Assembly (NCBI GenBank): GCA_021654395.1
Contig: AP024486.1
Location: 780,001 to 812,000 of the forward strand
Length of the DNA stretch: 32,000 bases
Direction: 5' to 3'
Source of the DNA: Candidatus Saccharimonadota bacterium
GTDB lineage: Archaea; Micrarchaeota; Micrarchaeia; Micrarchaeales; Micrarchaeaceae
Of the stretch, positions 1 through 32,000 are shown in pieces. A program made the translations under genes and the position numbers. Positions within the stretch are counted from its first letter, which is position 1; each line of letters starts with the position of its first letter. The notes under the pieces are model-generated. The model had not been told where the DNA came from, made no database searches, and was given only the letters and a program-made list of their open reading frames with translations.

Positions 1-84
1 GATGACTTCTTACAGGTATATCTTCAGACACCTAGAGATCTTTATTCTATAGATGGAAAGCTGATAAAACATATTGAAGTATAA
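1..84 (+). CDS. 3' end of an unidentified CDS entering from the left window edge (27 codons, ...DGKLIKHIEV*)
   Basis: Frame 1 is open from base 1 to TAA at 82-84. It ends 2 nt before the convergent stop of the 87-2309 gene. Too short to identify. Confidence 0.3.
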   Translation, partial: DDFLQVYLQTPRDLYSIDGKLIKHIEV

Positions 85-86
85 TT

Positions 87-2309
87 TTATACAACTGGTC
101 CTACTGTGTAAGATGGCTCTACACCATTCGGAGGATATGCTGGAGAGTAATAGTATATCGGATTATTACTGAATAGCGAAAAGTATGCCGGACCATTTTG
201 ATTTATGTAATCATACTCAAATGCATAGTCTCCTGTTGATGTACTTGATGAGCAGTACTGTGTTGCTCCTTCTGCTTTCCATTCATTTATTAGGTTAGAA
301 GGATTTGAGGTGCCACCCAACCAGCTTGTAAAGCCACCATTTAATGATTCATATCCTATCTCTGCACCATCATCTATTATAACGCAAAATGTTGTAGGTG
401 TATTAATCTTTATGAATCCTATCTGCTTTATCACATATGCATCTCCTTTATTAGCTACAGGAGGATTTGGGAAGCTTGTACCTCCGCTATATGCATATTG
501 ATAATTATCTATAACATAGTTCTCTGTATTTCCATCTACATCCTGCGTAGATCCGATATCTGATGTGTAGAATAGACCAGTGGAAGATGTAAATGTGCCT
601 CCAGAGCTAATTGTATATCCATCATAAAGCTGTGCCTGATATATGCTGCTTGGTGATACCGAGCTTACGCTCGTACTACATGGACAGTAGTATATCTGAT
701 AAATTAAGCCAGAGTTCATCACATTCTGAATATTATCGTATTCGCCAAAAGTAGGAGATAACTGGGCTGCTTCACCAACATTATTACCATTAAAGAAGTT
801 AGTTGTTTTTGAACCAAATCCTATTCTTATCTGCTCTTGAGAGCTTGCATTTATCTTGTTAATCTTTACCCACCATGTACCTTTTATAGATACAGGCACA
901 TTATAGTAGAATGCTGCTATTGCTACATAACCTCCTCCATTTAGACTTCCCGTAACTGTGTATGTGCCCTGAGAAAGCTTACATTCTGCTGCGAATATTG
1001 TTTCGTAGTTATCTCCGCCAATCTTAAACATCTCTGGTGTACATCCAGCTGGATAATTTACTGATGTACATGCGTACCAACCACAGGATCCTAGTATAAT
1101 TACATAATTAGCATTTGATGGGACATTAAAGCTCCATGAGAATGAACCAACTCCATTAAATGTTGTTGCTTGATCACTTACATATGGTATTGATGTAGAG
1201 AATCCTCCAACAACAATATCTGCAGCTCCAGAAGAGTCACTGCATGTCTGTGTAGTTTGTGTTCCTAGAGAGGCGTAAGATGATCCAGTAGTTACAATAG
1301 GACTCCATGAGACATAGCTTAATCCGCCATTACCATCGCCTCCAGCACATATGTAGTAATTATTAGATGGTAAGGTTGCGCTTGCTGAGTAGCCTCCAGT
1401 TGCATAATTATATCCAAAGCTTGCTTGATAGCTTTCGCTTAATCCTTCTAGCCATGATGGAATTACTGTGCCATTCGGATAGAAAAACTCTACATTCTGT
1501 CCAAAGTGGGCGCTAGACGTATTTATATAGCTCCATAACGCTGAAGAAGGAGTTATATTTATCTCCTCTTGAAATGGATTTGTAGTTGGCTGATTCTGAT
1601 TATTTGATATTGTTATATTAGCGTAGTATAATACTCCAGATGGTAGAGGTATCGTGGTAGTTGAGGTTGTTGAAGTGGAGGTTGTAGTGGATGTAGACGT
1701 CGTGGTAGAAGAAACCGAAGTTGTTGAAGTCGTTGATGTTGTTGATGTAGATGTAGATAATGTGGTAACAGTTGTAGATCCCGTAGTTGTAATTGTTATT
1801 ATACTAGTTGTAGTAAATGTAGATGTAGATGTCTGGAAGTTGCTATTTTGATTTAGTACTTTCTGAGAGAATGGCAGCACTAATGTTTGAGAGTAGCCAG
1901 TATCTAGGTTAGTATAGTTGACTGCAAGATAGCCGCTAAACTGTGAATTCCCTATAAGTGATATAGCTGTTCCATTAGAGTAGCATCTCGTAGCAAATGT
2001 AACTGATTGCCCTGGCTGAATAGTTGCAGATACATTTGTAAAGACTGAAAATACTCTAGATGAGCTGCATGAGACTCCAGTGATCTGTAATGGAGCGCTT
2101 GAGGATTGTGATATTGTAAATACAATATATCCAGATGTATTTAGTAAGTCTATAGTACAGCTTATTGAACTTGTAGAGCTACAGTAGTTTACTGCAAATG
2201 TATTTAGATTAAATACATGAAGTATAAGAAGTACTATTATAACTATACCTATAATTAAAAGAGCCCAGCCATAGCTCGTTAAGAACTCCATTGCTGACTG
2301 TAGCTTCAT
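87..2309 (-). CDS. Secreted/surface type IV pilin-like (class III signal peptide) modular adhesin: pilin-type head, Ser/Thr stalk, DUF2341-like region, PA14-like C-terminus
   Basis: 740-aa ORF. The N-terminus MKLQSAMEFLTSYGWALLIIGIVIIVLLIL has the QxSxEF/YL motif plus hydrophobic helix of archaeal class III signal peptides. The first ~150 aa are paralogous to the ORFs at 13242-14117 and 23359-24747, with conserved Cys positions. A Ser/Thr stalk spans aa ~159-219. ITISNN...NVEFFYPNGTVIPSWLE resembles DUF2341. GLIYQIYY...FCVIIDDGAEIGY...GDYAFEYDYINQNGPAYFSLF resembles PA14/GLEYA carbohydrate-binding domains. Many N-x-S/T sequons. Confidence 0.8.
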   Translation of the reverse strand: MKLQSAMEFLTSYGWALLIIGIVIIVLLILHVFNLNTFAVNYCSSTSSISCTIDLLNTSGYIVFTISQSSSAPLQITGVSCSSSRVFSVFTNVSATIQPGQSVTFATRCYSNGTAISLIGNSQFSGYLAVNYTNLDTGYSQTLVLPFSQKVLNQNSNFQTSTSTFTTTSIITITTTGSTTVTTLSTSTSTTSTTSTTSVSSTTTSTSTTTSTSTTSTTTIPLPSGVLYYANITISNNQNQPTTNPFQEEINITPSSALWSYINTSSAHFGQNVEFFYPNGTVIPSWLEGLSESYQASFGYNYATGGYSASATLPSNNYYICAGGDGNGGLSYVSWSPIVTTGSSYASLGTQTTQTCSDSSGAADIVVGGFSTSIPYVSDQATTFNGVGSFSWSFNVPSNANYVIILGSCGWYACTSVNYPAGCTPEMFKIGGDNYETIFAAECKLSQGTYTVTGSLNGGGYVAIAAFYYNVPVSIKGTWWVKINKINASSQEQIRIGFGSKTTNFFNGNNVGEAAQLSPTFGEYDNIQNVMNSGLIYQIYYCPCSTSVSSVSPSSIYQAQLYDGYTISSGGTFTSSTGLFYTSDIGSTQDVDGNTENYVIDNYQYAYSGGTSFPNPPVANKGDAYVIKQIGFIKINTPTTFCVIIDDGAEIGYESLNGGFTSWLGGTSNPSNLINEWKAEGATQYCSSSTSTGDYAFEYDYINQNGPAYFSLFSNNPIYYYSPAYPPNGVEPSYTVGPVV
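1653..1835 (-). repeat. Ser/Thr-rich low-complexity coding tract (stalk/linker) inside the 740-aa adhesin gene
   Basis: Translation is TSTSTFTTTSIITITTTGSTTVTTLSTSTSTTSTTSTTSVSSTTTSTSTTTSTSTTSTTT. On the + strand this appears as reiterated GTTGTNGANGT units. Confidence 0.8.
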
Positions 2310-2432
2310 AAGTATCTAAGCTTTTTTATTAACTTCTTTATATTAAAATTATAAAAATCTTTGTAATCATGATCGTATATATCAGAAAGGCTTTTATTAT
2401 TTAGATAGATATATTGATAATGGTGCCATATT

Positions 2433-3488
2433 ATGGGTATAAAAGAGTTAAGAGATAACTTACCTAAAGAGTTCTCTAAGTTCGCTGAGCTTATAAAAGA
2501 GGATGTATACAATAAGATAAAGGAGTATACATCTTTAAGTAATGTAAAGGAGCATTATAGAAAGATGCTTAATGAGTATGTTGATAGAAAAGGGCAGTAT
2601 AGAAGACCTTCTTATCTAATACTTTGGACTATGCTGTATAATGGTAATGCTGAAGATGCGCTGCTGCCTGCTGCTGCACAGCAGCTATCTGAGGATTGGC
2701 TATTGATGATAGATGATTGGATGGATAATAATCTACTAAGAAGAGGAGGCAAGGCTGCTTACCTAATATATGGAGATAAGTTAACCATAAATGCTGCAAG
2801 CGATCTACAAGCGCTAAACTGGAAGATTGCTATTGATGCATATAAGCAATTAGGAGAGCCAAGAGGCAGTAGATATATAAGAAAGTTCTTTGATATGCTT
2901 CATGTAACTCATATTGGTCAGTATCTGGATCTAACATTAACTAGCTCTAAAGATATAACAAGCTTTACCATAGAAGACTATTATGAGTCTATTCATGCGA
3001 AGTCTGCCTACTACTCTGTTTATGGGCCGATGCAACAAGGCGCTATAATCGCTAATGCTGATGAATCTAAAGTAGAAGCAATTGAGAGCTATGGAGTACC
3101 TGCCGGTAGAGCATTTCAGATAATAGATGATGTACTAGACTGTGCAAGTGACGATAAGACTTTGGGCAAGACTGTTGGAACTGATGTAAGAGATGGAGTA
3201 AAGACAATAATACTATGGCATGCTGTACATAATGCATCGCAGCAGCAGCTAGATATGCTAAAAGAGATATATGCAAAGAATCCTGAGATGAAGACAGATG
3301 AAGAGATACATAAGGTTATAGAGCTATTTAAGGAGCTTGGCTCTATAGATTTCGCGAAGAATGAGGCTAAGAGGCTTATAGATGAGGCATTGAGCAACTT
3401 TAATAAAGTTGAAAGAGACCTTGCAGAAAATCAGATAAAAGATCTTGCAAGAGACTCATTAACATATATAGTAAATAGAATTAAGTAA
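2433..3488 (+). CDS. idsA: trans-isoprenyl diphosphate synthase (geranylgeranyl/farnesylgeranyl diphosphate synthase family)
   Basis: First Asp-rich motif LMIDDWMDNNLLRRG (DDxxD...RRG) and second Asp-rich motif FQIIDDVLD. Length 351 aa. GGTG Shine-Dalgarno-like element ~10 nt upstream of the ATG. Confidence 0.9.
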   Translation: MGIKELRDNLPKEFSKFAELIKEDVYNKIKEYTSLSNVKEHYRKMLNEYVDRKGQYRRPSYLILWTMLYNGNAEDALLPAAAQQLSEDWLLMIDDWMDNNLLRRGGKAAYLIYGDKLTINAASDLQALNWKIAIDAYKQLGEPRGSRYIRKFFDMLHVTHIGQYLDLTLTSSKDITSFTIEDYYESIHAKSAYYSVYGPMQQGAIIANADESKVEAIESYGVPAGRAFQIIDDVLDCASDDKTLGKTVGTDVRDGVKTIILWHAVHNASQQQLDMLKEIYAKNPEMKTDEEIHKVIELFKELGSIDFAKNEAKRLIDEALSNFNKVERDLAENQIKDLARDSLTYIVNRIK

Positions 3489-3583
3489 TACTTTAACCTT
3501 TTTATTTATATTATAATTAGAACAGATTAAACTTATTTTTAGTTATTTGTTATCTAAATATTAGTAAAGATTGCGGTGTTATC

Positions 3584-4156
3584 TTGATCATAGATAGTAG
3601 CAGATCAAGAGTTATGCTTAGAAGTCTAGATAATAAAGATGCATTAAGAATATCTGAGCTCGGTAATGATAAAGAGATATATAGAAATGAGGGCCTAAGA
3701 TTTCCGCATCCTTATGATATTAATACAGCTATCGATTTTATATTCTTCTCAGAGATCTCTGAGAGTGAGAACAGATCTTATAATCTAGCGATTATAAAGA
3801 AGGATGAAAACTTACTTATAGGCATAGCAAGCATCTATAATATAGATAATGTAAATAGAAAGGCAGAGATTGGCTACTGGATAGGTAGAAGCTACTGGGG
3901 TAAGGGCTATGGAAGCGAAGCTGCTGAGCTTTGTGTAGCTTATGCATTTTACTATATGAAGATGCATAAGATATACGCAGAGATCTTAGAGTATAATGAT
4001 AGATCAAAAAGACTCTTAGAAAGGCTAAACTTTAAGAATACTGGAAGATTCAGATCTGATATAAAGAAGGGCTTTAGATATTATGATGTGCTATACTATG
4101 AGCTTCTCCGTAATGAGTATAATAATAAGATAGGAAGATTAAAGGTTTATAGATAG
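3584..4156 (+). CDS. GNAT family N-acetyltransferase (RimJ/RimL-like)
   Basis: EIGYWIGRSYWGKGYGSEAAELCVAYAF matches the acetyl-CoA-binding motif A region (Q/RxxGxG/A) of RimJ/RimL-type GNATs. The track start is TTG; an alternative ATG (MLRSLDN) lies at 3614. Confidence 0.8.
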   Translation: MIIDSSRSRVMLRSLDNKDALRISELGNDKEIYRNEGLRFPHPYDINTAIDFIFFSEISESENRSYNLAIIKKDENLLIGIASIYNIDNVNRKAEIGYWIGRSYWGKGYGSEAAELCVAYAFYYMKMHKIYAEILEYNDRSKRLLERLNFKNTGRFRSDIKKGFRYYDVLYYELLRNEYNNKIGRLKVYR

Positions 4157-4188
4157 TAGATGCTGTCTTGAGAATTAGATGTTCTCTA

Positions 4189-5313
4189 TCATTCATTCGT
4201 TATAAGAGGTATATAAAGCTCCTCCTCTGATAGACCGCCATGATGACCAAAAAGATCTGGAAAGTTATGATTTCTGCCAGGCTCTAGAAAGTCAAAGATA
4301 GTGCTGCCTTTAGCTATTAATGTATAATCGCCGAACTTGTATATTATATCTTTATTGATATTACTACCGAAGAGCCCTGCATCTAATAGCTCCTTAGATC
4401 TAAATAGAAGAAATCTCTCCTTTAAGCTCTTATCATAGTAATCAATGAACTCTCTCTCAACATTATCCTTAAGATTCAAGAATACTATCCTCTCTGTTCC
4501 CCAGCTTCTCATATAAAGATAGTTCAATAAGCTATTATCTTTATCTACTGTATAGACATCATCCTTCCTTATTGCTATATGCCCGTGATCAGTAGTTATA
4601 AAGATAGCAAATCCTTTATCTAATGCATCTTTTAATACATACTTATCTAATAGATATAGAAAGCTATCTAGATCTGCCTTTATAGAGTCTGACTGCTTTG
4701 AGTAATTATGCTCCATTAGATCTGGAAACTCAGAATAGGCATATATAAATCTCTTATCATCAACTAAAGAGATCTCGTTTCTTATGCTTGTTACAAGATC
4801 TGCCTCGTTAAGCGTCTTATAGGTCTTAAAGCTATTCATAAGCATGTTATTATAAGGGTTATCTGTTATCTCCTCAGGAACTATCATTGTTAAGCCATAT
4901 CTGCTATCTATGCTCTTAAGATTTGTTACCTCTGGAAATACATTACTTGCGACATTAGAGTCTATCTTAGATAATGGCCTTATAACATAGCCGAATCTAT
5001 TATCTATTATGTAGTTGCCTACTATACCATGCTCAGATACTGTCTTACCACTAAATAACGAATTTATTATAGATAGAGTAAATGTAGGCGCTATGCTACT
5101 TATCCTCTCTAGATGCATACCGCTCTTTATAAAGCTATAGCTGCTTTTTTCTAATATCTCAGCTATTGTATCATATGATAAGCCATCAAGCAGTATAAAT
5201 AGGACTCTATCTTTATAGCCGCTTGCGAGCTTGTTAAATAATGAAAGATTAGAGTTACTGTAGTTAGGAAAGCCTAGCCCATTATCATAAAGGATCGATC
5301 TTACATCAGACAT
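4189..5313 (-). CDS. Alkaline-phosphatase superfamily metalloenzyme, type I phosphodiesterase/nucleotide pyrophosphatase family
   Basis: FILLDGLSYD (metal-binding Asp), APTFTLSIINSLFSGKTVSEHGIVGN (Thr nucleophile context PTxT...HGIxGN), FITTDHGH and GHHGG metal ligands. No TM segment. Confidence 0.8.
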   Translation of the reverse strand: MSDVRSILYDNGLGFPNYSNSNLSLFNKLASGYKDRVLFILLDGLSYDTIAEILEKSSYSFIKSGMHLERISSIAPTFTLSIINSLFSGKTVSEHGIVGNYIIDNRFGYVIRPLSKIDSNVASNVFPEVTNLKSIDSRYGLTMIVPEEITDNPYNNMLMNSFKTYKTLNEADLVTSIRNEISLVDDKRFIYAYSEFPDLMEHNYSKQSDSIKADLDSFLYLLDKYVLKDALDKGFAIFITTDHGHIAIRKDDVYTVDKDNSLLNYLYMRSWGTERIVFLNLKDNVEREFIDYYDKSLKERFLLFRSKELLDAGLFGSNINKDIIYKFGDYTLIAKGSTIFDFLEPGRNHNFPDLFGHHGGLSEEELYIPLITNE

Positions 5314-5420
5314 AAATTATCTATTTATAATAATAAGCTTTAAATCTTTAACTATAGGCATCTAATAGATGAGAGCTTAATAATATTTAAATATATAATC
5401 TTAATCTAAAGCTGATACAT

Positions 5421-6800
5421 ATGGCTAAGCTTTTTGGAACTAATGGAATAAGAGGATTAACTAATGAAGTAATAACTCCAGAGCTAGCATTAGAGGTAGG
5501 TAAAGCCATAGGTACATTCTTCGGAAAGGGTAAGAAAGCTCTATTAGGAAAGGATGTAAGATATGGTGGAGATATGCTTATAAACGCTGTAAGCTCTGGC
5601 TTAATGTCAACAGGCATAAGGGTTTACATAACTGATCCTGCACCAACTCCTGCTATAGAGTATGCAGTAAGAAGCTTAGACTATGATTTTGGTGTTATAA
5701 TAACAGCAAGCCATAATCCAAAGGAGTATAATGGAATAAAGATAGTTAAAAAGGATGGTGGGGAGCAGTCAAGAGACGATGAGAAGGTTATAGAAGAGAT
5801 TATTGAGAGAAAGAGCTACTATAATGCAAAATATAATGAGATATATAATGCAAGCAGAGAGAATAGAGTTATAGATACATATATAAGCAGCATTATATCT
5901 ATAGTTGATGCTGAAAAGATAAGATCGAAAGCCTATAAGGTTATTGTTGATGGAGCTAACAGCGTTGGCAGCTTAACATCGCCATTGATAGCTGCTGCTT
6001 TGGGCTGTAAGGTTATAAGCATTAACACCCATCTAGATCCAAATTTCCCAGGAAGAGAGCCAGAGCCCAACGATAAAACCTTAGTTAATACTGCAAAGGC
6101 ATTAGAGATAAATAATGCTGATATAGCTGTAGCGCATGATGGAGATGCAGATAGAGCAGTATTTATAGATAATAAGGGAGTTATACATAGCGGCGATGAG
6201 AGTGGAGCCTTGCTTGCCTATCATCTTAAGAAGAAGTTAAAAGACAATAGGGCAGTAATAACAACTGTTGCATCCTCTCTAGCAGTTCTAAGATTTCTTA
6301 AGAGTAATGGAATAGAGTATCAGATGACAAGAGTTGGAGGAATAGATATGGAAGATATCGTAAGAGGTAATAAGAACAAGTTCTATGCTTACTTTGAGGA
6401 GAGCAGCGGATTCGCTTATGTAGACTCGCATCTGACAAAGGATGGCGGTAGAGCGCTTGCATTAATGCTTGAGCTTATGGCATCTGAGGGCTTGAGCTCT
6501 TCAGAGCTTTTCAGCAAGATTGAAAAGACATATAAGTACAAGTATAAGATACCTCTAGATAAGATAGGAAGCATAGAAGATAATATCATAAAGATTGAGA
6601 AGAGCTTCAGTTCATATAGTATAACAAAGATTGATGGAGTAAGAGTCGATTCAGATAGCTTTATGATACTATTTAGAAAGAGCGGAACAGAGCCTATCGC
6701 AAGATTATTCATAGAATCAAGAGATAAGGATGAGCTAGAGAAGCTTAAAGAAAGAATAGAAGAGATAATAGATGTAGATCTTGATAGCTTAGCTAAATGA
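5421..6800 (+). CDS. glmM: Phosphohexomutase (phosphoglucosamine mutase / phosphomannomutase family)
   Basis: Active-site Ser loop TASHNPKEYNGIK, Mg-binding loop AHDGDADR, sugar-binding EESSG, phosphate-binding RKSGTEP. 459 aa. Confidence 0.9.
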   Translation: MAKLFGTNGIRGLTNEVITPELALEVGKAIGTFFGKGKKALLGKDVRYGGDMLINAVSSGLMSTGIRVYITDPAPTPAIEYAVRSLDYDFGVIITASHNPKEYNGIKIVKKDGGEQSRDDEKVIEEIIERKSYYNAKYNEIYNASRENRVIDTYISSIISIVDAEKIRSKAYKVIVDGANSVGSLTSPLIAAALGCKVISINTHLDPNFPGREPEPNDKTLVNTAKALEINNADIAVAHDGDADRAVFIDNKGVIHSGDESGALLAYHLKKKLKDNRAVITTVASSLAVLRFLKSNGIEYQMTRVGGIDMEDIVRGNKNKFYAYFEESSGFAYVDSHLTKDGGRALALMLELMASEGLSSSELFSKIEKTYKYKYKIPLDKIGSIEDNIIKIEKSFSSYSITKIDGVRVDSDSFMILFRKSGTEPIARLFIESRDKDELEKLKERIEEIIDVDLDSLAK

Positions 6801-6804
6801 TTAT

Positions 6805-8118
6805 ATGGAGCTTAAGAGACAGATTAACTTAAGAGATGCTGTTATAATAAATCTAGGAGCGATAATAGGAGCAGGCATATTTGTAATAATAGGCTTAGCT
6901 GCAGGTCTTACAGGCTCAAGCATAACATTATCTATAGTTATAGCTGCTCTGATATCTATACTTACAGGATTAAGCTTTGGATATCTTGCATTATTTATCT
7001 CAAAAGAGGGAGGCTCTTATGAGTATGCCAAAGAGGCGCTTAGCCCTTATGCAGGCTTTATAGCAGGTATTGCATGGGCCTTAGGTAACTCTATAGCACT
7101 AGCGGCAGTATCTTTAAGCACTGGAAGCTATATAGATGCATTACTCGGCTTACATATAAGCGATCTTTATATAGCTATAGCAGATATCATTGCTTTTACT
7201 ATAATAAATCTTTTAGGGCTTAAGAATTCTACTAAAAGCCTAACTATACTTGTAAGCTTAAATATACTTGTATTGATCATATTTGTATTAGCTGGATTGA
7301 CGCATATCTCGCTTTCAAATCTAAGCAGCTTTGTTGTAAATGGAGTAAATGGTATCTTTGCTGCAACAGCAGTTATATTCTTTGCATTTACCGGATTCTC
7401 AAGAGTAACAACATTAAGTGAGGAGGTTATAGATCCAGAGAATACAATACCCAAAGCTATAATCTACTCTATAATAATATCTTCTCTTATATACTTCGCT
7501 GTTACCTTTGTTGCTGTTGGACTAGCTCCTTACTATAAGCTTGCAAGCTCTAAGTCTCCATTATCTTTAGCTATATCAGTTACTGGCTTAAAGATACTTT
7601 ATCTTATAATAAGCTTAGGTGGAGTAACTGCTACAGCGGGTGTTACATTAACTGGAATACTTGGGGTATCTAGAGTCTTATTCGCAATGTCAAGGGATAG
7701 AATACTCCCAAAGAAGCTCTCATATATAAACGATAGAGGCATACCGCCTTATGCAATATTAGCTACATCTGCTGTAGCATTAATCTTTCTAATCTTTCTA
7801 AAGTTTAGCTCAATAGTTGATGCAGCTAATCTTGGGGTTTTAACAAGCTATCTTATAGTTAACATAGCTGCATTATATGCTTCTATAAAAGAAAGAAGAG
7901 CAGCAAAGGGCATATATGGCAGTAAGAGATTCTATATTATACCTCTTATAGGAGCAGCTTCCATAGTATTTATAGCAGCGTATCTTGAGAAGAGTGCAAT
8001 AACCATTATAGTATCTCTACTTATACTTGCAACATTCTACTATATCTTCTTAATAGAAGAGAGAAAGATAAAGAAGATTCCGAGATTCATAGAGATTAGA
8101 GATTTAAAGACAAGCTAG
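6805..8118 (+). CDS. APC-superfamily amino acid/polyamine permease
   Basis: 437 aa with about 12 hydrophobic spans. N-terminal INLGAIIGAGIFVIIG and FAFTGFS motifs are typical of the APC family. Starts 4 nt after the glmM-like stop. Confidence 0.8.
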   Translation: MELKRQINLRDAVIINLGAIIGAGIFVIIGLAAGLTGSSITLSIVIAALISILTGLSFGYLALFISKEGGSYEYAKEALSPYAGFIAGIAWALGNSIALAAVSLSTGSYIDALLGLHISDLYIAIADIIAFTIINLLGLKNSTKSLTILVSLNILVLIIFVLAGLTHISLSNLSSFVVNGVNGIFAATAVIFFAFTGFSRVTTLSEEVIDPENTIPKAIIYSIIISSLIYFAVTFVAVGLAPYYKLASSKSPLSLAISVTGLKILYLIISLGGVTATAGVTLTGILGVSRVLFAMSRDRILPKKLSYINDRGIPPYAILATSAVALIFLIFLKFSSIVDAANLGVLTSYLIVNIAALYASIKERRAAKGIYGSKRFYIIPLIGAASIVFIAAYLEKSAITIIVSLLILATFYYIFLIEERKIKKIPRFIEIRDLKTS

Positions 8119-8777
8119 CTCCCATTAATAAGATTCTTATGCTTATATAAGCAGATATCATTTAAGACGCATCTATAGCACTCTGGCTTCCTTTTCTTAC
8201 ATGTATCTCTACCTAATGCTATAAATAGATTTGATATATTATTCCATTCCTCTTTTGGAGTAATCGAGGTTAGCTCCTTCTCTATCTTTAATGGATTGCT
8301 TGTTCTTACAAGCCCAAGTCTATTAGAGACAGTTATGCAGTGTGTATCTATAGCCATACCCTCATTTATACCAAATCCTTCTGAAAGAATAACATTAGCT
8401 ACCTTTCTACCAACTCCTGGAAGCTCCATAAGCTCGTTAAGAGTTGATGGTATCTTTGATCCATACTTACTTACTATTATCTTAGAGCTCTCAACTAGAT
8501 TCTTAGCCTTTGTTTTATATAGCCCAATCTTATTTATGTATGGATATAGATCTTCGTATCTAGCCTTCGCCATATCCTCTGGAGACTTAAATCTCTTAAA
8601 TAGCTCCGGAGTTACCTTATTAACTGTTGCATCCTGAGATTGAACAGAGAGTATAGTTGCGACGAATAGCTCCCATAAGCTCTTATGCTCTAATGACGTC
8701 TTCATCTGATCCTTATACTTACTCTTCAGTCTTTTAAGTATATTCATTATATAGGCTCTCTTTTTAGACTCTTTCAC
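8115..8777 (-). CDS. nth: Endonuclease III (DNA glycosylase/AP lyase, HhH-GPD with 4Fe-4S cluster)
   Basis: Helix-hairpin-helix LMELPGVGRKVANVIL, catalytic region AIDTHC, C-terminal Cys cluster CKKRKPECYRCVLNDIC. The GTG start overlaps the thrC stop (GTGA). Confidence 0.9.
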   Translation of the reverse strand: MKESKKRAYIMNILKRLKSKYKDQMKTSLEHKSLWELFVATILSVQSQDATVNKVTPELFKRFKSPEDMAKARYEDLYPYINKIGLYKTKAKNLVESSKIIVSKYGSKIPSTLNELMELPGVGRKVANVILSEGFGINEGMAIDTHCITVSNRLGLVRTSNPLKIEKELTSITPKEEWNNISNLFIALGRDTCKKRKPECYRCVLNDICLYKHKNLINGS

Positions 8778-9847
8778 TCATTAGCACCAGTTATTATCGC
8801 AACAGTATATCCATCTAATCTATCTCTTATCCTATTATATGCTGCTATAACAGATGCTGATGCTGTCTCTATTATCAAGTTATACTTCCCTGCAAAGTAG
8901 TCTCTAGCCTCTACAAGCTCTTTATCTGAAACAGATAATGCATAGCCGTTATTCTCTTTAAGCCATTCTAATGCAGAGTCTCCGAAGGTTGGATAGCCAA
9001 CCGCTATAGCATCCGCTATCGTAGATGGCTTAACATACTCTATAGATCTATCCTTCTCATATGCCTTAACAAATGGATCGCACTGCGCAGACTGAACTGC
9101 TATAACTGTTGGTTTATCTCTTATAAGCTTAAATCTGTATAGCTCATCTATAGCCTTCTCAGTAGCGCTTAAGAGCGTTGCATTACCTACTGGAAGTATT
9201 ATATTATCTACGCTCTTCTTTAAGGCTCGCATCTGCTTAAAGATCTCTAGTGTAACTACTCTCTGACCTTCCATCCTATAGCAGTAATCTCCTGTTAAGA
9301 AAGCATTATTTGATATAGAGTACTTTAACGCTTCCTCTTGAGCCTTTGTAAAATCACCATCTATATTTACTATCTCTGCATTATTACTTCTTATAAGATC
9401 TATCTTTGATTCTACTGCATCCTTACTGATATAAACTCTTGCCTTTATCTTATTGATTCTCGAGTAGTAAGATAACGAGTATGCCATATTTCCTGTAGAT
9501 GCGCAGACTATCTCTTTGTAATTATAATCTATGGCCTTTGAGATCTCTACGATGCTACCCCTATCTTTAAAAGATCTTGTTGGATTCTCTGTCTCAAGCT
9601 TAAGATATAGAGCTTTATCTTTTATATCCCTTAAAAGCTTTGTATCTCCTAATATGTAATATCCATAGTTAGACTTTGGCAGTACTCTTGTTAATGATCT
9701 ATAGCTTCTTAATTGAAGGTCTTTATCTGTAATATCATTATAGTAATACTCAACTCTTAGTATACCATTACATCTGCTGCATATCTGCGACTTATAGCTC
9801 ATATCGTACTCTGAGTTACAGCTGCTACAAACTAACTTATAGCGCAT
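8774..9847 (-). CDS. thrC: Threonine synthase (PLP-dependent, with N-terminal zinc ribbon)
   Basis: PLP-lysine motif NPTRSFKDRG and N-terminal CSSCNSEY...CSRCNG. The track ORF extends to 9907. However, ATG at 9847 (MRYKLVCSSC) lies 4 nt after the mazG-like stop, so I prefer that start. Confidence 0.8.
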   Translation of the reverse strand: MRYKLVCSSCNSEYDMSYKSQICSRCNGILRVEYYYNDITDKDLQLRSYRSLTRVLPKSNYGYYILGDTKLLRDIKDKALYLKLETENPTRSFKDRGSIVEISKAIDYNYKEIVCASTGNMAYSLSYYSRINKIKARVYISKDAVESKIDLIRSNNAEIVNIDGDFTKAQEEALKYSISNNAFLTGDYCYRMEGQRVVTLEIFKQMRALKKSVDNIILPVGNATLLSATEKAIDELYRFKLIRDKPTVIAVQSAQCDPFVKAYEKDRSIEYVKPSTIADAIAVGYPTFGDSALEWLKENNGYALSVSDKELVEARDYFAGKYNLIIETASASVIAAYNRIRDRLDGYTVAIITGANE

Positions 9848-9851
9848 GGTC

Positions 9852-10181
9852 TCAGCTCTTAGTACCATAACGCCTTCTATTCTCTTCCATCTTACTATTA
9901 AAGGCATCGGATAGCTTTATGTTATATATATCTGCTAGAATTGATAGATAGTAAAGTATATCTGCAAACTCCTCACTAAGATCTTTTGCATTTATATCTG
10001 AGTGTGCCTCTGTATAGTACTTAGATCTAAATAGCTTCTTAACCTTATTTAGCAGCTCTCCAACCTCACCAGATAGTGCGGTTGCTACATATAAGGCTTC
10101 TATATCCTTATCTGCATATCTGCTCTTTGGCTCTATATGCCATGTCTCCTTAGCAATATTCTTTATGCTATCTATATCCAT
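9852..10181 (-). CDS. MazG-like nucleotide pyrophosphohydrolase (all-alpha NTP-PPase)
   Basis: 109 aa with paired acidic motifs SGEVGELLNKVKK (ExxE) and EEFADILYYL (ExxD), typical of MazG/YpjD-type domains. Confidence 0.75.
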   Translation of the reverse strand: MDIDSIKNIAKETWHIEPKSRYADKDIEALYVATALSGEVGELLNKVKKLFRSKYYTEAHSDINAKDLSEEFADILYYLSILADIYNIKLSDAFNSKMEENRRRYGTKS

Positions 10182-10228
10182 AATCCCACTCTAATATAAA
10201 GATATATAATATACTTAATAAAGCTTCA

Positions 10229-10981
10229 TCATAGCTTACTATAGAATAGCTTTCTATAGAGTGTTATATTTCCTATATCGTACCATTCTCCATTAAATAC
10301 ATGCCCTTTAATCTTCTCTTGCTTTATAAGCCATTCTATAAACTTACCTATAGCATCTACGTCTGTATTACTGTTTAGATAATTATTAAACATAGATAGC
10401 TGCTCCTTAGGAAAGATATATATTCCTGTGCTAACGAGCGTTGACTCTGGATTCTCTGGCTTTTCAACAAACTTATATATCTCCTTATTATCATTTATAC
10501 TTACAACTCCAAATGCCTTCGCATCCTCTAAGCTCTTTATATCATATAAAGCGATATAAACAGCTCTTGCTCTATTAAACTCCTGTATCATCGTGTCTAA
10601 GTTAAAGTCGAAGTAGTTATCTCCAGCAACTATTAGCAGATCATCATCTATACCTGCCTTTCTTATTGCATACTCTATTCCCTTTACTGCACCAAGCTTC
10701 TCAGCATTATCAATAACAGGCTCTATAACTAGCTCTATATCTCTATTATAGAGTCTCTTACTTACCTCTTTATAGTACTCGAAGTTCTTTTTGAATCTCA
10801 TATTTGATGATATAATTACTCTTTCAAATTTAGCCTCTTTGCTTTCCATTATATTATCTATTATATGATCTAGTAACGGCTTACCTGCTACAGGCAACAA
10901 AGGCTTTGGTATAAACTCTGTTATAGGCTCTAATCTCTTTGCAAATCCTCCGCATAGTAATAACAGCTTCATACTATTCAC
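10229..10981 (-). CDS. Sugar-1-phosphate nucleotidyltransferase (NTP_transferase family; substrate not assignable)
   Basis: N-terminal LLLCGGFAKRLEPIT...PKPLLPVAGKPLLDHII (GxGxR/KL...KPL signature), plus VAGDNYF and VEKPE motifs. Confidence 0.85.
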   Translation of the reverse strand: MNSMKLLLLCGGFAKRLEPITEFIPKPLLPVAGKPLLDHIIDNIMESKEAKFERVIISSNMRFKKNFEYYKEVSKRLYNRDIELVIEPVIDNAEKLGAVKGIEYAIRKAGIDDDLLIVAGDNYFDFNLDTMIQEFNRARAVYIALYDIKSLEDAKAFGVVSINDNKEIYKFVEKPENPESTLVSTGIYIFPKEQLSMFNNYLNSNTDVDAIGKFIEWLIKQEKIKGHVFNGEWYDIGNITLYRKLFYSKL

Positions 10982-11150
10982 TTGTATTAGAGTATAAATA
11001 AGTATTAAATAAATCTTAAAATATTTAGAATGCTAACTTCATATAATAGATATACTTAATAATGATTTAATAACCAACTATATAGGTATCAATTTAAATA
11101 TTTAAATATAATTGCTACTAATTATCATTACAGCCAATAATTTCGTTAAT

Positions 11151-11223
11151 GGGGAGTTACGCTAACCTGGTAGACTGCCAGCCTTGGGCGCTGGTAGTAA
11201 GGGTTCAAATCCCTTACTCCCCG
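11151..11223 (+). tRNA. tRNA-Pro (anticodon UGG); CCA not encoded
   Basis: Hand fold. Acceptor GGGGAGT/ACTCCCC (7 bp). Anticodon stem CCAGC/GCTGG with loop CTTGGGC (anticodon TGG, G37). T arm AAGGG-TTCAAAT-CCCTT. The D stem pairs poorly in my fold (see findings). Confidence 0.8.
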
Positions 11224-11422
11224 CTTCTTTAATTATATTGTCTTTTAATACACAGATCTAAGAGCTTTTATTTATAAGATAATATTTAGATATAAAGTTA
11301 TACAATTAGTAGCTATTAAGTATAACTAAATGCTTTATGCTCTATCTATCTTAACTTTTAGATATTAGCTTCTATCTAATCTCTCTAGACATTTATATAA
11401 AATAAATTTTATAATCTATAGC

Positions 11423-11430
11423 TTTTAATA
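11423..11430 (+). promoter_or_regulatory. TATA-box-like element (TTTTAATA, in AGCTTTTAATAT) 23-30 nt upstream of the TTG start at 11453
   Basis: Position and sequence fit an archaeal BRE/TATA. The spacing implies a leaderless or very short-leader transcript. Confidence 0.35.
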
Positions 11431-11452
11431 TGCTAATGGAGAGCTTTTAGTC

Positions 11453-12229
11453 TTGATATTAAAGGTGTCTAACATAACAGATATAACAAGAGATAGCAGT
11501 TCAATTAGATATATTAATACAGATATAGAAGGCTTAAGATCAGCTATAATTAGAGTCATACCAGAAGGCCTTGATGAAAATCTAAGAGCTGAGATTAGAA
11601 GATATTATGAAGAGACAGAACCAGATGGAATTATTACAAGAGTTTCAAGCATAAAGATCCAAGATCCAATAGAAGAGTATATAGATATAACTACATTTAT
11701 TATGCCTTTTGGACTAGCAATCTATGGAAATAGAGATGGTTACTTCACTCCTTTAAAAAATATTAAAAGATTCTTAAATAGAGATTTACTTGTAGAAGCT
11801 ACGAACGACCTTAACGCTTCAATCGAACCTATAGTTGAGAATCCAGAGCTAGATACTAATGCTAGATTCTATCTTTTAAATAGAGATAATGATAAGTCCT
11901 CTAAGGTAATAGCTTTACCAACGCTTGAGATTAGACCATTTATTGATAGAAAGGTTATTAAAGAGACTAGAGATATACAGAAAATTATATTTAGCTTTGA
12001 TCTATTTTACATAGTAAAGATATATAATATTAGTGATGATGAGCTAACAAGGAATCAGATACTTCATAGATATGGCTATGTGCCTATAAAAAATCTGTAT
12101 CGCTTTTGGATAGATCAAGTTGACTCATTTAGGAGCAAGGGTAAAAGCTATTTAGATCTCTTTTATGAAGATAAAGACTTAAAAAAAGAAACATTTAAAA
12201 GCTTTACAATAAAATTTAAGATTGGTTAA
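11453..12229 (+). CDS. Hypothetical protein (258 aa), no recognisable motif; first gene of the tRNA-Pro-adjacent cassette
   Basis: Long uninterrupted ORF with a TTG start and no in-frame ATG until aa ~84. Followed 14 nt later by the next ORF, which has a GGTG SD-like element. More AAA (vs AAG) Lys codons by eye than in neighbouring housekeeping genes. Confidence 0.65.
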   Translation: MILKVSNITDITRDSSSIRYINTDIEGLRSAIIRVIPEGLDENLRAEIRRYYEETEPDGIITRVSSIKIQDPIEEYIDITTFIMPFGLAIYGNRDGYFTPLKNIKRFLNRDLLVEATNDLNASIEPIVENPELDTNARFYLLNRDNDKSSKVIALPTLEIRPFIDRKVIKETRDIQKIIFSFDLFYIVKIYNISDDELTRNQILHRYGYVPIKNLYRFWIDQVDSFRSKGKSYLDLFYEDKDLKKETFKSFTIKFKIG

Positions 12230-12243
12230 TTATTGGTGTCTTA

Positions 12244-13245
12244 TTGAACACTAATAAAAGCCTAAGGAACTCTAATTTTAAGGACCCATCACCCTTCGAA
12301 AAGACTGTTGCTGAACTATTTAAAAATCATTACGTAAAAGATAGTATAACACTAAAGAGAACAAACGATTATATAGAGACATCTGTAGATCTTAAAGATA
12401 AGTTACTAGAGAGGTTAATGCAAGATCATATAATAAAAGGCGTTCTCTACATCATGATTGCCTACGAAGCTTATAAGCATCTCTTCCATATCTATTCTAG
12501 TAAGAAGAAAGACTCTAGAGCGGAATTTAAGGGATTCTTAAGGGATCTTGAATGGACTGTATCGCAAGGTTATATTGAAGATAAAGAAGCTAAAAAGAGT
12601 AAAGGAAATAAGAAGAGGAATAAAGGGAATAATAAAAGAAGGGCTAACTTAAATATAGATGAGCTGCTTAAGTTTTACGGGTTCGATAATAAAGCAATAC
12701 CTTTAATATTAGAATCAGAGCTTAATTATTTTGGAAGAGTTTTATCTAGAAAGAGTGAGGAGGAACTTAGGAAGGTAGCAAATTCTCTATTTAAGACTTT
12801 AAATAAGTACAATCCAGATTTCTTAGTATTTGATCCTAAAGAGATTAGTGACCCCTCATTAATAAGAATAGATGAAGACCTCTTAAAGCATCTAAAGCCA
12901 TATACGATATTAGAAGCCAAGGGCGAACCATACTTTATTGTTATGCTACTTAAGCTTGGTATGATTAAGAATACAGATATAAAGACGATCTATATATTTT
13001 TAGAGAGAGAGCCACCAGATGATCCTATAATAAAGGCTATGCAGGAGAGCATCAATAGATTCCTAAAAGATAATAATGTCGATGAGGAGATGGTTATTAA
13101 TAGACTTATAGATATAATAAGAGAGAACGGCATTGGTATAAATATATACCTAGTAAAGAAAAGAGAGCATTTAGAGATGTATAATACTGATGGCTCTAAT
13201 AAGATAGATCTAGATAATAGGTTTAAGTATAGCACTAGGCCCTAA
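12244..13245 (+). CDS. Hypothetical protein (333 aa) with poly-basic linker and possible PD-(D/E)xK nuclease-like core
   Basis: TTG start 7 nt after GGTG. Basic tract KEAKKSKGNKKRNKGNNKRR (aa ~114-134). NPDFLVFDP...IRIDEDLLKHLKPYTILEAKGE has a PD / D...ExK arrangement within alternating strand-like hydrophobic runs. Confidence 0.65.
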   Translation: MNTNKSLRNSNFKDPSPFEKTVAELFKNHYVKDSITLKRTNDYIETSVDLKDKLLERLMQDHIIKGVLYIMIAYEAYKHLFHIYSSKKKDSRAEFKGFLRDLEWTVSQGYIEDKEAKKSKGNKKRNKGNNKRRANLNIDELLKFYGFDNKAIPLILESELNYFGRVLSRKSEEELRKVANSLFKTLNKYNPDFLVFDPKEISDPSLIRIDEDLLKHLKPYTILEAKGEPYFIVMLLKLGMIKNTDIKTIYIFLEREPPDDPIIKAMQESINRFLKDNNVDEEMVINRLIDIIRENGIGINIYLVKKREHLEMYNTDGSNKIDLDNRFKYSTRP

Positions 13246-14117
13246 TGCGTCTTGTAGTTAATTATTCCTACTTCTACTACAATGCATCTGCTATTTATGT
13301 AATAGATATTACTTGGATTAAATATAGTCACTGGAGTCACTGGGCTCCTTTCTATAACCACCGGGTTGAATGAGACGTCTTTCGAAGCCACTTGATTAGA
13401 GACTGCTCCAGAGTAGTATACTGCATCTGTCTTATTTAATGATGCAGGATTACTTGTATTTCTTATCTGAGAATTAATCGCAAGACCACCTAAAGTATTC
13501 CTTTCTACTACTCCATATGTAATTAAATATAAAGGATGATAATAAGGGACTGCGCAAGATGTTGTAGCATTTAAGGAATAAGCAATCCATAGATATCCAT
13601 GAAACTGTGTTCCTTGTGGTGGAAAGTATGTATCATTTGCTGATACATTATATTGAAACAGGCCAAGATTACCGAATATTGTAAGATTTGCAGAGTAGAT
13701 ATTACCACCGACCATATCAGGCATATATGTATAGTATGGATAGTAAGGATCAAATGTTGAAGGTGTATAATATAGATTTACATTAGATCCGTTCAGACTC
13801 TGATTAGTTGTTATAAAAACTATTGGATTATACCATGTATTTGTAGTTAGCTGACCAAGATGTAGTATCTCTAACTCTCCATTGGATGTATTCACTTTAA
13901 AATAATAGAGATAATGCGTTGTTATATGCCTAGTAAAAGCTATCCCATTACAGATAAATTGTGAGGATGTAATACAGACATCTCCAGCATTTGTATTGAA
14001 TACTCCTAATAGCACTAATGCTATTAGAACTACTGCTATTATCAAGAATGCCCAACCGTATGTTATTAGGTACTCCATTGATGATTGTAGCTTTATCATT
14101 ATGATCAGTTTATACAT
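13242..14117 (-). CDS. Type IV pilin-like protein with class III signal peptide (short paralogue, no Ser/Thr stalk)
   Basis: MIKLQSSMEYLITYGWAFLIIAVVLIALVLLGVF is the same signature as the 87-2309 and 23359-24747 genes, followed by C-x8-C (CITSSQFIC). The likely true start is ATG at 14099 (MIKLQ). Rich in N-x-S/T sequons. Confidence 0.8.
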   Translation of the reverse strand: MYKLIIMIKLQSSMEYLITYGWAFLIIAVVLIALVLLGVFNTNAGDVCITSSQFICNGIAFTRHITTHYLYYFKVNTSNGELEILHLGQLTTNTWYNPIVFITTNQSLNGSNVNLYYTPSTFDPYYPYYTYMPDMVGGNIYSANLTIFGNLGLFQYNVSANDTYFPPQGTQFHGYLWIAYSLNATTSCAVPYYHPLYLITYGVVERNTLGGLAINSQIRNTSNPASLNKTDAVYYSGAVSNQVASKDVSFNPVVIERSPVTPVTIFNPSNIYYINSRCIVVEVGIINYKTH

Positions 14118-14124
14118 TCTTAAT

Positions 14125-14133
14125 AAAAAAAAA
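14125..14133 (-). terminator. Oligo-T tract (T9 on the minus strand) directly after the 14150-14488 gene
   Basis: Minus-strand sequence after the stop reads ...GTATTTTATTTTTTTTTATT. Archaeal intrinsic termination typically uses oligo-T runs. Confidence 0.4.
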
Positions 14134-14149
14134 TAAAATACTTCTCTTA

Positions 14150-14488
14150 TTATTTATATATTACCCTACTAGTATCTATGAAGCCACCAGCGCATAGAGC
14201 CATAGATATATTAGAGATATATCGATTTAGAGCTTCATAATTTAATCTATTTAGCTTCTCTATGCTTATATATATCTTCTCTGCTAACTTCCTATCTCTC
14301 TCTAAGATTAATCTTGCATCTTCTTTAATATCTATGCCTTTCTCTGGGTTAAGATCTACTATAATATTATGTAGCTCTTCTACTCTTTTGTGTATTGGTA
14401 TGCCACTCTCTTCAAGCTCTAAGTAGGTATATATATCGCTTATTATCCTATTTAGGCATTCCTCTTTGCCGTTAGTTATACTTACCAT
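14150..14488 (-). CDS. Hypothetical small cytoplasmic protein (112 aa)
   Basis: Clean ORF with host-like codon usage (AAG/GAG/ATA/AGA). Charged composition that looks helical. No recognisable motif. Confidence 0.55.
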   Translation of the reverse strand: MVSITNGKEECLNRIISDIYTYLELEESGIPIHKRVEELHNIIVDLNPEKGIDIKEDARLILERDRKLAEKIYISIEKLNRLNYEALNRYISNISMALCAGGFIDTSRVIYK

Positions 14489-14594
14489 CTTATCACCCTA
14501 GTAATAGTAAGATTATACTAATTGTAATATAAAAGCTCTACTATAGAAAGATTTAAATATTTATTTATATTATTTAAAAAATATACCACACCCA

Positions 14595-15062
14595 TCAATC
14601 TATTTTTACTATCTTTATAGTTTCATTCTTTTCTATCTCTATATTCAAATTCTTATATATCTCTAATACCGCATTGCCATAATGACATACTACTCTTAAG
14701 CTATAAGGGGTTGCATTGTATATAAAGATAGATCTATTATCAGCAATCCATATCTGATAGAGAGGCTCTGGAGTGTTCTTCATCCAGAAGCACAGCTCTG
14801 AATAATTATTGAAGCTGAAGTACTCTCCAACTATACCATCTAAGCTAAAGTTAGTATAGTTCATTAAACCTATCTCTCTAGAGCTATTATTATCTGCATA
14901 GAAAACATTATAATCTATATTACCTATCTCAACCACTGCTCTGATTCTATTTATATTAGAGCTATTATTACTATGCAATATGCTCATCAGAATATAAGCA
15001 TATATAATAAGCGCTAATATAAAGATCGAGAAGCCCAGTATGAAAGCTACGCTTGGCTTCAT
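14595..15062 (-). CDS. DUF192 (COG1430) domain protein with N-terminal membrane anchor/signal
   Basis: ADNNSSREIGLMNYTN...CFWMKNTPEPLYQIWI matches the DUF192 pattern (A.T...GLM...FWMKNT..PLDI.F). N-terminal hydrophobic helix. The start overlaps the stop of the upstream hydrolase gene. Confidence 0.7.
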   Translation of the reverse strand: MKPSVAFILGFSIFILALIIYAYILMSILHSNNSSNINRIRAVVEIGNIDYNVFYADNNSSREIGLMNYTNFSLDGIVGEYFSFNNYSELCFWMKNTPEPLYQIWIADNRSIFIYNATPYSLRVVCHYGNAVLEIYKNLNIEIEKNETIKIVKID

Positions 15063-15670
15063 ATGTACACCTTTTTAATGAACTCTGTAACCTTTTTATT
15101 AAACAGCTCTGGGTCATCTAAATAGCAGGCATGTCTTTCTCCTATATAAGCTAGATCTGCAGCTTTATTTACATCCATTATAAGCTTAGCGTTATCAATA
15201 GGAGAGGTCTGATCATTCTTACCCCATATCAGCAGAGTCGGAATGCCATTAATAGAGTTTAAGCTATCCCCATATCTATCTACATAAACAGGAGCTACTA
15301 AGATTAATCCTTTTACATACTCTTTATTCTCTATAGCAAAGTCTAATGCAGCAACAGCGCCCATAGATGCGCCTAGATATATAGCATCTTTAATATGCAG
15401 CTCATCACACGCTGCTTTGATAAACTCAGACAGAGCTTTTACTCCATGTCTATTAAAGCTCTTGAACTTACCTAAAGAAGATCTTCCGAACCCAGGAAAG
15501 TCAAAGGCAACTGCTCTATATCCATTATCTGCTATGGCTTCTAGAGTTCTTGTTTCCTTCCATACATCTGCATTAAAGCTACGACCATGAAGTAGAATAA
15601 CAGCTCTTCCTGTTCCATTCTCTATATAACGGATATCTGCATCATTTATTCTTATATATCTCTCTTCCAT
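15059..15670 (-). CDS. Alpha/beta-fold hydrolase
   Basis: VILLHGRSF oxyanion-region motif, nucleophile elbow GASMGA (GxSxG), C-terminal ...GERHACYLDDPE (His of the triad). Confidence 0.85.
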   Translation of the reverse strand: MEERYIRINDADIRYIENGTGRAVILLHGRSFNADVWKETRTLEAIADNGYRAVAFDFPGFGRSSLGKFKSFNRHGVKALSEFIKAACDELHIKDAIYLGASMGAVAALDFAIENKEYVKGLILVAPVYVDRYGDSLNSINGIPTLLIWGKNDQTSPIDNAKLIMDVNKAADLAYIGERHACYLDDPELFNKKVTEFIKKVYI

Positions 15671-15729
15671 AATATAAATTCAGAAAGAACTAATTAAAGC
15701 TTTATTCTTAATTAACTAATCTTGATAGC

Positions 15730-16350
15730 ATGAGTAAAGCAGATCTATACGACAAGAATGATGAAAAGTTCAATGCATTAACCTCACATATGTATGGATT
15801 AGTTTATAAGCTTAAAGAAGGAAAGGAGTTTGAGAGATACGTTACAGATAGCATTATAAGTATAGCAAAGCAGATGAATAAAAAGCTCTCTATACTTGAT
15901 GTTGGATTTGGACCATTTATACTAGATGAGTATCTTTATAAAAGGCTTAAGGAAAGCAATATAAGCTTTGATCTATATGGAGTAGAGCCTTCTGAGAGCA
16001 TGTACAAGATAGCTATAAAAAGAGCAAAAAAGCTTAATGCTGATAATATATGGCTTTATATTGGCTCTTGCAGGACATTTAATAAAGAGATAGACAGTAT
16101 GAGATTTGATATAATATTTATGACTCTAGTATTTCATCATATAGAGAAGAAGAAAGATTGCATAGAGAATCTGATAAACCATCTTAATGAGAATGGCTTG
16201 ATTCTTATATATGAGTTTAATAGGAGTCCTATGAATATACATACAATGAGCTATGAGAAGCTAAGTAATATATTAAAAGATATACCTGGAATAATGTATG
16301 ATATAAAAGAAGAAGGAGTATATACATTCTCTAGAATATCTAAAGCTTAA
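15730..16350 (+). CDS. Class I SAM-dependent methyltransferase
   Basis: Motif I ILDVGFGPF, a post-I acidic residue (YGVEPSE), FDIIFMTLVFHHI (motif II/III region). Confidence 0.8.
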   Translation: MSKADLYDKNDEKFNALTSHMYGLVYKLKEGKEFERYVTDSIISIAKQMNKKLSILDVGFGPFILDEYLYKRLKESNISFDLYGVEPSESMYKIAIKRAKKLNADNIWLYIGSCRTFNKEIDSMRFDIIFMTLVFHHIEKKKDCIENLINHLNENGLILIYEFNRSPMNIHTMSYEKLSNILKDIPGIMYDIKEEGVYTFSRISKA

Positions 16351-17044
16351 GCCTTGCTCCAGCATCTACAGGTATTACTGCACCATCTATAGCGTAGCTT
16401 TCCTCTGATAGTAGAAAAGAGATTACATCTGCAATAAGCTCTGGCTTTAGAGTCTCTGAAGCTAGCTTAATATCTGCTCTGTAATCTCTTTCTGGCTTAA
16501 AGTCAAAAGAGATTGATAGAGGAGCAACACAGTTTACTCTTACGTTCTTTTCTATGAATATAGCTGCAAGATTCTCAGTTAACTTAGCTACTGCTGCCTT
16601 TATTGAGGAGTATAAGAATGCATCCTCAGCGAATCTATATGTACCTGCTATAGAGGAGACTAAGACTATAGAAGATCCGCTCTTTATTCTATCCTTCAAA
16701 GCCTTTATTGTATTTATTGGTGCTTTAAGATTCGGATCTATAAGAAAGCTAAAATCGCTATCTTCTATACTATCTAGACTTGTCTCTTTATAGTTGCCTA
16801 CTGTAAGAACTAAAGCATCAATCTCTTTTATATCTGATAGAGCTTCGCTTAACTCTTTGTGATTAGATGCGTCTGCTTTAATATAATCTATACTTCCATA
16901 CTTACTTAGACTCTCTTTTATCTCCTTAAGCTTATTCTCGCTTCTTGCAAGTATATAGACCTTATAACCTTCCTTAAGGAGCTTGTATGCTACTGCTGAG
17001 CCTAATCCAGGCCCAACACCAACCACTAATGCTATCTTCTGCAT
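16340..17044 (-). CDS. Short-chain dehydrogenase/reductase (SDR) family oxidoreductase
   Basis: N-terminal Rossmann motif VVGVGPGLGSAVA, catalytic YSSIKAAV (YxxxK), preceding Ser (VSSIAG). 234 aa. Confidence 0.85.
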   Translation of the reverse strand: MQKIALVVGVGPGLGSAVAYKLLKEGYKVYILARSENKLKEIKESLSKYGSIDYIKADASNHKELSEALSDIKEIDALVLTVGNYKETSLDSIEDSDFSFLIDPNLKAPINTIKALKDRIKSGSSIVLVSSIAGTYRFAEDAFLYSSIKAAVAKLTENLAAIFIEKNVRVNCVAPLSISFDFKPERDYRADIKLASETLKPELIADVISFLLSEESYAIDGAVIPVDAGARLKL

Positions 17045-17086
17045 AGATGAAGCTTAATTTTAATAGTATAAAAATACTTTATCTAA

Positions 17087-17124
17087 TTTGTATTTACTAT
17101 ACTACTTTGTATTTACTATACTAC
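17087..17124. repeat. Perfect tandem direct repeat, 2 x 19 bp (TTTGTATTTACTATACTAC)
   Basis: Read directly: copy 1 at 17087-17105, copy 2 at 17106-17124. Lies in the intergenic region between the 3' end of the 391-aa orphan and the start of the SDR gene, upstream of that gene's TATA-like TTTTTATACT. Confidence 0.95.
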
Positions 17125-17165
17125 ATAGTCTGATTCCATATACTTTACAGATTTCTAAAAGTATT

Positions 17166-18341
17166 TCATTGAGAGCCTTCATCTTCGATTTTATCTAGAA
17201 GCTTCTTGAAATTCTTCAGATATAAATCAAGTGTATCTTTTTCCATTTTACCTTCAATTACATTATTTATACACTTTCCATATATAGCAACAAGTATCTC
17301 CTTAAAACGATCTATATCCTCTCGCTCGGCTTCTTTAGATAAGGCTCTAAGGCTCTTGAGTAATAAGCTCAAAGTACTCATTGTTATAGTTTTAGTATTA
17401 AAGGCTGCTTCTATATCCTCATTTAGTTCTATTTTACCATGTGTCGTAATAGAGCCTAAAACAGGTATTTTGTATGTTGTCTCTTCATCAGGTTGAGATT
17501 TATTTACTACTGATTCGTATACCTTAGCTATTACTGATTTAGCTCCATTATTATCAATTTCTCCTAGTATAAATATACGATCTACACAAGCTGATAAGGG
17601 AGTTATCATATTAATAAAATCTTTAAAGCTTACCTGATCAGATCTTATTAGCAATGAATCTGCTATATCTACGACTTTACCCAAATACTCCTCAAGCTTC
17701 TCTCTCTTTATGTTAAGTGCACTGTTTTTATAGAATGTATAAAGCAATGAAAATAACTTTATTGTATCGAGTAAAGAATCCTTATCTATATCTCCAACTT
17801 TAAATTTCAATGGTAATACATCATTATTATCATCTGACCTTATCTCTTGTTTTACTTTTTGTTCAGTAGGATTGAGATAGCCGTATACCTTGTCAAAAAA
17901 CTCGTATGTCGTATCTTTGTCAAAAGCTGCAATAAGATTCTCTAAGTTACTATACCCTTTTGGATTACTAGCTATTCTAACTGCATATCTTGCATATACA
18001 AATGGAGGTAAGATATAAGATCTATATAAAGCTTCTATTATCTTTGATAATAAATCTAAATTGTCTATATTATTAACATTCTTATTTATTATATCTAATA
18101 CTATATTAAGCTTGTTTGGATCTCTTGAGAGATCCATCCTTGTCTCATCTCCTATTATATACTGGAAACGAGGCCCGACACACTCAATTATTCCCGATAT
18201 ATTAGGATTCGATTTTGCTGCTGACCAAGAAGAGTCATCAAATCCGCACAATAATTGTTTTATATTCAGATATCTGTAGAGCTCCTCAAGTGATAGCTCA
18301 CTATTAATACCTTCTTTATTAGCTTCTTTGTTAACGGACAA
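17166..18341 (-). CDS. Hypothetical protein (391 aa), orphan, composition suggests mostly helical
   Basis: Long ORF with a TTG start, flanked by ~100-120 nt non-coding spacers on both sides. By eye, Lys is mostly AAA here, whereas neighbours prefer AAG. No recognisable catalytic or binding motif. Confidence 0.65.
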   Translation of the reverse strand: MSVNKEANKEGINSELSLEELYRYLNIKQLLCGFDDSSWSAAKSNPNISGIIECVGPRFQYIIGDETRMDLSRDPNKLNIVLDIINKNVNNIDNLDLLSKIIEALYRSYILPPFVYARYAVRIASNPKGYSNLENLIAAFDKDTTYEFFDKVYGYLNPTEQKVKQEIRSDDNNDVLPLKFKVGDIDKDSLLDTIKLFSLLYTFYKNSALNIKREKLEEYLGKVVDIADSLLIRSDQVSFKDFINMITPLSACVDRIFILGEIDNNGAKSVIAKVYESVVNKSQPDEETTYKIPVLGSITTHGKIELNEDIEAAFNTKTITMSTLSLLLKSLRALSKEAEREDIDRFKEILVAIYGKCINNVIEGKMEKDTLDLYLKNFKKLLDKIEDEGSQ

Positions 18342-18364
18342 TGATTAGATTAGTGATCAATATG

Positions 18365-18372
18365 ATATAAAA
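18365..18372 (-). promoter_or_regulatory. TATA-box-like element (TTTTATAT in AAAGCTTTTATATC) 24-31 nt upstream of the TTG start at 18341
   Basis: Sequence and spacing fit an archaeal BRE/TATA. It is preceded on the minus strand by a T-rich stretch (CTTTTATTTTTATT) right after the nrdJ stop, which could terminate nrdJ transcription. Confidence 0.35.
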
Positions 18373-18442
18373 GCTTTACTATTTTACTAATAGACAATTA
18401 GAGTAATTTTAATAAAAGATCAATAAAAATAAAAGCTGCCTA

Positions 18443-20818
18443 TCATTCGCACTTTGTATATCCACAGGTCTTGCATATATAACAGCCATTCTCTCTAACT
18501 AATGTCTTATTATGACATTCAGGGCATACTGCTAATCCTGGTAAGTCATCCTCGTTGCTTTTTTGGTTATCTGCCACTTCTATCTCTAATGTTCTATTAG
18601 GGCTTTTAAGTTCTACATCTGTATTAATCTTATTTGCTGCTCTTATGCTTATTATCTCTTCTAATGCCTTAGCAACTGCATCTGGTATGCTGTATATCTT
18701 GTTGCCCTCATTCCACATTACGTAGTTGCTTCTTATTCCTTTTAAGCTCCTTATAATCTCTTTTATATCTCCTCCTTCCTGCAAGTATTTGCTTATTACT
18801 CTGCCTAATGCCTCTGCATATGACTTCTCTTCTGAGCCTGCTTTACCTATATCTATAAATACCTCTACTATGTTACCATCTCTATCAAAGTTCGCTGTTA
18901 CATATAAAGTTCCTTGTTGAACTTTCTCCTTTACTGTTATTCCTATCAGCATCTTTGGTCTCTCCCAGTTAAAGCTCTTCTTTTGAATCTTTGCTGGCTC
19001 TTGCTCTTTCTTGTTTTCTTGCTCTTTCTTCTTTGCTTGCTCCTCTGTTATCAATACTCCTTCTCTTGATCCTTCTCTATAGACTGTTATTCCTTTACAT
19101 CCATACTTCCATGCAAGCATATATATCTTTGCAACGTCTTCAACTGTTGCTGTCTCTGGCAGATTTACTGTTGATGATATAGCTGCATCTATGTGCTTCT
19201 GTATTGTTGCTTGCATCAAAACTCTAAACTCTGGATTTATCTTATGCGCCTCTATGAAGTAATCTGGAAGCTTTGACTCATCATCAATTCCAAACTTCTC
19301 CATATACTGCTTTACTAAAGGATGATAAACCTTAAAGAACTCTTTACTTAAGCTCTCGCTTCTTCTTGTATAGCTGAATGCAAATATAGGCTCTATACCA
19401 GAGCTTGTTCCTGATAAGACTGCTCCTGATCCTACAGGAGGTATTGTTAATACAGCAACATTCCTTAATCCATATCTTCTAATACCTTCTTTTACTTCAT
19501 CATTTAGTCTCTCTTTTACGAATGGCATACTTAAATGCTTCTCTGCATCAAATAGCTCAAATGAGCCCTTCTCTTTTGCTAGCTCTATACTTGCAAGATA
19601 TGCCCTTGTCTTTATTCTATCAAATAATTTATCAACAAATGCTATTGCTTCTTGAGTATCATACTTTATTCTTAGCTTTGCAAGCATATCTGCTAATCCT
19701 GTAACTCCTAATCCTATCCTTCTTGCCTTCCTTGCTGCCTCTGTCTGCTCCTTTAATGGATGTTTGTCCATGTTATATTCTAATACATCATCTAAGAATC
19801 TCACTCCATATTCTACAACTTTGTCTAAAAGATCCCAATCAAACTCTGCATTATCTTCAAATGGATTCTTTACAAAGTAAGATAGGTTTATGTTTCCTAA
19901 GTCGCAAGCTCCATAAGGCTGCAACGGCTGCTCAGAGCAAGGATTTGTTGTTATTATATTCATTCCATTATACTCGCTTGGACTGTATCTCTTCATTGTA
20001 TCCCAGAAGATTAAGCCTGGCTCCGCCCAATCTCTTGCGCTCTTAACAAGCTCATTCCATAGCTCTCTTGCTCTTATCTTTCTTTCAATTCTTCCAACAA
20101 TTTCATTTTCAAATCTTAATGTAAACTCTTTATCTTCTTCTACTGCTTTCATGAATTCATCTGTTACCTTAACGCTTATGTTTGCATATCTTACTTGATT
20201 AAGATTTCTTTTAACAGTTATAAAGTCAAAGATATCTGGATGGCTTACATCTATTGTTATCATTAATGCACCTCTTCTGCCTTGCTGTCCTATAACTCCT
20301 GTTGTCTCGCTGAATAGATTCATAAATGATACTGCTCCTGTTGATGTTAATGCTGCGTTATGCACAGGAGAGCCTTTTGGTCTTAGTATGCTTATATCTA
20401 CGCCGCATCCTCCTCCATAGCTGTATGTTCTTGCTGCCTCTTTGCACCAGTCAAAGATACCTTCTATGCTGTCTTCTTTTATAGGTATTACATAGCAGTT
20501 TAGCAGCGTAACTTTTCTATCTTCTAAGCCAGCTCCGAACATTATTCTACCTCCTGGAACGAACTTAAAGTCTTCTAATAGCCAATAAAACTTCTGCTCC
20601 CATTCTGCTCTTCTCTGAGCATCTGGCTCTGCAGAGGCTATAGCCTTTGCAATTCTATGCCACATCTCTATAGGAGTTTTCTCAAGAATATTATTGTTTC
20701 TATCTCTCTTTGCATACTTTTCGTAGAAAACTCTTGCTCTTATCTCATCACCGTTAAAGAAGGATAGAGTTTCTTCAGGTAGATCCTTAGATTTAGAAAT
20801 TGCTTCTTCCATAACCAC
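18443..20818 (-). CDS. nrdJ: Class II (adenosylcobalamin-dependent) ribonucleoside-triphosphate/diphosphate reductase with C-terminal zinc ribbon
   Basis: Active-site TNPCSEQPLQPYGACDLGNINL, plus SISVKVTDEFM-type and GGGCGVDIS motifs. C-terminal CPECHNKTLVRENGCYICKTCGYTKCE. AGGTG SD-like element 6 nt upstream of the ATG. Confidence 0.95.
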   Translation of the reverse strand: MVMEEAISKSKDLPEETLSFFNGDEIRARVFYEKYAKRDRNNNILEKTPIEMWHRIAKAIASAEPDAQRRAEWEQKFYWLLEDFKFVPGGRIMFGAGLEDRKVTLLNCYVIPIKEDSIEGIFDWCKEAARTYSYGGGCGVDISILRPKGSPVHNAALTSTGAVSFMNLFSETTGVIGQQGRRGALMITIDVSHPDIFDFITVKRNLNQVRYANISVKVTDEFMKAVEEDKEFTLRFENEIVGRIERKIRARELWNELVKSARDWAEPGLIFWDTMKRYSPSEYNGMNIITTNPCSEQPLQPYGACDLGNINLSYFVKNPFEDNAEFDWDLLDKVVEYGVRFLDDVLEYNMDKHPLKEQTEAARKARRIGLGVTGLADMLAKLRIKYDTQEAIAFVDKLFDRIKTRAYLASIELAKEKGSFELFDAEKHLSMPFVKERLNDEVKEGIRRYGLRNVAVLTIPPVGSGAVLSGTSSGIEPIFAFSYTRRSESLSKEFFKVYHPLVKQYMEKFGIDDESKLPDYFIEAHKINPEFRVLMQATIQKHIDAAISSTVNLPETATVEDVAKIYMLAWKYGCKGITVYREGSREGVLITEEQAKKKEQENKKEQEPAKIQKKSFNWERPKMLIGITVKEKVQQGTLYVTANFDRDGNIVEVFIDIGKAGSEEKSYAEALGRVISKYLQEGGDIKEIIRSLKGIRSNYVMWNEGNKIYSIPDAVAKALEEIISIRAANKINTDVELKSPNRTLEIEVADNQKSNEDDLPGLAVCPECHNKTLVRENGCYICKTCGYTKCE

Positions 20819-20887
20819 ACCTAAAAGATTTTAGCTAATAAACAAATAAAAATACTTTTGGTAATAAAATTACTATCTATATCTATC

Positions 20888-20916
20888 AAGGCTTCAAATA
20901 CAAAGCCTTTTAAAAA
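20888..20916 (-). terminator. Candidate terminator after the aglH-like gene: T5 run followed by a perfect 7-bp hairpin (AAGGCTT-N8-AAGCCTT)
   Basis: Read directly: stem at 20888-20894 / 20903-20909, T5 (minus strand) at 20912-20916, located 26-54 nt downstream of the stop at 20942. Confidence 0.35.
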
Positions 20917-20941
20917 GATTTATAATACCTACTCTAAAGAG

Positions 20942-21997
20942 CTAGTAAACTATATGCAGCATCTTTAATGTAAATCCTAGAATTACAAATAGTATCTCAA
21001 CTATCCAAAAGTATGCAGACACCTCCCATTCTTTACATCTCTTAAGATTCATTATCAGATGTGTCCAGCTGTATATCTTTTTACCATAAGGTGGTCTAAA
21101 GGTTCCATCATCATTAAGCTTGCCGAGATCAGTAACATCGAATCTCTTCAGCAGATGCCATATAAACTCTATAATCCATGGTATAAATATTACTAATGCA
21201 AAAGACTCCATATTTGATATTATTGCAATCTCTGCAAATGCACCTCCAAAAGCTAAAGTAAAGCTATCACCGGGTATGATCTTAGATCTATATAGATTAA
21301 AGATAAAGAATGGTATTAGAGATCCAGTCATTACTGCACTTAGTAGTAAACCAGTGTAATTATGCTCTAATGCGGCATATATTAGAAATGCACTACTTAA
21401 TATTAATGCTGAACCTGTTGCTAATCCGTCAAATCCTCCTAAAAGATTAAACGCATTTGATGCAAATATAACTGCAAGAGGCACTATAACTAATGGAAAT
21501 ATATAGCCAAGATTAACGAAGCCTATAAATGGTATAAAGATAGTCTCTACTCTTATACTATTTATGAAGACTACAAATGGAATAGATGCTATAAATACCA
21601 GTAATGGCTTGTACTTCTGCCTAACTCCTTTCCTTTTATCAAGCATACCTGTAGATTTTACAAAGGTCTTTCTTACATTGAGATCATCTATAAAGCCAAC
21701 TAAGGAGAGTAACGTTATTGATAATGTAACTGCAAATATATAGTTTATCTTTATTAATGGTGTATATAAACCAGAGGTAACACCAAATATATAGGAGGAT
21801 AAAGCAAGTATTATTGCTATAGGTAATACTATACCTAAGCCAGAAGGAAGCTCTGGCTTATCCTCTTTATTGTGATCAACAGCTATAACTCCAGCATCGC
21901 GCATATACTCCATTACGGCTTTTATTCCAACATATGATGCTATAAATGCTATTATGAATGGAACTACTAGAGTTAGATGTAATCCAAAGTGAGCCAT
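20942..21997 (-). CDS. aglH: Glycosyltransferase family 4 polyprenyl/dolichyl-phosphate N-acetylhexosamine-1-phosphate transferase (AglH/WecA/MraY family)
   Basis: About 10 TM spans, GFIDDLN (Mg-binding DDxx), SNAFNLLGGFDGLATG signature. 351 aa. Confidence 0.85.
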   Translation of the reverse strand: MAHFGLHLTLVVPFIIAFIASYVGIKAVMEYMRDAGVIAVDHNKEDKPELPSGLGIVLPIAIILALSSYIFGVTSGLYTPLIKINYIFAVTLSITLLSLVGFIDDLNVRKTFVKSTGMLDKRKGVRQKYKPLLVFIASIPFVVFINSIRVETIFIPFIGFVNLGYIFPLVIVPLAVIFASNAFNLLGGFDGLATGSALILSSAFLIYAALEHNYTGLLLSAVMTGSLIPFFIFNLYRSKIIPGDSFTLAFGGAFAEIAIISNMESFALVIFIPWIIEFIWHLLKRFDVTDLGKLNDDGTFRPPYGKKIYSWTHLIMNLKRCKEWEVSAYFWIVEILFVILGFTLKMLHIVY

Positions 21998-22052
21998 AAG
22001 TATCTTAAAAGATTTTATTATTCCTATTAATAGTAAAAGCTTATATTAATCT

Positions 22053-22745
22053 ATGATATTTATGAAGGAGTTTCTTATTGTTGCACATAGAGGTGCAAGC
22101 GCTTATGCAAAAGAGAATACTTTAGAGGCTTATAGACTTGCTATAGAGCAGCATGCAAATGCTATAGAGATAGATGTAAGACTTACAAAGGATAACAAAG
22201 CAATATGCTTCCATGATGAAACATTAAGATCGTTTGGCATTAATATGAAGCCAGAGGAGATAATGCTTGATTCTATAAAAGATCTTATAGAAAATGATGA
22301 GATTGCTTTATTAGATGACGCTTTAGATCTGATAAGAGATAAGACATATGTACTATTTGATGTTAGAGATGATAAGGTAGCTGGGTATATCTTAGATAGT
22401 ATAAGCAAGAATGAGCTTAAGAGAGTATATATAATAAGTGGAAGAGACTATATTCTTAAAGAAGTAAGAGAGCTAGATGATAAAGTAAAGCTCGGCTTTT
22501 GGTATTTCAGATATAGCAACTTAATTAATCTTATAGAAGAGCTTAATATAGAGCTTATAAAGCCAAATTATAGAGTATGCCATAAGAACGATATAGAAAG
22601 GTTTCATAAGCTAAATAGAAAGGTATTAACATGGGTTATAAATAACAAAGAAGACATGCAGAGATTTATTGAATATGGAATAGATGGAATAGTTACTGAC
22701 GATCCAAAGCTACTATACAATACATTAAGACAAACTCTATTGTAA
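22053..22745 (+). CDS. Glycerophosphodiester phosphodiesterase (GDPD family)
   Basis: IVAHRGASAYAKENTLEAYRLAIEQHANAIEIDVRLTKDNKAICFHDETL is the canonical GDPD N-terminal HRG...EN(T/S)...E(I/L)DV...HD pattern. C-terminal GIDGIVTDDP. Confidence 0.85.
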   Translation: MIFMKEFLIVAHRGASAYAKENTLEAYRLAIEQHANAIEIDVRLTKDNKAICFHDETLRSFGINMKPEEIMLDSIKDLIENDEIALLDDALDLIRDKTYVLFDVRDDKVAGYILDSISKNELKRVYIISGRDYILKEVRELDDKVKLGFWYFRYSNLINLIEELNIELIKPNYRVCHKNDIERFHKLNRKVLTWVINNKEDMQRFIEYGIDGIVTDDPKLLYNTLRQTLL

Positions 22746-23357
22746 CTGCTTTATAACTGTCTCAGTGACATTATATAATATGCTGCTTGCTTGTGTAGCA
22801 GATGAGTTATATCTATTAGATGATACTGTTGCAGTAATTAGATATCTATTTATCAAAGAAGTTACGGAGTAATATTCAGAACCCGCGATTAATAATTTAA
22901 ATCCAGTTGTTCTTTGTGCTAATGGTATTGTTATATTAAAAGGCATTATTGTAGAGTTATATGTAACATTCGATATATTTTCAAATGCTTTTAATGATTC
23001 ATTGTTATTATTATATTTTATTACTCTTAAAATTAAAGAATAATTAGATGCATTGTATATATCTAATTCTCCATATAATGATCCATTATTTAAACCACTT
23101 GGTATCATTGATTGACTTAAAACATTAAATTGAGTTCTATTTAATAAACCAAACGCCTTTGGAGGATCATATATATAATTGCTAGTATTAGTTATGTTGC
23201 TTGATATAGTAGTTGTTGTAATTTTTGTAGATGTAGTATAAATTGTTGTTGAAATTTTGTTTTGATTTATACTTTTAAATGCATATAAAGCCGCTAGCAA
23301 TATTATTACTATTATTAAGACTATAATTATTATTGATTTATTATTCATATTCATCAT
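22737..23357 (-). CDS. Hypothetical N-terminally anchored/secreted protein, Thr-rich and sequon-rich, co-oriented downstream of the 462-aa pilin-like gene
   Basis: MMNMNNKSIIIIVLIIVIILLAALYAF is a signal/anchor helix, followed by TTIYTTSTKITTTTISSNITNTSN and many N-x-S/T sequons. The track ORF starts at 23384. I prefer ATG at 23357, which forms an ATGA overlap with the frame-B stop of the upstream gene. Confidence 0.6.
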   Translation of the reverse strand: MMNMNNKSIIIIVLIIVIILLAALYAFKSINQNKISTTIYTTSTKITTTTISSNITNTSNYIYDPPKAFGLLNRTQFNVLSQSMIPSGLNNGSLYGELDIYNASNYSLILRVIKYNNNNESLKAFENISNVTYNSTIMPFNITIPLAQRTTGFKLLIAGSEYYSVTSLINRYLITATVSSNRYNSSATQASSILYNVTETVIKQLQ

Positions 23358-23358
23358 C

Positions 23359-24747
23359 CTACTTGACAGCCAGATGGTTGGCATGTGTTACTATATGTAA
23401 GTGAACAACTGCCTTGGCTTGTACCGCTAACACAAGAGTAGAGGGTATAACAGTATACACCTGCACGTACACAGCTACCTTTGACACAAAAATCAAAAAC
23501 TGTATAGCTTCCAGACGTACAGTAAGTACTGTTGTTGATGAAGTTGATGTAGTCGATGTTGTAGATATAGAGGTTGTAGTAGAATAGCATACATAACCTG
23601 CTGTGATTCCACCAGGGCAGTGGTTTTGTGCTTGATAAGGGCAGCTTGAAGGGCAGCCAGAACATATAAATCTATGCTGTGCACAGCTGTATGAAGTCTC
23701 ACCACAGCTACACACTGGCAGTGTTGAGAGTGATGAAGTTGACGAACTAGATGAAGTTGACGACGTTGAAGTTGTTGAAGAAGTCGATGTTGTAGAAGAT
23801 GTAGAGGTTGTCGATGTAGTAGTTGTTGTAGTTGTAGAAGTTGTCGTAAAGGTAATTACCGTTGGACCCAGAGTTGACGTAGTCGTAGTAGTTGTAGAGG
23901 TTGTAGATATAGTAGGAATTGTTGTAGATGTAGAAGAGGTAGATGTAGAGGTTGTTGGAGATGTTGTAGATGTAGATGATGTAGAAGTTGATGTTGTTGG
24001 AGATGTTGTAGAAGTTGATGTTGTTGGAGATGTTGTAGATGTAGATGATGTGGATGTAGATAATGAAGACGTTGTTGATGTAGTAGATGTAGTTGTCTGT
24101 ATAGAGGTTGTTGAGATACTTGTAGATAAAGATGTTGTTGCTGATGTAGATATAGATGTAGTTGGTATAGATGTAGTAGAGCTTGTTGTAGTTATGCTAA
24201 CAGCTGCTGTATGCAGTGTAAGAGATATAGCTGCGCTATTAGGAAATCCGTTATTAAGATCATAATACTTTATAACAACATATCCTGAGTATAATGAGCC
24301 TGTTGGCTGAGCATATAGCTTATTATTATAATAGCAGTTAACCTCTAGATCTACTGACTGACCTGGTGCTAATGTAACCTGTGGGGTTACATTCTGAAAT
24401 ACTAGATTGTTTTGACTATTTGAGCATGCTATAGCTGTTATATTTATTGGATACTGCTCATTAGATGTTATCCTTACTAATGCTCTGCCCGAAGTATTCA
24501 GCAATGCTTCGTTGCATTGAAAGCTGCTCTGAGCTATACATGAATTTGATACAAATGATGTAGAGTTAAATACATGCAGATAGAGCAGGATAACAAGTAT
24601 AGCTGCTATTATTATTAATGCCCATCCATAAGTTATTAAGAAATCTAGTGCTGCTTGCTGCCTTTTATTCTTATTGCTAACTCTTGCTTTAATGCTATAT
24701 GCTTTATTCTTATTATTTATGCTTCTTGCTTTACTGCTTCTTCTCAT
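23359..24747 (-). CDS. Type IV pilin-like surface protein: long basic leader, class III signal motif, pilin head, very long Ser/Thr stalk, Cys-rich C-terminal module (apparent frame break near 23516-23550)
   Basis: RQQAALDFLITYGWALIIIAAILVILLYLHVF plus a head domain paralogous to the 87-2309 product (C-x8-C, AIACS, VNCYY). About 160 aa are nearly pure S/T/P. The C-terminal CSCGETSYSCAQHRFICSGCPSSCPYQAQNHCPGG continues more convincingly in the overlapping frame (23354-23665 ORF). Confidence 0.75.
   Translation of the reverse strand: MRRSSKARSINNKNKAYSIKARVSNKNKRQQAALDFLITYGWALIIIAAILVILLYLHVFNSTSFVSNSCIAQSSFQCNEALLNTSGRALVRITSNEQYPINITAIACSNSQNNLVFQNVTPQVTLAPGQSVDLEVNCYYNNKLYAQPTGSLYSGYVVIKYYDLNNGFPNSAAISLTLHTAAVSITTTSSTTSIPTTSISTSATTSLSTSISTTSIQTTTSTTSTTSSLSTSTSSTSTTSPTTSTSTTSPTTSTSTSSTSTTSPTTSTSTSSTSTTIPTISTTSTTTTTTSTLGPTVITFTTTSTTTTTTTSTTSTSSTTSTSSTTSTSSTSSSSSTSSLSTLPVCSCGETSYSCAQHRFICSGCPSSCPYQAQNHCPGGITAGYVCYSTTTSISTTSTTSTSSTTVLTVRLEAIQFLIFVSKVAVYVQVYTVIPSTLVLAVQAKAVVHLHIVTHANHLAVK
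23722..24198 (-). repeat. Ser/Thr/Pro-rich tandemly reiterated coding tract (stalk) with near-identical TSPTTSTSTSSTST units
   Basis: Protein: ...STSSTSTTSPTTSTSTTSPTTSTSTSSTSTTSPTTSTSTSSTSTT... The + strand shows reiterated GTTGATGTTGTTGGAGATGTTGTAGA units around 23940-24060. Confidence 0.85.
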
Positions 24748-24796
24748 CGATTATCATTTATAAGTAAATATTAATAAATTTTTATATTTTTTAGTA

Positions 24797-24868
24797 TGGG
24801 CCTGCGGAGAGTCGAACTCCGATCTCTACCGTGTGAGGGTAGCGTCTTAACCGTTGGACTACAGGCCC
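24797..24868 (-). tRNA. tRNA-Val (anticodon CAC); CCA not encoded
   Basis: Reverse complement folds as follows. Acceptor GGGCCTG/CAGGCCC plus discriminator A. D arm GTCC-AACGGTTA-AGAC. Anticodon stem CTACC/GGTAG with loop CTCACAC. T arm CGGAG-TTCGACT-CTCCG. Confidence 0.9.
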
Positions 24869-24963
24869 AATCTAATATCTGATTATTAAAAGATTACTTG
24901 TAGAAAGATATATTAATAGGAATAAACAAATTATTATTAACTTTCGGTATTAATCAGATATAG

Positions 24964-25200
24964 GTGTTAGATTTGAGAGGAAGAGAGACCATAGTAATAT
25001 GCGATGCTTGTGGTAGAAAGATTCCTAGAAATAAAGCAGTTGCTGTAGAGAAACCTATAAACTTAGGAGTTAGTGGGGATCTAGGAAATGTAAGATTATT
25101 CGAAAAGAGGAAGGTTTATTACTGTATAAGCTGTGCTAAGCATAGAGGTATATTCGAGATGAAGAAGAGGATGAATAGAAAGGAAGAGAGATATGAATAA
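24964..25200 (+). CDS. rps26e: 30S ribosomal protein S26e
   Basis: VICDACGRKIPRNKAVAVEK...YYCISCAKHRGI matches the S26e pattern (V.CD.CG..VP.DKA...K.....YC.SCA.H..I). Basic C-terminus. The start is either GTG 24964 or TTG 24973, after a GGTG element. Confidence 0.7.
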   Translation: MLDLRGRETIVICDACGRKIPRNKAVAVEKPINLGVSGDLGNVRLFEKRKVYYCISCAKHRGIFEMKKRMNRKEERYE

Positions 25201-26002
25201 TGACTCGAATGAGTCAGAGTTAGCCATAATAAAAAATAGAAGAAATCCAGAAGAAGATGCTAATAGATATCTTAATATCATAAACTCTTATTTTGTAAAT
25301 CAGAGGGCATCTTCTCAGAAAAAAGCGGTTAAGAGCCAAGTAGCTAAGCAATCTGTAAGCAAAGAGCAGAAGAAGAAGCTCACAGCAAACCAGAAGAAAA
25401 GGAGAATAGATGCTGCGAATAAGGTCTGTGTGTGGCATCCTTGGCGCAGAGCATATGCTATATGTGCTTATTGCAATAGAGCATTCTGCTATGAAGATCT
25501 AGAAGAGCTTAATGGAGATTATTACTGTCTAGAGGATGTAAATAAGGTAGCCTTTGAAAGCCAGCAGAATTTAGACTTTAATAAGCTATACCTGCTTGGA
25601 AGTATACTGCTTGTATCATTAATATTTGTATACTCGTTTATACTACCAAGCTCATTAAATAGCATAATAGATATTATAACATCGTCTAATCTTAATGTTA
25701 TAGTACAAAAGATATTATCTTTTAATCTACCAATAATAATACTAATATTAACTTATCTACTATTATCTATAAGCTTTATTAGCGGATTAATAACATTAGT
25801 AATACCCGAGAAAGGATATGCTATCTCTATAGCTATAGCGCTTCTAGAGTTTGGATTATTTTTATATAACTATGTAAATACCCTAACGTTAGGTTATCTT
25901 ATAGCTGCTATTATATCTATTATAGCATTAGTAAGCATGGCTGCTTCAAAGAAAGGATCATCTATAGCTGCAGAGACAGCAGGCAGCAGTGCAGTATACT
26001 AA
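25193..26002 (+). CDS. Membrane protein with basic N-terminal region, B-box-like Cys/His zinc finger and about 4 C-terminal TM helices
   Basis: CVWHPWRRAYAICAYCNRAFCYEDLEELNGDYYC (C-x2-H-x7-C-x2-C-x4-C-x12-C), followed by hydrophobic spans (LYLLGSILLVSLIFVYSFIL, etc.). The ATG overlaps the S26e gene end by 8 nt. Confidence 0.7.
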   Translation: MNNDSNESELAIIKNRRNPEEDANRYLNIINSYFVNQRASSQKKAVKSQVAKQSVSKEQKKKLTANQKKRRIDAANKVCVWHPWRRAYAICAYCNRAFCYEDLEELNGDYYCLEDVNKVAFESQQNLDFNKLYLLGSILLVSLIFVYSFILPSSLNSIIDIITSSNLNVIVQKILSFNLPIIILILTYLLLSISFISGLITLVIPEKGYAISIAIALLEFGLFLYNYVNTLTLGYLIAAIISIIALVSMAASKKGSSIAAETAGSSAVY

Positions 26003-26080
26003 ATACCTTAAATAAAATAAAAGTATTAAAAAGCTTTATAATACTTAAATCTATAAGGTATTAATTATAGGTGCTTGATA

Positions 26081-26422
26081 ATGCTTGGATCAGAGCTTAT
26101 ATCTCAAGAGCCAGTATCAGTTGTTGAAGTATTAGAGATCTTAGAGAAGATAGAAAGCAGATATGGATTGAGCTATGAGCAGAAGCTATTAAAGGACTAT
26201 ATAAAAGCTATAGATATAGATTTTAGATACTCAAAGAGGCTGTTAGAGACTGCTATAAATGAGAATATTAATAAAGATATCGCTACAAAGCTATCGGAGC
26301 TTGGAGAGCTCGCATTCAATGAAGCAGTGATAAAGCAAGCAGCTATCCCTATAAAAGATCTCTCTGAAAAGGATATATCAAAGATAGTATCTATAAAAAG
26401 CAAAGTGGAGGTTAATGAGTAA
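26081..26422 (+). CDS. rpoF: DNA-directed RNA polymerase subunit Rpo4 (RpoF)
   Basis: About 113 aa, acidic, composition suggests helical. N-terminal PVSVVEVLEILEKIE...SYEQKLLKDYI and DIATKLSELG...LSEKDISKIVSI resemble archaeal subunit F. Sits immediately upstream of DUF655, a conserved archaeal pairing. ATG at 26081 follows AGGTG; the track start is TTG 26075. Confidence 0.6.
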   Translation: MLGSELISQEPVSVVEVLEILEKIESRYGLSYEQKLLKDYIKAIDIDFRYSKRLLETAINENINKDIATKLSELGELAFNEAVIKQAAIPIKDLSEKDISKIVSIKSKVEVNE

Positions 26423-26440
26423 GATTAAAGAGGTGATACC

Positions 26441-27022
26441 ATGCATAAGGAAGAAGACAGAAGAGAGCAGAGTAGAAAAGAGGATTATGCTAGAGTACTC
26501 GATTACTTGCCTACTGGCAAGTCTTTTTCTAGAAATCCAGAGCCATTAGTACAGCTTATTGGAGAGTCTTACTTTACGCTTCTTGAAGCAATGCCAAAGA
26601 TTGGCATCTCTTTAAATCTTAATGAAAGAGTCTATATAGGAAATACTGAGAATAGAGAGAAGATAAGCATAATAAAGAGAAGGATATCTTACGATGAGCT
26701 TACACAGACTGCATTGACTCAGCTTTATACATCAATAAGAGATATTGTAGCATCAAATGAGGCAAGATTTGTTAACTTCTATAATACTGCACCAGCTATA
26801 AATATGAGAGAGCATTCTTTAGAGCTATTACCAGGTATTGGAAGGAAGCTGGCTAATAAGATTATAGAAGAAAGAGAGAAGAAGCCTTTTGAAAGCTTTA
26901 AGGAGCTAGAGAATAGAACAGGTATACCAGACCCTATAAAGCCTGTTGTTGAAAGAGTAGTACAAGAGCTAAAGGGTAATGAGAAGCTCTATCTATTTGT
27001 AAATCCTTTTATAAAAAGATAA
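26441..27022 (+). CDS. DUF655 family protein (archaeal conserved, OB/HhH putative nucleic-acid-binding protein)
   Basis: EDYARVLDYLPTGKS...PLVQLIGESYFTLLEA...ERVYIG...ISYDELT...ARFVNFYNTAPAINMREHSLELLPGIGRKLANKIIEEREKKPFESF matches the DUF655 pattern along its full length. GAGGTG SD-like element upstream. Confidence 0.85.
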   Translation: MHKEEDRREQSRKEDYARVLDYLPTGKSFSRNPEPLVQLIGESYFTLLEAMPKIGISLNLNERVYIGNTENREKISIIKRRISYDELTQTALTQLYTSIRDIVASNEARFVNFYNTAPAINMREHSLELLPGIGRKLANKIIEEREKKPFESFKELENRTGIPDPIKPVVERVVQELKGNEKLYLFVNPFIKR

Positions 27023-27035
27023 GAAGTCAGTAGTA

Positions 27036-27320
27036 TTACTCTAAGCGTTTTAGATCTACTGGATGAAGCATCAGATACTTGCTAACAGATCCTTCTTTGA
27101 TCTCTACTACGTATGCTCTACCTCTCTTTTCTACTATCCTTCCAACTTTTCCTTTGAATCTTGCATGTATCTTTATATCTGGAGATCTTGGAAAGATTAT
27201 TGCTTTGTCTCCTATATTAAAGCTCTTTATATACTCGTATATGCTTACCTGAGATGGCTTTACATTACTAAATATATTTCTAGATCTACCTGCTATTATA
27301 CCCTTTGATCCCTTTCCCAT
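27036..27320 (-). CDS. rpl21e: 50S ribosomal protein L21e
   Basis: GKGSKG...GRSRNIFS...FNIGDKAIIFPRSPDIKIHARFKGKVGRIVEKRGRAYVVEIKEG is the L21e pattern (SH3-like core, H.RFHGK.G.V). 94 aa. Confidence 0.9.
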   Translation of the reverse strand: MGKGSKGIIAGRSRNIFSNVKPSQVSIYEYIKSFNIGDKAIIFPRSPDIKIHARFKGKVGRIVEKRGRAYVVEIKEGSVSKYLMLHPVDLKRLE

Positions 27321-27367
27321 CTATATCACTATAAGAGATCTTTTAATACAAGATATATTTAAAAGCT

Positions 27368-28201
27368 TTAATCTAGCTGCTCAAATGTGCTAAGATTTAC
27401 GGCTACATGATAGTTAGATATGCTGCTTGGTAATCTATTATAAGGGTTACTTATACCTTGCTTTAAGAATGCAATCTCTAATGTTAGATTCTGATTCTGC
27501 TTTAATGGCTCGTTTAAGAGTACATAAAAACTTGCAGAGCTTGATGTATTTGAGCAGCCAGATACACAAGTGCTTAGTAATGGTGTATAGTTATTTAAGA
27601 ATACTATATTGCTTAAGCTGCTGCTCTCTATATCTGTATAGTTCTTAGGATCTATAGTAAATGATACTGCCGCATCTGCTGGTATAATTGGATAATCTGT
27701 ATCTTTTATGCTTATAAGCTGCAATGCTATGGCGCTTGTATAGTTATCTTCTATATGAAGCTGCTTTATGAATAGATTGTCTGTTTGGTTTATATAAAGC
27801 ATAGCATTATATATTACAGAGATCTTATAGAAGCGATTCTGATATATAGCAATTGATTGATTTATAATAGAGATATTATAGTCTAGCTGCTTACTAAGAT
27901 TTTCTGTATACCTATGCATGCTCTGATTTATAGAGTTTGCTATAAGATACTGCGTAGTGCTATTTATCGGATAGTAGAAGTTATCTGCTACTGCTGAGTA
28001 TATCGCGCTGGTAAGCATAGATCTTATATCGCTATATATTAGATAGTAGCTACTACTAGAGTCTCTTAGCTGATATAATGCCTGCAGTGATTGACTTAGC
28101 AGTATATTCTGTAATGCGTATGTAATTATTAAGCTAAATATAATAATGAATATTATAAATATCGTTAAAGTAAAGACAAATCCTCTCTTCTTATAGATCA
28201 T
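27368..28201 (-). CDS. Prepilin-like protein 4 of the LamG operon (277 aa)
   Basis: MIYKKRGFVFTLTIFIIFIIIFSLIITYAL has a short basic N-terminus plus a G-F-x-F-T-L-like junction and a long hydrophobic helix. The remainder is Asn/Ser/Tyr-rich with many sequons. The start is 3 nt after the upstream stop. Confidence 0.7.
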   Translation of the reverse strand: MIYKKRGFVFTLTIFIIFIIIFSLIITYALQNILLSQSLQALYQLRDSSSSYYLIYSDIRSMLTSAIYSAVADNFYYPINSTTQYLIANSINQSMHRYTENLSKQLDYNISIINQSIAIYQNRFYKISVIYNAMLYINQTDNLFIKQLHIEDNYTSAIALQLISIKDTDYPIIPADAAVSFTIDPKNYTDIESSSLSNIVFLNNYTPLLSTCVSGCSNTSSSASFYVLLNEPLKQNQNLTLEIAFLKQGISNPYNRLPSSISNYHVAVNLSTFEQLD

Positions 28202-28203
28202 AC

Positions 28204-28710
28204 CTATCCAACTCTATATATAAGAACCTTATAGGCATTATTATTATAATAGACGTAGATCTCTGAGCCAGCTATAGTCTGATTTGCATATATAGATGAT
28301 ATACTCTGCTCCTCTAGGCTATTAAATCTAAGATTATAGTAGTAGCATGTACTATCTACGCATATTCCGTAGTATCTTGTATCTATTATATGCGTCTCTA
28401 TATAAGCTATAGCTAGAGGATTATTATGCTGATTTAGATATACTAGAGCATATGCTATGCTGTAATATCCAGGAACATAAGTACCATTTATTATATATCC
28501 ATCTTGATTATAAGAGTAGTTACAAGGCGCTATATAATTACAAAAGTAGTATATCTGCTCATTTAGCTGACTTACATCTTGCTTTATATTTGAATAAGGA
28601 GTATTGTACTGCTGCTCTGCAAATGCTATAGCTACAGATAATGCAGCCACTATAAGTGCTGTTACTATTAGGCTAAACAATGCATCTATACTGAATATTA
28701 TTAGTTTCAT
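28204..28710 (-). CDS. Prepilin-like protein 3 of the LamG operon (168 aa)
   Basis: MKLIIFSIDALFSLIVTALIVAALSVAIAF has a short charged N-terminus plus a hydrophobic helix, followed by a Tyr/Asn-rich extracellular-type domain with Cys pairs. It starts directly after the upstream stop (stop codon 28712-28714, start 28710). Confidence 0.7.
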   Translation of the reverse strand: MKLIIFSIDALFSLIVTALIVAALSVAIAFAEQQYNTPYSNIKQDVSQLNEQIYYFCNYIAPCNYSYNQDGYIINGTYVPGYYSIAYALVYLNQHNNPLAIAYIETHIIDTRYYGICVDSTCYYYNLRFNSLEEQSISSIYANQTIAGSEIYVYYNNNAYKVLIYRVG

Positions 28711-28711
28711 A

Positions 28712-29245
28712 CTAATCCCACAGCTCTATATAAACCTCTACAGGGTAGCTTCCAATATATGTAAGCCTTCTTTCTACATATACATCATTTGCATTCTTCG
28801 GCTTCTTTCCTATTGATATATTTATAGAGCTATTCTCCATGCCTATTATATTGATATAGTAGTTATATTGAGAGCCAAGTGCCACTTGCGTCATAGAGTA
28901 ATTAAGATTACTCATAGCTATAAGAGTATATAGCTTCTCTGGCATTATCGTATTATTGCTACCAAGTATCCCTGGAGTTATAAGAGGCCATTGCTGAGGA
29001 TCACTTAGATTTACATAATCATACCAGTTGCTTGGATATCCTTCAGAGAGTATATTGCTATATACAGATAACACAGAGTATGGAATCTCTGCCTGATTGT
29101 TATAGCTGTTGAATGAAAGATCTGTAGCTATAGAGTTATAATAGAACATAATAAAAGTTAAGCTTATTGCAAATACGGCTAATGCAACCATTATATCCAA
29201 GCTATATATCTGTAGCTTCATGTACATCTTAATCAACATCTCCAT
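28712..29245 (-). CDS. Prepilin-like protein 2 of the LamG operon (177 aa in track; probable start at 29221, MKLQIYSLD...)
   Basis: MKLQIYSLDIMVALAVFAISLTFIMFYY shares the KLQ junction seen in MKLQSAMEF of the 87-2309 gene. The maximal track ORF overlaps the 893-aa gene end by 17 nt. Confidence 0.7.
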   Translation of the reverse strand: MEMLIKMYMKLQIYSLDIMVALAVFAISLTFIMFYYNSIATDLSFNSYNNQAEIPYSVLSVYSNILSEGYPSNWYDYVNLSDPQQWPLITPGILGSNNTIMPEKLYTLIAMSNLNYSMTQVALGSQYNYYINIIGMENSSINISIGKKPKNANDVYVERRLTYIGSYPVEVYIELWD

Positions 29246-31910
29246 TATAATAGTAAACTTGTGGAATAGGATCTGATGCTATCTGTGATACTGCACTCTG
29301 ATTCAATGCTGCATAGTATAGCTGAAGGTTTGATATGCTTCCATTAAATCCTCTGCCAACAATAATATTATTTATTAGGCCGCTTGATGAGCAGCTAGTC
29401 TGATTCTGGAGTAAGCCATTTATATATATTAAGCATACGCTACCACTATTTACAACTATTATATTATATAGATCTCTTGTATTCATCTTTAAACCATTAT
29501 AGTATATGTTTAACGCCTTACCATTTATATTTAGAGCTATGCTACCGTTATTCCAGTATGCTGTAAACATGCCTGGTAGATCTATAATCTGACACTCTGA
29601 GCTACATCCAAATGGATATATATCGAATGAAACGGTATAAGCGTTATGTATATCTGTAAGCATCCCCTCTGCTGGTATAGTTATATAATTGTTACTATTA
29701 AATACTGGAGCTAATACATCTGTATATCTGCTAGGAGATTGTATATAAGAGAAGTTAACATTAGATGTAACTACTGTTCTTGGGTTAAAATAATCCGAAG
29801 CATTACCATCAAGTAGATACCATGCAACTGCGCCATAACTGAGAGGGGCGTCTAATGGATTATTGTACAGATTATTCACCTGCAATGAATTTAATGATAC
29901 GTTATATATCTGCAAGTTAGTTATATATCCCTTCATATATTCTCCATTAAGCTGATCCGCACCTACAACTATATCTCCTGCGATATGCGTACCTACAAGA
30001 CTACTTACATCCCTGCCTATTGAGTTACATATATTAGTTATATTAGATAAGCTTCCATCTACATATAGAGACTGAAATGACTTATTTATATAATATGTAA
30101 TCATATACCATCTATTATATGAGTAGATCTGTGGTGTAGATGCAAGTATATATCTATTACCGTTATTAGGAACATAACCGTATATTATGCCATAAGTGTT
30201 ATTTGCCAATGATGTAGAGTAAGCATAAATAACAAACTGATTTGTGCTACCTGCTGAAAGTATTGGCTCTGAGTAGACATTACATATATACTTGTTAGAT
30301 AAAGCGCCTTTCGGTATATTAATCCAAAGATTAATAGTAAAGTAGTTAGAGTTAAACTTATTGTTAAAAAGGTTTATTATATTATATCCAGTATCTATAT
30401 AGTTAGAGCCCTTAAAGTCTGCAGCCAGTATAGGAGAGGTGTCTGTAGGTAGATTACTCCATATAGGATCAGTAAAGCTTCCATTAACATAGCCTGCTCT
30501 TAGATCATATACTATGCTTCCATAGCCCTCATCTAAAGGATACCAACCTGCAAGATAGTCGTATAGAGATTCATATGGAAAAGCATTAAGCACAAGCCTC
30601 TCATAAGATAGATTACCTCCAGTTATAGAAAGATTGTACTGATTTACTCCAGCTATAACAGATAGATTCTTAGAGCTACTATAGTTGAATGTACCATTTC
30701 CTATTACTCCATAATCTGTAAATAATGAGTTGTTGCTGCTATATCTAATTACTTCGATCTTCGCAAATGTTATATAGCTTAGTGAGCTCCCTGTGCCAGC
30801 AGATCCACTAATATAGTTTAAGAGGTTACCATCTAGATTAAACCAGTCTACAAGATTGCTACTAAACTGCTCATAAAATGGATTAAATGAAGGCCCATTA
30901 TTATATAATAGACTTATACTATTACCTGGTAGAGGTATATTGTATATCTGAATATCTGCTATATTACCATTATAGTTAGATGATGCATTGTATGTAAGTA
31001 GGTATAGCTGATTTCCTTTTGGTAATCTAAAGCCAGCTACTATACGTTGAGCTATTAGCTTTCCATTAAAGTAGAGATCTAATATACCGTTATTATAAAC
31101 TATCCCTATATTAGATAAGCTGCCGTATGGCTCATTAATAGTATATTGATAGCTTAGATCTCCGAATGTTAGATATAAGTTGTTGCCTTTTAGTATAACT
31201 AATGTCTGGCACTGCTGCGGATCATTAGCTACGCAGCTACTGCTATTAGATATAGTAATTAAAGGACCGTTATTATCTGGGCTTTGCAGTACCCAGAATG
31301 TTATTGAGAACTCTGTTGTTTGGTTAGTTATAGAGCTTAGTGGCTCTTCTATATATCCATTGTTAGATATATTTGCTAACCTTATTGCATAATTTATATA
31401 AGGTACTGCTGACGAGCTTGAATAGCTATTATACTGTAGCTGTAGATTATTTATATATAAAACCCCAAAGTGCTTCTCTATCCTTATAAAGCCAGATGAT
31501 GCATTTATGATATATAAGCCGTTGCTAAGCTCTTCAGTTGAGTTTATTATTATGCCTCTAACAGGCGCATCAGAGTAAGCAGTAATCTGATTGTTACCTA
31601 TATTTATAATACCCTCTATAAATCCATTCTTAGTTAAAGCTATTATTGGCTTATGACCATCTATCACATATAAAGGCATTTGTATATTTATATTTGAGTT
31701 AGATACTGCAGCAATATCTATATATGATGCTATAATATTAACATAAGACTGAAGAAGCTTAAGATCTCTATTTGCAACTATGCTGCTATCCTGTGCAGAT
31801 ATAAGTAAGAATATTATGGCGAATAGAGTTAGAGCTACCATAGATATTATAAAAAACTCCAAAGCTATCTGAAGTCTGAATGCCTTAAGCATAAGATCAT
31901 CAAGCAACAA
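29229..31910 (-). CDS. Large prepilin-like surface protein with three LamG/concanavalin-A-like lectin repeats (893 aa)
   Basis: N-terminus KAFRLQIALEFFIISMVALTLFAIIFLLI. There are three internal repeats (aa ~175-340, ~455-690, ~695-880). Each opens with W(F/Y)xLDG/E (DWFNLDGN, WYPLDEGYG, WYLLDGNASD). Each has a core like FSITFWV / FTINLWI / YTVSFDI. Each closes with GNIADIQIYNIPL / GYITNLQIYNVSL / GSISNLQLYYAAL, the hallmark ending of LamG_3-type domains. Confidence 0.8.
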   Translation of the reverse strand: MLLDDLMLKAFRLQIALEFFIISMVALTLFAIIFLLISAQDSSIVANRDLKLLQSYVNIIASYIDIAAVSNSNINIQMPLYVIDGHKPIIALTKNGFIEGIINIGNNQITAYSDAPVRGIIINSTEELSNGLYIINASSGFIRIEKHFGVLYINNLQLQYNSYSSSSAVPYINYAIRLANISNNGYIEEPLSSITNQTTEFSITFWVLQSPDNNGPLITISNSSSCVANDPQQCQTLVILKGNNLYLTFGDLSYQYTINEPYGSLSNIGIVYNNGILDLYFNGKLIAQRIVAGFRLPKGNQLYLLTYNASSNYNGNIADIQIYNIPLPGNSISLLYNNGPSFNPFYEQFSSNLVDWFNLDGNLLNYISGSAGTGSSLSYITFAKIEVIRYSSNNSLFTDYGVIGNGTFNYSSSKNLSVIAGVNQYNLSITGGNLSYERLVLNAFPYESLYDYLAGWYPLDEGYGSIVYDLRAGYVNGSFTDPIWSNLPTDTSPILAADFKGSNYIDTGYNIINLFNNKFNSNYFTINLWINIPKGALSNKYICNVYSEPILSAGSTNQFVIYAYSTSLANNTYGIIYGYVPNNGNRYILASTPQIYSYNRWYMITYYINKSFQSLYVDGSLSNITNICNSIGRDVSSLVGTHIAGDIVVGADQLNGEYMKGYITNLQIYNVSLNSLQVNNLYNNPLDAPLSYGAVAWYLLDGNASDYFNPRTVVTSNVNFSYIQSPSRYTDVLAPVFNSNNYITIPAEGMLTDIHNAYTVSFDIYPFGCSSECQIIDLPGMFTAYWNNGSIALNINGKALNIYYNGLKMNTRDLYNIIVVNSGSVCLIYINGLLQNQTSCSSSGLINNIIVGRGFNGSISNLQLYYAALNQSAVSQIASDPIPQVYYYNGDVD

Positions 31911-31957
31911 TTAATTATTTATAAATTGTTAAACAAAGTTTAAAATAAGATAGTATT

Positions 31958-32000
31958 ATGAAAAGGAGCACTTTACTGAGAATGCTAAAGAGAGAAGGAT
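31958..32000 (+). CDS. 5' end of an unidentified CDS leaving the right window edge (MKRSTLLRMLKREG...)
   Basis: ATG at 31958, open to the window end (14 codons). Divergent from the LamG operon. Too short to identify. Confidence 0.25.
   Translation, partial: MKRSTLLRMLKREG

Follow-up and report, generated by a model that had tools for sequence, protein, structure and literature searches.

A four-gene locus of the ectosymbiotic archaeon ARM-1 is probably a reduced form of a recurring pilus accessory/adhesin module

Introduction

Predicted adhesins and minor pilins are organised together in archaeal type IV pilus loci (PMC4858521). At clade/system 1 (Epd-type) loci and related DPANN TFF loci, several proteins with class III signals are encoded side by side (PMC4858521; bioRxiv 10.64898/2026.04.22.720090). 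Such loci have two platform genes and several minor pilins, their large ConA-like proteins (DUF2341, LamG) are predicted to be adhesins, and the major pilins are encoded elsewhere. Gln at +1 is the signature of EppA-processed pilins.

The bacterial core minor-pilin sets GspH-I-J-K and FimU-PilV-W-X with PilY1 associate with a large adhesin and have one member without the acidic residue at +5. In the PilA-PilB-PilC minor-pilin complex of Streptococcus sanguinis, PilB carries a vWA module and PilC a ConA-like lectin module (PMC8179133, PMC9934059), and these modular lectin- and vWA-bearing minor pilins form a complex predicted to lie at the tip (PMC9934059). Strain Mia14 of the Micrarchaeota ('Ca. 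Mancarchaeum acidiphilum') has an expanded set of LamG jelly-roll proteins, some of them in pilus loci, for which a part in host interaction has been proposed (PMC5498576).

ARM-1 is a cultured DPANN archaeon and a relative of Micrarchaeota, which lives as an obligate ectosymbiont and needs host metabolites; flaI and flaJ have been reported from its genome (PMC8784108). Cryo-ET of ARM-1 cells revealed thin filaments that may be pili (PMC11329633). Here, a four-gene locus of ARM-1 was analysed within a window of 32,000 nucleotides (the whole stretch of DNA under study) and compared with its relatives and with the systems above.

Results

Organisation of the locus

The four minus-strand reading frames described in an earlier note on this DNA were all recovered, the maximal ORFs being 29229..31910 (893 aa from a TTG), 28712..29245, 28204..28710 and 27368..28201. 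The genes are co-oriented and, from the preferred starts, encode 887, 171, 168 and 277 aa (Table 1). For gene 1, the ATG at 31892 is favoured by the public gene call and by the position of a TATA-like box, and the N-terminus read from it is MLKAFRLQIALEF. The most likely start of gene 2 is the ATG at 29227, which matches the public call. With these starts the genes abut and do not overlap; the spacers are 1, 1 and 2 nt. Of the boundaries described earlier as abutting or overlapping, only the abutting part thus stands.

The TATA-like box, as read from the sequence, is probably the promoter of a four-gene operon with a near-leaderless transcript. Purine-rich SD-like motifs precede genes 2, 3 and 4, unlike gene 1, where inspection of the upstream sequence revealed none. 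Between gene 4 and the downstream L21e gene lie 47 nt, and L21e is preceded by a TATA-like box of its own; the operon is therefore considered to end at 27368.

Table 1. Features of the four-gene locus in the window.
Feature	Coordinates	Strand	Description and basis
Gene 1 (ARM1_0846, 887 aa)	29229..31892	-	Class III-like N-terminus, pilin-like head and three LamG lectin-type domains; ORF, public gene call, Pfam
Gene 1, residues 1-63	31704..31892	-	Leader MLKAFRL, predicted cleavage before QIALEF; motif statistics, AF2
Gene 1, beta-sheet head, residues 64-150	31443..31703	-	AF2 strands 68-147; distant kin of Pfam DUF7266
Gene 1, LamG domain 1, about residues 165-335 (borders approximate)	30888..31400	-	Pfam, motif, AF2 beta-sandwich
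LamG domain 1, closing motif GNIADIQIY	30942-30968	-	Motif scan
Gene 1, LamG domain 2, about residues 450-680	29853..30545	-	Pfam, motif
LamG domain 2, best Pfam stretch, residues 502-672	29877-30389	-	Pfam
LamG domain 2, closing motif GYITNLQIY	29904-29930	-	Motif scan
Gene 1, LamG domain 3, about residues 690-880	29253..29825	-	Pfam, motif, profile search
LamG domain 3, closing motif GSISNLQLY	29316-29342	-	Motif scan
Gene 2 (ARM1_0845, 171 aa)	28712..29227	-	Small pilin-like protein; leader MYMKL, then QIYSLD
Gene 3 (168 aa)	28204..28710	-	Pilin-like N-terminus, MKL then IIFSIDALFSLIV; short, divergent
Gene 4 (277 aa)	27368..28201	-	Canonical class III N-terminus, MIYKKRG then FVFTLTIF
Gene 4, residues 177-249	27455..27673	-	Aligns with DUF2341 domain of closest relatives; common ...SGCS... 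segment
TATA-like box tttataaata	31916..31925	-	About 28 nt upstream of ATG 31892; read from sequence

Class III signals and the cleavage site

All four products begin with a basic leader followed by a hydrophobic helix, and the hydrophobic segments quoted in the earlier note were correct on re-reading. In families 1 and 2 the cleavage-site motif is [KR][A/G/S] before an invariant Gln; the same pair precedes F in third-position genes and, in family 4, a hydrophobic residue. Family 1 has its acidic residue, a Glu, at +5, whereas family 2 and third-position genes have an Asp at +6. Gene 1 itself has Gln at +1 and Glu at +5 of the predicted site, and gene 4 has no acidic residue at +5/+6. Among 81 members of the gene 1 family, Q occupies +1 in every one (81/81), K or R occupies -2 in 73, and the residue at -1 is A (42), G (19), S (14) or L (6). 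In the gene 4 family, Gly is found at -1 in 22/25.

In ARM-1 the predicted -1 residue is Leu in three of the four proteins (RL/Q, KL/Q, KL/I), compared with A/G/S in more than 90% of relatives. Counting ARM-1's own entries, Leu at -1 is present in 6/81 members of family 1 and 7/80 of family 2. Cleavage by a standard prepilin peptidase is therefore doubtful for these three proteins and their processing is not assured. In the AF2 models, the products of genes 1 and 2 are each predicted to have an N-terminal helix of about 60 residues and then a beta-sheet head, the architecture of pilins. The earlier reading of the N-termini as type IV pilin-like (class III) is supported by the family-wide [KR][A/G/S] site and by these two models. 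The ARM-1 proteins gave no Pfam pilin match, and the present pilin models of Pfam and NCBIfam do not recognise any of the four families.

The large LamG protein and the small pilin-like protein

In the AF2 model of gene 1, an unbroken helix (residues 4-63) leads into the beta head, followed by beta-sandwich domains. Three stretches matched Pfam Laminin_G_3 (E 2.6e-29) and there are exactly three copies of the closing motif G-x-I-x-[DN]-[IL]-Q-[IL]-Y (residues 309-317, 655-663 and 851-859), confirming the three LamG repeats proposed previously. The fold was also borne out: Foldseek matched the model to neurexin, laminin LG and pentraxin domains (E down to 7e-15), and a PDB profile search with domain 3 matched solved LamG-type carbohydrate-binding modules (E 1e-16). 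The gene 1 N-domain family has about 70 representatives, mostly of 680-1250 aa. Weak matches to DUF7266 together with a P1N profile match were given by the L006 homologue and by stand-alone Woesearchaeota proteins of 134 aa.

Gene 2 belongs to a conserved family of 158-190 aa (about 70 representatives), which occurs in DPANN pilus loci. In its alignment (A1), Q6, D11, G63, P65, G86, K98, Y110 and G140 are invariant. The AF2 model (pLDDT 93.7) consists of a helix at 3-59 and a four-stranded sheet. No similar solved pilin was found by Foldseek with the head domain, the best match being ribosomal uS3 (TM 0.26), and a PDB sequence search with gene 2 found no relative. DUF7287 was matched by 9/34 members of the family (best E 2.3e-6). 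The ARM-1 proteins match neither DUF7266 nor DUF7287; no function is attached to these uncharacterised archaeal families, and a literature search found no mention of them.

Genes 3 and 4

A phmmer search with gene 3 gave no homologue outside ARM-1. Its first 24 residues align with the third gene of L006 at 54% identity, with no homologue detectable beyond them. In relatives the third position is held by a LamG- or VWA-bearing protein of 400-940 aa, and the motif F-x-F-[ST]-x-D-[AG] is common to 19 third-position genes.

The gene 4 N-domain is also present in relatives of 500-1100 aa, the phmmer family matches being 485-516 aa long; the P4N profile match had E 2e-91 and the position of the gene is kept in 16 loci. 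Residues 177-249 are the portion matched in many other surface proteins. DUF2341 was below Pfam significance in ARM-1 gene 4 itself, was above threshold in the L006 homologue (26.3 vs 23.4 bits), and was matched by two of the 15 aligned members (alignment A4).

Relatives, synteny and assembly genes

An exhaustive phmmer search with the four proteins concatenated gave 155 matches at E <= 0.001, which sort into three families (gene 1 N-domain, gene 2 and gene 4) present in many metagenomic archaea. The order 1-2-3-4 is kept in 16 related loci, and in 7/9 of those with enough flank it is followed by a pair of T2SSF (platform) genes and a T2SSE (ATPase) gene; the four genes are syntenic, usually next to pilus assembly genes. 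Two of the relatives, L015 and L038, have no adjacent assembly genes. In Woesearchaeota pilus loci, gene-1-N-domain-like, gene-2-like, VWA-bearing third-position-like and gene-4-N-like genes stand in the same order and adjoin a PilB3-like ATPase gene and two T2SSF genes. The ARM-1 proteins are the most divergent members of their families (23-34% identity), but none of the residues invariant in families 1 and 2 has been lost from them.

The statement that no assembly ATPase lies inside the window proved true. A T2SSE/FlaI-like ATPase gene was found about 1.3 kb past its end, on the upstream side of gene 1, divergently oriented and behind an Ogt-like gene. The ~39 kb examined contained no platform (T2SSF) gene or prepilin peptidase. 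This ATPase is only distantly related to those of the syntenic loci, and its orthologues in two Micrarchaeota MAGs have neither the module nor platform genes nearby.

Discussion

We put the probability at about 0.65 that the four genes encode type IV pilin-like proteins and are the ARM-1 version of a conserved four-gene accessory-pilin/adhesin module of Micrarchaeota, simpler in other DPANN. Most related archaea have this gene set next to genes for type IV pilus assembly, so the ARM-1 module is best seen as a reduced form of a pilus accessory/adhesin module that recurs, and not as a new kind of system. The earlier description of it as undescribed and outside any archaeal pilus locus type does not hold, as the related loci, with their two platform genes, several minor pilins and lectin-like adhesins, match a known layout (PMC4858521; bioRxiv 10.64898/2026.04.22.720090), and LamG proteins of pilus loci had already been noted in Mia14 (PMC5498576).

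The module resembles Epd-type and related DPANN loci in that several proteins with class III signals are encoded together, large ConA-like proteins are predicted adhesins and major pilins are encoded elsewhere, and in relatives of ARM-1 one ATPase gene and two T2SSF genes lie beside it; Gln at +1, the signature of EppA-processed pilins, is also found in families 1 and 2. ARM-1 differs in having neither adjoining platform genes nor a dedicated peptidase close by, and in Methanococcus the Epd locus comprises 11 genes. Mia14 belongs to the same phylum-level group and also has LamG proteins linked to pilus loci, but the published account gives no gene-by-gene description, pilin-module assignment or four-gene unit (PMC5498576).

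With S. sanguinis, the ARM-1 module shares a small plain pilin and large pilins with grafted adhesion modules (the lectin/ConA-like one as gene 1, vWA as the third-position gene of Woesearchaeota), a predicted tip location and one subunit without the acidic +5 residue (gene 4). The bacterial complex has three subunits instead of four and no detectable sequence homology, and its glycan binding and complex formation are demonstrated, those of ARM-1 predicted. As in GspH-I-J-K and FimU-PilV-W-X with PilY1, four pilin-like genes stand in conserved order apart from the major pilin gene. However, Foldseek and PDB searches gave no sequence or fold match to these sets, the adhesive modules are fused to pilins in place of a separate non-pilin PilY1, and archaea have no secretin or outer-membrane components. 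The earlier analogy with minor-pilin tip complexes nevertheless seems reasonable, and the module may lie at the tip and serve in adhesion.

Bindosomes, too, are built from class III N-termini to which large ligand-binding modules are joined (bioRxiv 10.64898/2026.04.22.720090). The signals and a pilus-type machine might then only anchor a short pseudopilus or surface array near the membrane, for nutrient or glycan capture as by the sugar-binding proteins of Sulfolobus and not for capping a long adhesive filament. The module has no small major-pilin gene, ARM-1 depends on host metabolites (PMC8784108), and three more large proteins of the window have class III-like N-termini, all of which would suit such a display. 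We consider it unlikely, as the domains are of LamG/DUF2341 lectin type and not ABC substrate-binding folds, neither ARM-1 nor its relatives have an ABC transporter linked to the module, and a conserved four-gene order with a small plain pilin-like protein is closer to minor-pilin sets. Plain transmembrane anchors of ordinary signal-anchored membrane or envelope proteins, with a coincidental likeness to prepilins, are very improbable. N-terminal hydrophobic segments are indeed found in 10/31 genes of the window, and the missing Pfam pilin matches and the lack of a solved pilin resembling gene 2 could be read in this way. The four-gene set is nevertheless more than chance because of homology, namely conserved families, a conserved cleavage motif and an order recurring in 16 loci. 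Position-specific conservation of [KR][AGS], invariant Gln and acidic +5/+6 extends over about 80 members per family, the continuous helices of 57-60 residues far exceed one membrane span, and the module repeatedly adjoins T2SSE/T2SSF genes.

The ARM-1 copy could alternatively be a decaying remnant, severed from its assembly genes and inactive or yielding at most uncleaved membrane-anchored lectins. L21e takes the place of the T2SSF and T2SSE genes that follow gene 4 in most relatives, genes 3 and 4 are much shorter than their counterparts, Leu stands at -1 in three proteins, and the sequences have diverged furthest. Yet none of the four reading frames is broken and their coupling is tight, the invariant residues of families 1 and 2 are kept, and L015 and L038 do without adjacent assembly genes too. 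Leu at -1 recurs in other family members, in one organism (L029) alongside Gly sites, and ARM-1 has two more pilin-like proteins with it; the site is thus more likely tolerated than decayed. A reduced genome of 814 kb would also rarely retain 4.5 kb of useless coding sequence. Decay is thus judged distinctly improbable.

In the accessory-pilin/adhesin reading, each protein would be inserted by Sec and held in the membrane by its hydrophobic N-terminal helix, and a prepilin peptidase would cut off the short basic leader. A type IV pilus machine (FlaI/PilB-type ATPase and FlaJ/TadC-type platform) would then pull the helices out of the membrane and bundle them. Together with the pilin modules of the other three proteins, the small gene 2 product would make up a minor-pilin complex, which would initiate the filament and come to lie at its tip or along its length. 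We infer this course as a whole, from processing and filament incorporation to tip position, ligand and a role in host attachment. Gene 1 would thereby display its three LamG domains and gene 4 its DUF2341-like domain, and these domains probably bind glycans of the host (Sulfolobales) surface or of other surfaces.

Layout of the four-gene operon

The four minus-strand ORFs described in the earlier note were present in an ORF scan of the window, which belongs to 'Candidatus Micrarchaeota archaeon' ARM-1. In the public gene calls they code for proteins of 887, 171, 168 and 277 aa; gene 1 is ARM1_0846, carried on a contig of 814,439 bp, and gene 2 is ARM1_0845. The position of a TATA-like box upstream of gene 1 fits the 887-aa product, which begins at the ATG at 31892, better than a TTG start at 31910. 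Spacers between genes 1-2, 2-3 and 3-4 are 1, 1 and 2 nt, respectively, and purine-rich SD-like motifs are found upstream of genes 2-4. The gene next after gene 4 codes for ribosomal protein L21e. As it is separated by a gap of 47 nt and has a TATA-like box of its own, the transcription unit comprises exactly genes 1-4. A scan for bacterial-type promoters and terminators gave no useful information, which was to be expected in an archaeon.

Positions of features in the window and in the retrieved loci (L001, public contig of ARM-1 reaching past the window end; L003, L009 and L038, loci of relatives)
Feature	Location	Strand	Remarks
TATA-like box	31916-31925		~28 nt upstream of the gene 1 ATG
Predicted class III cleavage site, gene 1	31869-31874		Leu at -1
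Predicted class III cleavage site, gene 2	29210-29215		Leu at -1
Predicted class III cleavage site, gene 3	28699-28704		Leu at -1
Further Leu -1 sites	2298-2303 and about 14083-14088		other ARM-1 pilin-like proteins
740-aa protein	87-2309	-	class III-like N-terminus MKL/QSAMEFLTSYGWA
291-aa protein	13242-14117	-	class III-like N-terminus IKL/QSSMEYLITYGWA
462-aa protein	23359-24747	-	class III-like N-terminus KRQ/QAALDFLITYGWA
Zinc-ribbon-like membrane protein	25193-26002	+	Cys-rich motif CVWHPWRRAYAICAYCNRAFCY
Counterpart of the zinc-ribbon-like protein	L003 12732-13355	-	CVNHPWRKAFAHCAECGRPFCY
Cytoplasmic-looking proteins, three in all	11453-13245	+
Cytoplasmic-looking proteins, three in all	17166-18341	-
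T2SSE ATPase, 440 aa	L001 5019-6341		~1.3 kb upstream of gene 1; window 32000 = L001 6711
Ogt/MGMT C-terminal-domain protein, 104 aa	L001 6415-6729	-	TIGR00589, 66 bits
Extra class III-type genes directly after the module	L038 18197-20435
Extra class III-type genes directly after the module, or candidate 144-aa pilin	L009 14729-15163

Homologues and gene order in relatives

With the N-domain of gene 1 and genes 2, 3 and 4 concatenated as a single query, phmmer was run exhaustively against 1.84 billion representative proteins. The 155 matches fell into three families. About 70 proteins, mostly of 680-1250 aa, have N-termini that align with the initial 150-200 residues of gene 1; a second set, also about 70 in number and 158-190 aa long, can be aligned along the entire gene 2; and proteins of ~500 aa align from the N-terminus of gene 4, of which residues about 158-250 are the sole part matched in many other surface proteins. 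Gene 3 matched only itself in this search. It was considered as a paralogue of gene 2, and this was rejected, the likeness in hhalign and BLAST being limited to the first 22-24 residues. A word-index search with gene 1 also returned only gene 1 itself. Names and genomic contexts of family members came from profile searches of the word index (11 matches with A1, the gene-2 family alignment, and 8 with A2), and the named members belong to MAGs of Micrarchaeales, Woesearchaeota and Diapherotrites.

Eight positions are invariant in the gene-2 family alignment, Q6 and D11 among them; Pfam DUF7287 is matched by 9 of 34 members, and N-domains of the gene-1 type give weak matches to DUF7266. A literature search for DUF7266 and DUF7287 found no papers. 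The closest homologue of gene 4 lies above the threshold for DUF2341 (26.3 vs 23.4 bits). ARM-1 gene 4 itself has no Pfam match to DUF2341, and its residues 177-249 align with the DUF2341 region of that homologue. No significant match to genes 2-4 was seen in Pfam or NCBIfam.

Scanning metagenomes with the alignment of gene-1 N-domains yielded 26 loci, which were mapped with profiles built in this analysis. The earlier note had asked whether the four genes are syntenic in relatives, and they are: every locus with enough sequence has the order gene-1-like, gene-2-like, third gene, gene-4-like, in 16 loci in total, including one reached via gene 2. The products in relatives are of 900-1030 aa (gene-1-like), about 185 aa (gene-2-like), 400-740 aa (third) and 500-1100 aa (gene-4-like). 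The N-terminus of the third gene is like that of ARM-1 gene 3, and a profile of the third-position genes matches ARM-1 gene 3 at the N-terminus only. LamG domains are also borne by the third and fourth proteins of relatives, with a beta-propeller in some third genes. The ARM-1 module is a stripped-down version in which LamG modules are kept only in gene 1.

Nine loci extend at least 1.5 kb past gene 4; in seven of them, two genes for T2SSF platform proteins and one for a T2SSE ATPase, in convergent orientation, come next after the module; a gene of about 230-250 aa between the T2SSF pair and T2SSE was seen in two loci (L006 and L037). Two others (L015 and L038) have no assembly genes after the module, like ARM-1. 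Pilus loci of Woesearchaeota follow the gene order of the ARM-1 module. The first gene codes for a DUF7266-like protein of 134 aa that matches the gene-1 N-domain profile, the second for a gene-2-like protein, the third for a protein of ~930 aa with the third-gene N-motif and, in L004 and L011, a VWA domain, and the fourth for a ~350-aa protein matching the gene-4 N-domain profile in two loci. After these come a PilB3-like ATPase and two T2SSF genes.

Directly after the four-gene module, some related loci have extra class III-type genes, with N-termini MRTNNA/QSIVEMLSTYSWA (181 aa) and GA/QSIVEMLSMYSWA (525 aa); a small pilin of 144 aa is a further candidate. They could be major pilins, which are absent from the ARM-1 module.

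Class III-like N-termini

Family members were aligned on the N-terminal motif. The conserved residue pattern of the families is that of a predicted prepilin cleavage site. Glutamine at +1, typical of the Pfam Class_IIIsignal motif of EppA-processed archaeal pilins, is nearly invariant in families 1 and 2, the homologues of the gene-1 N-domain and of gene 2.

Residues around the predicted cleavage site in aligned family members
Family	n	+1	-2	-1	Motif
Family 1	81	Q 81/81	K/R 73	A 42, G 19, S 14, L 6
Family 2	80	Q 79/80	K/R 71	G 37, A 30, L 7, S 5, M 1
Third-position genes	19			G 13, A 5, L 1	F-x-F-[ST]-x-D-[AG]
Family 4	25	hydrophobic	K/R 22	G 22

The acidic residue of the helix is Glu +5 in family 1 (QIALE) and Asp +6 in family 2 and the third-position genes; family 4, the homologues of gene 4, has none. 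In ARM-1 the mature proteins would start with QIALE (Q+1, E+5) for gene 1, QIYSLD (Q+1, D+6) for gene 2 and IIFSID (D+6) for gene 3. Genes 1 and 2 carry the polar and acidic signature of a mature pilin helix and gene 3 its acidic residue; gene 4 lacks the acidic residue, as do some bacterial tip subunits. The leader of gene 4 is canonical, KKRG followed by FVFTLTIF. The N-termini had been called prepilin-like in the earlier note; this holds for gene 4 (KRG/F) and, as to the basic residue and the hydrophobic helix, for genes 1-3, but not for their -1 residue, which is Leu (RL/Q, KL/Q, KL/I). Gene 4 alone has Gly at this position.

Ala, Gly or Ser occupies -1 in more than 90% of the family members, in contrast to Leu in ARM-1 genes 1-3. 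Leu is also found in a few relatives, in L029 beside Gly sites of the same organism. Residue patterns of this kind suggest either a peptidase of altered specificity in ARM-1 or pilins that stay uncleaved. No prepilin peptidase gene was found in the about 39 kb of ARM-1 sequence examined.

Along with genes 1-4, three more class III-like proteins (740, 291 and 462 aa) bring the pilin-like genes in the 32-kb window to seven, with Leu at -1 in five, Gln in one and Gly in one. The N-termini of the three are of the 'Q-x-x-x-E/D-[FY]-L-x-x-Y-G-W-A' type, and all resemble a 144-aa pilin-like gene of a Woesearchaeota pilus locus. The 462-aa protein is 41% identical to the 740-aa protein over 140 aa (E 2e-16), and the 291-aa protein matches both over a shorter N-terminal stretch only (36-51 aa). 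No significant Pfam match was seen for any of the three. Another window gene codes for a membrane protein that has a Cys-rich zinc-ribbon-like motif at the N-terminus and several transmembrane segments towards the C-terminus; the protein belongs to no Pfam family, and its counterpart lies near the orphan ATPase of a Kamchatka Micrarchaeales MAG (L003). For three cytoplasmic-looking proteins of 258, 333 and 391 aa, the Pfam search gave no family at E <= 0.001, and lenient thresholds brought only chance-level matches.

LamG domains and predicted folds

Gene 1 has three stretches matching Pfam Laminin_G_3 (E 2.6e-29; 102.7 bits against a cut-off of 27.6), and the closing motif reported in the earlier note occurs in three copies, at residues 309-317, 655-663 and 851-859. 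The proposed LamG/ConA-like fold was borne out as a beta-sandwich both by Foldseek, where matches with E values from 7e-15 to 1e-6 link the AlphaFold model of gene 1 to neurexin LNS, laminin LG and pentraxin domains, and by the family profile, which found solved LamG-type carbohydrate-binding modules among PDB sequences (E 1e-16).

The AF2 model of gene 2, made with the family alignment as input, has a mean pLDDT of 93.7 and consists of a continuous helix (residues 3-59) and an alpha/beta head with a four-stranded sheet. In that of gene 1 (pLDDT 70.8 overall, about 60-86 for helix and head), residues 4-63 form the helix and 68-147 the beta-sheet head, and beta-sandwich domains follow. The pilin architecture of an extended N-terminal helix and a beta-sheet head is thus seen in the models of both genes. 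Helices of 57-60 residues, far exceeding a membrane span, are a trademark of type IV pilins. No structural match of the gene 2 head to solved pilins was found: Foldseek gave nothing in the PDB at E <= 0.001 (best, ribosomal uS3 with TM 0.26) and a profile search of PDB sequences gave no match. Given the high variability of pilin heads, the absence of a match weighs little as evidence against a pilin.

The neighbouring ATPase

No pilus machinery lies inside the window, as had been stated; the other window genes are metabolic or housekeeping. On the public contig past position 32000 come an Ogt-like gene, a divergently oriented gene for a T2SSE ATPase of 440 aa, then Top6A and LonB. The ATPase is FlaI/TadA-like, scoring 225 bits to the FlaI model, which is under the model cut-off. 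No T2SSF platform gene was found within about 39 kb of ARM-1 sequence. A scan of the genome collection found only two orthologues of the ATPase, in Micrarchaeota MAGs (58% and 52% identity), with no copy of the four-gene module and no T2SSF gene near either; a conserved unit of ATPase and module was therefore rejected. The ARM-1 ATPase is also distant from those of the syntenic loci (E about 1e-35 to 1e-41, compared to 1e-131 to 1e-163 for its own orthologues). Its adjacency to the operon is thus suggestive and no evidence of a unit. The enzyme has the look of an 'orphan' secretion ATPase that is conserved in the lineage. The pairing of ATPase and Top6A is kept in one MAG (L002), and in the other (L003) the ATPase adjoins Cdc6/Orc1. 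The Ogt/MGMT protein between ATPase and pilin operon has the DNA-binding/active-site domain only.

The genome paper of ARM-1 reports flaI and flaJ genes (PMC8784108), and according to a cryo-ET paper ARM-1 carries thin filaments, which 'could represent archaeal pili' (PMC11329633). Neither mentions pilins, pili genes or LamG proteins, and the locus tags of the module do not occur in the supplementary files searched.

Proposed function and related systems

In the best-supported reading, the products of genes 1-4 belong to a type IV pilus system as accessory (minor) pilin-like proteins. Sec would insert them, a prepilin peptidase would trim their leaders, and an ATPase/platform machine would assemble them by way of the N-terminal helices, with the grafted lectin-type modules then exposed for binding; cleavage, entry into a filament, location at the tip and ligand are all predictions. 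That the four products are plain membrane anchors is very improbable, being strongly opposed by motif conservation, helix length and synteny. A bindosome-like surface display is unlikely, and that the module is a decaying remnant appears quite unlikely.

The closest worked-out parallel to the minor pilin-like module of ARM-1 is PilA-PilB-PilC of Streptococcus sanguinis, in which a small pilin stabilises two 'modular pilins' at the pilus tip, PilB with a vWA module and PilC with a ConA-like lectin module that binds host glycans (PMC9934059). The four-subunit HIJK-type complexes (GspHIJK / PilVWX) are a second parallel. No homology of these to the ARM-1 proteins was detected; gene order and the acid-less gene 4 are the shared features observed, and by analogy gene 4 would sit on top of the complex.

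The interpretation of the earlier note was largely right, except that the module is not new in kind. Archaeal pilus loci with an ATPase, two TadC genes, at least five minor pilins and large DUF2341 proteins, predicted to be PilY1-like tip adhesins, were modelled by Makarova et al. 2016 (PMC4858521); Golyshina et al. 2017 described expanded LamG proteins, some in type IV pilus loci, in Micrarchaeota Mia14 (PMC5498576); and in a 2026 preprint DPANN are included with the archaea that have 'system 1' loci, in which platform genes are split and adhesin-like proteins occur (bioRxiv 10.64898/2026.04.22.720090). The ARM-1 operon is therefore a divergent, reduced representative of a known kind. No description of a fixed order of the four families in DPANN, of the LamG proteins as modular pilins or of the Leu -1 sites was found in the literature searched.

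Significance

ARM-1, which attaches to several Sulfolobales hosts, is among the small number of DPANN archaea kept in stable co-culture. As members of a conserved pilin/adhesin module, ARM1_0846 and the other three proteins are concrete, testable candidates for host recognition. A more specific reading, which we consider rather unlikely, is that ARM-1 and a minority of relatives use a non-canonical K/R-L//Q signal and that the module is the host-recognition tip of the thin filaments, its triple-LamG subunit binding S-layer glycans common to the several species of Sulfolobales open to parasitism by ARM-1. If true, the signal would imply a prepilin peptidase of altered specificity or pilins working uncleaved. 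The Leu -1 sites are part of the value of the finding.

The comparative result provides family definitions for proteins without annotation in current domain libraries. Four pilin-like families stand in fixed order across Micrarchaeota and Woesearchaeota, with LamG, VWA, beta-propeller and DUF2341 modules interchangeable among them. This combination of fixed order and interchangeable modules suggests that modular minor-pilin complexes are built in archaea in a way close to that of bacteria.
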